Made by a program: the position numbers and the translations under genes. The notes beneath the pieces were generated by a model, which was given only the letters and a program-made list of their open reading frames with translations, was not told the DNA's origin and did no database searches. Below, piece by piece: positions 1-54,484 of a stretch of 54,484 nucleotides of DNA (its first letter is position 1; each line of letters begins with the position of its first letter). Source of the DNA: an uncultured Clostridia bacterium. Lineage in GTDB: Bacteria > Bacillota > Clostridia > Christensenellales > UBA1242. Where the stretch lies: NCBI GenBank assembly GCA_934754445.1, contig CAKVHZ010000005.1:1-54484 (forward strand), read 5' to 3'.

Positions 1-43
1 GTTTAAACCCCTTTTAAGAAACGCTGTATTACGAAGTTTTTTC

Positions 44-2017
44 TCAGTAATTTGAGAATTGGCTGTTGTATAAGTTATAGTAAAACCCCTTTTTTTGAAG
101 TAATTGCTTGTGCGTGCCTTGTTCTATAATGTTGCCTTTGTTCATTACTAAAATTATATCTGATGAAATAATTGTAGATAACCTATGAGCGACAACAAAG
201 GTTGTTTTATTTTTCATTATTGAGTTAAATGCTTCTTGAATTTGTAGTTCGGTTCGAGTGTCAATATTGCTAGTTGCTTCATCTAAAATTAGCATTAGTG
301 GTTTTGTTAGCATTAGTCTTGCAATACAAATAAGTTGTTTTTGACCTTGACTTAAATTATCGCCATTTTCTGTGATAATAGTATCATAACCATTTTCTAA
401 AGTTTCTATAAAATAGTGCGCTCCTGCCTTTTTAGATGCTTTGATTATATCTTCTAGTTTCGCATCAGGACAGCCATAGGCGATATTATCTTTAATAGAT
501 GCTGAGAATAACCAAGTTTCTTGTAAAACCATGCCGAATTGTTTTCTTAAACTATCTCTAGTTAAGTCTTTTACATTATGGCCAGAAACTAAAATTTCGC
601 CAGAGTTAACATCATAAAATCGCATTAATAAATTAATAAGTGTGCTTTTCCCACAACCCGTAGGACCAACAATAGCCACTTTTTGTCCTTTCTCTACACT
701 TAAATTTAAGTTTTGAATTAATTTTTTATCTTGAGTATAAGAAAAATTTACATCTTTAAATACAACTGTTCCATCACATTTATCTAAAACTAAATTGTTT
801 TCATCACTAACTTCGTTTTCAATATCTAAAACATTAAAAACTCTTACTGCTGATGCTATAGCCGACTGAATATCTGAAAAAACTCCTGTAATTTCATCAA
901 AAGGTTTGGTGTATTTATTTGCATAAGACAACATAGTTGAAATAGAACCAATAGACATTTGTCCGTTTATTGCAAAAAGTGTGCCCATAATTGCTACTAT
1001 TGCATATAAGATGCCGTTTATAAATCTTGCTAGTGGGTTTGTTAGCGAGGCATAAAATACCGCTTGTTCGTTATATCCCCTTAAATTTTGATTAATTTTG
1101 TTGAACTTATTAACTGAACGGTCTTCATATTGAAATGCTTTGACAATTTTTTGATTTCCTACCATTTCGGTTAATTGACCAGATAAATCGCCAAGTGCTT
1201 TTGCTTGTTTTTTAAATAATTTATCTGATTTTTTAGCAATAATGGTTGCCACTAATATGCTTAAAGGTGTTACACAAACAATGACTATAGAAATTGTTAT
1301 GTTGATTCTAAACATAAATATTAATGTTAAAACGATACTTGCTAAACAATCAAAAATTGTTGTTAATCCTAAAACAAAGCCATCGGTTATGTTGTCAACA
1401 TCGTTTACCATTCTACTTTGTAAATCTCCATGAGATGAGTTATCTATAGTTTTTAGTGCTACTTTATTAAATTTTTTAAATATATCTATGTGTAATCTTT
1501 CTTCTATTTTATAAGATAGTGTATTTGCCATTTTGCTAGTAAGCCATTTAAAAATTGCAAAACCTACAATGCAAACAGAAAGCCACATAATAATTATGCC
1601 TAATTTTTCAAAATTAACATTGCCTATTTCTATAATTTGGTCTACACCTTTACCAATTAAAATAGGAATTAAAACTTCAAATATAGAATTTATAAAAGCA
1701 AAAATTATTGCAAAAATCAAATAACCCATAAACGGTTTAGCGAGTTTAAAAAATCGTCTTAAAACCTTAGGATTTTTATTTTTTATGTTTGCTACTCTTT
1801 CTATTTTAGGGGCTTTATCAGTTAAAATTATAGTTTTATCTGTTACTTTTTCTTGTTTTAATTCATTAATTATTTTGTTTGGAGTTTCAATGGAAGATGG
1901 CACAACCACTTTTTGCGTTACCGCTGGTTGCACCTTTTCTGGATTATTAAACGAAGGTTTTGGTAATTCTTCTATCGCCTTTTTAATCTCTCTTTCTTCT
2001 TTTTTGTTATCCATCAT
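44..2017 (-). CDS. ABC exporter half-transporter (fused permease/ATPase, MdlB/MsbA-like)
   Basis: 657-aa track ORF with a TM-rich N-half. Walker A GPTGCGKST, signature LSQGQKQ, Walker B LILDEATS. A ~95-aa non-membrane N-terminal extension suggests the true start may be internal. Confidence 0.9.
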   Translation of the reverse strand: MMDNKKEEREIKKAIEELPKPSFNNPEKVQPAVTQKVVVPSSIETPNKIINELKQEKVTDKTIILTDKAPKIERVANIKNKNPKVLRRFFKLAKPFMGYLIFAIIFAFINSIFEVLIPILIGKGVDQIIEIGNVNFEKLGIIIMWLSVCIVGFAIFKWLTSKMANTLSYKIEERLHIDIFKKFNKVALKTIDNSSHGDLQSRMVNDVDNITDGFVLGLTTIFDCLASIVLTLIFMFRINITISIVIVCVTPLSILVATIIAKKSDKLFKKQAKALGDLSGQLTEMVGNQKIVKAFQYEDRSVNKFNKINQNLRGYNEQAVFYASLTNPLARFINGILYAIVAIMGTLFAINGQMSIGSISTMLSYANKYTKPFDEITGVFSDIQSAIASAVRVFNVLDIENEVSDENNLVLDKCDGTVVFKDVNFSYTQDKKLIQNLNLSVEKGQKVAIVGPTGCGKSTLINLLMRFYDVNSGEILVSGHNVKDLTRDSLRKQFGMVLQETWLFSASIKDNIAYGCPDAKLEDIIKASKKAGAHYFIETLENGYDTIITENGDNLSQGQKQLICIARLMLTKPLMLILDEATSNIDTRTELQIQEAFNSIMKNKTTFVVAHRLSTIISSDIILVMNKGNIIEQGTHKQLLQKKGFYYNLYNSQFSNY

Positions 2018-2023
2018 TTCCCC

Positions 2024-3754
2024 TTATTTTGTTTGAGAATCATATATTTCTTTATAAACTTTACAATTTTCTAACAACTCTTTATGTTTGCCTATTCCCA
2101 CAACATTCCCTTTATCTAGCACAACGATTATATCAGCATTTTTTACAGTGTTTGCTCTTTGAGAAATTAGCACTACCGTTGTATTTTTAATGTTTTGTTT
2201 TATCGCTTTTCTTAAGTTCGCATCGGTTTGAAAGTCTAACGCACTAGCGCTATCATCCATAATTAAAATTTCAGGGTCTCCTACTAATGCTCTTGCTATA
2301 GTCAATCTTTGACGCTGACCACCAGAAAAGTTTTTGCCACCTGATTGAACCATATAATCATATTTGTTAGGCAATTCGCTAACAAACTCTTCACTTTGCG
2401 AAATTTTTAAAGATTTATCCATTTCTTCTAATGTGGCATTTGGTTTTCTCCACGAAAGATTTTCTTTAAGTGTTCCTTTAAATAATACTGCTTTTTGTGG
2501 AACAACTCCTATTTTATCTCTAAGTTGTTTAAAACTATAATCTTTAACATTTACGCCGTCTACAAAAACTTCTCCACTAGTAGTGTCATAAAATCTAGGA
2601 ATTAAATATGCTACACTACTTTTTCCGCTTCCCGTTCCACCAATAATACCTAAAGTTTGACCACTATAAAGTTTTATTGATAAATTTTTAAAAGCAAATT
2701 TGGAGTCTATGCCATAAGAAAAAGAAACATTTTTAAATTCTATTTTAGGTATTTCTTTATCTGTTTCAATTTCTATAAATTCTTTATTTGTTTCTTCAAC
2801 ACTAGGTTTAGTATCAAAAACTTCGTTAATTCTTCCAGCACAATTAAACGCTTTTATAAAAGCAATTATTATATTTGCTAGTGATACTAGTGCCGAAGTT
2901 ATTTGCGTTAAGTAATTAATAAATGCAATTATTTGACCTTGTGTAAGCGAGCCGACATTTACTTGAATTCCCCCAAACCATAAAACTGCAACAATTGTAA
3001 AGTTAATAATGGTAAAAGTTAAAGGATTCATTAAAGATGAAACATCAACAACTTTTATTGCCGATTTCCTTAGTCTTTTAGCACTTTCAACAAATCTTTC
3101 TTCTTCGTAATTTTGCTTATTAAAAGCTCTAACAACCCTAACACCCTCTAGGTTTTCTCTCGTTATTTCCGATAACTTATCTAAATTCTTTTGAGTTTTG
3201 TTATATAGTGGGTCGGTTAATTTTAAAATTAAAAATATAACACCTAAAATTAAAGGCGAAACTATTAAAAATATTAGCGATAATTTAATGTCTATAATCA
3301 TCGCCATGACAATAGAACCAATAAGTAGAAATGGCGTTCGCATTACATTTCTTAAAAAAGAAGAAACCGCTGTTTGAACTCTTGAAACATCGTGAGTTAT
3401 TCTATTGTTAATGCTTGCGGTGCTAAATTTATCAAGTTCAGCATGAGATAAAGTATTAATATGAGCAAAAAGGTTTTTACGAATTTCCGCACCAAAACCC
3501 ATGCTGGCTTTTGCAGCATGTTTTTGACATATAACGGCAACTATTATTCCTAAAATGTTTAAACCAACAACTATTGAACCATATATCGCTATATATCTTA
3601 TATCATGATTAGCAACACCAATATCTATCATGTTTGCCACTAATAATGGTATAATCAATTCTGTAATTGTTTCTATAAATTTAAAACAAGGAGCAATTAT
3701 TGCATCTTTTCTGTATCCTTTTAAATATTTTAATAGTTTTTTCATGAATATCAC
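2024..3754 (-). CDS. ABC exporter half-transporter, probable heterodimer partner of the downstream ORF
   Basis: 576 aa. Walker A GGTGSGKSS, signature FSGGQRQR, Walker B LIMDDSAS. Only 6 nt separate it from the next ORF. Confidence 0.9.
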   Translation of the reverse strand: MIFMKKLLKYLKGYRKDAIIAPCFKFIETITELIIPLLVANMIDIGVANHDIRYIAIYGSIVVGLNILGIIVAVICQKHAAKASMGFGAEIRKNLFAHINTLSHAELDKFSTASINNRITHDVSRVQTAVSSFLRNVMRTPFLLIGSIVMAMIIDIKLSLIFLIVSPLILGVIFLILKLTDPLYNKTQKNLDKLSEITRENLEGVRVVRAFNKQNYEEERFVESAKRLRKSAIKVVDVSSLMNPLTFTIINFTIVAVLWFGGIQVNVGSLTQGQIIAFINYLTQITSALVSLANIIIAFIKAFNCAGRINEVFDTKPSVEETNKEFIEIETDKEIPKIEFKNVSFSYGIDSKFAFKNLSIKLYSGQTLGIIGGTGSGKSSVAYLIPRFYDTTSGEVFVDGVNVKDYSFKQLRDKIGVVPQKAVLFKGTLKENLSWRKPNATLEEMDKSLKISQSEEFVSELPNKYDYMVQSGGKNFSGGQRQRLTIARALVGDPEILIMDDSASALDFQTDANLRKAIKQNIKNTTVVLISQRANTVKNADIIVVLDKGNVVGIGKHKELLENCKVYKEIYDSQTK

Positions 3755-3923
3755 ATTTTAACATAATTATACAAATATTGCAAGTCTTTATATGTTTTGT
3801 ATTAACATTCAATAATTATTTATATATAAATAGTGTTTTCCCTTACTTAATTTTTATTCTATTTGTTATTTTAATTTACAAATTTTAAAATTTAATGTAA
3901 TATATTATTATAAGGAGATTTTA

Positions 3924-4415
3924 ATGGACTACTATAATAAAAAACTAATTTCAAATTTAATAATATCAATAATGCTAACAATTTTCTTTCCTATAGGAGT
4001 ATTAGGAATAATATTTGGTGCAACAAAACATATAACAATTCTATTAGTGTTTGGAATTATTTTAACAATCCTTGGCTTTTATGTTTCTCCCGTTATGTGG
4101 GGAGTTTATGGAAATACAAAAAGTTTAAAAATAGTTTTGAATTTAATAGTAAATGAGTATATGTATTCAGTTAGCGATATTGCTACTCACCTAAACAAAA
4201 GCGAAGAAGAAATAAAAACTAAAATATCCACTTTAATTGAAAAAGGATATTTAAAAGGATATATTTATAAAGACGGCTTTTTAGAATTAAACACAAATAA
4301 AAAACAAACTGGCGAGCATACAAAAACTATTAAATGCACAAACTGTGGCGGAACAATGCATTTAGATGGCATAAACTATGTTTGCGACTATTGTGGAACT
4401 GTAAAACATAAATAA
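3924..4415 (+). CDS. Hypothetical membrane protein with C-terminal zinc ribbon
   Basis: N-terminal hydrophobic helices. C-terminus CTNCGGTMHLDGINYVCDYCG (two CxxC pairs). GGAG-type RBS (aaggagattttaATG). Confidence 0.5.
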   Translation: MDYYNKKLISNLIISIMLTIFFPIGVLGIIFGATKHITILLVFGIILTILGFYVSPVMWGVYGNTKSLKIVLNLIVNEYMYSVSDIATHLNKSEEEIKTKISTLIEKGYLKGYIYKDGFLELNTNKKQTGEHTKTIKCTNCGGTMHLDGINYVCDYCGTVKHK

Positions 4416-4480
4416 AGTGAAAGACTAAGAGTGAGATGACAGATAAATTATAAAACATAAAAAATATATTGATAAACTAA

Positions 4481-4513
4481 AAAAAAGAAGTGAAAATTTA
4501 ATCACTTCTTTTT
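4481..4513. terminator. Bidirectional rho-independent terminator between convergent genes
   Basis: AAGAAGTGA / TCACTTCTT stem flanked by an A-run and a T-run. Confidence 0.7.
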
Positions 4514-4515
4514 AA

Positions 4516-4734
4516 TTATTTGAAAAACAAGTAAAGCAATAAGGCTTCGCAAGGTAGTTTTATTTTTTTTCGTTTAAACTTCTCACATTCTTTTTTTGCT
4601 TCTATTTCATGTTCAATAATATTCCTTTTTTTTGTTTCTTTATAATCTATATAAAGTTCGTTACTATAAAAAACTTCTCTTTTTCCACCGCGCATGCTTG
4701 TAAGTGTGGCTTGAAATTTAAGTTTTTTGCTCAT
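4516..4734 (-). CDS. Hypothetical small basic protein
   Basis: 72-aa track ORF whose start overlaps the stop of the upstream ORF by 1 nt. No recognisable motif. Confidence 0.3.
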   Translation of the reverse strand: MSKKLKFQATLTSMRGGKREVFYSNELYIDYKETKKRNIIEHEIEAKKECEKFKRKKIKLPCEALLLYLFFK

Positions 4735-5501
4735 TATTTTACCTCAACTTCAAAGGTTACTGTTATTTCATCTCCCGCATTCATATCTTGTAATTTAAAA
4801 CCAACTGTTGGGTCTAAACCTTCTTTTAGTTCATTATTTATTTTAACACTATTTTCCACAAAACTTGTTTCTGCTGGTATATCATCTTTAAAGAAAATAT
4901 CAGTATTTAAATATCGCCCATTGTTTGTTATAACATTTTGAAACATTAAATTGTCACCTTTAATTACTGCACTTTTATTTGAAGTTTTTACTATTGTTAT
5001 TTTATTATCACTTATTTCTATACTCACAACCATGGTTTTTTCGGTAAAATTTAAATCTTCATTAACTGTATAACTTATATCACTAATCGTGTTTATAATA
5101 TCAGTTGCAGGACTTTCGTTAATCACTAACAAATATGTTATAGTTATGTTTTCTCCCGCATTTATAGGGTTATCAAGTACAACCCCCTTAGTAATATCCG
5201 CATCTAATTTTGCTACTCCGCCTATTATTAAAGACCCCGCTTTAAAAGTTCCTCCACTACTTATTGTTTCTTTAATATTTGTTACAGTTATAGGATATTC
5301 ACTATTATTTATTAATTTTAAAGTTTGTAAAATTTCATCCTTGGGTGCACCATAACTACTTGCTGTAGATTTTTCTTTTAAAAACGATGTCGTCATATTT
5401 TCAGTAGCAGATTCGTTACTTTGGGTTTGATAGTTTTTTTTAGTATCATCAGGCATAGTGTAATTAGAAGTTAAATTAGATATATTTATTATTTTTGCCA
5501 T
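4734..5501 (-). CDS. Hypothetical beta-rich protein, DUF11/CARDB-like repeat character
   Basis: 255 aa, no signal peptide or TM. T/N/I/V-rich alternating pattern. The ending GDEITVTFEVEVK resembles DUF11-type repeat ends. Confidence 0.45.
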   Translation of the reverse strand: MAKIINISNLTSNYTMPDDTKKNYQTQSNESATENMTTSFLKEKSTASSYGAPKDEILQTLKLINNSEYPITVTNIKETISSGGTFKAGSLIIGGVAKLDADITKGVVLDNPINAGENITITYLLVINESPATDIINTISDISYTVNEDLNFTEKTMVVSIEISDNKITIVKTSNKSAVIKGDNLMFQNVITNNGRYLNTDIFFKDDIPAETSFVENSVKINNELKEGLDPTVGFKLQDMNAGDEITVTFEVEVK

Positions 5502-5623
5502 ACTTTTCTCCTTGAGTTATTTATAACCACTATATGTAACTTAAAATAAAATTGCTAACAAAATAAATTTTTAAAGTTTATTTATTATGCTTAAATTAAA
5601 AATTATGTTATAATAAAATAAAT

Positions 5624-6061
5624 ATGGAAAAATTAATTGATAATATATTGGTTGAGTTTAAAATAAACGAAAAAGAAATAAAAAATTATTCAATGCTCTC
5701 TCTTGCCTTTTTAGGAGATAGTATTCATAGTTTATATATAAGAAATTATTTGATTACTAAAGCAAATTCTAAAGTTAAAGAATTACATTCAATGGCTACT
5801 AAATATGTTAAAGCAAAATCTCAAAGCATTGTGATAGAAAATTTAAACGATTTAACTTTAGAAGAACAGCAAATAGTAAAAACCGCAAGAAACAGCAAAA
5901 CGAATAATATTGCTAAAAATAGCACAATAAAAGATTATAAAAATGCAACCGCATTTGAAGCACTACTTGGCTATTTAGCATTAAACAAAAATTATGAAAG
6001 ATTAAACAAAATATTAAAAAAATCGGTAGAAATTACTGAAAAACCATTAAAAAACAATTAA
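5624..6061 (+). CDS. mrnC: Mini-ribonuclease 3 (Mini-III)
   Basis: RNase III-like signature AFLGDSIHSLYIRNYL and FEALLGYL. Bacillus-like synteny mrnC-rlmB-sigH. Confidence 0.85.
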   Translation: MEKLIDNILVEFKINEKEIKNYSMLSLAFLGDSIHSLYIRNYLITKANSKVKELHSMATKYVKAKSQSIVIENLNDLTLEEQQIVKTARNSKTNNIAKNSTIKDYKNATAFEALLGYLALNKNYERLNKILKKSVEITEKPLKNN

Positions 6062-6075
6062 AAGGAATAACAAAT

Positions 6076-6792
6076 ATGAGAATTTATGGTAAAAACACTT
6101 GCATAGAATATTTAAAAAGTGGTAGTAAAATTAATAAGGTTTATTTACAAAAAAACATAGATGAAAAGTTTAAAAACGAAGTTTGCTCTTTATATAAAAA
6201 TACAAATTTAGTTGAAAAAGATTTTTTAAACAAATTAACAAATTTTAAAAATCATCAAGGTATTGTAATTGACATTGAAGAATATAAATTTTGTGATTTA
6301 GATGAAATATTACAAATTCATAAACAAAAAAACACTAATGCATTTATTGTAATTTTAGACAATTTAGAAGACCCACAAAATTTTGGTAGTTTAATTAGAA
6401 GTAGTGTTTGTGCTGGAGCGGACGGAATAATTATTCCTAAAAATCACAGCGTTAGCATAACAGAAACAGTCTATAAAGTAAGTAGTGGTGCATTAAATCA
6501 TATAAAAATTTGTATGGTTAATAACATAAACGAAGCCATTAAAAAAATTAAAAAAGAAAATATTTTTGTTTATGGACTAGAAGCAGGCGAAACTTATATT
6601 TATAATGCCGACCTAACTTATAATATTGCTTTAGTTGTTGGTAGTGAAGGAAAAGGAATAAGCAGACTTACTAAAGAACTTTGTGATGAAATTGTAAGTA
6701 TTCCTATAACTAACAAAATAAATAGTTTAAATGCTCAAGTAGCAGGAGCAATAGGATTATTTGAAGTAGTCCGTCAACGAACAAAAGGATAA
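6076..6792 (+). CDS. rlmB: 23S rRNA 2'-O-ribose methyltransferase, SpoU/TrmH family (RlmB/YacO-like)
   Basis: Motifs LDNLEDPQNFGSLIRS, LVVGSEGKGIS, SLNAQVAGAI. Synteny supports the call. Confidence 0.85.
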   Translation: MRIYGKNTCIEYLKSGSKINKVYLQKNIDEKFKNEVCSLYKNTNLVEKDFLNKLTNFKNHQGIVIDIEEYKFCDLDEILQIHKQKNTNAFIVILDNLEDPQNFGSLIRSSVCAGADGIIIPKNHSVSITETVYKVSSGALNHIKICMVNNINEAIKKIKKENIFVYGLEAGETYIYNADLTYNIALVVGSEGKGISRLTKELCDEIVSIPITNKINSLNAQVAGAIGLFEVVRQRTKG

Positions 6793-6794
6793 AA

Positions 6795-7340
6795 ATGGAA
6801 GATATAGAATTAATTGAAAGAGCAAAAAATGGCGATGAAAAATGTTTAGATACATTAATGGCAAGTTATAAAAAATTAGTTACTACAATATCTAGAAAAT
6901 ACTTTATAATAGGTGCCGACATAAACGATGTAATTCAAGAAGGAATGATAGGACTTTTTAATGCCTACACTAATTTTGATAAAGAAAAAAATGCTCAATT
7001 TAAAACTTTTGCAACAATTTGCATTAATAGGCAAATAATTTCCGCCATAAAAAAAGCATATAAATTTAGTAACGAATTAACGATTGATGATAATTTAAAT
7101 ATCTTAACAAATAATTCCCCTATCATCTCTCCAGAAGAAGATTTTATTTTTCACGAAGAATACAAATTACTTTTAAAAGAAATAGAAAAGCAATTAAGCA
7201 AAAAAGAGCAAGAAATTTTATATAAATTTTTAGAAAACAAAAGTTATGATGAAATTGCTGAAGAATTATCTTCTTCTAAAAAAAGTGTTGATAATGCTTT
7301 AAGTAGAATAAGAAATAAATTAAAATATTTAAACAAATAG
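6795..7340 (+). CDS. sigH: Sporulation/transition-state sigma factor SigH
   Basis: IGADINDVIQEGMIGLFNAYTNFD and FKTFATICINRQIISAIKKA match my recollection of B. subtilis SigH region 2. C-terminal region-4 HTH SVDNALSRIRNKL. Confidence 0.85.
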   Translation: MEDIELIERAKNGDEKCLDTLMASYKKLVTTISRKYFIIGADINDVIQEGMIGLFNAYTNFDKEKNAQFKTFATICINRQIISAIKKAYKFSNELTIDDNLNILTNNSPIISPEEDFIFHEEYKLLLKEIEKQLSKKEQEILYKFLENKSYDEIAEELSSSKKSVDNALSRIRNKLKYLNK

Positions 7341-7407
7341 TTTTTAAATTTTTAGAAAATAAGTTATAATATAATAAAAGTAACTTATTTTTTTAAAGGA
7401 AATTTTT

Positions 7408-8508
7408 ATGACAAATTTAGCACTTTATAGAGAATATCGACCAGCAACTTTTGAAGATGTAATTGGTCAAGAACACATTATAAAAACTTTAAAAAATCAA
7501 ATTAAAAATAATAGTTTGTCTCACGCATATTTGTTTTGTGGAACAAGAGGCGTTGGTAAAACTAGCACAGCAAGAATTTTTGCAAAAGCAATAAATTGTG
7601 AAAATAATGTTGATGGCTCACCTTGTCTAAAATGTAAAACTTGTTTAAGTTTAAACAATTCTTCTAACATTGATATTTTAGAAATTGATGCCGCTTCTAA
7701 TAACAGAGTTGATGAGATAAGAGATTTAAGAGATAAAGTTAAATATCCCCCAGTAAATGGTAAATATAAAGTTTATATCATAGATGAAGTTCATATGTTA
7801 ACCGATAGTGCATATAATGCCTTACTTAAAACTTTAGAAGAACCACCTGCTCATGCAATATTTATATTATGCACAACAGAAGTTCATAAACTACCTAAAA
7901 CAATTCTTTCTCGTTGTATGCGTTTTGATTTTAGGTTGGTTTCTTGTGATGATTTAGAAAAATTGTTAATAAAAGTATTTAACGATAAAAACATTACATA
8001 TGAAAAAGAAGCCTTACATTTAATTGCTTCTCGTGGCGAAGGTAGCGTTAGAGATACTCTTTCTATTGCTGACCTTTGCGTAAGTTTTTGTAATAAAAAT
8101 GTAACTTACAAAGGATGCCTTGATGCCTTAGGTAGTTCTTCAATAGATAGTTTAGATGAAATAACCGATAGTTTAATTGAAAATAATGGCGAAAAATTAC
8201 TAACTAGTTTAGATAAAATTGCACTTAGTGGAATAAATTTTACTATTTTTGCAAAAGAACTTATTAGTTATTTTAAAACTTTACTCACAATAAAAAATGT
8301 TAATAATAGTCAAAGGTTTTTAATGCTACCTGATGATGTGTTTAATAAATACTTAAAAAGAGCAAATGCTTTTACTAGCGAAGAACTTTTAATGATTATG
8401 ACAAAACTAACCGAAATTGAAACTCAACTTAAATTTAGTTTAGATGCCCGAATGCAAGTGGAATTAACCCTACTTAACATTTTATGTGAAAAAAAAAAGA
8501 CTATCTAA
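7408..8508 (+). CDS. dnaX: DNA polymerase III gamma/tau subunit, 0-frame product (clamp-loader core only, 366 aa)
   Basis: Walker A GTRGVGKTS, zinc module CENNVDGSPCLKCKTC, Walker B IIDEVHML, sensor LSRCMRFDF. Ends ...CEKKKTI* two codons after an A10G run. Confidence 0.9.
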   Translation: MTNLALYREYRPATFEDVIGQEHIIKTLKNQIKNNSLSHAYLFCGTRGVGKTSTARIFAKAINCENNVDGSPCLKCKTCLSLNNSSNIDILEIDAASNNRVDEIRDLRDKVKYPPVNGKYKVYIIDEVHMLTDSAYNALLKTLEEPPAHAIFILCTTEVHKLPKTILSRCMRFDFRLVSCDDLEKLLIKVFNDKNITYEKEALHLIASRGEGSVRDTLSIADLCVSFCNKNVTYKGCLDALGSSSIDSLDEITDSLIENNGEKLLTSLDKIALSGINFTIFAKELISYFKTLLTIKNVNNSQRFLMLPDDVFNKYLKRANAFTSEELLMIMTKLTEIETQLKFSLDARMQVELTLLNILCEKKKTI

Positions 8509-8519
8509 AAACGGATAGT
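8489..8519 (+). promoter_or_regulatory. Candidate recoding / slippage site in dnaX: A10G run plus adjacent hairpin
   Basis: A-run 8489..8498 then G. The 0 frame reads GAA AAA AAA AAG, so A_AAA_AAG (8493..8499) is in the classical phase. Inverted repeat ACTATC(8500-8505)/GATAGT(8514-8519) follows immediately. Confidence 0.5.
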
Positions 8520-9035
8520 AATAAAAATAATAAAACTACTATTTCACAAACGAATAAAGAAACTAAAAATAATAATTTAGCAAGTAACAATACTCAAAAC
8601 GAAAATCATAATCAAACTAGTAGTGATATAAACAAAACTCAAGAAATAAATAATTCTGCTACTACACAAAATGCACAAATTATAGATAACGAAAGTTTTA
8701 ATGAAAATATTTTTAGCATAGAAAAAAACACCGACAAAACAAAACTAATAATGGCTAAAATTTTAAAAGAGTTAAGACAAAATGACGAACATTTACTGCA
8801 ATCGGTTTTTCAAGATTTTGAAAATGCAATAATTGTTAAAAACAAATTAATAGTTAGTTTTAGTGGCGAAAATTATAAAGAAATATTAGAAAAAACTAGC
8901 AATTTAACTACAATTAATGATATAATAAGTAGCGACGGCTTAATAGTAGAATATAAATTTGAAACTACTAAAAAAGAAAAAACAATTGATGAAATTTTGA
9001 AAGAAAAATTTAATAAAATAAATATAAAGGAGTAA
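8499..9035 (+). CDS. dnaX: dnaX -1 frame continuation: N/Q/T-rich linker plus tau C-terminal domain (includes track ORF 8751..9035)
   Basis: My translation of the -1 frame from 8499 (DYLKTDSNKNNKTTISQTNKE...KTKLIMAKILKEL...) has no stop until 9035. The final ~95 aa resemble the Firmicute DnaX C-terminal domain. There is no SD before the ATG at 8751. Confidence 0.6.
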   Translation, partial: DYLKTDSNKNNKTTISQTNKETKNNNLASNNTQNENHNQTSSDINKTQEINNSATTQNAQIIDNESFNENIFSIEKNTDKTKLIMAKILKELRQNDEHLLQSVFQDFENAIIVKNKLIVSFSGENYKEILEKTSNLTTINDIISSDGLIVEYKFETTKKEKTIDEILKEKFNKINIKE

Positions 9036-9039
9036 ATTT

Positions 9040-9375
9040 ATGAATAATTTTAGAGGTGGCTTTGGCGGTGGCATGGGTGGAATGAACATGCAAGCATTAA
9101 TGAAACAAGCACAAAAAATGCAAGAAGATTTAGCAAAAAAACAAGAGGAATTAGAAAGTTCAACTTTTAGCGCTACAAGTGGCGGTGGCATGATTAACAT
9201 TGAACTTAATGGTAAAAAAGAAATTTTAAGTTTAAAAATTAACAAAGAAATTGTTGACCCAGAAGATACTGAAATGTTAGAAGATATGATTATTGCTTGC
9301 TTTAATGAAGCATCTAAAAAGGTTGATGAAACTAAAAAATCTACTATGGGAGACATGGGCGGACTTCCCTTTTAA
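9040..9375 (+). CDS. ybaB: Nucleoid-associated protein YbaB/EbfC
   Basis: MQALMKQAQKMQEDLAKKQEELE core, 111 aa. Conserved dnaX-ybaB-recR synteny. Confidence 0.9.
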   Translation: MNNFRGGFGGGMGGMNMQALMKQAQKMQEDLAKKQEELESSTFSATSGGGMINIELNGKKEILSLKINKEIVDPEDTEMLEDMIIACFNEASKKVDETKKSTMGDMGGLPF

Positions 9376-9378
9376 TTT

Positions 9379-9966
9379 ATGATAAGTGCTGATTTTGAAA
9401 AATTAATAAATAGTTTTACTAAACTCCCTTCTGTCGGTATGCGTAGTGCTGAAAGATATGCTTATAGTATTATCAATATGAAAATCGAAGATGCAGAGAA
9501 CTTAGCCCATAACATTTTAGCAGTTAAACATAATATTAAATTATGCTCTGTTTGTGGAAACTTTACAACTGAAGATGTTTGTGATATTTGTAAAAATCGT
9601 AAAAGTGATGTAATTTGCGTAGTTAAAGAGCCTAAAGATATAATTAACTTTGAAAAAATTAAAAATTTTAATGCTCTTTTTCATGTTTTGCATGGAACTT
9701 TAAGTCCTATGAAAAATATTACACCTAACGACTTAAATATAAACTCACTACTTACTAGAATAAGTAACAACAACATTAAAGAAGTTATAATTGCACTTTC
9801 TAGCGATGTTGAAGGCGAAGCAACAAGCATGTATTTAGCAAAACTTTTAAAACCATTAGATATTAAAGTTACAAGACTTGCTCAAGGCATAAGTTTAGGA
9901 ACTGAAATTGAGTATGTAGATAGTGCAACACTCGAGCGAGCATATTCGGATAGAAAAGAATTGTAA
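9379..9966 (+). CDS. recR: Recombination protein RecR
   Basis: N-terminal HhH LPSVGMRSAERYA, C4 zinc finger CSVCGNFTTEDVCDIC, Toprim region. Confidence 0.92.
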   Translation: MISADFEKLINSFTKLPSVGMRSAERYAYSIINMKIEDAENLAHNILAVKHNIKLCSVCGNFTTEDVCDICKNRKSDVICVVKEPKDIINFEKIKNFNALFHVLHGTLSPMKNITPNDLNINSLLTRISNNNIKEVIIALSSDVEGEATSMYLAKLLKPLDIKVTRLAQGISLGTEIEYVDSATLERAYSDRKEL

Positions 9967-9977
9967 AAGCAATTAAT

Positions 9978-10011
9978 AAAAAAGAACTTATCAGTAGATA
10001 TGTTCTTTTTT
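9978..10011. terminator. Bidirectional terminator between recR and the convergent pseudouridine synthase gene
   Basis: AAAAAAGAAC ... GTTCTTTTTT inverted repeat. Confidence 0.6.
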
Positions 10012-10018
10012 ATTTGGT

Positions 10019-10864
10019 TTATAAACTATTAAAATAATCTAAAATATTTTTATTGTCTGCAAAAAATTCTTTATTAGTTAAATAACTTAATTTAGAATTT
10101 TGTGGAAAATTTAATTTTAAATAATAACATTTTAAAATTTGTGATTTTAAATTCAAAGTTTTATTTGTTTTAAAATCTCCATATTTATCATCACCTAAAA
10201 CAAATAAATTATGATATGCTAGGTGCGCCCTTATTTGATGTGTTCGCCCTGTTTTTAATAAAACATCTAATAAACTGTAATTTTTATTTTTATTAATTAA
10301 ATTAATTTGAGTTATCACAGTTTTTGCATCATTTTGCTTTTTGTTTGTGATTTTTACATAGTTATCTAATTTTATTAAATAATCAGTAAATTCCATTTCA
10401 TTTTTTGGGGGAATATTTTTACAAATTGTAATATATTTTTTTGTGAATAAATTATTTTTAAAACCATAATCTAATTCATTTTTTGCATCTATATTTTTAG
10501 CAAAAATAACTAAACCTTCGGTGTTAAAATCTATTCTATGAACACAAAAATAGTTCTTATTTATTATATTTATTAAAGTTATATCTCGATTTTCACTTAT
10601 AACTTCCAACTTCTTTGGTTTATCTACTATAATAATATTTTCGTCTTCATAAATTGTTTTAATAGAATAAAAATAATCGTTTTTAGCAAATATTCTAATT
10701 TCATCACCAATTTTTAATTCGCAATTTTTATCAACTTTAACATTATTAACTCTAATATCTTTTTTACGAAATAAGGCTTGAACTTTATTAAAATTCAAAC
10801 CTTCATATTTTGTTAAATAGTCGTTTATGTTACCATTTCTTTTACAAATTAAATTCATCATCAA
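10019..10864 (-). CDS. RluA-family pseudouridine synthase with S4-like N-terminus
   Basis: HRIDFNTEGLVIFAKN (catalytic Asp motif) and GRTHQIRAHLA. Confidence 0.85.
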   Translation of the reverse strand: MMMNLICKRNGNINDYLTKYEGLNFNKVQALFRKKDIRVNNVKVDKNCELKIGDEIRIFAKNDYFYSIKTIYEDENIIIVDKPKKLEVISENRDITLINIINKNYFCVHRIDFNTEGLVIFAKNIDAKNELDYGFKNNLFTKKYITICKNIPPKNEMEFTDYLIKLDNYVKITNKKQNDAKTVITQINLINKNKNYSLLDVLLKTGRTHQIRAHLAYHNLFVLGDDKYGDFKTNKTLNLKSQILKCYYLKLNFPQNSKLSYLTNKEFFADNKNILDYFNSL

Positions 10865-11867
10865 ATCCTTCTGGTTTAAAAGTGATATTTTTATTTATTC
10901 CACCAATAACATAATTAAAATAAAATTTACAATTTGCAGTTATTTTCCCGTATGGAGTTATCATTGTTTCTTTCGCTTCATCATTTGTTCCAAAATAAAT
11001 TAAATTACCATAGGCATCTAAGCAAGCGGTTATTGTTGTAGTTTTATAAATAGGCGGTGTATAACTAAACCCAGGGAACGAAATGTTAAAGGCTTCTTTT
11101 AATTTCATATTCGCCTTTTCACTGTCAATTTCAGCAGAAATATAATAGTTTGTTGGTATTCCGTTTTTGTAGTTTACTTTATAAAACTTTATTTTTTTAA
11201 TTGTCGACCTATTTATTATTGGTAAATTATCAGCAATCAAACATTTCTCTTTAGTAACTTCTTTTTTAATATCGGTGTAATCTGTAACTGGTTCACCCTT
11301 TATCATACTACTTTTTTGATTAGAGTAACTAGTAATTTCTTTTCCTTTTCTTAAAGATTTCGATCCAAAACAAACATAAGTTTGAACATCGTTTTCAAAC
11401 ACTTTAGGGAAACTACCATTTACATAACAAATAGATAAATCATCGTAAGTTAAATTATTATTATATTTAATAATTGTATCTTTAACGGCTAAATTAAACA
11501 CATATTCTGTATTTAAAATAGTTTTGTATATACTCATATTTCCATTTAAAACCATTACAAAACTTTTACTTTTATATAGTTTTTCAAAAGCCCCTATTAT
11601 TGCAGTGTCGCCATCTTCAAATAATGGTTTTGTATTTTGTGCAGGAATCTGTGGTTTATCTATTACAAAAAATTTTTCATTTTCTAACTTTCTATTAACC
11701 TTTAGAGCAGAATTTACAAGTCGATTCATTTCTTTACTATAATGAATTTCTCTATTATAATCTGCAAAAGCAAAGGCTATAGCAAACATTAAATAAAGGG
11801 CACAAAAGATATAGCAAAAAGTGTTAACGAATTTGTGGGTTTTTATTATACTTAAAAATCTATTCAT
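10842..11867 (-). CDS. Hypothetical membrane-anchored protein, paralogue A
   Basis: 341 aa with a single N-terminal TM (FCYIFCALYLMFAIAFAF). Clearly similar to the upstream ORF (shared FCYIF..YL.FA, DG.TAII.A, Y.I.AE.D, TACL...G.LI). Confidence 0.5.
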   Translation of the reverse strand: MNRFLSIIKTHKFVNTFCYIFCALYLMFAIAFAFADYNREIHYSKEMNRLVNSALKVNRKLENEKFFVIDKPQIPAQNTKPLFEDGDTAIIGAFEKLYKSKSFVMVLNGNMSIYKTILNTEYVFNLAVKDTIIKYNNNLTYDDLSICYVNGSFPKVFENDVQTYVCFGSKSLRKGKEITSYSNQKSSMIKGEPVTDYTDIKKEVTKEKCLIADNLPIINRSTIKKIKFYKVNYKNGIPTNYYISAEIDSEKANMKLKEAFNISFPGFSYTPPIYKTTTITACLDAYGNLIYFGTNDEAKETMITPYGKITANCKFYFNYVIGGINKNITFKPEGFDDEFNL

Positions 11868-11868
11868 A

Positions 11869-12843
11869 TTAAAAACCTATCAACTCGTAATTTATTGGTT
11901 GATTAACATTATTAACACTTAAAGAAATAACCAGGTCACATGGGCAGTGTTTTACTCCTAATGGTGTATTTCTAACCAATATTAAACTCGTATTTACTGT
12001 CATACCAATTAACTTTCCATTTTTATTTAAACAAGCAGTTACAACAAATTTAGAGCAAGTAGGTTTTTCTATACTCTCAGCTGAATCACCTAAATATTCC
12101 ATAAACTTTTCCGAAGTTAAAACTGGGTCAGTTTCCGCTTGAATATAATATTCTAAAGGATTGCCTTTTTTGTCTTTTTTTATTTTAAAATATGTAATAT
12201 TTTTAACCGTTTCTTCATTTAATATAAATAAATTCTCTCCAAGAATTTTATCAGTATTATTTGTTTCGTATTCCGCTTTAGAAAAATCTGGTTTTCTATT
12301 TTCTATTTCGGTAGTTTTATATTTACGAATAGTTGCATTTTCTTTTAACATTCGCTTTGCTACATTAGTTTGTTTTTCCGCAAAAGAGCCAAAACTTGTA
12401 GCACTTATAAAATAATTTAAACTTTCATCGTAATGTTTGTTTTGATTAAAACGAATAATCTTAAGTTCCATACCCGCTTTAACTGTTGCAATACCTTTTA
12501 ACTCGGTTGTTAATGTGCCTTTTGTTTCAATATAAAAACTGTACGCATTATACACTTCATCATAAGCAGTTATTATTGCTGTTTTACCATCTGTAAATAA
12601 AAGTTTACTATCATCGGTGTCATCACCATCATTTCGGTTTAATAATCTTTCTTCTTCTAATCTTTTATTTACACTTTGTGTATAATCTAATAGGTTTTTA
12701 AGTTCAATTTCGGCACTTTTAGTAGTTGTATAATCACTAACTACATAAAAAAGTGCAAAAAATAAATATATTGCACTAAATATATAACAAAATATATCTA
12801 AAAATTTTTTACTTCTTAAAAAATTTAAAACTTTTTCTTTCAT
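11869..12843 (-). CDS. Hypothetical membrane-anchored protein, paralogue B
   Basis: 324 aa with the same architecture as 10842..11867. Only 1 nt separates it from that ORF. Confidence 0.5.
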   Translation of the reverse strand: MKEKVLNFLRSKKFLDIFCYIFSAIYLFFALFYVVSDYTTTKSAEIELKNLLDYTQSVNKRLEEERLLNRNDGDDTDDSKLLFTDGKTAIITAYDEVYNAYSFYIETKGTLTTELKGIATVKAGMELKIIRFNQNKHYDESLNYFISATSFGSFAEKQTNVAKRMLKENATIRKYKTTEIENRKPDFSKAEYETNNTDKILGENLFILNEETVKNITYFKIKKDKKGNPLEYYIQAETDPVLTSEKFMEYLGDSAESIEKPTCSKFVVTACLNKNGKLIGMTVNTSLILVRNTPLGVKHCPCDLVISLSVNNVNQPINYELIGF

Positions 12844-12924
12844 AACTCTCTAATCTTAACACATAAACTAATATTTGTCAATATGCCAAATTTCCTTATT
12901 TTTCAACAAATGTTTAATTATTGT

Positions 12925-13698
12925 TTATTTATATACTTTTAAAATATCTAGTATATGCGAGCTTGCTCCTATTAAGTCTTTTCTTTCACAAATAGATAAT
13001 TGATAGTTCAAATATATGTTGAATTCTTCTTCGTTTAAATTATTTATCTCTTTTCTAAAATAATCTGTTGCCCCATCTACTCCTATTATTTTTACTCTTT
13101 TCAAATTTGCCAATTTGTTTAATTTGTTTATATCTTCTAATCTGTAAAAAGAATATAAATTTTGAATATTATCTTTAATTTTAAAATTATCTAGTTTATT
13201 TTCTTGAATATCTTGTTTTATTGTCCTTTCTCTAAATCCATGAACAAGCACTGCATAATCGTTCGTAACATACTGGATAAAAATAAGCCCATCATTTTTA
13301 ACAACTCTTTTTGCTTCACTTAGTGCAATTAGTTTTTCTTCTAAACTAAACAAGTGATATAACGGCCCAAAAAGTAAAACAATATCAAAACTATCGTCTT
13401 TAAACTTTTTTAAATTAATAGCATTACCTAAAAAGGCTTTGACCTTTGAGTTTTTGCTTTCTAAAACTCTTAAATTATGTTTAACAAGTTCCACTGCGGT
13501 CACATCATAGCCAAGACTATCTAAATATATACTATATCTACCCGTTCCCGCTCCAACATCTAAAATCTTAGGATTTTTATACTTTTTTAGATATTTTTCT
13601 ATATATTTTATAGTTACGTTAAATTCAACTTGTCCATGTCTAGAAAGCAATCGTTTATCTTCATTAAATTTATTATAGTATTTTTCAATTTCATTCAT
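12925..13698 (-). CDS. Class I SAM-dependent methyltransferase
   Basis: Motif I ILDVGAGTGRYSIYL, acidic loop VTAVE, motif IVLLFGPLYH. Confidence 0.8.
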   Translation of the reverse strand: MNEIEKYYNKFNEDKRLLSRHGQVEFNVTIKYIEKYLKKYKNPKILDVGAGTGRYSIYLDSLGYDVTAVELVKHNLRVLESKNSKVKAFLGNAINLKKFKDDSFDIVLLFGPLYHLFSLEEKLIALSEAKRVVKNDGLIFIQYVTNDYAVLVHGFRERTIKQDIQENKLDNFKIKDNIQNLYSFYRLEDINKLNKLANLKRVKIIGVDGATDYFRKEINNLNEEEFNIYLNYQLSICERKDLIGASSHILDILKVYK

Positions 13699-13734
13699 AG
13701 GTTTATTATATATAATTTTTTATAAAATGGCAAT

Positions 13735-14577
13735 TTATACATTATTTTTTAACGAATTTTTATAAGAATTCTTTAAAGTTAAATATTCACATAATATATC
13801 GTCAAACTGATGATATTTAAAAACTTTATGAACTTTTACAATATCCCATTGTTTAATATTATCCGTATGTGGATAAGGTAACCAAAACAACCGTTTAGAA
13901 AAATGGCGAACAACCGTGTGCTTGTGTAGAAATTTCTGGTCATTAAATTTTTGTGGAAGCATTAATTTTTTTGTAGTGCTTTTATAAATTGCACTTTGGT
14001 CCGGGAACAACAATTTTTTGCTTATAAAAATCTTTCTTGCCTTCTCAAATAACTTAGTTTCTCTACACTTAGTTAAGTTAAAGAGCATAACACCTGAATT
14101 AATATAATTGGGATGTATTAAAAACTTACCGTAATGGTCCCTACTTGCCCCATATTCATAATTTGTTAAATCTTTGTTATATAATAGTGTAATATCTCTA
14201 TTAAACATAATGTCAGCATCTAAATATAATATTCTTTCTATGTCTATAGGCATTTTATCTAGTAAAAGTCTTAAAAAGGAATAGGGCGAATATTTTGTTT
14301 TTTCATTTATAGTGTTTTTAAATTCTTTATCATAATAATTTGTAACATCAATTTTTATAACTTTATTATCATTATTATATTTTTTAACTACAATATTAAA
14401 AAATTCAATTTGCTTATCACTAATTTCGGTATATTCAGGCTTTAATCTCGTAATATCCATAGTATAAACATAAAAAGTAAAAGGTTCTTTGGTGGTTGTC
14501 CGTTTTAAAATAGATAAAACACTTGTTAGCATTCCATCAAAAACTTTATCATTACCACAATACAAAACATTAATCAT
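13735..14577 (-). CDS. Glycosyltransferase family 8-like
   Basis: N-terminal NVLYCGNDKVFDGMLTSVLSI, DxD LYLDADIMF, INSGVMLFNL. Confidence 0.75.
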   Translation of the reverse strand: MINVLYCGNDKVFDGMLTSVLSILKRTTTKEPFTFYVYTMDITRLKPEYTEISDKQIEFFNIVVKKYNNDNKVIKIDVTNYYDKEFKNTINEKTKYSPYSFLRLLLDKMPIDIERILYLDADIMFNRDITLLYNKDLTNYEYGASRDHYGKFLIHPNYINSGVMLFNLTKCRETKLFEKARKIFISKKLLFPDQSAIYKSTTKKLMLPQKFNDQKFLHKHTVVRHFSKRLFWLPYPHTDNIKQWDIVKVHKVFKYHQFDDILCEYLTLKNSYKNSLKNNV

Positions 14578-15337
14578 TAGTTTTCTCCTTAACGTATTTT
14601 ATATACTCATAGTTATTAAGTTCACTTCTTTTTACCATAGCAAAATAAACTTGATTTCTTAAATCTTCTTGCTTTTCTTTAAGCGTTTTTCCATTTCCAT
14701 AAAAAGGTCCATCAATATAGGTTATAATTTTAGGTTTTTTAGAGAATTTTCGCTTAACATAAACATTAGTAAAACAAAAAGTAGGTTTATTAAGTTCTAC
14801 TGGATATTTAAAACTTTTAGATAAGAAAGGACGAATTTTTGTGTAATATGGCCAAATATGCGCTTCTGGATAAATTACGACCGCTTTGTTTTCACTATAA
14901 AATTTAATGGCATCTAAAAAGTTTCTATATGCTTTTAAATTATCTGGAAGTGGAAGCCCACCTAAAATAGGAACAAACTTACCTATGCCTTTAACACATA
15001 AGTTGGCAGCGTTTACTATTTCGTAACTCTCTTTAGGAAACGTTAACATTGGTGGATTAAAAGCATCAAAACCTTGTTGTGTGTGATTACCATATAAAAA
15101 ATAACCATTTTGTTTTTTTAACAACTTTTTGTTGACTATCTTTCTTTTAAATTTTATTTTACAGTAAAGAAAAGCAAAGGGCGTGGCAATTAATCTAAAC
15201 CAAAAAAACTTTTTTAGTTTATATAGTATCCCTTTTTTAACATATTTATAATTTTCATCTATAGTTTTTGTAACTTTTACAGGTTCGCTGAAATCATCGT
15301 TTAGTTCATCTTTATAATATATAGTTTGTTGTTTCAT
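14570..15337 (-). CDS. Lysophospholipid (PlsC/LPLAT)-family acyltransferase, divergent
   Basis: GNHTQQGFD (HX4D-like with one extra residue) and YPEAHIWPY. Paralogous to 49307..50152 (shared LKAYRNF, IRPF). Confidence 0.6.
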   Translation of the reverse strand: MKQQTIYYKDELNDDFSEPVKVTKTIDENYKYVKKGILYKLKKFFWFRLIATPFAFLYCKIKFKRKIVNKKLLKKQNGYFLYGNHTQQGFDAFNPPMLTFPKESYEIVNAANLCVKGIGKFVPILGGLPLPDNLKAYRNFLDAIKFYSENKAVVIYPEAHIWPYYTKIRPFLSKSFKYPVELNKPTFCFTNVYVKRKFSKKPKIITYIDGPFYGNGKTLKEKQEDLRNQVYFAMVKRSELNNYEYIKYVKEKTND

Positions 15338-15339
15338 AA

Positions 15340-16185
15340 TTAAATAGAAGACTCTTTTTGTTTTATAGAATAAACAAGTTTAGTATTATAAACTTTTTCA
15401 TATGTTTGTTTATTCAATTCGTAATTTTTATTTTTCATGTAATCAACATTCTCTTTGCTTGTTAAATTTTTATCGGGATAAATTACATCTTCAATATGAA
15501 CGGTGTATTCTTGAACAGGAAAACCGAATTTGTCAAGTAAATCACTATCGTTTAAAGTAATAAACATAGCAATAACAGGAACATTATTTCTAACAGCGAA
15601 TTTATATGCTCCATCTTTTAAAGGTCTTGGTTTGCGATAATTCCACCACATTCCTTGCTCTGGATAAACTAAAATTTTTTCGCCCCGAGTAAGCAAAGTA
15701 TCTATCGCCTTTAAACATTTCATCATTGTTGCGGTGTTTTGACTTAAGGGAAGATTATTACAGTGTCGCATAAAAAATCCTATTTTACCTGTAAAAGAGT
15801 AGTTACCTTCACGAATAACTCTATATAATTTTGTTTTTTTGTTAATTTTTTTTAAAGCAAGCAACACGGCATAGTTATCAAAAATATTAAAGTGATTACA
15901 AGTAATTATTGCTCCACCTTTAATATTTTTTATTTTGTCTAAACCCTCTACACCTTTAAAAATATATTGTTTATCTTTTAAAAGTTTTTTATAAAACTTA
16001 TTGCCAACAAAATTTGCAATTTTAGTTTTTAGTTTATTAGATAGTTTGGTATTTAAGTAATCAACATCATCAGGGTTAAGGGGTATTGTTGGTGGGTCAT
16101 TTTCAACATCTCTATCCCAAAGTTCGTTTTCTTCACAATAATGAATTCTATCTAAAACTTCTAGTCTGTCCCTAGCCTTTTCCAT
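15340..16185 (-). CDS. Lysophospholipid (PlsC/LPLAT)-family acyltransferase
   Basis: CNHFNIFD (HX4D), YPEQGMWW, and FAVRNNVPVIAM typical of the family. Confidence 0.7.
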   Translation of the reverse strand: MEKARDRLEVLDRIHYCEENELWDRDVENDPPTIPLNPDDVDYLNTKLSNKLKTKIANFVGNKFYKKLLKDKQYIFKGVEGLDKIKNIKGGAIITCNHFNIFDNYAVLLALKKINKKTKLYRVIREGNYSFTGKIGFFMRHCNNLPLSQNTATMMKCLKAIDTLLTRGEKILVYPEQGMWWNYRKPRPLKDGAYKFAVRNNVPVIAMFITLNDSDLLDKFGFPVQEYTVHIEDVIYPDKNLTSKENVDYMKNKNYELNKQTYEKVYNTKLVYSIKQKESSI

Positions 16186-16194
16186 ATTTTCTCC

Positions 16195-17130
16195 TTAAAA
16201 TTTAATTTTACCACAATTTAATAAATTTAAAAAAGTATCTTTTTCGTTAGATTGTTCAAGTGCCATTTGTTTCAACCTATTTTCTTGTATTTCGTCATTT
16301 TTTTGCATTTCTATAGTAAAGTTATCTCGCATTTCTTCTAACTCAATACTAAGTCCGCACTCTTTTGCATTTTGCCAAAAATATTCTTCATAATTTATAC
16401 CCTTATATCTCCATGGTTTATAGTTTAAGTTATAATGTATTAATTTAACTTCACTATCGTCTAAACTTTTATCAAGTGGCATTTTATTCCAACTTAAATC
16501 TAAATACTTAACACGGTCTTTACAAATTACATTCAAATAGTCTTGGTCTTGAGCCACCGTAAATTTAATTTGGTTTAATAAACTAATAAATTTTTCTTCA
16601 AAGTTAAATTCTCTTAAAGCCCTAAAATTCATAATTAAAATTCCAGCATTAAAGTAATCTTGAGCATTTATACCTAAATAATCATTGGCATACTTTAAAA
16701 ATTCATAAACTTTATTTATCGCTTCATCTGGAACAGCACCTACTAAATTATCCCTTATATCAATATTAAATAAATTTGCAATATCGGTTTTTACTACAAT
16801 ATCACAATCTAAATATAAGGCTTTATCAATTTCTTTAAACATATTAGGTAAAAATAATCTAAAATATGTTGTTATTGAGTAATAATCTCTTACATGAAAT
16901 TTAATATCCCTTGATAGTTTTGTAGAAATATCCACAAAATTTATTTTAAAATTTTTACCATCGAATTTTTTTAATTTTTGTTTACTACTTTCACTTAGTT
17001 TAGAGTACACAACATTAATATTATAATCATTATTTATATTTGAATATTTCTTTATAGAATTTAATGCTACCATAAGCATAGGAACATAAGCATCATCTGT
17101 TGTAAAAAATATTGGAATTTGTTTGTTCAT
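16195..17130 (-). CDS. Glycosyltransferase family 8
   Basis: IPIFFTTDDAYVPMLMVALNSI, DxD LYLDCDIVV, FNAGILIMN. Confidence 0.8.
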   Translation of the reverse strand: MNKQIPIFFTTDDAYVPMLMVALNSIKKYSNINNDYNINVVYSKLSESSKQKLKKFDGKNFKINFVDISTKLSRDIKFHVRDYYSITTYFRLFLPNMFKEIDKALYLDCDIVVKTDIANLFNIDIRDNLVGAVPDEAINKVYEFLKYANDYLGINAQDYFNAGILIMNFRALREFNFEEKFISLLNQIKFTVAQDQDYLNVICKDRVKYLDLSWNKMPLDKSLDDSEVKLIHYNLNYKPWRYKGINYEEYFWQNAKECGLSIELEEMRDNFTIEMQKNDEIQENRLKQMALEQSNEKDTFLNLLNCGKIKF

Positions 17131-17330
17131 AAGTTTTCTCCTTTTTATAAAAACATTGTTATTTTATTCAATTAATTTTAATTTCACAAGAGAATTAGTA
17201 TTTTGCCACTATAATGTTAATTTCGGGTCATGAGAATTCGACTCTCTTTATAAGAGAATTTATCTAATTTGTATAAATTTAAACAAAAAATTCGTTTTGT
17301 TTTATTAATTGAATATGATATAATAAATGC

Positions 17331-17924
17331 ATGGACGAAATAAAAAACAATTTATCTAAAAATATAATCAAATTAAGAAAAGAAAAAAAATTAACTCAAC
17401 TAGAACTTGCAAATGCTTTAAATTATAGTGATAAATCAGTTTCCAAATGGGAAAATGGCGACACAATACCAGACATCGAAGTAATTAAACGCTTAGCAGA
17501 TTTTTTTAACGTTAGTGTTGATAGTTTGATAGGAAATCCCGAAAGTTTAACGCAAAAACAAGCAAATACTACTAATCTTCCTAAAAACAAATTAATTATA
17601 ACACTACTATCAATTATTTGTGTTTGGATAGTTAGCACTTTAATTTTTGTTATGCTTAAAATATTTTTAAAAACTGATTATTGGCTATGCTTTATTTGGG
17701 CAATTCCTGTTTCTTTTATTGTATTAATTGTTTTTAATGGAATTTGGGGCAAAAGAAAGTTTTCTATATTAATTACTTCAGGACTAATGTGGACAATAAT
17801 ATTAAGCATATATTTACAACTCTTAAAATTTAATTTATGGGTTTTGTTTTTAATAGGTATTCCACTAGAGATTGGAATAATTTTATGGTCAAGACTAAAT
17901 ATGTATAAAAAAAATAGCCATTAG
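17331..17924 (+). CDS. XRE-family HTH regulator fused to a 4-TM membrane domain
   Basis: N-terminus LTQLELANALNYSDKSVSKWENGDTIPDIE. Hydrophobic C-terminal half. Divergent from the GT8 operon. Confidence 0.75.
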   Translation: MDEIKNNLSKNIIKLRKEKKLTQLELANALNYSDKSVSKWENGDTIPDIEVIKRLADFFNVSVDSLIGNPESLTQKQANTTNLPKNKLIITLLSIICVWIVSTLIFVMLKIFLKTDYWLCFIWAIPVSFIVLIVFNGIWGKRKFSILITSGLMWTIILSIYLQLLKFNLWVLFLIGIPLEIGIILWSRLNMYKKNSH

Positions 17925-17959
17925 GCTATTTTTTCATGTTGTTTTATTAATTTTGTTTA

Positions 17960-18928
17960 TTATTTTTCGTATTCTAAATTCTTATTATAAATTAAATCAT
18001 TTTGTTTATACTCTTGTTTTACATTAATTTTTGTTTCTATTTTATCGTTTTCCTGTAAGTTATTATCCTCATACTCGTAACTTTTAATTTTGTTATCTTC
18101 TAATTTTAAAATTCGTTTTAGATGTTTTATATAATTTGAAGTATCTGTTTTATAGATGCAATCATTTTTAACTAAATCTTCATTATGAATTGCACTCCAT
18201 ATATATTCATCATAATAAGCACTACCACACACAATATCGTTATATCGTTTTTCAAATCTTTTTTGCAAAAATTCTTGCTCTTTTGGGTCAAATATTTTAA
18301 GCAATCCTATATTATGGAATATAAATTTATCAATTGCTTCTTGGTTCATTTCTAAATTTTCTAAAGCAAATTCATTCATTGAAGAGAGTTTGCCATTTTT
18401 GTTTAATTTTTTGTAATAATTTTTAGATAGCTTATCAAATTTTTTTGTTTGTTTTTTTAAATATTTTATAAAATTTTTAGTTAAGTTAATCTGCTTATTT
18501 AAAGATTTTTCTTCGGCTTTTTGTGTTCGAGTTTGTAACTTTTCTTGCTCTAAAAGTCGCATATTTTCGTAAAATGATTTTGTTTTTCTTTTAAGTTTTC
18601 TTTTTTTGTTAATTGAATTGTATGCATTACCTAAATTTGTATGCGGTAAAAAAGTTCCCATGGTTAAAACTAAAGATGAAAATATTAAGGAAATATCTGA
18701 CGGATTAACGGTTTTAAACATAAAAAATGTAACTAAATTTTTAATGACAAAACCTAGTCCTACTAGCGGAGCGAAAAATCTTGCTACCGACAAAAATTTA
18801 TTAAATCCGCCACTCGTATCCAACCCACCTTCAGTTAAATTTAACTGATAATAATTTTCATTTACTTTTAGTTTAAAAAATTTTGCATAGTTTTTCATAG
18901 ACTTTCTCTTACAAAGAGTATATTCCAT
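17960..18928 (-). CDS. Hypothetical membrane / coiled-coil protein
   Basis: 322-aa track ORF with two hydrophobic helices followed by a K/E-rich helical region. No known motif recognised. Confidence 0.4.
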   Translation of the reverse strand: MEYTLCKRKSMKNYAKFFKLKVNENYYQLNLTEGGLDTSGGFNKFLSVARFFAPLVGLGFVIKNLVTFFMFKTVNPSDISLIFSSLVLTMGTFLPHTNLGNAYNSINKKRKLKRKTKSFYENMRLLEQEKLQTRTQKAEEKSLNKQINLTKNFIKYLKKQTKKFDKLSKNYYKKLNKNGKLSSMNEFALENLEMNQEAIDKFIFHNIGLLKIFDPKEQEFLQKRFEKRYNDIVCGSAYYDEYIWSAIHNEDLVKNDCIYKTDTSNYIKHLKRILKLEDNKIKSYEYEDNNLQENDKIETKINVKQEYKQNDLIYNKNLEYEK

Positions 18929-18955
18929 GTTTAATTTTTTGTCAATACTTAATTT

Positions 18956-20239
18956 TTATTTATACGGATATATTTTTATATTTGCTTCAATATCACAAGC
19001 ATCTAAATAATCTTCTCCATAAAGGTTTAGTATTTTAATTAAGCCTTTTTTATTATATTTATAGAATTTATCATAAAACTTAAAAACATCTAATTTTTGT
19101 TGTTTGCAAAAGTTCAAACTGTTTTCTATTCTTTGTTTCATTTTTTCATTCATTTTTGCTCTTAATTCTTCTGTTAAAAAATTTTCATCGCTTACCATAA
19201 TCTTATGTGTTTTTGCATTTTTATCTACAACTTCACTAACAAAAGCGAATAAATTTATATCTGCTTTATAAACTAATCTATCATTTTTTATAACTGGTTT
19301 TATTTTTATTTTAGATGTTTCAATTTTAACTGTAACTGTGCTATCATAATAAAATTTATTATCTGTTACATTTTCAACCTTTATAATACCCTTAGATGTC
19401 CTTTTATTTAATAGACTAAATCCACTAGTTAATTTTTTATCAAGTTTAGTTACATAAACACCTTTCTTATAAACAGCACTTTCACCATTATTTTTAATTA
19501 AAGGTTCTACCGTTGCTTGTTTTTCTCCACCGCCAGAGCCTTGTCCGCCACCTTGACTACCACTATCGCTTCCACTACCACCACTTGCTCCACCACCACT
19601 TGCTCCACCACCTTGGGTTTTAGTATTTCCACTTTCTTCATCGGGTTCTTCTATAATAGGAATTATAGACACTTTTGAAAATGAAAAATAATCATTAAAA
19701 AAATTACCAATACTAGCAGTGTTAGAAGTTTCAATAATTTCATCGTTGTATGCCAAGTTGTTTTGTAAACTAGAACTAGAGTTATTATTAAGTTCGGCAG
19801 AAGTTTCCAGTATTTTTTTTGCTGTTTTATTTGATTGCAAAACTATTGTAGATAGTGTTATTTTTGAGTTGCGAAATAAATAGTCAAATATATTCATTAG
19901 GTCTTCACCTTTAACGCCGTCCCCTATAATTATTATGTTTGTATGCTCAAATCCAACAACTTTACCAAGTTTAATTCCTAAATTATTAACACATGCTTGA
20001 AAAGTATCGCCTTTATCTTCAACTATTTCAATATTTTCATTATTGCTTAGGTTACTTTGTGGGGTGATAAGTTGAAGTGCAACACTAAACTCATCTTCAC
20101 TTTTATCTATGCTAACTCCAGTTACTATTGCTCTTGTATCGGTTTGAGATGGTAAACCAATAGTGGTAGGTAACATGATTAAAAAGAATATAATTATTAT
20201 TATTGAATATTTATGCTTTTTAAAAAATTCTTTACTCAT
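18956..20239 (-). CDS. Germinant receptor C subunit (Ger(x)C family)
   Basis: Third position in a gerA-type operon and typical length. It carries an internal G/S-rich insert and has no lipobox Cys in the N-terminal 40 aa. Confidence 0.75.
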   Translation of the reverse strand: MSKEFFKKHKYSIIIIIFFLIMLPTTIGLPSQTDTRAIVTGVSIDKSEDEFSVALQLITPQSNLSNNENIEIVEDKGDTFQACVNNLGIKLGKVVGFEHTNIIIIGDGVKGEDLMNIFDYLFRNSKITLSTIVLQSNKTAKKILETSAELNNNSSSSLQNNLAYNDEIIETSNTASIGNFFNDYFSFSKVSIIPIIEEPDEESGNTKTQGGGASGGGASGGSGSDSGSQGGGQGSGGGEKQATVEPLIKNNGESAVYKKGVYVTKLDKKLTSGFSLLNKRTSKGIIKVENVTDNKFYYDSTVTVKIETSKIKIKPVIKNDRLVYKADINLFAFVSEVVDKNAKTHKIMVSDENFLTEELRAKMNEKMKQRIENSLNFCKQQKLDVFKFYDKFYKYNKKGLIKILNLYGEDYLDACDIEANIKIYPYK

Positions 20240-21327
20240 TTTTTTACTTTCTCCTTTTTGAAACTAGCAATAACTAAAACTATAGGCAAAAGCAAAACAA
20301 AACCTAGCACAAATACCCCTATTTTTTCGTAGAAGAATCTACTAACGGTGTAATTATTTATTTGTGGAATATATTTTGTTATAAAAAGTAACACAATAAC
20401 TGCTATACTTGTTATATTTCGTGATAGCCCTAAACTTTTTTCCATACAATAACTAATTGAATAGGTGCAAAAAGATGCTTGCATTATAATTAATGGTATC
20501 CAAAACACAGTTATAAAAACGTCTATCTTAAAGTAACCATACGTGTTATCTCTAAATTGTGTCATTTTAATTAAACTTTCTTGAACAAAAGGTGCCATCT
20601 TTCCTAACACTGCGACAAATAAAATATATAAACTTAAAACTATAGCAAAAATTACACATAAAGTGATTATTATTTTTAAAAAGAAATGTTTATCGCTACT
20701 TACCACATTTTCCATTAAAGTAAATAAAAATATATATGAACATGACTGAATTAAAATATTACTTAACCCTTTAATTAATGTTCCTGTTGTGTGATCAAAC
20801 AAGGGCAAAACATTTTCAAAATCAGCATTACCAAAACTTAAAAAGAACACAACAAGTAACGTAAGCATTGCAAAAGGCACAATTAGTTGATAACTACGAG
20901 CAATAGTTTTTATACCTTTAATGGAAATAAATATAAACATACAAAATACAGGTATAGTAAACAATAACCAATCTATATCAGCATAAATTGCATCATGCAG
21001 TAAAAAAGACATTTGATAATCTATTAAAAGTAGTTTAAAAGTAAAGACTAATCCTAGCATAAAAAGTAAAAGTTTAGTAATTTTATCTCCAAGTAAATTT
21101 TTTAATATATCATAAAAACTTTTCCCTGGATTTTTATTCATAACATAACAAATTAAAAGTGCTAAACTAAGATTTATTATTAATGCTATAAAACAAGTGA
21201 TAATACAGTCGTTACCAACTAATTGTGCTTGAATCGAATTTTCTAAAATAGGTCGCATAGATGTTAAAACCGCTAAGAGAATAACACATAATTGTGAACT
21301 ACTAATTTTACTATTTTTCGCCATCAT
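20236..21327 (-). CDS. Germinant receptor B subunit (spore germination permease, APC-like)
   Basis: 363 aa, ~10 TM, N-terminal ISSSQLCVILLAVLTSM. Overlaps both neighbouring genes. Confidence 0.8.
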   Translation of the reverse strand: MMAKNSKISSSQLCVILLAVLTSMRPILENSIQAQLVGNDCIITCFIALIINLSLALLICYVMNKNPGKSFYDILKNLLGDKITKLLLFMLGLVFTFKLLLIDYQMSFLLHDAIYADIDWLLFTIPVFCMFIFISIKGIKTIARSYQLIVPFAMLTLLVVFFLSFGNADFENVLPLFDHTTGTLIKGLSNILIQSCSYIFLFTLMENVVSSDKHFFLKIIITLCVIFAIVLSLYILFVAVLGKMAPFVQESLIKMTQFRDNTYGYFKIDVFITVFWIPLIIMQASFCTYSISYCMEKSLGLSRNITSIAVIVLLFITKYIPQINNYTVSRFFYEKIGVFVLGFVLLLPIVLVIASFKKEKVKK

Positions 21328-22807
21328 TTTTTGCCCCCTGTCTTATTTTATTTTTTTGCTTAATTCCCACTGGTCGATACTTATATGTTGTAATATTTCC
21401 TTTATAAAAAGCATCTTTAAAGTCACTACCATGATAAGGTGCTATTGGAGTCATATAGTCTGCCCCATAACTGTCAAAATCACATAGATATGCCACTATA
21501 AACAAAATTCCTACACAGACCCCCACAATACCAATCATTGTAGCCATAAGGGTTAATCCTAGCCTTAATAGGCGCATTACCGTTGTTCCTTCAGGTATTA
21601 AATATATGGCAATTGAACTTAACGCAACAATCATAATTGTAGGAGCACTCGCTAAATTACTTTTAACCGCTGTATCTCCTAAAATTAAGGCTCCTATTAT
21701 ATTAAACGAACTACCTAAAGATTTAGGTGTTCGCACACTCGCTTCATACAAAATTTCAAACATAAAAAATACAAACAATACTTCTATTGCTGGTGGCATA
21801 GGAATGTTTTGTGAACTATTAATAATGGTAACTAAAAATTTTAGTGGCAAGGCTTTGTAGTGATAAAGTTGAAGTGCTATGTAAATTCCCGGCATTGTAA
21901 TTGCAATAAACAAGCCAAAAAATCTTATAATTCTAACAAAGGTAACATTGTTGTTCTCTTCGTAATAATCGCCCCCGCTTTGTAAGTCTTCTAAAAGTAT
22001 AAACGGAAGAGTTAAAACAATAGGGCTTCCATCAACTATTATTGCAACTCTCCCCTCTAACATTTTTGCCGTTACTATATCTGGTTTTTCAGCAAAACCT
22101 ACTTGCTTAAAAATTGAAGTGGGGTATTCTTCTAAAAAATCTACTAAATAATAACTATCAATAATTCCGTCAATATCAATATTTTGTAGTCGTTGTTTAA
22201 TCTTTTTAACTATCTTTCTATCTGCAACTTTTGTTAAATATAAAATTGCAACTTTTGTTTTTGTAAATTTACCTATTTCTAAATTTTCTATTTTTAAATC
22301 GTTAGTAACAAGTCTTTTTCTTATCAAATTTATATTAGAATTAATATCTTCAATAAAACCTTCTCTTGGTCCACGAACAACATTATTATTCGGTGGCTCA
22401 ATAATCGCTCTTTTTTCTAATTTTTTTGTATTAATTATAATTGCATTTTCACAACCACTTATTAATAAAACTTTTTCGCCACGAGTTAGTTTTTCTATGT
22501 AATCTTCTTGTTTATTCGTTATTTCCATTTCGCCCGAACTTAAAACTCTTTTTGCAAGAAAATTAACAAAATCATCTTTTGTGCTTTCTTCATTTGTTAT
22601 TATCGTTTTATTTTTAAATTCATCATAGTTTAAATTGCTTTCTAAAATTGGTTTTAATATATCTTTGCTAATTACATCAAAATCAGCAAAAGATTGTAAA
22701 TATAAAAGTGCAAATTCTTTATCGAATGCATAAAAATTACGGACTTTTAGCCCTTCGTTATTTTTAAATGATTTTTTTATTTTTTCTACCTTACTTTTTA
22801 AATCCAT
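21311..22807 (-). CDS. Germinant receptor A subunit (GerAA family)
   Basis: AIIEPPNNNVVRGPREGFIEDINSNINLIRKRL signature plus a C-terminal TM bundle. Confidence 0.9.
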   Translation of the reverse strand: MDLKSKVEKIKKSFKNNEGLKVRNFYAFDKEFALLYLQSFADFDVISKDILKPILESNLNYDEFKNKTIITNEESTKDDFVNFLAKRVLSSGEMEITNKQEDYIEKLTRGEKVLLISGCENAIIINTKKLEKRAIIEPPNNNVVRGPREGFIEDINSNINLIRKRLVTNDLKIENLEIGKFTKTKVAILYLTKVADRKIVKKIKQRLQNIDIDGIIDSYYLVDFLEEYPTSIFKQVGFAEKPDIVTAKMLEGRVAIIVDGSPIVLTLPFILLEDLQSGGDYYEENNNVTFVRIIRFFGLFIAITMPGIYIALQLYHYKALPLKFLVTIINSSQNIPMPPAIEVLFVFFMFEILYEASVRTPKSLGSSFNIIGALILGDTAVKSNLASAPTIMIVALSSIAIYLIPEGTTVMRLLRLGLTLMATMIGIVGVCVGILFIVAYLCDFDSYGADYMTPIAPYHGSDFKDAFYKGNITTYKYRPVGIKQKNKIRQGAKNDGEK

Positions 22808-22904
22808 ATAATTATTTTTAATAAAATTTTAAAATTTATGTAAAATTAACTAGATATTTGACTTTAATCTGTTTTACATTATATAATTTAACAAAGGAGT
22901 TTGT

Positions 22905-23252
22905 ATGAAATATACATTAAAAGAACGTAAAAAATTATATGATGATGCAACAACATATTGGGGAAAACCTGCTCAGTATGACCAATTTATTGAAGAATCA
23001 TGCGAGCTTATTGTTGCTATAAATAAGTTTAAAAGAAAAAGTTTTTATGGAGAATACAAAAACGACGAAAGCATAGAAGAAAATTTAATTGAAGAATTAG
23101 CCGACACATATATGTGTTTAGAACAATTAATAGATTTTTCGGGTAAAGAAAAAGTTTTTAATAAATTAGATGAAAAATTAGATAAATTAAAAATGCAAAT
23201 AGAAAAACAAAAAGAGCGTAAAAATAAAAAATATAAGATTAAGAACAACTAA
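22905..23252 (+). CDS. Small all-alpha NTP pyrophosphohydrolase-like protein (MazG-like)
   Basis: EESCELIVAI and EELADTYMCLEQL resemble the paired acidic helices of MazG-type enzymes. GGAG RBS. Confidence 0.5.
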   Translation: MKYTLKERKKLYDDATTYWGKPAQYDQFIEESCELIVAINKFKRKSFYGEYKNDESIEENLIEELADTYMCLEQLIDFSGKEKVFNKLDEKLDKLKMQIEKQKERKNKKYKIKNN

Positions 23253-23314
23253 TTAAACTAAAAATTAATAATTAAATTTAATCAAAATAAAAAAAGAATA
23301 AAACTTTTCTAGAT

Positions 23315-23350
23315 AAAAAAAGTGAGAAGAATTAATCTTCTCACTTTTTT
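23315..23350. terminator. Bidirectional terminator between convergent genes
   Basis: AGTGAGAAGA attaa TCTTCTCACT flanked by A6 and T5. Confidence 0.75.
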
Positions 23351-23357
23351 AATATAT

Positions 23358-23972
23358 CTACGCAATTCTATAAATATTTAAATATGAAGCAGGCTCATCA
23401 GTTCCGCCTACTGTTACATTACTTGTTGCATTAGTTACAATATTCAATCTATCTCCCGCACTTAAATTTAAAATAACTGAGCCATTTGCTCCATTACTAT
23501 TACTCATTTGCTTCCCTGTTTCAGATATCTCGGTATCATTTTTAGCAAGCAATATATCATCAGTAGTTGCAGTTGTGCTAGTTCCAACACCATAACTTAC
23601 ATAATATAGTCCAGTTGTAGGAATTGTAACTGTATTATTTGATAAAGTAATATTATTGCTGGTTTCGGTAGTGGCTAGTGGAACAGAAGCGGTGTTAACA
23701 ATTGCTTGTGCTCCCGCAGTATAAAAACTACCATAAGTGTTAAAGTTTGTGCCGGTTGGACCTGTTGGACCCACCAAACCTTGTGGGCCTTGTGGACCAG
23801 TTGGGCCTGTTGCTCCTACGGGGCCTTGTGGACCAGTTGGACCTGTTGCTCCTGTAGGACCAGTTGGGCCAGTAGGCCCTGTTGGGTTTACAATTCTAGT
23901 TATATTTCTTACTGGAATGTCATAATTGTTATTACAACCACAGCAGTTATTGTTTCTAAACCAAAAAAACAT
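23358..23972 (-). CDS. Collagen-like (GXT repeat) protein with BclA-type C-terminal domain
   Basis: About 15 uninterrupted G-X-Y triplets ([43 protein letters not shown]). The C-terminal ~125 aa are patterned like the BclA jelly-roll ([11 protein letters not shown] ... SYLNIYRIA). N-terminal CCGC. Confidence 0.8.
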
Positions 23973-24086
23973 AATTTTCTCCTTTGGGTGAATACACCTA
24001 TAACATAATATGTAGAAAGAAAAAATTGTGCTAATTTCCCGAAATTGAAAATTTTATAAGAAATTATAAATAATTTTTAAAAAAAT

Positions 24087-24115
24087 CTTGACAATTATTA
24101 AACTTTCATATATAA
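24087..24115 (+). promoter_or_regulatory. SigA-type promoter for tRNA-Glu
   Basis: TTGACA (24087-92), 17-nt spacer, TATAAT (24110-15), about 12 nt before the tRNA. Confidence 0.6.
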
Positions 24116-24127
24116 TATAAAAGTCTT

Positions 24128-24202
24128 GGTCCCATGGTCAAGCGGTTAAGACACCACCCTTTCACGGTGGTATCAGGGGTTCGATTCCCCTTGGGACTAC
24201 CA
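24128..24202 (+). tRNA. tRNA-Glu (UUC)
   Basis: Cloverleaf folded by hand. Acceptor GGTCCCA/TGGGACT, anticodon loop CTTTCAC, T-loop GGGGTTCGATTCCCC, encoded CCA. Confidence 0.9.
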
Positions 24203-24203
24203 A

Positions 24204-24229
24204 AGAGCGATAAAATCGCTCTTTTTTTT
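24204..24229 (+). terminator. Rho-independent terminator after tRNA-Glu
   Basis: AGAGCGA taaaa TCGCTCT followed by T7. Confidence 0.75.
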
Positions 24230-24363
24230 ACCCCTTGGGTAATCTCACTTCACGGGGTTCGGTTCTGTCGAACCCAGACCGCAACAAGTTGCTCCCGCTC
24301 GTCTACTAAAAATAACACACTGTGTTATTTTCTTCACGCACTCGCCCCCTTGGGACTACCAAA
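24230..24363 (+). repeat. G+C-rich block of tRNA-Glu-derived fragments ending in an exact 18-nt copy of the tRNA 3' end
   Basis: CCCCTTGGG at 24231..24239. CTTCACGGGGTTCGGTTC at 24248..24265 looks like anticodon loop plus T-arm. CCCCTTGGGACTACCAAA at 24346..24363 equals 24187..24204. Confidence 0.55.
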
Positions 24364-24393
24364 ATACTATATTTAGTATGTTTAACTTATTAT

Positions 24394-24421
24394 TCACTAC
24401 AATATATTGTGGTGATTTTTT
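24394..24421 (+). terminator. Terminator-like hairpin after the tRNA-fragment block
   Basis: TCACTACAAT / ATTGTGGTGA (one G-U pair) followed by T6. Confidence 0.5.
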
Positions 24422-24473
24422 AATAAAATAAAAAAAATATTTTTCAAGTGTGTCAAAAGGTGTGTAAAAATTG

Positions 24474-24662
24474 TTATTTCCTTTTTTTATGTTCTTTGTT
24501 AATATAACACTGGGCTTGATAACTTGAAATATTATTTGAAACTGAACATAATATATTTTTTACAACATTTAATTCGTCGTTGTCATACCTATCAACTAAA
24601 ATTAAACTTATGCTAGCAGATATTTTTATTATAGTTTCAGGGCATATATTTTTTAAATCCAT
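24474..24662 (-). CDS. Hypothetical small protein
   Basis: 62-aa track ORF lying 9 nt downstream of the 482-aa membrane protein gene. No motif recognised. Confidence 0.3.
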   Translation of the reverse strand: MDLKNICPETIIKISASISLILVDRYDNDELNVVKNILCSVSNNISSYQAQCYINKEHKKRK

Positions 24663-24670
24663 ACTAATAT

Positions 24671-26119
24671 TTATGATATTTCTTTTGAATTTGTCATTCT
24701 TTTTTTATTGATTAAATTTATGACAAAATAAACGAATTTTATTAACAAATATACAAGCACGCAGGCAAATACAAACACAACATATATCAGCAATTGAACT
24801 ACTGGATAAAATACTATATTACTACCTATTTTAAACTTTATATCAAATAGTGCTTTAATCCCCTTTATGACTTTTTCCGCTTTTACAGCATCAAACATAA
24901 ATAGATAATTTGCATGATAAAAATTATTGTTTGTTTTTAACGCTATTGCATTAAACGAAGTTCCTAAAATTAATACAATTAAAAAATAACAACAAAAACC
25001 TGCAAGACAATCTTTTAAAGCATTTTTATCTATTTTGTTAAATAATTTAAAACATAGTGCCAAAATAGGAATTATTATAATATTTGTGTGTTCTAATATA
25101 AAATGCATATTCCATAAATAAAACAAGCCTTTACCTTCTAAATCTGGAACAGCCAAAGCAAAAACCGCACCTGTCAAATTTACAATTACTGAAAAGTTAA
25201 ATAATTTTTGATTTCTAAATATTATTGATGCTAAAATTAAATATGCGCCAATATTACATAATTGAAGTGGTAGTCTCTCTATATTTATCGATACAGCACT
25301 AAACATTTCGTTATATTGTAAGAATAATGCAAAACTTAAAATTAAGCAAACAATATATTTAATTTCTTCGTCTTTATTCCTAAACATCAAATAAAGTGTA
25401 GTTAATTCAATTACTACAAACAATAGCCATAAAATATGTGGTAAACTCCAAGGTTTAAGCAATATGTTAGAATATCCAAACAAATGTTGTGGAACAAAAA
25501 TAGGAATTACAGCAAGGAAAATTGCCATAAAAATTAATAGGTTAAGAAAAAACTCTTTAATATTATTAAGTTTTATGTTCTTAAAGTCTTCAAAAAATAA
25601 TATTATAGATAAAATTAAAGGAATAATCCATGTAATAGCAAATATTATACTACGAAAAATAGGATTCAATAAAAAGTCTTTAACTCCTTGACTAATTACT
25701 GGAATAGAATTTAACCCCTTTCCTAAACTTGAAGTTGCGAACTCTAAAAATGTTGGAAAATAAATTAAATTTACAATAGTTAATAAAAAACAAAAATATA
25801 TAGCAATATTTTTTATATATTTATTTTTACAAAATACACTTATTGGAATAACAACAAAAGGAACATAGTTTGCCCATCTAACAAAAGCAAAAATTATATT
25901 TTTAGAGTTAGGAATATAACTTTCGTCATAAGATACGCTAAAAGCATCTGGAAGTAAAATTGATAAGAAAATTATAAAGCAATACACAACCGATAAAACT
26001 TTTAATATTTTATTAATTACAATTTTAAAATTATCATTATTTTTAAAAACAACAAATTTTAAAACTAAATAAATTGATATAATAATAAAAAAACTAAGTA
26101 AAAAAAATAAATAAAACAT
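24671..26119 (-). CDS. Polytopic integral membrane protein, unknown function
   Basis: 482 aa, at least 12 hydrophobic segments, no soluble domain. Confidence 0.6.
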   Translation of the reverse strand: MFYLFFLLSFFIIISIYLVLKFVVFKNNDNFKIVINKILKVLSVVYCFIIFLSILLPDAFSVSYDESYIPNSKNIIFAFVRWANYVPFVVIPISVFCKNKYIKNIAIYFCFLLTIVNLIYFPTFLEFATSSLGKGLNSIPVISQGVKDFLLNPIFRSIIFAITWIIPLILSIILFFEDFKNIKLNNIKEFFLNLLIFMAIFLAVIPIFVPQHLFGYSNILLKPWSLPHILWLLFVVIELTTLYLMFRNKDEEIKYIVCLILSFALFLQYNEMFSAVSINIERLPLQLCNIGAYLILASIIFRNQKLFNFSVIVNLTGAVFALAVPDLEGKGLFYLWNMHFILEHTNIIIIPILALCFKLFNKIDKNALKDCLAGFCCYFLIVLILGTSFNAIALKTNNNFYHANYLFMFDAVKAEKVIKGIKALFDIKFKIGSNIVFYPVVQLLIYVVFVFACVLVYLLIKFVYFVINLINKKRMTNSKEIS

Positions 26120-26242
26120 ATTTCCCCTTTAAATGTATAAAAAATTATATCAAAATATAAAGTATTATCAAAATAAAATATTCTTTAAAATAACTATATA
26201 CTTAAAATAATAAATATCAAATAAAAACAACTATATCATTAA

Positions 26243-26977
26243 ATGAATAAAATTTTAATATATTATTTTATGAAAAAAATAAAATTATTTTTAGTTTTTA
26301 TATTCTTTTTTAGTTTTTTGCTCTTATTTGGTTGTAAAGACAATACAAACATATTAGTTCAAGAAAAAATTAGCGAAGTTCGTTTTAATTTATTCACAAT
26401 AAGTAGTGATGAAATAAGTGTAAATTTTACTAGTGGGTTTAGAGAAAATCCTTATATATTAAATGGCAAAAGCGAAAACAAAAAAGAATTTGGCATTATA
26501 ACTGTTAAATTTTTAAAAGAGCAAGAAAACAAATCTTCGCTACCTAATTTTGTAATAACTATAAATGATATGGACTTTGATGGCGAATTTGAATTAAATC
26601 CTTTTGACCAAACATATGTTCAAGATGTTGAAACCTACGTTTTAGATGATAGTATCATTTTTATCAAAATAATGTGGGGAGATTATTCTTTTGAAGGAGA
26701 ATTAAAAAACCTTTCTAAGACTTTTAATTTAAGTTCAAAAAAAGCCTTAAATATTTTTATTAAAGAATATAATAAAAACATAAAAAATTTAATTAAAAAC
26801 AATATAGACTTTGAAGTATATGTAAAAATAATAAACGACCCAAGTATAAACCTAGATAAATATTATTTTTATGTATGTTTAATAACAACAAACGGCGAAA
26901 GTATGTCAGTAATTATTGACCCAAATTCTCAAGAAATATTAGCCAAAAATGAAAGTAAAAATCAAATTATTTTATAA
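26243..26977 (+). CDS. Putative lipoprotein
   Basis: Signal peptide ending in lipobox LLLFGC. Alternative start at the ATG at 26270 (MKKIKLF...). Confidence 0.6.
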   Translation: MNKILIYYFMKKIKLFLVFIFFFSFLLLFGCKDNTNILVQEKISEVRFNLFTISSDEISVNFTSGFRENPYILNGKSENKKEFGIITVKFLKEQENKSSLPNFVITINDMDFDGEFELNPFDQTYVQDVETYVLDDSIIFIKIMWGDYSFEGELKNLSKTFNLSSKKALNIFIKEYNKNIKNLIKNNIDFEVYVKIINDPSINLDKYYFYVCLITTNGESMSVIIDPNSQEILAKNESKNQIIL

Positions 26978-27065
26978 AATGATAAAAAAAATCTAGATTA
27001 ACCTTATTAATTAAATTAATTGTGTTTTTCTAGATTTTTCCTTTTTATTTATTTTGATTACATTA

Positions 27066-28781
27066 TTATTTTACAAAATCATAACTAGAAGTTTCGTTGT
27101 TATATTTATAATATTTCATACTATTTTTTGAATCATCATAAATAGCAATATCATATTCTGTTGCTTTAACAAATTCTAATAAACATGATTTTTTATCAAC
27201 AAGACTACCGTATTTGGTATCTGTTGATTCTACCATAGAAATAAAGAAATCAATATTATTTTTATAAGATTCTGTAAAATTATCTTTTCTTACATTAAAT
27301 ATACCGCAACTATGTTCATCATCTAAAGAAACAAAAGTTGTAGATTGATAACCTGTGCAATAAGCATCTGGGTTGAAAAAGAAAATTAGTTCAGCGGCAA
27401 TAGTAGAGTCAACATCAATTAAATTTAAAGAATTTAAATGTTCTAGTTTGCCTTTTACTGAGTTTGTAGGATTTCTTGGATGTCCTTTATAGTAATATAC
27501 ATAATCATTGCCATAATATTTTTGAACGGCTTTTACATATTCATCAAAATTAGTTTTATTCTCTGTATCTGTCCAAGTTCCTAAAATTACCATTATTTTT
27601 TTATTTTCATTACTTGCTTTTTCAAACATTGTATCGCTAAAATTATATAATTGTTTTAATGATGCTTGTTCTTCTGTTGTTAAAGCGAAAAGTAAAGATT
27701 TTAAATCTTTAACCTTTATTTTACCTGCAGAAACCAAATCGTTTATTTGATTTTGCATTTCTGGGCAATTTGTTGCCATAGTTCCAGAAACTCTTGTTAA
27801 CCACCATTCTACATTTGGTTCTTCTTTTGCCATAATATATGCATATTCTCTAATTGTGTTAGCATCAATTTCAAAGTTGTTAATAAGTTGTTCTTTGTAA
27901 GATTTTCTTGACTTAATTTGGGTTTTTAATTTATTGTATTTTTCTACCATTTTAGCATAGTTCGTTGCATAATTTTCATTATCAAAATGTTTATTAAAAT
28001 AACTAAATGATGCAGTTCCATCAGATAATAAAACTACTTTATAGTTTGATTGTGGTATTCCATTTGCTATTGTTGCCTGTAGCCAACCATATGCAAAATA
28101 GTCGTTATAAAAGAAATTAAATTTGGAATTAGGATTTATTTCATATAATTCCTTAACCCATTTAGAAGTATTTGAATAAATTTCACTTTGGTCGGCATTA
28201 GCGGTAATTCTGTTTGAATTTACCATAGGCATGGTATAAACATTTTCTGGCATATTTGTATAATCCCATGCCTCACTTCTTTTGAACCAAACAAATGTTG
28301 GAATAGGATTTCCTTCAGCATTATTAATAATACCATTATCTTTATCCATTAAAGACAATGAAAAAATTGTTACAGGCATTGTAGCAGTAATAGGGGCAAT
28401 ATTATATTCATCTGCAAAAACTTTTACTGTTTGTTTTTCTGTTGTAGTAAATAACTTATTACTTACACTTACAGAAACTATATGTTTACCATAATATGCA
28501 GGTATTTCATATTCTCCTTTAAAAACATCGTTTGGATTTGATAAAACAACACTAGATATAATATTACCATCATGTTTTACCTTTATTTCAATATTATCTA
28601 TTTCTTTTGAAATTTTCCATTTTACTTTAATATTTTGTGAGTTTTCAACTTGTTCTGCCGACACGGTTAATTTTACTTTCCAAATAGTATTTGTTAATAC
28701 AATTAATACTATAACCGTTAAAACGATTGCCGAAAATATAGTAACAAGTGGAATCCAAACTTTTTTACTAAGTTTAAACAT
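27066..28781 (-). CDS. Membrane-anchored GT80-like glycosyltransferase (sialyltransferase family fold)
   Basis: N-terminal TM. LLSDGTAS compares with YDDGS, YYKGHPRNP with FKGHPRGG, ILGTWTD with FTGTTTWEG, GYQSTTFVSL with GVASSLYFSL, and LTTEEQASLKQLYNFSD with LTPEQQAFYLTLVGFND, all against my recollection of Pasteurella PmST1. Confidence 0.55.
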   Translation of the reverse strand: MFKLSKKVWIPLVTIFSAIVLTVIVLIVLTNTIWKVKLTVSAEQVENSQNIKVKWKISKEIDNIEIKVKHDGNIISSVVLSNPNDVFKGEYEIPAYYGKHIVSVSVSNKLFTTTEKQTVKVFADEYNIAPITATMPVTIFSLSLMDKDNGIINNAEGNPIPTFVWFKRSEAWDYTNMPENVYTMPMVNSNRITANADQSEIYSNTSKWVKELYEINPNSKFNFFYNDYFAYGWLQATIANGIPQSNYKVVLLSDGTASFSYFNKHFDNENYATNYAKMVEKYNKLKTQIKSRKSYKEQLINNFEIDANTIREYAYIMAKEEPNVEWWLTRVSGTMATNCPEMQNQINDLVSAGKIKVKDLKSLLFALTTEEQASLKQLYNFSDTMFEKASNENKKIMVILGTWTDTENKTNFDEYVKAVQKYYGNDYVYYYKGHPRNPTNSVKGKLEHLNSLNLIDVDSTIAAELIFFFNPDAYCTGYQSTTFVSLDDEHSCGIFNVRKDNFTESYKNNIDFFISMVESTDTKYGSLVDKKSCLLEFVKATEYDIAIYDDSKNSMKYYKYNNETSSYDFVK

Positions 28782-28933
28782 ATTTTTCTCCTTTTATAAT
28801 ATAATTAATTTAAATTTTACTTTTAAATTAATAATATACTCATATATTTTACTTTTATTTTATCACATCTTAACAAATTGCCAAAATCATTTTTATTAAA
28901 TTAAGTTTTTTATTAAATTAAATTAAATATTTT

Positions 28934-29581
28934 TTACGTAAATAATGCACTTATCTCTTTGTGTATTTCTTCAATACTTTTAATTCTATCTCCGTCATAA
29001 CATTTTATAATTTGCCAAGATTTACTTTTTGCAATTTTAATTCCTAATTCATAGCATTTTTTCATATATTCAGTATTACTTTCGTGAATATCTTTCTTCG
29101 TTCCTGCTTTAAGTAGCCCCCTATCCATTCTTAGTTTTAAAGATAAGTCGGGTCGCATATCTAAAAATATCGTTTTATCTGGTCTAGGAAGTTTTAAATC
29201 TTCATACTCGAATTTTTCTAGCCAATTTATGAATTCATTTCGCTCGTTTTCATTCTCAATTTTACTTGCTTGATGTAAAATATTGCTAGAGACATATCTA
29301 TCTAATAGTAATATTCCGCCACTAAGTAAATAATCTTTATACTTAAGCATGGTGCATAACCTATCCACCGAAAAAAACACTGATGACTGTTTAGGATTTA
29401 AACTATTAAGCCCGCCAAAATCTCCGTTTAAATATTTTTTTACAAGCACTGAACTTTCACTTTCATAATTAGGAAAACTTTGTTTTTTTACTTCTTTTCC
29501 AATGCCAGTAAAATATTTCATTAAAAGTTCAGTTTGGGTTTGTTTTCCGCTTCCATCAGTTCCTTCAATTACTATTATCAT
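28934..29581 (-). CDS. tmk: Thymidylate kinase family protein
   Basis: P-loop IVIEGTDGSGKQTQ, DRY motif LLDRYVSSN, 215 aa. Confidence 0.75.
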   Translation of the reverse strand: MIIVIEGTDGSGKQTQTELLMKYFTGIGKEVKKQSFPNYESESSVLVKKYLNGDFGGLNSLNPKQSSVFFSVDRLCTMLKYKDYLLSGGILLLDRYVSSNILHQASKIENENERNEFINWLEKFEYEDLKLPRPDKTIFLDMRPDLSLKLRMDRGLLKAGTKKDIHESNTEYMKKCYELGIKIAKSKSWQIIKCYDGDRIKSIEEIHKEISALFT

Positions 29582-29644
29582 TTTTACTCCTGAATGTTTA
29601 TACTGTATACCAATAATTAAAAAATGGTTATTATTTAATAACTA

Positions 29645-29941
29645 TTACACATCTAAAATATGTTTGACACCTTTAAATTTACTAAGTCTATAAATTATTA
29701 ATACTTTGCCAACACATAATACTGGTTCAGCATTTAGTTTTTCACAAATTTCTTTCATTGTATCTTTCGCTGACACACTTGAATTTTGTAGTAGTTTTAT
29801 TTTCATTAATTCATTTTTATTCAAGTAATTATCTATTTCTATAAAAGTGTTATCATTTAAGTTATCTTTACCAATATTCAACACTGGTTTTAAATTTTGA
29901 GCCATCTTTTTTAATTCTGCTCTTTGTTTAGTTGTTATCAT
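29645..29941 (-). CDS. yhbY: YhbY/CRM-domain RNA-binding protein
   Basis: ITTKQRAELKKMAQNLKPVLNIGKDNL, 98 aa, typical of YhbY. Confidence 0.8.
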   Translation of the reverse strand: MITTKQRAELKKMAQNLKPVLNIGKDNLNDNTFIEIDNYLNKNELMKIKLLQNSSVSAKDTMKEICEKLNAEPVLCVGKVLIIYRLSKFKGVKHILDV

Positions 29942-30630
29942 ACTCTTTTACCTCCAAAGATTTGTTTTAAAATGCTTGAGAAATTACTTTCTCCGTCTTT
30001 AATAATATAATCTACTTTTGCTATTATATTGCTCTCTTTAACTGGCCCATAATTACTACAATCATAAGAGTTTGCCCTATTATCGCCTAAATAAAACATA
30101 TAGCCCTTAGGAATAACCATTTCATCATCTATAAATAGTTCGTTATCATCAATTTTTATATTAGAATCTTTAAGCCTTATAAACTTTTCATAAGTAGTCT
30201 GCTTAGAATTTATATTATAATTCTCATTAAGTAAATTGCCGTTAACATAAATAGAGCCATCTTCTTCAACCTTAACCTTATCTCCGCCAATAGCAATTAA
30301 CCTTTTTATAACATATTTAACATTTTCTGTTGAACTATCCATTCTTTTAGCAACAATAATATCGCCTACATAATAAGATTTTATATAGTTTAAAACAACT
30401 TTATCATAGTGTGCCACTGAATTATACTTGCTACTATCATTTAATGTTGGATACATACTAAGCCCATTTACTGGAACAATACTATAAGTAACATTAATAT
30501 ATATAGATAGTGCAAACAATAAAATGCACATAAACAAAAACACTTGCGAGCATTTATACTTAAACTTATCCACACTAGTTTGTTTTAAACAAAAAGTATA
30601 ATTTTTTGTCATGCAATAATTATATAACAA
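29938..30630 (-). CDS. lepB: Signal peptidase I
   Basis: Catalytic Ser box GLSMYPTL, Lys box KRLIAIGGD, GDNRANSYD. Confidence 0.85.
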   Translation of the reverse strand: MLYNYCMTKNYTFCLKQTSVDKFKYKCSQVFLFMCILLFALSIYINVTYSIVPVNGLSMYPTLNDSSKYNSVAHYDKVVLNYIKSYYVGDIIVAKRMDSSTENVKYVIKRLIAIGGDKVKVEEDGSIYVNGNLLNENYNINSKQTTYEKFIRLKDSNIKIDDNELFIDDEMVIPKGYMFYLGDNRANSYDCSNYGPVKESNIIAKVDYIIKDGESNFSSILKQIFGGKRV

Positions 30631-30698
30631 AATTAGAAAAAAATAAAGAAATTTAAAATAATTATATTTTTTTACTTAAAAAGTGTTATACTAAAAAT

Positions 30699-31424
30699 AT
30701 GGAATCTCAAGAAATGCAAAAAAATACATTTTTTAAATTATATGGTAAATATATTATATTAAATATATTGTTAGTAACATTAATAACACTACTTATAATA
30801 TTTGTAAGTATTAATGCTGGTTTTATAAACGATATAGATAGTTTTGTTTTTAAGATAGTTGAAACCTTTAGAACACCAGTATTTTCTAACATATTTTTAT
30901 TTATAACTTATTTAGGCGAAACAATTACTATAATAATATTATTGATTTTATGTTTAATATTTCTTAAGAAAAAGAGTTTCCCCTTAATATTCTTATGTTC
31001 AATTAGTGCTTTTATAAATTTTGTTATTAAAAACCTAGTAAAAAGAGCAAGACCTGTGGGTCAATTTGTTAATAATTTAATTATAAATTATCCTTTCCCT
31101 GATAGTTACTCATTTCCAAGTGGACACTCTCAAACATCTCTTGTATTTTATTTCATTTTAGCCTTTATTTTATTAAACAATTTTTATAAAGGGAAACATA
31201 AAAAATTATTTCTATCATTATCATTAATTATACCTATATTAGTTATGCTATCAAGATTAGTTCTAGGTGTCCATTTCTTTAGCGATGTATTATGCGGATT
31301 ATCTATAGGCACTCTTATAATTATCAATTATTTTTTCTATCTAAAAATAAAATTTATAAAACAACCTATGAAAATTAATAGTAATAGTAATAGTAATAGT
31401 AATAGTAATAGTAATAGTAAATAA
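30699..31424 (+). CDS. PAP2-family lipid phosphatase with (Asn-Ser)7 tail
   Basis: KNLVKRARP, PSGHS, SRLVLGVHFFSD (the three PAP2 motifs). Multi-TM. Confidence 0.85.
   Translation: MESQEMQKNTFFKLYGKYIILNILLVTLITLLIIFVSINAGFINDIDSFVFKIVETFRTPVFSNIFLFITYLGETITIIILLILCLIFLKKKSFPLIFLCSISAFINFVIKNLVKRARPVGQFVNNLIINYPFPDSYSFPSGHSQTSLVFYFILAFILLNNFYKGKHKKLFLSLSLIIPILVMLSRLVLGVHFFSDVLCGLSIGTLIIINYFFYLKIKFIKQPMKINSNSNSNSNSNSNSK
31377..31418 (+). repeat. Hexanucleotide microsatellite (AATAGT)x7 inside the PAP2 gene 3' end
   Basis: Counted directly. In frame, it encodes NSNSNSNSNSNSNS before K-stop. Confidence 0.95.
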
Positions 31425-31519
31425 TACAATTATCAATATAATACGCATATTTAAAAAAAAATAGTTATTCGTGAATAACTATTTTTTGTTTTATTTACTT
31501 ATTTTAAATCAAATTAGAT

Positions 31520-32413
31520 TTATCTATTCTTTAAAGTTTGAACTAAATCATAAATTCTATCTAAATCATCTTTATTAAAGTAATCAATATAGATTCTACC
31601 CCTATTTTCACTACCCATTACGAATACTTTTGTTCCAAAAACTCTTTGCATATCCATAATTAGTTCGTGGAATTCATTACTTATTTTGCCATTAGCACTT
31701 GTTTCGTTTTTAGGTTTTTTATTAGATTTTACAGCATTTTCTAAATCTCTAACAGTTAGTTTTTTCTCGCAAACTTGTTTTGCTAGTTTTATTTGAGCAT
31801 CTCTATCTTGAATTACTACTAAACTACGAGCATGTCCTGCACTTAACTTGCCGTCTTCTATCATTTGAATAACTTCTGGTTGCAAGGTTAATATTCTTAA
31901 TGTATTAGATATAACTGGTCTACTTTTACCTAATCTTTCAGCAACGACATCTTGTGTCCAGCCGAATTCATCTATTAATTCTTTTATTGCTTTTGCTTCT
32001 TCAATAGGAGTAAGGTCTTTTCTTTGTAAGTTTTCAATAATACTAATTTCTTTTATCTCATTATTTGTAAAATCAGCAACTAAGCAAGGAACTTCCTTTA
32101 ATCCTGCAATTTTACTTGCTCTCCAACGACGCTCACCAGCAACAATTAAATATCTGCCATCTCTTTCTACAACTAATATAGGTTGTAATACTCCATGCAC
32201 TTTAATTGAACTTGCAAGTTCGTTTAATGCTTCTTCATCGAATTTCTTTCTTGGTTGGTTCTTGTTAGGGTCAATCAATGAAATAGCAATACTCCTAACT
32301 GACTTACCATCTTTTTCCAATGTTTCACGTGAAACATTTTCAATATCTTCATTATTTTTAAAATTATTAAATAGGCTTTCTAATCCCCTGCCTAATCCAC
32401 CTTTCACTGGCAT
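31520..32413 (-). CDS. parB: Chromosome partitioning protein ParB/Spo0J
   Basis: GLGRGLESLF N-terminus, ParB box VAGERRWRA, HTH region. Confidence 0.92.
   Translation of the reverse strand: MPVKGGLGRGLESLFNNFKNNEDIENVSRETLEKDGKSVRSIAISLIDPNKNQPRKKFDEEALNELASSIKVHGVLQPILVVERDGRYLIVAGERRWRASKIAGLKEVPCLVADFTNNEIKEISIIENLQRKDLTPIEEAKAIKELIDEFGWTQDVVAERLGKSRPVISNTLRILTLQPEVIQMIEDGKLSAGHARSLVVIQDRDAQIKLAKQVCEKKLTVRDLENAVKSNKKPKNETSANGKISNEFHELIMDMQRVFGTKVFVMGSENRGRIYIDYFNKDDLDRIYDLVQTLKNR
32321..32336. promoter_or_regulatory. parS site (perfect palindrome) inside parB
   Basis: TGTTTCACGTGAAACA matches the Firmicute parS consensus TGTTNCACGTGAAACA. Confidence 0.85.
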
Positions 32414-32618
32414 ATTATTTTCTCCTTTATCCTTATTCTTATAAATAATGTTATTTATGCTTTATTACTTTATATTAAACATACATAATAATTTATCTAA
32501 ATAAATTTATTTAGTTATATCCAACAAATTCGTATAATTATAATAAAATACACTATCGTCTATTAATTAACTTATATAATAATTAAATATATTAAGTTAA
32601 CCATTATTATAATACAAA

Positions 32619-32634
32619 TGTTTCACGTGAAACA
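32619..32634. promoter_or_regulatory. parS site abutting the parA stop codon
   Basis: TGTTTCACGTGAAACA, exact. Confidence 0.85.
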
Positions 32635-33405
32635 TTATTTGTCCTTGTTTCGTTTTAAAAATTCTTGAGTTAATTCCATATAGGCAACTGAACCTTTGCA
32701 TTTTGGGTCGTAGTCAATTACACTTTCCCCATAACTTGGAGCTTCGGCAACCCTTATATTTCTTGGTATTGCGGTGTTAAACACTTTTTTATCAAAGAAT
32801 TTTCTTACTTCGGCCGAAACTTCATTAACTAGATTACTTCTAGCACTTTTCATCGTTAAAACAACGCCTTCTATCTCTAAATTGCTGTTTAAATGTTGTT
32901 TTACCAACCATACAGTGTTCATTAATTGTGTTAAGGCCTCTAGAGATAAAAATTCACACAACATCGGTATTATAATACTATCTGCAGCAGTTAATGCATT
33001 TACAGTTAATAACCCTAAACTTGGCGGACAATCTATTGTTATGTAGTCGTAACTACCTTTAATAGTGTCTAGTGCGTTTTTTAAGGTCTTTTCCCTATTG
33101 TCCATTTGAACAAGGTCAATTTCTGCTCCTGCTAAGTTAATGTCCGCAGGTATAATATCTAAGTTTTGATATTTTGTTCTTTTTACAACATCGGCAATAT
33201 TTGTTTCGCCTATAATTACATTATAAATACTCTTTAAATTTTCATTTTTTTCTATTCCTAAAGAACTTGTTGCATTCCCTTGTGGGTCTAAGTCTAAAAT
33301 TAATACTTTTTTACCTAGTCCAGCAAGACAACTACTCATATTTACACAAGTAGTAGTTTTTCCAACTCCACCTTTTTGATTAGAAAAAGCAATTATTTTT
33401 CCCAT
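32635..33405 (-). CDS. parA: Chromosome partitioning ATPase ParA/Soj
   Basis: Deviant Walker A NQKGGVGKTTT, 256 aa. Confidence 0.92.
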   Translation of the reverse strand: MGKIIAFSNQKGGVGKTTTCVNMSSCLAGLGKKVLILDLDPQGNATSSLGIEKNENLKSIYNVIIGETNIADVVKRTKYQNLDIIPADINLAGAEIDLVQMDNREKTLKNALDTIKGSYDYITIDCPPSLGLLTVNALTAADSIIIPMLCEFLSLEALTQLMNTVWLVKQHLNSNLEIEGVVLTMKSARSNLVNEVSAEVRKFFDKKVFNTAIPRNIRVAEAPSYGESVIDYDPKCKGSVAYMELTQEFLKRNKDK

Positions 33406-33484
33406 ACATACTCCTTTTATTTTAATTATATCATACTAATAAAAAAATAGCAATCTGTTTTTTTGCTATTTTTCTTATTTTTTA

Positions 33485-34165
33485 TTATAATGGTAGACTT
33501 TTAGGCTTATTTTGTCCCCTAGGATACTTATTTGGCGTATTTTTAACCTTTTTTATGTAAATTAAAGTTCTTTCGTTACCTTCAAGGTTTATTTTATCTA
33601 TTTTTTCAATTTTTCCACCTAAAATATTTAAAGCATTTTTACTTTCATTTATTTCTTCATCAGTATCCATACTTTTATAAGCAATAAAATAACCACCCAG
33701 TTTAACATAGGGTAAACAATACTCAAGCAAGGTATTTAATCTTGCAACTGCACGAGATACAACATAATCAAATGTTTCACGTGAAACATTTATGTAATCT
33801 TCTGCTCTACCATGAACCGCTTTTATATTAGACAACCCTAATTTTTCTATTTCTTCATTTAAAAAATTTACTCTTTTATTTAAACTATCTAATAAAGTAA
33901 TATCTAATGTATTATTTAATATCTTCAACGGTATTCCTGGAAAACCTGCCCCCGAACCAATATCTAGTAATTTTGAATTATCTTTAATGTTTTTTAATGG
34001 TAATACACTATCTAAAAAATGTTTAGTATATACTTCGTTTTTTTCAGTTATTGCGGTTAAATTCATAACCTTGTTTTTTTCTATTAAATCATTATAATAG
34101 TTATTAAATAATAACTTTTCTTTTTCATTAATATCTATATCATGTTTCTTAAACAACTCTTTCAT
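33485..34165 (-). CDS. rsmG: 16S rRNA m7G527 methyltransferase RsmG (GidB)
   Basis: LLDIGSGAGFPGIPLKI. Conserved rsmG-parA-parB order. Confidence 0.9.
   Translation of the reverse strand: MKELFKKHDIDINEKEKLLFNNYYNDLIEKNKVMNLTAITEKNEVYTKHFLDSVLPLKNIKDNSKLLDIGSGAGFPGIPLKILNNTLDITLLDSLNKRVNFLNEEIEKLGLSNIKAVHGRAEDYINVSRETFDYVVSRAVARLNTLLEYCLPYVKLGGYFIAYKSMDTDEEINESKNALNILGGKIEKIDKINLEGNERTLIYIKKVKNTPNKYPRGQNKPKSLPL
33773..33788. promoter_or_regulatory. parS site inside rsmG
   Basis: TGTTTCACGTGAAACA, exact. Confidence 0.85.
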
Positions 34166-34651
34166 TTAATTTATCCTTTTAAATTTTTTATATAATAATA
34201 ATGTTATGCCAATCATAAAAACATTTAAAATTACCGTTCCTACATTAAAGCAATTTTCATAATTTATTCCAGCAGAAAACCCTTTTGTAACACACAAATA
34301 TATTGTTTCCACTAGCATCATTAAAGATATTACACATAAAATTATATTAATAATTAAAACCATTTTTTTTAATACTATTGAATATAGGTTAATTTTATAA
34401 TTATCTATCATAAAAAACACAAATAATATTAAATTTATAGCACTAAAAGTTATAAATAATATCATTAATATCGTAAAAAATACATTGGAAGTAAGATTTA
34501 TCATATTATAAAAACTATAATTATACACTATTTTTTCCATTTCATCGGTATAAACCATAGATAAAACTGGCAAAAAGAACAAAATGTAAGGCAGAATTAC
34601 ACTTATTAATATAAGCCAGTATTTTTTAAAATTGACCCAAAATTTTTGCAT
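34166..34651 (-). CDS. Hypothetical 4-5 TM membrane protein
   Basis: 161-aa track ORF. Its stop codon directly abuts the rsmG start. Confidence 0.5.
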   Translation of the reverse strand: MQKFWVNFKKYWLILISVILPYILFFLPVLSMVYTDEMEKIVYNYSFYNMINLTSNVFFTILMILFITFSAINLILFVFFMIDNYKINLYSIVLKKMVLIINIILCVISLMMLVETIYLCVTKGFSAGINYENCFNVGTVILNVFMIGITLLLYKKFKRIN

Positions 34652-34670
34652 ATTTAATAATATAATATTA

Positions 34671-34838
34671 TTACTTATTTGTCAAATCTCTATCAATTAT
34701 TTTCGTATTACAAAATCTACAATAATTATGCATATTGTTTTTGCAATTTTTACAATACTTAGTTTTACATACAACGCAAATAGCAAGTTCTTCATTATCA
34801 TTTAAATTTTTACATATATCACAACTACAAAATTTCAT
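34671..34838 (-). CDS. Candidate 55-aa Cys-rich zinc-ribbon mini-protein (below the track cut-off)
   Basis: My translation: MKFCSCDICKNLNDNEELAICVVCKTKYCKNCKNNMHNYCRFCNTKIIDRDLTNK*. It has nine Cys including three CxxC pairs. No convincing SD. Confidence 0.3.
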   Translation of the reverse strand: MKFCSCDICKNLNDNEELAICVVCKTKYCKNCKNNMHNYCRFCNTKIIDRDLTNK

Positions 34839-34988
34839 ATTTTAGTAATGTGTTTTTTGTTTAATAATATACAATTTATTATATAAAAATTATTAATATT
34901 TTTACCATATAAAATAATATTCTTGCCGTTTTCTCATAAAAAATAGGCTAAAATACTTGTTTTTTAGTGTATTTTAACCTTAATTTTC

Positions 34989-36089
34989 TTATTTTAATAA
35001 AATTTTACCATCTTCCACTTTGATAATATTTGCTTTAATATTGCTATTTAATAAATCAAATTTCGTGGTAGTTATTATCGTTTGAACATCTTTAACTCTT
35101 TCAAAAAGTCGATTTTTTCGGTTCTCATCTAGTTCGGAAAAAACATCGTCTAAAAGTAGTAGTGGATATTCATTAAATACTTCTTTAAAAATTTCAAGTT
35201 CGGCAAGTTTTATTGAAAGTAAACTCGTTCGTTGTTGACCTTGACTACCAAAACTTTTTACCTCAAGTTCATTTAAATAAATTTTTAAATCATCACGATG
35301 TGGCCCAACATTTGTATATTTTAATCTTAAGTCTTTATCTCTAGTATCTATTAGTTTATTTAACAATATTTGTTCAATTTCGGCTTTTGTTTTATTATTA
35401 AAATCATCGCACGAAGAATACTCTACAATTAATTTTTCTTTATTGTCGGTTAAATTAGAATGCTCTACACTACTATATTCATTTAACTTTTTAATAAATT
35501 CTAGTCTGTCAATAATTATTTCGCTGGCAGAAGATGCTAATTGATAGTCCCAAATAGGTAAGGTTTCATCAATTAATTTTAAGTCGTCGGTAGATTTTAA
35601 AAGTTTGTTTCGTTCTTTTAAAATTTTATTATATTTAACTAAGTTAAAATAATAATTTTTGTTTATTTGACTAATATCAATATCTAAAAATCGCCGTCTA
35701 TCTTCGGGGGCTTCTTTAACGAGTTTTAATTCGTTAGGAGAAAAAAATACACAGGCTAAATTCCCGAGCATACTACTCATTTTAGTAATATTTATTTGAT
35801 TTAACATTATATATTTTTGATTATCTTTAAATTCTATAACTATAGAATTATTGCCATTATTCTTTTCAAAATCTATAACAATTCTAGCATTATTTAACTC
35901 ATTTTTTATTAATTCTTTTTCATTTTTGGTTTTAAAACTTTTACCTATGCACGAAAAATAAATGCTCTCTAACATATTAGTTTTACCTTGAGCATTATCT
36001 CCTAAAAGAATATTAATTTTAGGACTTAGCAAAAATTTTTCATAACTGTAATTCCTAAAATTTCTAAGTTCCACAAAATTTATGTGCAT
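34989..36089 (-). CDS. recF: DNA replication and repair protein RecF
   Basis: Walker A GDNAQGKTNMLESIYF, signature FGSQGQQRT, Walker B LLLLDDVFSELD. Confidence 0.9.
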   Translation of the reverse strand: MHINFVELRNFRNYSYEKFLLSPKINILLGDNAQGKTNMLESIYFSCIGKSFKTKNEKELIKNELNNARIVIDFEKNNGNNSIVIEFKDNQKYIMLNQINITKMSSMLGNLACVFFSPNELKLVKEAPEDRRRFLDIDISQINKNYYFNLVKYNKILKERNKLLKSTDDLKLIDETLPIWDYQLASSASEIIIDRLEFIKKLNEYSSVEHSNLTDNKEKLIVEYSSCDDFNNKTKAEIEQILLNKLIDTRDKDLRLKYTNVGPHRDDLKIYLNELEVKSFGSQGQQRTSLLSIKLAELEIFKEVFNEYPLLLLDDVFSELDENRKNRLFERVKDVQTIITTTKFDLLNSNIKANIIKVEDGKILLK

Positions 36090-36346
36090 ATAAATTTATT
36101 ATATCAAATTTTGTTATATTTTTCAATTAAACTAAAAAATTTATAAAAATAGTTAATTTTTTCATTTTAATTAAATTAAACTATTTTTTTACTAATATTT
36201 TATATGTGTTTGTAAACCTACTATAATATTTGCTTAACTTTTAAAAATCTTTCAGCAGACAAATAAACTTAATTTTTTAATAATGAATGAATTATAATTG
36301 GTTAAAAAAAACAAACAACAAAAATATGCTGTTTGTTTAAATCTTA

Positions 36347-36544
36347 TTATTTTTTATTTTTTTGATTTTTTTTCCATTCCTTTACTAGTTCTTCAAATTG
36401 ACTGTAGTCAAAATGCAAATCATTTTCAACTTTACCATCTATCATATCTGCCCATTCTGCATCTGTAATATAGACTTGTGCTCTTGAAACTTTTTCTTCA
36501 AGTTCTCTTTGTTCTTCTCGTGTCATGTCTTCGTAATGTTTCAT
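36347..36544 (-). CDS. Hypothetical small acidic protein
   Basis: 65-aa track ORF preceded by GGAGG (aaaaaaggaggtttaatATG on the minus strand). Confidence 0.45.
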   Translation of the reverse strand: MKHYEDMTREEQRELEEKVSRAQVYITDAEWADMIDGKVENDLHFDYSQFEELVKEWKKNQKNKK

Positions 36545-36695
36545 ATTAAACCTCCTTTTTTATTTTAATAATACATTAAATACCTAATTATGTCAATACC
36601 TTTATATTTAATAAATAGTTAAAAAAATTTGACAATTTTGTTTAATTGTTTTATTATTGTTTTGTATTAGTGTATACTATAAATAAAGGACAGAT

Positions 36696-38075
36696 ATGAT
36701 TAAACGACAATTAGTTGAAAACTGGAGTAGAGTTCTATTTCTGCTTGAAAAAGAAATGACAGCAGTAAGTTTTGATTTGTTTATAAAAACTTTAAAACCT
36801 CTTGCTATAAAAGATGATAAAATAATTCTATATGCGCCAACTGAAATGGCAAAAAATCAGTGCGAAAAAAACTTTATGAATTTAATAAAATTTGCACTAG
36901 ATTCAACATTTCCTGGTGAGTTTAGAGATTTTAAAATCATAACAGGTGAAGAAGAAAAAAATAAATTTTTAGATGATGAACTTATTGGAGAAATTCCGCA
37001 AGAAGAAAAAAAAGTTAGTAGTTATAGAACAAACTTAAATCAAAAATATACCTTTTCTAATTTCGTGGTAGGAAAGAGTAATCAAATAGTTTATGCGGCG
37101 TGTAAAAATGTTGCTGATTATCCCGGAGTAAGGTTTAATCCGTTATTCGTTTATGGCGGAGTTGGACTTGGAAAAACACATTTACTTCATGCTATAGGTA
37201 ATCAAATAATACATAACAACCCAGAAATGCGAGTTTTATATATTACTTGCGAACAATTTACTAACGATTATATGGACGCAATTAGAAGCGATTTTAAAGA
37301 TAATGTTATATCAGTTTTTAGAGATAAATATCGTAATGTTGATGTATTACTAATTGATGATATTCAATTTATTGCTAAAAAGATAGAAACACAAGAAAAT
37401 TTCTTCCATACTTTTAATGATTTATATCAACAAAATAAACAAATAGTTATTGCTAGTGATAGACCACCTAAAGAAATTGAAACTTTAAGTGATAGGCTTC
37501 GTAGTAGGCTTGCAAGCGGTTTAATTCAAGATATTGGTCAACCAGATTTTGAAACGAGAGTTGCAATTCTTATGAAAAAGGCACAACTAGAAAACTATAA
37601 TGTTCAAAGTGAAGTTATAGATTACTTGGCTGAAAAATATGATACAAACGTTAGAGAACTTGAAGGTTGTTTAAGTAAAGTCGTTTTCTATGCTAATTTA
37701 CTAGGTCATCATTTTGCCGATATTAATGATGCAAAAGAAGCCCTTAAAAATGTTGAAAAAGATGACAGAGCAAGAATAAATATGGATAGAATTATTGATG
37801 TTTGTTGCGATTATTATAAAGTAGATAGAGATGACCTTACAGGTAAAAAGAAGAATAAAGAAATAGTTGACCCAAGACAAATAACAATGTATTTAATAAC
37901 CGAAATTTTAGATACTCCGCTAGTGGTAATAGGTAGAGTATTTGGAAATAGAGACCATACAACAGTTATGCACGCAAGAGATAAAGTAACAAGACAACTT
38001 AAAGATGATAGTAATTTAAGAGCCGAAATTAGCGAACTTAAAGAACTAATAAAAAACAATAAAGAAGATTTTTAA
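36696..38075 (+). CDS. dnaA: Chromosomal replication initiator DnaA
   Basis: Walker A GGVGLGKTHLLHAIGN, LLIDDIQF, C-terminal DNA-binding domain DHTTVMHA. Confidence 0.95.
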   Translation: MIKRQLVENWSRVLFLLEKEMTAVSFDLFIKTLKPLAIKDDKIILYAPTEMAKNQCEKNFMNLIKFALDSTFPGEFRDFKIITGEEEKNKFLDDELIGEIPQEEKKVSSYRTNLNQKYTFSNFVVGKSNQIVYAACKNVADYPGVRFNPLFVYGGVGLGKTHLLHAIGNQIIHNNPEMRVLYITCEQFTNDYMDAIRSDFKDNVISVFRDKYRNVDVLLIDDIQFIAKKIETQENFFHTFNDLYQQNKQIVIASDRPPKEIETLSDRLRSRLASGLIQDIGQPDFETRVAILMKKAQLENYNVQSEVIDYLAEKYDTNVRELEGCLSKVVFYANLLGHHFADINDAKEALKNVEKDDRARINMDRIIDVCCDYYKVDRDDLTGKKKNKEIVDPRQITMYLITEILDTPLVVIGRVFGNRDHTTVMHARDKVTRQLKDDSNLRAEISELKELIKNNKEDF

Positions 38076-38126
38076 TGAAACAATTTTCATTTTAAATAAT
38101 AAATTAATTAATAGGAGAATAAAAAA

Positions 38127-39248
38127 ATGGGATTATTTAATAGAATAAAAAAACAATTATTAGCAGTTATCGAATACAAAAATGAAGACAAAAATCAAAT
38201 GGTTTATCGTTATCCTTTAACAGAAAGAGATGAAATTATGAACCAATCAACACTAGTTGTTAGAGAAAGTCAAGTTGCAATTTTTGTTCATAAAGGAACA
38301 ATTTGTGATATTTTTGAACCAGGAACTTATAAACTAGCAACAGAAAACATACCTTTCTTAACTAAGGCATTATCACTTCCTACAGGATTTAACAGCCCTA
38401 TAAAAGCTGAAGTTTACTTTGTAAACACTCGTCAATTTACAGGTTTAAAATGGGGAACTCAAAACCCAATTATGCTTAGAGATGCCGATTTTGGTAGCGT
38501 TCGTGTTCGTGGATATGGTGTATATTCAATGAGAGTTAACGATGCTAAAACTTTCTTAAAAGAAATGTTTGGAACAAATTCTAGTTATGGTATTGACGAT
38601 GTAAATTCTCAAACTAAACCATTGTTACTTTCTGGTTTAAGTGATGCTATTAGCGAAAGTAAAGTTAGTGCATTAGATTTAGCAAGTCAATATAAAGAAT
38701 TAGCCGAAGTTGTTTTAAGTCATAGTCAAAATAGTTTTAATAATTTAGGTTTAGAACTATGTAGTTTTATTATTGAAAACATTTCTCTTCCAGAAGATGT
38801 AGAAAAAGCATTAGATGAAAGAACAAAAGTTGGTGTAATGGAAGACAAAATTGGCACATACACTCGTTTAAAAGCAGCAGATGCATTAAAAGATGCAGCA
38901 AACAATCCTAACGGCAATAATATGGCTGGTCTTGGTGTTGGCTTAGGTGCTGGTGCTCAAATGGGTAGTTTATTTGCTAGTAGTTTAAGTGGAGATAATC
39001 CAGTTCAAGACAACTCTACAACTTGTGGTAACTGTGGTGCTAAAATTCGTAAAAATGCTAAATTTTGCCCTGAATGCGGTGCAAAACAAGGTTATAGTTG
39101 TCCGGTTTGTGGAGCAGAAGTTAAAAAGAATTCTAAATTCTGCCCAGAATGTGGAACTAAACTAGAAAAAGAAGGAAAAACTTGCAAATGTGGTGCAAAA
39201 CTTAGTGCTAATGCTAAATTCTGCCCAGAATGTGGAGAAAAAGTTTAA
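38127..39248 (+). CDS. SPFH-domain protein with three C-terminal double zinc-ribbon modules (B. subtilis YdjI-like)
   Basis: AEVYFVNTRQFTGLKWGT and the overall N-terminal pattern match my recollection of YdjI. The tail carries CGNCGAK..FCPECGAK, CPVCGAE..FCPECGTK and CKCGAK..FCPECGEK. Confidence 0.75.
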   Translation: MGLFNRIKKQLLAVIEYKNEDKNQMVYRYPLTERDEIMNQSTLVVRESQVAIFVHKGTICDIFEPGTYKLATENIPFLTKALSLPTGFNSPIKAEVYFVNTRQFTGLKWGTQNPIMLRDADFGSVRVRGYGVYSMRVNDAKTFLKEMFGTNSSYGIDDVNSQTKPLLLSGLSDAISESKVSALDLASQYKELAEVVLSHSQNSFNNLGLELCSFIIENISLPEDVEKALDERTKVGVMEDKIGTYTRLKAADALKDAANNPNGNNMAGLGVGLGAGAQMGSLFASSLSGDNPVQDNSTTCGNCGAKIRKNAKFCPECGAKQGYSCPVCGAEVKKNSKFCPECGTKLEKEGKTCKCGAKLSANAKFCPECGEKV

Positions 39249-40288
39249 TGGCTAAAAAAAATAATCAAAAATGCTTAGGTTGCGGGGGAGATTTAATTTT
39301 CTCTCCCGAAAAACAAGCACTTTTTTGTAAAAACTGTAAAAGTTTACAAAATATTAATGCTAAAAATGAATTTATTAAAATTGATTATAACGAAGAAAAT
39401 ATAGAAGATGTAAAACCTATTACAAAAAGTTGTAATTGTCCTAATTGTGGAGCAAATATAGATACTCAAAATGGAGAAATTAGCAAAATTTGTCCATACT
39501 GCGAAAATAGTTTTGTTCTTTCTTTAAATGAGATAAATGGATTAAAACCTAATGGAATAATACCTTTTAATTTTGATAAAGAAAAAGCAAAAGAATATTA
39601 TAAAAAAGGTGTAAAGAAAAAATATTTTCTTCCAAATGCTTTTAAAAAATCACCTAATTTAGATAAAATTACAGGAACATATGTTCCTTGTTTTAGTTTT
39701 GACGCAGACACTGATTCTACATATAACGGTAGATTAAGGATTCAAGAAACTCGAACGAATAATGGTCAAACACAAACTTATACTAGATACAAAAATATTG
39801 CTGGAGAAAGAAGTTATAATTTTGAAAATGTTATAATTGAAAGTAGCAAATTAACTAATCAAGATTCTTTTGACCAAATAAAACCTTTTTTATTTGATAG
39901 CACAACTATTTATGAATATAGTGAAGATTTTTTGCGTGGCTATGTTGTTGAAAGTTATGATAACAACCTAAAAAATTGTAAAATTTTAAGTGAAAATTAT
40001 ATAAATAGTCAAATAAGAGAAAGAATTTTATCTGCTTACCATTATTCTAGTGTAGATTATTTAGATGTAAGAACAAAATTTTCTAATTATAAATATAGTT
40101 ATGTTCTTCTTCCTGTTTATTTTATTGAATTTAAATACAAAAATAAAGATTACAAAACATATATAAACGGTCAAACAGGAAAAGTAGGGGACGACTTACC
40201 TAAAAGTAAGGTAAAAATTTTCTTCTCTGTTTTTGCTGTTATATTATTTATTGCTTTGGTTTTCGGATTATTTTTCTTCTTAAAATAA
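39248..40288 (+). CDS. Zinc-ribbon protein with C-terminal TM anchor (YdjG-like)
   Basis: TAATG stop/start overlap with the SPFH gene and a GGAG 13 nt upstream (the track ORF starts 18 nt earlier). CLGCGG..CKNC and CPNCG..CPYC. C-terminal helix FSVFAVILFIALVFGLFFFL. Confidence 0.5.
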   Translation: MAKKNNQKCLGCGGDLIFSPEKQALFCKNCKSLQNINAKNEFIKIDYNEENIEDVKPITKSCNCPNCGANIDTQNGEISKICPYCENSFVLSLNEINGLKPNGIIPFNFDKEKAKEYYKKGVKKKYFLPNAFKKSPNLDKITGTYVPCFSFDADTDSTYNGRLRIQETRTNNGQTQTYTRYKNIAGERSYNFENVIIESSKLTNQDSFDQIKPFLFDSTTIYEYSEDFLRGYVVESYDNNLKNCKILSENYINSQIRERILSAYHYSSVDYLDVRTKFSNYKYSYVLLPVYFIEFKYKNKDYKTYINGQTGKVGDDLPKSKVKIFFSVFAVILFIALVFGLFFFLK

Positions 40289-40366
40289 TTAAACAAAATT
40301 TAGCATTTTGTTTATATATTTTGTATTTAATAATATTATATGTTATAATAAAATAAAGGAGAGTTT

Positions 40367-40945
40367 ATGGAAGAAAAAAAAGACAGAGTTGGTCTAGCAT
40401 TATTATTTTCATTTTTAGTTGCTTTAGCAGGTAGTGTTATTTGGGGATTACTTTATTCAACTGGTTGGTTAGTTGCACTAATAGGTTATATTACTGCTTT
40501 TGGTTGTTTCTTTGTTTATACAAGGTTTGCTAAAATGAGTAAATTAACATATATCTGGACTTTAGTTTGGGTAATAGTATTAAATATTGTTGCTACTTTT
40601 GTATCATTAATTATTCTTACTTCATCTATAAGACATATTTCTTTAAGTGCAGCAGTACAATTTATAGCCGATAATTTTGATGTATTAGGTGGTCCTATTT
40701 TTAAAGATATTATTCTAGGCATAATATTCAGTGTTTTAGGTGTTGTTTCATACTATATTTATTATAAACGAAACTTAAAAGCAAAAGAATTAGAACAAGC
40801 GAGAAAAGAAGCATTAAATCAACAATATGGAGTTACTACTTTAGAAGAAAAAGATGAAAGTAGACCAGTTGAAGTTAAAGATGCTGAAATTGTATCAACT
40901 GAACCAACTAAAGAAGAAAAACCAGAAAATACTGATAAAGAATAA
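40367..40945 (+). CDS. Hypothetical 4-TM membrane protein with acidic C-terminal tail
   Basis: 192-aa track ORF with a strong RBS (aaaggagagtttATG). Confidence 0.5.
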   Translation: MEEKKDRVGLALLFSFLVALAGSVIWGLLYSTGWLVALIGYITAFGCFFVYTRFAKMSKLTYIWTLVWVIVLNIVATFVSLIILTSSIRHISLSAAVQFIADNFDVLGGPIFKDIILGIIFSVLGVVSYYIYYKRNLKAKELEQARKEALNQQYGVTTLEEKDESRPVEVKDAEIVSTEPTKEEKPENTDKE

Positions 40946-40989
40946 AAGACTAACAAAAAAGAGTTTATGTAACATAAACTCTTTTTTAT

Positions 40990-42423
40990 TTATCTCATCT
41001 CTTTCTCAAAATATTTAATTAAAATTTTACGAGCAAGTTCGGTGTTTACATATGCAAACCATTTTAATGTTGCATTATTTTTTAAATTCCCTTTTTCATC
41101 TTTATCTATTACAATTTCAACTTTATCATTTTCGTTTAATTTTGTATATGGTGGAAATTTTGTTTTTCCATCATTAATTATTGCATATTTAAATGCAAAG
41201 CCAATATCTCTATGAATTTTAAAAGCAAAATCTAAAACTGTGCTATATTTAGAAATGTATAAAACTTCTTTAGAACGAGTTAAAACTTTAATTAATTCTT
41301 TATCTAAATCGTTAATATTTTCTTCATCTATTTTATCTAAGTTTTGACCTTCAGTAGTTCCTATTTTTACTTTTGTATATTCACTTTCACTAAAAATATA
41401 AAAGTTATATTTATTTTTTATACTATCTTCTACTTGAAAATACATTTTATTTGTAAAAGATCCAATATTAGTATCAATAATTTTTAAATTTGTTTTATGT
41501 GATATTTTATCTATAAATTCTTTAACTGCTTCTTTATGATTAGCATTTTTGTATAGTAAATAAACATTATAGTTAGAAACTTTTAAAATTTGACCTTGTG
41601 AAATTTTTCTTATATCTACTTTTTTATATATTCTTGTTAAATCTTCAAAAACTTTGTATTCTCTTATATTTTTAATTTTTATTGTGTTAATAGAAGTATT
41701 AATAAATAATCCTTTTAAACTTAGTTCTAATTCTTCAATGTTTTTTTCGTTTGTTTTATGATAAATAGTATAATAATCAAAGTATTGTTTACCAGAATCT
41801 CTATTTACCACCTTAAAACACTCATTTTTAATCGCCCTATAAAAGTATTCACTCCTTAGTGCTTTTGCAATAGGAAGCACCCATTTTTCCGTTTCTCTTA
41901 CTTTTTCTAGTTGTTTAGGATACTCAAATGTTTCTATTGTTCTTAAATTATGTAATCTATCAGCAAATTTTATTGCAAAACCACTAGGATTTTCTTTACC
42001 TAAAGTTATTAATTTTTTAAAAGTTTGTTCTTCTATAGAAGATTTAACAAATTTAATATCTTCGTAAACATTATTCTCATCAAAAACATATTTAGTTTTA
42101 TCAATAGCACTAACACAATCAACTAGTTTAAAAATTTTTTCATTAAAATCATTAATTATTTCTTCTTTAGTATATCCACAGTCTTCAATTGTGTCGTGTA
42201 GTAGTGCTCCAGAAATAACATTTTCATCAAAATGTAGTTTTGCTAGTATTAGTGCTACTTCAACGGGGTGACTTATATAAGGAGAACCATCTTTTCTTAT
42301 TTGCTCTTTATGTAAGAATTTTGCTTTATCATAAGCTTTTCTAATAATATTTATATCTAAGTCGTTTTCTAATGCTAATTTTTCAATTAATTCAAATCGT
42401 TTATCAACTTCGTTAAACATCAA
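40990..42423 (-). CDS. RelA/SpoT-homologue: HD (p)ppGpp-hydrolase domain, apparently degenerate synthetase region, TGS; no C-terminal regulatory tail
   Basis: RKDGSPYISHPVEVA, LHDTIEDC, FADRLHNLRT. TGS-like VLDFAFKIHRDIGFAFKYAIINDGK...NDKVEIV. Canonical synthetase motifs were not found by eye. Confidence 0.7.
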   Translation of the reverse strand: MMFNEVDKRFELIEKLALENDLDINIIRKAYDKAKFLHKEQIRKDGSPYISHPVEVALILAKLHFDENVISGALLHDTIEDCGYTKEEIINDFNEKIFKLVDCVSAIDKTKYVFDENNVYEDIKFVKSSIEEQTFKKLITLGKENPSGFAIKFADRLHNLRTIETFEYPKQLEKVRETEKWVLPIAKALRSEYFYRAIKNECFKVVNRDSGKQYFDYYTIYHKTNEKNIEELELSLKGLFINTSINTIKIKNIREYKVFEDLTRIYKKVDIRKISQGQILKVSNYNVYLLYKNANHKEAVKEFIDKISHKTNLKIIDTNIGSFTNKMYFQVEDSIKNKYNFYIFSESEYTKVKIGTTEGQNLDKIDEENINDLDKELIKVLTRSKEVLYISKYSTVLDFAFKIHRDIGFAFKYAIINDGKTKFPPYTKLNENDKVEIVIDKDEKGNLKNNATLKWFAYVNTELARKILIKYFEKEMR

Positions 42424-43372
42424 TACCCCCTTTAATTAATTTATAAATAGAATCATCTTCTTTATTGCTTACTTTAGCAAACCTAAAAATATTTGCTTCT
42501 AAAATTTCATTAAAATAATATTCAAGTTTGTTTCTCACTAAGGCTTGTTTTTGATTATCTGTAAGTTCACTAGAAATTTCATTTTTTTCAGCATAAAGTC
42601 TAATAAATAAATTAATTACATCTTTAATCGCATCTTCCATGTTTACATTGTAGTCATCAAATTTTAATAAATTATAAATTTCGCCATCAGTTACATCAAT
42701 TAATTTTTTACTCATTATTAAAAACTGAATACAAGGATTATGTTCTCTACCTCTTGCTATCGAATTAACTGTGCCAACTCCACCAATATAACTTTGCTTT
42801 GTTGGTGGATTATTTAAAATAATAAAACTTTTATCATTATTTTCTTTATTTTCTAAATCGAAAAATATATTTTGTTCACTTAACGAAATTTCACCATCAT
42901 AAATATTTCCATATTCACTATAAACTTCATAAATTTTTCTTGTTTTTGAATTTAGAACTTTTAACATTTTTAAAGCACTTGTCCTATCTTTCATAAAACT
43001 TGCTGTAACTTTAATATTTTTATCAAATTCTTTATCTTTATAAATACTCAAAATTCCATAATTTAAAGTATTTTTTAAATTTGTATGAACTTCGCCTTTA
43101 TATGAATCATTATTATAATAATATATAATATAATTACCTATAAAATTATCATAGTTCACTTCTTCATTTTCTTCAAAATCAGCAAATAAAAAGTCATCAA
43201 CACTAATTCCAAAAGCATCTTTCAATGCTATTAAAAATTGTATAGATGGCTCACTATTTTTTGTTAAATAATTATTAATACTACTTTGTGAAAAGCCTGT
43301 TCTTTCTGCAATATATTTTTGCGAATATTTATTAGTTAATCTTTTTAAATTATCTTTAAATTTAGAATTCAT
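42413..43372 (-). CDS. XRE-family HTH protein with ~250-aa uncharacterised C-terminal domain
   Basis: N-terminus YSQKYIAERTGFSQSSINNYLTKNSEPS. Its 3' end overlaps the RSH start by 11 nt. Confidence 0.7.
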   Translation of the reverse strand: MNSKFKDNLKRLTNKYSQKYIAERTGFSQSSINNYLTKNSEPSIQFLIALKDAFGISVDDFLFADFEENEEVNYDNFIGNYIIYYYNNDSYKGEVHTNLKNTLNYGILSIYKDKEFDKNIKVTASFMKDRTSALKMLKVLNSKTRKIYEVYSEYGNIYDGEISLSEQNIFFDLENKENNDKSFIILNNPPTKQSYIGGVGTVNSIARGREHNPCIQFLIMSKKLIDVTDGEIYNLLKFDDYNVNMEDAIKDVINLFIRLYAEKNEISSELTDNQKQALVRNKLEYYFNEILEANIFRFAKVSNKEDDSIYKLIKGGIDV

Positions 43373-43580
43373 AATTTACTCCTTTTATAGAGTTTATTTT
43401 AATTATAAAATTATTTTATGTCAATACTTTTTTATTAAAATAATAATAAATATTATTACTTTTATAAATTTATTTAATTACAAAATTAAAACTTAATTTA
43501 TTTTATAGATTATTATATATTTTAGAAATTTTACCTTTTATATTTTACTTGCATTTTTGTTTTGATTAATTTATAATATA

Positions 43581-43651
43581 AAAATAGATGTGAATGTTAT
43601 AGACACTTGTTCTATGGAAAAGTTTTACACTTTTTTACACATCTATTTTTT
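43581..43651. terminator. Long inverted repeat (12-bp closing stem, two inner hairpins) flanked by A- and T-runs; a bidirectional terminator or a small RNA
   Basis: AAAATAGATGTG (43581-92) pairs with CACATCTATTTT (43638-49). Inner stems ATAGA/TCTAT and AAAAGT/ACTTTT. Confidence 0.4.
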
Positions 43652-43717
43652 ATTATTTTTATTCTTAATTATTATATATTTATAAAACTTCAATTTTTTG
43701 TTTTTATTTTTTATTTT

Positions 43718-44002
43718 TTATTTTCCTTTTACTAGTGTTTCATTATCTTTTTTGTAGTTGTCTTTTCTTAATTCTTCTTCGCTAAACTTATCAAAATTAT
43801 TTTCAATATAATCTATTTGATTATTAAAATCACTATTTAAATCTACCTTTTGATTATACTGATTTTGAAGTTTGTTTTGTTTATTAGTTAAACTAGAAAT
43901 TTTAATACTTTGAAGGATAATTACAACAAAAAATATAGCCAAAATGGTTATTACTAAATATTTACCTATTTTTAGCAGTATTCTTGCTTGTTTTTCTGTC
44001 AT
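43718..44002 (-). CDS. divIC: Septum formation initiator (DivIC/FtsB family)
   Basis: 94 aa, N-terminal TM plus coiled coil. Bacillus-like order yabP-yabQ-divIC. Confidence 0.65.
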   Translation of the reverse strand: MTEKQARILLKIGKYLVITILAIFFVVIILQSIKISSLTNKQNKLQNQYNQKVDLNSDFNNQIDYIENNFDKFSEEELRKDNYKKDNETLVKGK

Positions 44003-44369
44003 TACCTAATATCCTTTTAAAAAATTTTAAATTTGAAAGTTTTTTAATAATTTTAACAATAAAATTATAAATCTTTTCAAAAATAAAATCAACTAAAAAG
44101 CCTAAAGTTTTTCGCTCTAAAATAAATCCAAAAATATAGGATAATAACAAATAAATTCTAAATTCGCCGAAATTTACAACATTTAAACAAATTATAAATA
44201 AAAGGGAAAAACCAATACTAAAAATAAAATCTAAGATTATACTGACAACTTTATTCTTTTTTAATAAGTTTAATATAAATATAGTTAAATCTCTAAATAT
44301 TCCAGCAAGAAGTCCAAAATAAATTGCTCCAAAAAATATGTAACTTTGTTTTAAACTTTCAAAAAGCAT
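43962..44369 (-). CDS. yabQ: Spore cortex biosynthesis membrane protein YabQ
   Basis: 135-aa multi-TM protein immediately after yabP. Assigned by synteny. Confidence 0.6.
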   Translation of the reverse strand: MLFESLKQSYIFFGAIYFGLLAGIFRDLTIFILNLLKKNKVVSIILDFIFSIGFSLLFIICLNVVNFGEFRIYLLLSYIFGFILERKTLGFLVDFIFEKIYNFIVKIIKKLSNLKFFKRILGNDRKTSKNTAKNR

Positions 44370-44635
44370 TATTTAAATATCCTTTTAAAAAACCCTTCTT
44401 TAACTTTACTAGATTTACTATATTTTAAACTATCTAAAGTTCCAGTAATTAAAATTTGACCATCATTAAAACTATCAATACTTAGTTCATTTCCACCAAT
44501 ACTTAAATTACTTTCTTTAAGTTTTAAAATTATTCCAGCATTATTACTACTTAAAACTTTTAATACTCCACTAATAGTTATATTATTTCTTTCTATTAAG
44601 TTTAATTTATGAATACCTACTTTATTTTCTTCCAT
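44369..44635 (-). CDS. yabP: Sporulation protein YabP
   Basis: 88 aa. NITISGVLKVLSSNN...LSIGGNELSIDSF...ILITGTLDSLKY matches the YabP repeat pattern. Confidence 0.8.
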   Translation of the reverse strand: MEENKVGIHKLNLIERNNITISGVLKVLSSNNAGIILKLKESNLSIGGNELSIDSFNDGQILITGTLDSLKYSKSSKVKEGFFKRIFK

Positions 44636-44769
44636 AACTTCTCCTTTAAATAGATATATTTAATTTTTTATTTTTCTAGAACATTTTTTCTTTTTTTTTG
44701 CTCCCATAAAGTTAATTATTTATTTTTTTATTTATAAAATATTATTCTAATTATTATAGAATGTGAAGA

Positions 44770-44778
44770 TGTGGATAA
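44770..44778 (-). promoter_or_regulatory. Perfect DnaA box (TTATCCACA on the minus strand)
   Basis: TGTGGATAA read directly in the AT-rich yabP-dnaN gap. It is preceded by a weak box-like TGTGAAGAT. Confidence 0.6.
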
Positions 44779-44848
44779 CTTTTATTTTAAAGAGTAAAAA
44801 TTAGATTTATTTTTACTTTTATAGCCTTATAATATTTATTAAAAATAG

Positions 44849-44877
44849 TTGTAAAATCTTAATATTTATGTTATAAT
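44849..44877 (+). promoter_or_regulatory. SigA-type promoter upstream of dnaN
   Basis: TTGTAA, 17-nt spacer, TATAAT with a TGn extended -10. Confidence 0.5.
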
Positions 44878-44910
44878 TATATTATTGATATAGTTATTTA
44901 GGAGTATAAA

Positions 44911-46014
44911 ATGAAAGCATTTTGTGAAGGTTTAGATTTAGTAGAAGCAGTTCAAAAAGTTATTAAAGCAGCAAGCAATAAAACTGTTAATCCTATTTTA
45001 GAAGGTATTAAAATTACAGCCGAAGATGATACATTAACTTTAGTTGCAACAGATAGTGAACTTGCTATTGAAAAGAAAATTAAAGCAGATGTTAAAGTAG
45101 AAGGTGAAACTGTTGTTCCTGGTAAATTTTTTAGCGAATTTGTTAAAAAACTTGCAAACGAACAAATCGAACTTGATTTAAACGAAAAAAATCAATTAAA
45201 AATAAAATATACCGATAGTGAAGTTTATATTCAATGTTTTAATGCATTAGAATATCCAAGTATTCAAAAAATAGATAATGCACAATTTTTTACTATATCT
45301 CAAAGCAATTTTAAAAATTTAATAGATAAAACAATTTTTTCTGTTGCTTTAGATGATAGTAGACCAATACTTAAAGGTTGTTTATTTGAAATAGAAGAAA
45401 ATCAAATTACAAGTGTTGCTCTAGATGGATTTAGACTTGCTAAAGCAACTTATCCTATAATAGAACAAACTGCAAGAGTAAGTGTAATTGTTCCAGGAAG
45501 AAGTTTAAATGAAATAAGCAAATTACTAGAAGATACTGAAGAAAATATAAGAGTATTTATTCAAAGAAATTATTTAATGGTTCAAGTAGATAACACTAAA
45601 ATAATCACTAGATTAATTGATGGCGATTTTATAAATTATAAACAAATTATAAACGACCAATTTTCTACAATTATAACTGTTAATAAAGCACAATTTGAAG
45701 ATAGTTTAGATAGAGCAAGCATTTTAGGTAGAATAAGTAACGACAATATTGTAAAATTAGTTATAACAGATAATATGTTAACACTTTCTGCTTCAAGCGA
45801 AATTGGTAATGTAACAGAAAAAATGAATGTTGTTTTAACTGGTAATGAAATGAGTATAAGTTTTGATGCAAGATTTTTAAAAGATTGCTTAAGAGCCGTT
45901 CAAGATGAATTTATTAAATTATGTTTTACAACAAGTGTTAGCCCTTGCATTATTAAAGCAAACGAAGGCGATAACTATTTATTCTTAGTTTTACCTTTAA
46001 AACAATTTAGTTAA
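44911..46014 (+). CDS. dnaN: DNA polymerase III beta sliding clamp
   Basis: 367 aa. NPILEGIKI, ATDSELAIE, DDSRPILKGC and ALDGFRLA are typical of DnaN. Confidence 0.93.
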   Translation: MKAFCEGLDLVEAVQKVIKAASNKTVNPILEGIKITAEDDTLTLVATDSELAIEKKIKADVKVEGETVVPGKFFSEFVKKLANEQIELDLNEKNQLKIKYTDSEVYIQCFNALEYPSIQKIDNAQFFTISQSNFKNLIDKTIFSVALDDSRPILKGCLFEIEENQITSVALDGFRLAKATYPIIEQTARVSVIVPGRSLNEISKLLEDTEENIRVFIQRNYLMVQVDNTKIITRLIDGDFINYKQIINDQFSTIITVNKAQFEDSLDRASILGRISNDNIVKLVITDNMLTLSASSEIGNVTEKMNVVLTGNEMSISFDARFLKDCLRAVQDEFIKLCFTTSVSPCIIKANEGDNYLFLVLPLKQFS

Positions 46015-46203
46015 TAAATGATTTTGGAAAAGATATAAATAATCAATAATAGTAAAGAAGAGTTGAATATTGTTTTAAATAATACCGATGTTTTAGTATA
46101 CTTTTTATATAAATATGATTATATAAAATAAAAAATAAAATTACCTATTTACAAATTAAAAAAAGTAGGTTATAATAACTAAAATTAATTAAAGGAGAAG
46201 TTT

Positions 46204-46377
46204 ATGACTATTAGTGAATATAGAGATGAAGTTATTGAATTATTAGAAAGATTAGGATATTATGGTGGAGAATTAAATCAAGCAATAGATTCTTTAACCG
46301 ATGATGTTATTGAAGAAGCTATTAATAAAGGTGTAGCACCAACAAGTTTTTTAGTTGATTGGTATAAAAATAATTAA
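46204..46377 (+). CDS. Small acidic protein, 57 aa, tandem paralogue 1 (below the track cut-off)
   Basis: My translation: MTISEYRDEVIELLERLGYYGGELNQAIDSLTDDVIEEAINKGVAPTSFLVDWYKNN*. RBS AAAGGAG. Promoter TTTACA-17-TATAAT at 46148..46176. Confidence 0.55.
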   Translation: MTISEYRDEVIELLERLGYYGGELNQAIDSLTDDVIEEAINKGVAPTSFLVDWYKNN

Positions 46378-46441
46378 TAAAAAATAACTGTTTAATTCAA
46401 AAAATAAGTTAAACTAGAATTATTAAAAAGGAAAAAATTAT

Positions 46442-46612
46442 ATGACTATTAGTGAATATAGAGATGAAATTATTGTATTGCTAAAAAATTTAGGATATTA
46501 CGGTGGAGAATTAAATGAAGTATTAGATTCTATAACTGATAATGTTATAGAAGATGCTATAAATAACGGTGTAGAACCATCAAATTTTTTAGCTGATTGG
46601 TTATACTTTTAA
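46442..46612 (+). CDS. Small acidic protein, 56 aa, tandem paralogue 2
   Basis: My translation: MTISEYRDEIIVLLKNLGYYGGELNEVLDSITDNVIEDAINNGVEPSNFLADWLYF*. AAGGA RBS. Followed by a terminator. Confidence 0.5.
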   Translation: MTISEYRDEIIVLLKNLGYYGGELNEVLDSITDNVIEDAINNGVEPSNFLADWLYF

Positions 46613-46614
46613 TA

Positions 46615-47264
<650 letters not shown>

Positions 47265-47395
47265 AACTTATTCCTTTGTAATTAATTTTGATTATTATAC
47301 CAAATATTTGTTTAAAAAACAATTTTAATAAAAAAATACTTGAAAAAACTAATTTTTTGTGATATTATATAAGGGTATTTAAAAAAAATAAACTT

Positions 47396-47472
47396 GCACC
47401 GTTAGCTCAATTGGATAGAGCGTTGGTCTACGGAACCAAAGGTTAGGGATTCGACCTCCTTACGGTGCACCA
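47396..47472 (+). tRNA. tRNA-Arg (ACG)
   Basis: Folded by hand. Acceptor GCACCGT/ACGGTGC, anticodon loop CTACGGA, encoded CCA. Confidence 0.9.
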
Positions 47473-47474
47473 AA

Positions 47475-47508
47475 ATAAGTCAAACTATAAAATTTGACTT
47501 ATTTTTTT
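47475..47508 (+). terminator. Terminator after tRNA-Arg
   Basis: ATAAGTCAAA ... TTTGACTTAT followed by T6. Confidence 0.7.
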
Positions 47509-47640
47509 ATTTGTATTTTTTTTGTTAATCCATTTATTAATATTCATATAAATATATTTGCATTAATATAATAATACTCAAAACAAATTTTAATTTGAAT
47601 ATTAAAGTTAAATAAAAAATAAAAAAATTTTATAAAACTA

Positions 47641-47669
47641 TTGACTTTTTATTTTGTTATGCATATAAT
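47641..47669 (+). promoter_or_regulatory. SigA-type promoter for the tRNA-fMet/tRNA-Met pair
   Basis: TTGACT, 17-nt spacer, TATAAT, 11 nt before the tRNA. Confidence 0.6.
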
Positions 47670-47680
47670 AGTAATGTTGT

Positions 47681-47758
47681 CGCGGGGTGGAGCAGTTTGG
47701 CAGCTCGTCGGGCTCATAACCCGAAGGTCACGAGGTTCGAATCCCGTCCCCGCAACCA
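47681..47758 (+). tRNA. Initiator tRNA-fMet (CAU)
   Basis: CGCGGGG...CCCCGCAACCA with the C1-A72 mismatch, three G-C pairs closing the anticodon stem, loop CTCATAA. At 78 nt, the T-stem 5' strand reads ACGAGG against CCCGT, which implies one bulged A. Confidence 0.85.
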
Positions 47759-47792
47759 ATAAGGCAACTTTGAGTTGCCTTTTTAATTTTAT

Positions 47793-47869
47793 GGCGGCGT
47801 AGCTTAGTTGGTTATAGCGTTCGGTTCATACCCGAAAGGTCGAAAGTTCGAATCTCTCCGCCGCTACCA
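47793..47869 (+). tRNA. Elongator tRNA-Met (CAU); a lysidine-modified Ile2 identity is not formally excluded
   Basis: GGCGGCG acceptor and anticodon loop TTCATAC. It resembles my recollection of the B. subtilis elongator Met tRNA. Confidence 0.8.
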
Positions 47870-47976
47870 AATTTTAAAATAGTCTTTTATAGACTATTTT
47901 TTTATTTAATTTGACAAATTATGATATTAATTATATAATAAGTTTAAAAACGGACAAAAAGGGAACAATAAATTTA

Positions 47977-49314
47977 ATGGATTTATTTAATGCACTTAAT
48001 ATAATAAATAAAATTGCAGTTATATTAATTATTATCAGTTTAATCTTATTTTCATATAGATTACTTTATATATTTTTTGGCTTTAAGAAATGCAAAAGAT
48101 TTAAAAATACAAACAAAAAAGGGAAATATGCCATTTTAGTTCCAGCAAGAGATGAAAGTAGTGTTATTGAAAAATTATTAATTAGTATAAAAAATCAAAC
48201 TTATGATAAAAACTTTTTTGATGTTTATGTAATAACCGAAAACGAAGATGACCCAACAAATAGTATTACTAAAAACTATGGCTACAACTATTTTGTTAGA
48301 AAAGATTTAGAAGATAAGAGAACAAAAGGTTATGCCTTAGACGAAGTTATTAAAGATATTTACTCTAAAAATTTAAAATATGATGCATTTTTTATTATAG
48401 ATGCCGACAATACAATTTCTAAAAATTATTTAGAAGAAATGAATAAAGCATATTTTGCAAATATTGATGTTTGTATGAGTTACAAAAATGTATCTAATAT
48501 TGATGATAACTGGATAAGTTGTTGTTCTTCACTTTTATTTTGCAATATTAATACTTTTCAAAACAAAGCAAAAACAAGACTTTATAATACTATGTTAATT
48601 AGTGGGACAGGTCTTTATATTTCTTCTAAAATACTAGATGAATTTAAAGGTTTTCCATTTACAACTTTAACAGAAGATTATGAACTTTCTAACTATATAG
48701 CACACAATAAATTTAATGTTGCCTACATTGATACGGCTGAAGTTTTTGTTGAACAACCTGTAAAATTAAGCACTGTAAACAAACAAAGAATTAGATGGTG
48801 TAGGGGTTACTTTGATGTAAATAAAAAATTAAATAAAGATACTCATAAGGCACTTCATAAAAAAGATAGTAATAAATTAGGAATTTTAGAAAATAAATTG
48901 TCGTTAATTCCTAATGTAGTTGCTATTGTAACTACCATTCTTTATAGTTTAGCACTGGTTGTTGTTGCTACTATCGCATTAATTACTAAAAATTTTGATG
49001 CACTAGAAATGTCTTTAATTTGTCTGTTAAGATTTTTCCTTGTTTATCATCTAAGTTTAAGTTTATATACAGTACTTCTATTTATAGCAGAAAAAGACCA
49101 TATAAATGTAAACAAAAAATTAATTTTACTAACTATAATTTTAAATCCGTTCTTTATAAACCTATTTATTTATCAAGCAGTGGTAGCATTATTTTCTAAA
49201 AATATTGGTTGGAAAAAAATTGAGAGAGTCGATGAAATGGTTGTCCCTACGGAGAATACCGAAAGTGAAATATTAGATGAAGATAGTGTAAAAATAGGGG
49301 TAAAAAATGGATAA
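47977..49314 (+). CDS. Processive family-2 glycosyltransferase (membrane-embedded synthase type)
   Basis: VPARDES, IIDADN, TEDYELS and QRIRWCRG (the Q-x-x-RW motif), with TM helices at both ends. I prefer the ATG at 47977 (AAAGGGA RBS) over the track TTG at 47911, which lies almost within the tRNA terminator. Confidence 0.8.
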   Translation: MDLFNALNIINKIAVILIIISLILFSYRLLYIFFGFKKCKRFKNTNKKGKYAILVPARDESSVIEKLLISIKNQTYDKNFFDVYVITENEDDPTNSITKNYGYNYFVRKDLEDKRTKGYALDEVIKDIYSKNLKYDAFFIIDADNTISKNYLEEMNKAYFANIDVCMSYKNVSNIDDNWISCCSSLLFCNINTFQNKAKTRLYNTMLISGTGLYISSKILDEFKGFPFTTLTEDYELSNYIAHNKFNVAYIDTAEVFVEQPVKLSTVNKQRIRWCRGYFDVNKKLNKDTHKALHKKDSNKLGILENKLSLIPNVVAIVTTILYSLALVVVATIALITKNFDALEMSLICLLRFFLVYHLSLSLYTVLLFIAEKDHINVNKKLILLTIILNPFFINLFIYQAVVALFSKNIGWKKIERVDEMVVPTENTESEILDEDSVKIGVKNG

Positions 49315-50152
49315 TAATCTAATTAGTTATACAGAAGTTTGTGAGTGTTTAAATAAAAAAGAATTAGATATAAATACTACTAGTAAAAATTTAGTAAATA
49401 ACCCTACAATTTTAAAAGATAAAGTTAATGAAAAATATAAATTTGTAAAAAAAGGATTTTTCTATAAAGTTTTTTCGTTTATTTTTTATTGTTTTGCTTT
49501 TATTGTGTTGTTTCCATCAGTATGGCTATTTTATATGCCAAAAGTTAAAGGAAGAAAAAATTTAAAAAAAGTAAAAAATGCTGTTTTTATTTCTAATCAT
49601 GCTTTTGTTATGGATTGTGCCATATTAAGTGTATATACTTTGCCTTTTATTCGCCCTTATATAATAACAGAAAGAGATAGTTTTCAAATACCAGTTGTAA
49701 AAAATATTATAAGATTACTTAGGGCTGTGCCTATTCCTAATAATTTAAAAGCATATAAAAATTTTATGACAAGTATTGATGGAGAACTTAAGAATAGGAA
49801 AAGTTTATTAGTTTACCCAGAAGGTTCACTGTGGCCTTATTTTGCGAGAATTCGTCCTTTTAAAACAGGGGCATTTAGGTTTAGTGTAAAGAATAATGTG
49901 CCAGTTGTTCCCATTGTTATTAGTTTTAGAAAACCAAATAAACTTTATAGAATGTTTGGAAGGAAAAAACCTTTTGTAAACGTTAATATTTTAGAGCCTA
50001 TATATGTAAATAGTAAATGTAATATGAAAGATGAAGAAAAAAGAATTTGTGATTTAACTAATAGTATAATGACTGAAGAATTTAATAAAACAAATAGTTA
50101 TGTATACATAAACGAAAAAAGACTTAAAAAAGAAAAAAGTAAAAGAGTTTAA
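49307..50152 (+). CDS. Lysophospholipid (PlsC/LPLAT)-family acyltransferase
   Basis: SNHAFVMD (HX4D), YPEGSLWPY, FSVKNNVPVVPI. Overlaps the GT2 gene by 8 nt. Confidence 0.7.
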   Translation: MDNNLISYTEVCECLNKKELDINTTSKNLVNNPTILKDKVNEKYKFVKKGFFYKVFSFIFYCFAFIVLFPSVWLFYMPKVKGRKNLKKVKNAVFISNHAFVMDCAILSVYTLPFIRPYIITERDSFQIPVVKNIIRLLRAVPIPNNLKAYKNFMTSIDGELKNRKSLLVYPEGSLWPYFARIRPFKTGAFRFSVKNNVPVVPIVISFRKPNKLYRMFGRKKPFVNVNILEPIYVNSKCNMKDEEKRICDLTNSIMTEEFNKTNSYVYINEKRLKKEKSKRV

Positions 50153-50260
50153 TTCTCTTTTATTTTTTTATCAAAATTAGACAAAAAGTTAAATTATTCG
50201 TTTTAATTTTTAGCCTATTAAAATTAAATTTAGATTTATAATTTTATAAAGAGGTTAATT

Positions 50261-52549
50261 ATGGAAAAAACGAAAAGTGAAAAATATAAAGTAGTTTTAA
50301 AATATATTTTATTCCTACTAATTTTTTTAATTTTAGGTGTAGGGCAAATTAATTTTAGTATTAGTCCGTTTTTAGTTGCATTTTTGTTTAGTTTAGTGTG
50401 GTGTAAACAAAATGTATATATTTGTAGTTTGTTTTATTTAATGGTTAGTTTTTTAATTAATCCATTCTCTCTTGCCTTAGTTATAAGTAGTTTAGTTACA
50501 GTTTTAACTTTAATATTCTTTTATTCATTACATAAAAAATTAAAAAAGCCGATTAACAGATATATTTATATTCTTTATGCTTTTTTAAGTCAAATAGCAT
50601 ATTTATACTATAGTTTTACAACTCCAGAAAACTTAATGAATTCTATTATAAGTGTTATTGTAATGCTAATACTACTTGTTTGTTACAATATATTTTTTAG
50701 TAGTGTTTTTATCAAAGGTTTTTCTTCAGTTTTTACTATTAACGAAATTATTTCAGGTTCAATATTTTTAATGAGTTTATCTATAGGGTTAAGCAGTATT
50801 AATTTTATAAATTTTGAGATAATTAAAACTTTTGCGGTTTTTATAATTTTACTTTCAGCCTTTACCTTAGAAAGTAAAAATACTTTCGGTCTAGCGATAA
50901 TAATAGGGGTAGGAAACGCACTATATAGTTATAATCTAACCTTACTCGCCGTCTTTTCACTATTTAGTTTAATATGTTTAACATTTAAAGCAAACAATAA
51001 AATATTTGCGAGTATTGCAGTATGTTTAGTTGATATATTTTTAGGTCTTTATTTAAAGATTTATGGAACATATACTTTATACTCTATTTTTAGTGTAGTT
51101 TTAGGGGCATTAATGTTTATGTTAATTCCTAACAAAATTTTAAATAATATTAAAGAACTATTTGGTGGATTAAATACTACTTTATTATATAGAAATGTAA
51201 TAAATACCACTAAAGAGAGTATTATTAAAAGATTAAGTGAAATTAGTGAAGTGTTTTTAGATATGGAGATGAACTTTAAAAATATGGTTAAAGGAAATCT
51301 GCCTAAAAATGAAGCAAAAGAACTACTAATTAACGAACTTTGCACAAAAGTATGTTCCGACTGTAAAGAAAAACACAAGTGTTTAAGAACATTAAGCGAT
51401 GAAACAATGCTTGCGTTTAATGAAATTTTAGATAAAGGTTTTGAAAAAGGTAAAGTAACAATTTTAGATATTCCACCATATTTATCTTGTAGGTGTAACC
51501 GAAGTGCGAGTATGTTGAGTAGTTTTAATAGTTTAATTAATACCTATAAACAATATTCTTTTATGGTTAATTCGCAAGATACTAGTAAAGTTTTAATTGG
51601 CGAGCAAATGGGTGGAGTTAGTAAACTACTTAAAAGTTTAGTTATAGATACATCAACTAATTTTAATTTTGATTTAACTGTAGAAGACAATATTAAAGAT
51701 GAGTTAAAATTTATTCATCTTTATTGCACCGATGTAATTAGTTTTGTTAAAGACGGCGAATATAACTTAAATTTAATCATCAAAAAAACCGAGTTTAATG
51801 AAAAAGAAATAGAAAATATTGTTTCTAAAATAATTAAGTCTAAAATGAAAATTATAAAGGTGGAAGAACTAAATAATTTATTTTATTTATTTACATTAAA
51901 GAATGCGCCTAAATATGATTGCATCTTTGGGATAAGTGCTGTTACAAAACAAAATAGCGAAATTAGTGGGGATACTTATTCGTTTGTTAAAATGGGTGAT
52001 GATAAAGTTTTAATGGCATTAAATGACGGCATGGGAAGTGGCGAAAGTGCAAACAGAACTAGCGAACTAAGTTTAAATTTAATTGAAAATTTTTATAAAG
52101 CAGGTTTTGATAACGAAATTATTTTAAATAGCGTAAATAAATTACTAACTATTAATAGTGAAGAAACTTTTAGTGCGTTAGATATTTGCGTGATAGATTT
52201 TAGCAAAGAAATTTTTGATTTTATCAAACTTGGTGCTCCTATAGGGTTTGTAAAAAAACAAAACAATGTAGAAGTTATAGAAAGTGGAAGTTTGCCTATA
52301 GGTATTTTAGAAGAAATTTCTCCAGTTATTACTAAAAAGGTTATTTCGGGCGAAGAAATTATAATACTTATTAGTGATGGAGTGTTAGAGACTTTTGGTG
52401 GCGAAGAAAATTTAACAAACTTTATTATAAATATTGATTCAGTCAACCCACAACAAATTTGTGATAAAATAATAAACGAATGTAAAAATCATGATGTTAG
52501 TGATGATTGCACTTGTTTAGCACTTAGAATTTTTGAAATAATTGATTAA
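50261..52549 (+). CDS. spoIIE: Stage II sporulation protein E (membrane PP2C phosphatase)
   Basis: About 10 N-terminal TM helices and a C-terminal PP2C domain: GDTYSF, MALNDGMGSGESA, LISDGV, DDCT. Confidence 0.9.
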   Translation: MEKTKSEKYKVVLKYILFLLIFLILGVGQINFSISPFLVAFLFSLVWCKQNVYICSLFYLMVSFLINPFSLALVISSLVTVLTLIFFYSLHKKLKKPINRYIYILYAFLSQIAYLYYSFTTPENLMNSIISVIVMLILLVCYNIFFSSVFIKGFSSVFTINEIISGSIFLMSLSIGLSSINFINFEIIKTFAVFIILLSAFTLESKNTFGLAIIIGVGNALYSYNLTLLAVFSLFSLICLTFKANNKIFASIAVCLVDIFLGLYLKIYGTYTLYSIFSVVLGALMFMLIPNKILNNIKELFGGLNTTLLYRNVINTTKESIIKRLSEISEVFLDMEMNFKNMVKGNLPKNEAKELLINELCTKVCSDCKEKHKCLRTLSDETMLAFNEILDKGFEKGKVTILDIPPYLSCRCNRSASMLSSFNSLINTYKQYSFMVNSQDTSKVLIGEQMGGVSKLLKSLVIDTSTNFNFDLTVEDNIKDELKFIHLYCTDVISFVKDGEYNLNLIIKKTEFNEKEIENIVSKIIKSKMKIIKVEELNNLFYLFTLKNAPKYDCIFGISAVTKQNSEISGDTYSFVKMGDDKVLMALNDGMGSGESANRTSELSLNLIENFYKAGFDNEIILNSVNKLLTINSEETFSALDICVIDFSKEIFDFIKLGAPIGFVKKQNNVEVIESGSLPIGILEEISPVITKKVISGEEIIILISDGVLETFGGEENLTNFIINIDSVNPQQICDKIINECKNHDVSDDCTCLALRIFEIID

Positions 52550-52561
52550 ATTAATTTATTC

Positions 52562-52590
52562 TTGACAAAAACTTAAATAAAACATATAAT
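52562..52590 (+). promoter_or_regulatory. Perfect-consensus SigA promoter
   Basis: TTGACA (52562-67), 17-nt spacer, TATAAT (52585-90). Confidence 0.6.
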
Positions 52591-52613
52591 ATTAAAAATG
52601 CTGGAGGTGGGAA

Positions 52614-52751
52614 ATGATAGATATAGAAAAAATTTTAGATGATTTTAAAGAACAATTAGAAGATAAAAAAACAATGAAAGAAAAAGTTGAATGGCTTAAG
52701 AGTTATGGTTTTGCCGTTGAAGTAAAAGATATTGAGAATTGTAAAAAATAG
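52614..52751 (+). CDS. Candidate 45-aa protein (below the track cut-off)
   Basis: My translation: MIDIEKILDDFKEQLEDKKTMKEKVEWLKSYGFAVEVKDIENCKK*. Strong RBS GGAGGTG 5 nt upstream. Confidence 0.45.
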   Translation: MIDIEKILDDFKEQLEDKKTMKEKVEWLKSYGFAVEVKDIENCKK

Positions 52752-52861
52752 TAAATAAAAAGATAAATTTTAAAAACAAGTTTTTTTGAAATTTATTTTT
52801 TTTAAAAGTATTGTAATGAATAAAACTTTATGTTATAATAATAAAATAAGGAAGAAAAATT

Positions 52862-54202
52862 ATGCAAAGTGTTTTAAATACAATTAAAAAATTTAAATTA
52901 TTTAAAAGTGGAGAAATTATTGGTGTTGCTTGTAGTGGCGGAATTGATAGCATGAGTTTACTTCACTACTTAAACAGCATGAAAGAAGAATTTGATATAG
53001 AAATTGTTGCTATTAATGTCGACCATTCTATTAGAGAAAATAGTGCAAAAGATAGTTATTTTGTTGAGAGTTATTGCAAAGAAAACCATATTCGTTTTTA
53101 TAAATTTAAAATAGATAGTATGAAAATTGCTAGCGAAAACAAAATTTGTTTAGAAGAAGCTGCACGAAAAGGAAGATATGGCGTTTTTGATAGTTTACTT
53201 TCTCGTGGAATTGTTGACAAAATTTGTTTAGGTCATCATCTTCAAGACCAAGCCGAAACAATATTACTTAATATTTTTAGAGGCTGTGGACTTAATGGTG
53301 CTAAAGGTATGGATGTAGTTAGAGATAATTATATTAGACCTATGCTAAATACTTCTAAATTAGAAATAACTCAATATGCTGGCGAAAACGAAATTCCTTT
53401 TGTAGAAGATGACAGCAACTATGATGAAACTTATACGCGTAATTATTTAAGACAAAATATTATGCCAAAATTAAGAATGAAATGGAAGAATTTAGATAAA
53501 AACTTAGTTGATTTTGGTAAAATTTGCTATAAAGACGATGAATTTATTAAAAGTCAAATGTCTTTTGATGGAATTATTGAAGAAGAAAACTTGGTTAGAA
53601 TTCCATTATCATACTTCTTGTATAATGAATGCTTAGTAGTTAGAATGATTCAAAAAGAATTTGAATATCTAAAAGTAAGTAAAGATATGGAAAAGAAACA
53701 TTTTTCTATTTTAATGGATATGGCAAAAGAAGCACAAAATGGTGTTAAAATTAATTTGCCTAACAATATTACAGTTCATAAAGAATACGACTTTATTACA
53801 ATTTCAGTAAAACTTCCTAAACCTAAACTAGAACCTACTAAATTCCGTTTAGGAACATATAATTTAATTAATTTTGGTAATTTAACAGTAAGAAAAACCA
53901 ATAAAATAGACTTAGTAAACTTACCAGAAGATAGTTTAATGATAGATGCCGATAAACTTCCTAGCGGAACTGAAATTAGAACAAGAAAAGATGGCGATAA
54001 ATTTACTCAAATTAATGGTGGAACTAAAAAATTAAAAGATTATTTTATAGATAAAAAAATTCCACAAAGGTTACGAGCCGATATTCCATTACTTTGTAAA
54101 GATAATGAAGTTTTTGCAATTTTAGGATATACAGTATCAGAAAATGTTAAAGTTGATGAAAATACAAAATCAGCATACATTTTAAAAACAGAAAGAAAAT
54201 AG
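52862..54202 (+). CDS. tilS: tRNA(Ile)-lysidine synthetase
   Basis: PP-loop GVACSGGIDSMSL and a TilS-type C-terminal domain. Bacillus-like spoIIE...tilS synteny. Promoter TTGTAA-17-TATAAT at 52811..52839. Confidence 0.9.
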   Translation: MQSVLNTIKKFKLFKSGEIIGVACSGGIDSMSLLHYLNSMKEEFDIEIVAINVDHSIRENSAKDSYFVESYCKENHIRFYKFKIDSMKIASENKICLEEAARKGRYGVFDSLLSRGIVDKICLGHHLQDQAETILLNIFRGCGLNGAKGMDVVRDNYIRPMLNTSKLEITQYAGENEIPFVEDDSNYDETYTRNYLRQNIMPKLRMKWKNLDKNLVDFGKICYKDDEFIKSQMSFDGIIEEENLVRIPLSYFLYNECLVVRMIQKEFEYLKVSKDMEKKHFSILMDMAKEAQNGVKINLPNNITVHKEYDFITISVKLPKPKLEPTKFRLGTYNLINFGNLTVRKTNKIDLVNLPEDSLMIDADKLPSGTEIRTRKDGDKFTQINGGTKKLKDYFIDKKIPQRLRADIPLLCKDNEVFAILGYTVSENVKVDENTKSAYILKTERK

Positions 54203-54437
54203 AACAATTTGTTCTGTTTTTTTTATAATTTTTAGTAACTTAAATAAAAGATATATAATATACTAATATTATGTATATTAAATATAAAAAATTTTTTTAT
54301 TAATATACTAACCAAACCATTTTTTAGCCAAATTTAAGTAAAAACTTATAAAAAATGTGTCAAAAATACTAATTTAATGTGTGAAATTAAGTTTTTCAAA
54401 AAAAAATAAAAAATTTTAGAAAACTTTAAAAAAAGTG

Positions 54438-54466
54438 TTGACAAAGGGTAAATAAAATGGTAATAT
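54438..54466 (+). promoter_or_regulatory. SigA-type promoter facing the window edge
   Basis: TTGACA, 17-nt spacer, TAATAT. The downstream gene lies outside the window. Confidence 0.4.
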
Positions 54467-54484
54467 AAAAGAGCGTCGAATAAA

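Follow-up and report, generated by a model that had tools for sequence, protein, structure and literature searches.

A dnaX gene split between two reading frames in gut Clostridia, with a candidate slippage site for tau at a run of ten adenines

In the window (the whole stretch of DNA analyzed, 54,484 nucleotides), the dnaX gene is divided between two reading frames that meet at a run of ten adenines. The combined evidence makes it quite probable that this is a genuine two-ORF gene of reversed polarity, in which ordinary decoding would produce a short gamma-like subunit of the clamp loader, while the long form, tau, would arise through a change of frame at the A10 run, most likely by RNA polymerase slippage. 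The host is a Christensenellales-like member of the gut Clostridia with a GC content of 26%.

Two reading frames of one gene

All features discussed lie on the plus strand. The first frame, ORF1 (7408-8508), is translated by standard decoding into a 366-amino-acid gamma-like clamp-loader subunit, and direct reading of its end (8485-8508) gives TGT GAA AAA AAA AAG ACT ATC TAA. The product contains only DnaX domains I-III, represented by PF13177 (residues 20-176), PF22608 (186-229) and PF12169 (239-360), all above their cut-offs; the N-terminal clamp-loader module also passes TIGR02397, with 436 bits against a cut-off of 250. The Pfam assignments thereby agree with the first-pass annotation, which had described a 366-residue ORF ending at 8508 and holding the clamp-loader core only.

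The A10 homopolymer at 8489-8498, followed by a G at 8499, is the putative recoding site, at which an mRNA carrying A11 or A8 would fuse ORF1 to ORF2. It is the sole A/T run of at least ten in the 54-kb window and the only sense-strand A-run of at least nine inside any of its long ORFs. Six nucleotides after A10G, and thus two codons past the run, begins the TAA (8506-8508) that ends the gamma-like product. The 3' part of the run, together with the G, forms the heptamer A_AAA_AAG (8493-8499), which lies in X_XXY_YYZ phase with the ORF from 7408 and is a possible site of -1 ribosomal slippage; run and in-phase heptamer had both been reported before, and rereading of the letters found them correctly placed. 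The last stop of the -1 frame is a TGA at 8487-8489, after which this frame is open, so that any change of frame is confined to the 16 nt from 8490 to 8505, essentially the A-run itself.

As had been claimed from the sequence, the -1 frame, open from 8490, continues for 178 sense codons (8499-9032) up to a stop at 9033-9035. Its first 84 codons (8499-8750) encode a linker rich in N, K, T and Q that aligns to the variable tau linker of full-length homologues and contains 0 stops, compared with 7 and 19 in the two other frames. A stop-free linker was obtained in only 6 of 20,000 shuffles (p about 3e-4), and the longest off-frame open stretch across the window's long ORFs measures 71 codons. The linker is followed by a conserved tau C-terminal domain (MAKILKELRQ...KEKFNKINIKE; 8751-9035 including the stop), which is 48-62% identical to the tau tails of both split and unsplit relatives. 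The joined protein has 542 residues, the length that had been estimated for tau, and passes the NCBIfam DnaX equivalog NF004046 (519.8 bits, cut-off 400) with an alignment that spans residues 5-509 and so reaches into the tail, whose resemblance to the DnaX/tau C-terminus had already been suggested. Alignments with full-length DnaX relatives (P0002, P0004, P0018 and others) extend over 100% of the joined query.

An AF2 model of the tail (pLDDT 82) forms a compact alpha/beta domain. Searched alone, the tail matches no Pfam or NCBIfam domain, a profile search against PDB sequences gave no match, and Foldseek of the model against the PDB returned nothing at E < 0.03 (E. coli tau C-terminus, 5fku_E, TM 0.39; DnaA domain I, 4tps, TM 0.45-0.53); its identification as tau domain V is therefore made solely by homology to full-length DnaX. 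The dN/dS of the tail (0.26-0.8) is below 1 and is given little weight, since this weak measure is noisy in AT-saturated sequence. ORF2 is under coding constraint, and dnaX is not a dead gene.

The conservation of the tail also bears on a reading without any recoding, in which ORF1 would be the sole DnaX and ORF2 either a decaying remnant or a free 94-residue protein started at ATG 8751. In its favor, this ATG coincides exactly with the beginning of the conserved domain. The arrangement in the lineage L111-L113 also favors it: an in-frame TAG is followed 5 nt later by an ATG, and the tail forms an ORF of its own behind a Shine-Dalgarno (SD) sequence (GAGAGG), so that a detached tail may be tolerated in the group. 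In the window, however, direct reading finds no SD-like motif before 8751, in line with the earlier description, while neighboring genes carry AAGGA or AAGGAG. Furthermore, conservation of the ATG is lacking, with IIGK in L002 and VIAN in L005 at this place, and the 84 upstream codons are stop-free all the way back to the A-run at the shuffle probability given above, so that this reading is very unlikely.

Downstream, ybaB (9040-9375) and recR (9379-9966), the usual partners of dnaX, follow in one operon (9040-9966), with PF02575 and RecR domains at homologous loci. There is no terminator-like site between the ORFs of the locus, no second dnaX-like ORF within the 54-kb window, and no RNA family at the recoding site in an Rfam search. 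The tRNA genes of the window comprise tRNA-Glu, tRNA-Arg and two tRNA-Met only, with no tRNA-Lys gene.

Alleles, relatives and the history of the junction

The split form is fixed in the sampled population. Seven alleles of the species, 98-99.7% identical and found on ~28 independent contigs from NCBI, ENA and Logan assemblies, all encode the 366-residue protein and end in EKKKT, then I or T, then the stop; the independent Logan assembly L001 is identical at dnaX, including the run. In a database of 5.8 billion clusters, no fused protein exceeds 67% identity. Another species, 79% identical, is represented by three assemblies (L002-L004) that read GAAAAAAAAAAG AAT ATA TAA, with the same A10G, a 0-frame stop at the same distance and the tail in the -1 frame, and their linker has diverged although the junction is kept. 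Other split relatives show A10C followed by TAA (L010, L020) or A9C followed by TGA (L014), and in all of these split relatives, L002-L004 included, the interval allowed for the frame change is 10-16 nt.

These data effectively refute a homopolymer error, the first-pass annotation's own alternative, in which the run would truly be A11 (or A8) and dnaX a plain continuous gene altered by sequencing or assembly. Homopolymers are indeed error-prone, and one extra A would restore the frame. Yet such an error would have to recur on ~28 contigs and in 7 distinct alleles from three sources, appear again in three assemblies of a 79%-identical species and leave no in-frame allele in the cluster database, and it does not explain the conserved 0-frame stop two codons past the run. 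Its probability is practically negligible, and because the 366-residue form, the shared site and the lack of any fused allele coincide, the split, as judged from the compared sequences, is genuine and not an artefact. A comparison of dnaX in related genomes had also been proposed, and it identifies the A-run and the split arrangement as conserved among orthologues rather than as a one-off lesion.

The alleles also speak to phase variation, in which replication slippage would toggle the run between A10 and A11, with tau made only in A11 cells; long homopolymers are hypermutable (PMC1088944), which makes the idea conceivable. No A11 allele occurs among the ~28 contigs, however, and we regard this account as highly improbable. 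Since tau is normally essential, one would not expect an OFF state to be the consensus in every case.

Continuous dnaX genes do exist among the relatives. The first-pass annotation had envisaged such genes as lacking the A-run, yet they retain it in frame at the same position, as A9 in L011, L116/117 and L118 and as A10 in L015, with stops within 1-6 codons in both alternative frames (L011, L015, L116-L118). The sisters L014 (A9, split) and L015 (A10, intact) differ by one A. On this comparison, gain or loss of a single A switches which of the two DnaX products would need slippage. The split gene probably derives from an ancestral dnaX of the Thermus type, whose A9 or A10 lay in frame and whose two alternative frames were closed by stops, through a one-base register change that would have exchanged the product dependent on slippage. 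An attempt to derive the window's junction from its relatives by nucleotide alignment was abandoned, and no exact mutational path is claimed, because the linker is of low complexity and strings that look homologous fall in different reading frames.

Other relatives carry different sequences at this junction. Several lineages, among them the closest relative sampled (86% identical), are without a homopolymer and instead have CCC_AGN-stop, at which a +1 change would be needed. In some cases an SD-like GGAG or GAGG precedes the site by 4 nt, and one lineage of this type extends through 120 of 120 protein clusters; in yet another lineage the gene is divided into two cistrons. To our knowledge, published cases of dnaX recoding are all -1. 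An evenly balanced proposal, for which the chances either way seem about equal, is that tau by recoding is a long-lived selected state in these gut Clostridia, with junction devices (A10 for -1, CCC_AGN-stop for +1, two cistrons) that would be interchangeable over short evolutionary distances, and that the +1 sites form a hitherto undescribed family of programmed +1 frameshifts in bacteria, located in an essential gene for replication, with tRNA-Pro slipping from the rare CCC to CCA.

Several searches for further relatives were of limited yield. A contig scan with the N-terminal protein was dominated by the universal YIIDEVHM pattern, so that it returned only relatives at most 55% identical and missed the close clade; a metagenome contig scan with a domain-III alignment gave no confirmed relative, and a degenerate DNA pattern for IETQLKF was discarded after its 16 matches all proved unrelated.

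How the frame may be changed

On a faithful mRNA, ribosomes would halt at the TAA at 8506 and release the 366-residue gamma-like subunit, which comprises the ATPase, lid and collar and is without the polymerase-binding tail. A fraction of messages or ribosomes that changed frame inside 8490-8505 would instead yield tau of ~542 residues, in which CEKKK is directly followed by DYLKT. Most likely, RNA polymerase slips on A10 (T10 in the template) and would thereby generate mixed transcripts, of which those with A11 (and also A8 or A14) would place ORF2 in frame. This would be a programmed transcriptional realignment of the type known from Thermus thermophilus dnaX and its A9 run, possibly supplemented by tandem -1 slippage of tRNA-Lys on A_AAA_AAG. 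That slippage takes place, whether it acts in transcription or translation, and its efficiency are what we infer from sequence. The main reading of the first-pass annotation, in which the unshifted product is gamma-like and tau requires a -1 event at A10G by RNA polymerase slippage or ribosomal frameshifting, is thereby supported. Transcriptional slippage and -1 ribosomal frameshifting are both possible, and the former is favored because no conserved stimulator was found.

Specifically, the relatives keep runs of at least nine whatever the 3' base, G or C, which points to transcriptional slippage. The long ORFs of the window contain 120 runs of A6, 46 of A7, 9 of A8 and 0 of A9, and KKK is depleted in them (4 observed versus ~16 expected) and never encoded by AAA throughout. 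Such a scarcity of long A-runs and of KKK would be predicted for an organism in which long A-runs are prone to slip. A point against transcriptional slippage is that AT-rich genomes may have polymerases adapted to less slippage (PMC1088944).

The main competing explanation is translational, namely a -1 programmed frameshift on A_AAA_AAG, with tRNA-Lys moving from AAG to AAA and tau as the shifted product. The heptamer is in the correct phase and identical in L002-L004, and AAG is a rare lysine codon in the window (154 AAG versus 1406 AAA, 10% of Lys codons); an in-phase A_AAA_AAG with this rare codon, common to the window and L002, fits ribosomal frameshifting equally well, as does the G that comes after A10 in the majority of published examples. 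In addition, the bare heptamer supports ~14-16% shifting in vitro (bioRxiv 10.1101/2025.10.02.679949). Against this explanation, the A10C or A9C of the remaining split genes makes a poor bacterial heptamer, and the run is kept at nine or more though seven would suffice.

The candidate stimulators also count against it. The inverted repeat noted earlier after the heptamer does exist, as a significant hairpin of seven pairs (ACUAUCU/GGAUAGU, 8500-8519, -6.7 kcal/mol, z = -3.75), and to that extent speaks for a ribosomal frameshift, but its role as a stimulator was overstated. [quoted passage not shown] It was thus rejected as a frameshift stimulator and is probably incidental. Upstream, the letters at 8465-8488 are TAACCCTACTTAACATTTTATGTG, with no GGAG-like element and hence no SD-like stimulator 10 nt before the site, just as had been stated; this region folds no better than shuffles (z = -0.64) and offers no upstream hairpin. 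Taken together, a mainly translational frame change is possible but rather unlikely, and RNA polymerase slippage at A10 is preferred.

Implications and comparison with known systems

The findings have direct consequences for gene calling. Current annotations present this dnaX, and hundreds of its relatives in metagenome-assembled genomes, as a truncated gene beside an orphan small ORF; the two parts should be joined with a slippage exception. They also extend the reversed dnaX design to Bacillota, the phylum of Bacillus subtilis, which is not known to make any form but tau. Within one genus-level group, a single-base flip separates "slippage makes gamma" from "slippage makes tau", as proposed in the recoding literature, and the group thereby provides a series of natural variants on which the setting of the gamma:tau ratio can be measured. 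The neighboring +1 sites, if real, would constitute a second mechanism at the same junction and strengthen the case that a short DnaX is selected and not merely tolerated.

The layout itself is already known. Antonov et al. 2013 (PMC3711429, Fig. S3; NAR 41:6514) listed nine dnaX genes in which A10G is closely followed by a stop, and deduced transcriptional realignment; the reversed form occurs in Chlorobi, Bacteroidetes and Verrucomicrobia (GeneTack cluster COF_239165634) and was taken up again in Sharma et al. 2014 (PMC4066793) and in Atkins et al. 2016 (PMC5009743). Since this published form combines A10G, a nearby stop and tau by recoding, the gene in the window is a further example and not a new kind, and the novelty that the first-pass annotation had implied for the opposite polarity was overstated. 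As in the published two-ORF genes, ORF1 ends just past domain III, the C-terminal part of tau is encoded in the -1 frame, A10 is followed by G with a 0-frame stop within a few codons, and tau is predicted to arise by transcriptional realignment. In contrast to that set, the host lineage is Clostridia, absent from the nine species of Fig. S3, and a local evolutionary series is visible here, with in-frame A9/A10, A10 splits and +1 splits in sister species.

In Thermus thermophilus, slippage at the A9 run of dnaX was shown experimentally (Larsen et al. 2000, as summarised in Baranov et al. 2005, PMC1088944). According to that summary, the likeness lies in a poly-A run of at least nine at the border of domain III and linker, with mixed-A transcripts giving long and short DnaX in Thermus; there the templated frame encodes tau and slippage gives gamma, whereas the window would be reversed. 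The Thermus layout, with templated tau and close stops in both other frames, is matched by L011, L015 and L116-L118 and not by the window.

With the E. coli dnaX cassette, the window shares A_AAA_AAG in the same phase and at the same protein position, but it has neither an upstream SD-like stimulator nor a correctly spaced, conserved stem-loop, and its shifted product would be the long form rather than the short one. Finally, as in Shigella mxiE, Citrobacter tssM and the poly-A genes of endosymbionts, the longer functional product would need a non-templated base at a homopolymer. Unlike those cases, which concern regulation or rescue in other genes, both products are expected to be in use here, and the site falls on a conserved boundary between domains, within an essential gene for replication.

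The split dnaX gene and its tail

The dnaX frame opening at ATG 7408 (ORF1) encodes 366 aa, contains only DnaX domains I-III and ends in TGT GAA AAA AAA AAG ACT ATC TAA (8485-8508, read directly), where a ten-A run (8489-8498) precedes G8499 and the heptamer A_AAA_AAG (8493-8499) sits in X_XXY_YYZ phase with ORF1. In the -1 frame, a TGA lies at 8487-8489, and 178 sense codons run from 8499 to a TAA at 9033-9035 (ORF2). Because this TGA and the ORF1 stop bound the interval, the frame change is confined to 8490-8505, 16 nt that are nearly all A-run. The joined 542-aa protein scores 519.8 bits against the NCBI DnaX equivalog NF004046 (cut-off 400), with an alignment reaching residue 509, and is covered 100% by full-length homologues. 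The first-pass annotation had described this arrangement, including the end of the 0 frame, the A10G run, the in-phase heptamer, the open -1 frame and a joined product of about 542 aa, and these readings are confirmed.

ORF2 behaves as coding sequence. Its 84-codon linker has 0 stops in the -1 frame, compared with 7 and 19 in the other two frames, and a stop-free linker arose in only 6 of 20,000 shuffles; the longest off-frame open stretch in the window's long ORFs is 71 codons (4,091 such stretches). Over its last 95 codons, ORF2 shares 48-62% identity with the tails of relatives, split and intact alike, and this part is confidently predicted to form a compact alpha/beta domain (pLDDT 82); comparison with solved structures gave no significant match to a tau domain. 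The assignment of the tail to the tau C-terminal region thus rests on homology to full-length DnaX. Independent initiation at ATG 8751 is unlikely because this codon lacks a Shine-Dalgarno (SD) sequence and is not conserved, being Ile or Val in the homologous loci L002 and L005. A public gene call for ORF2 in an independent Logan assembly (L001:3577-4128, equivalent to window 8484-9035) starts at ATG 8484 and reads through the TGA at 8487-8489; it looks like a gene-caller artefact, since it is valid under genetic code 4 only and long ORFs elsewhere in the window follow code 11.

Source of the tau frame

A sequencing error at the A10 run, which the first-pass annotation had entertained as an alternative, is excluded. 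The L001 assembly is identical to the window at the site. Clustering the 366-aa protein at 90% identity brings together seven full-length alleles (98-99.7% identical), which lie on about 28 NCBI, ENA and Logan contigs and have the C-terminus EKKKTI* or EKKKTT* in every case. The fused form is absent from a database of 5.8 billion clusters, in which the best full-length match is just 67% identical overall. Three assemblies of another species (L002-L004, 79% identical) read GAAAAAAAAAAG AAT ATA TAA and carry the tail in the -1 frame behind a diverged linker sequence. The data support, as an interpretation, the annotation's main proposal that the 0 frame makes a gamma-like form and that tau needs a -1 event.

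Transcriptional slippage and a ribosomal -1 shift would yield the same main product, ...CEKKKDYLKT.... We lean towards transcriptional slippage, because A-runs of at least 9 are kept in split as well as intact relatives irrespective of the next base, no SD-like element lies upstream of the run in the window, the upstream fold is no better than shuffles, the downstream hairpin is misplaced and long A-runs are otherwise scarce. Mainly ribosomal frameshifting at A_AAA_AAG is less likely. A ribosomal contribution is favoured by the perfect in-phase heptamer, by the rarity of AAG (10% of Lys codons) and by the G that also comes after A10 in most published cases; against it, the SD-like element is missing and the hairpin (8500-8519; 7 pairs, -6.7 kcal/mol, z = -3.75), which holds the 0-frame stop codon, begins 1 nt past the heptamer and has no counterpart in L002. 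Both the inverted repeat and the lack of SD-like sequence before the run and before ATG 8751 had been correctly noted at first pass.

Sense A-runs in the window's long ORFs fall from 120 (A6) to 46 (A7), 9 (A8) and 0 (A9), with the single A10 in dnaX. KKK tripeptides are also scarce (4 seen versus about 16 expected from Lys frequency; 15,506 codons), none of the 4 is encoded by AAA AAA AAA, and the three A/T runs of 9 found elsewhere in the window all lie between genes. Together, these patterns suggest a cost of long A-runs for this organism and selection against slippery runs.

Junction states and +1 sites in relatives

All sampled loci share one gene order (mini-RNase III, SpoU methylase, sigma factor, dnaX, ybaB, recR), and four states occur at the domain III/linker border among the loci examined. 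In the first, dnaX is intact and the run is in frame: L011:2913-2925 as well as L116/117 and L118 (~2090-2102 in L116 and L118) carry GAAAAAAAAACT (A9, peptide EKKT), and L015 (Ca. Caccovivens, ~3560-3575) has an in-frame A10. Stops lie 1-6 codons off in both other frames of these loci, which match the Thermus layout, and slippage there would give gamma. In the second, dnaX is split at an A-run and the tail lies in the -1 frame, with A10G in the window and L002-L004, A10C then TAA in L010 and L020, and A9C then TGA in L014, and with allowed frame-change intervals of 10-16 nt. The third is a split that puts the tail in the +1 frame at a site free of homopolymers (L005-L009, L016, L108-L110, L114/115, L119-L121). 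In the fourth, an apparent two-cistron split (L111:2395-2430, also L112 and L113), an in-frame TAG is followed by GAGAGG and an ATG. In this lineage, represented by the 383-aa protein P0079, the ATG lies 5 nt after the TAG and the conserved tail is a same-frame ORF of 94-123 aa; the arrangement is either a genuine two-cistron tau split or stop-codon readthrough.

L014 and L015 are sister GTDB species whose sites, GTAAAAAAAAACTGA (L014:3595-3613; A9, split) versus GCAAAAAAAAAACTGAAA (L015 ~3560-3580; A10, intact), are one A apart with opposite polarity, a natural case of polarity reversed by a single base. A neighbour-joining tree built on the first 350 residues places the window together with L005 (+1 type), L002 (A10G) and L011 (in-frame A9), with identities of 79-86%, which indicates that the junction state switches over short evolutionary distances. 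A10 is also present at the junction in Bacteroidota loci (L045, L055, L074, L079, L081 and L086, near 3560, and L087:3560-3601), in frame in most and split in L087, consistent with published Bacteroidetes cases.

In several +1 relatives, the short allowed interval (11-44 nt) holds CCC_AGN then a stop, or CCC_TAA: ACT CCC AGG CAA AAC TAA in L007-9 (L007:2390-2411), GAGGTG TTA CCC AGT TGA in L108-110 (L108:2590-2613), AAG TTT CCC AGT TAA in L114/115 (L114:2615-2640), AAG TTT CCC AGA TAA in L119-121 (L119:2315-2340) and GGAGAG TGC CCC TAA in L016:3630-3655. L005/6, the closest relative of the window among those sampled, reads ACT CTC AGG CAA TAA (L005:3405-3423), where CUCUC would permit -2 re-pairing. 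In three +1 lineages an SD-like GGAG, GAGG or AGGA stands 4 nt upstream, an arrangement like that of prfB. In the window, just 6% of proline codons are CCC. At these sites tRNA-Pro would slip from CCC to CCA, which is compatible with the known behaviour of its UGG isoacceptor (PMC4519876). With the 379-aa protein P0115 as query, all of the best 120 listed clusters are 379-394 aa long and 83-100% identical, ending in FPS* (60), FPR* (50) or FPRN* (5). These lineages, which lie outside the window, look like candidates for conserved programmed +1 frameshifting of dnaX. Published reversed cases are all -1, and a literature search of incomplete coverage found no description of a +1 programmed frameshift in dnaX; the +1 sites are a more novel lead than the window's own gene.

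Host and published reversed dnaX genes

The host is a spore-forming Clostridia bacterium (26% GC; SpoIIE in the window) near Christensenellales MAGs. dnaA (36696-38075) and dnaN (44911-46014) also lie in the window, separated by about 6.8 kb that hold an SPFH/Band-7 gene, several uncharacterised ORFs, an HTH protein and small minus-strand ORFs. Cumulative GC skew reaches its minimum around 34-44 kb, and the replication origin therefore probably falls there.

A literature search of incomplete coverage returned no description of reversed dnaX in Bacillota. Antonov et al. (2013; PMC3711429) described 17 such genes from 12 genera; each is -1 at the DNA level and nine have A10. Their Fig. S3 includes Chlorobium, Flavobacterium, Cytophaga, Coraliomargarita and others, and in most of them AAAAAAAAAAG is followed within a few bases by a stop. 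They aligned these genes to the Thermus A9 site and explained them by programmed transcriptional realignment, an account restated by Sharma et al. (2014; PMC4066793) and Atkins et al. (2016; PMC5009743), while Baranov et al. (2005; PMC1088944) review the Thermus experiment and selection against A/T runs of at least 9. The window's site agrees with the Antonov class feature for feature. Judged by its sequence, this dnaX belongs to the reversed class already described; the novelty lies in the host lineage and in the local series of intermediates.
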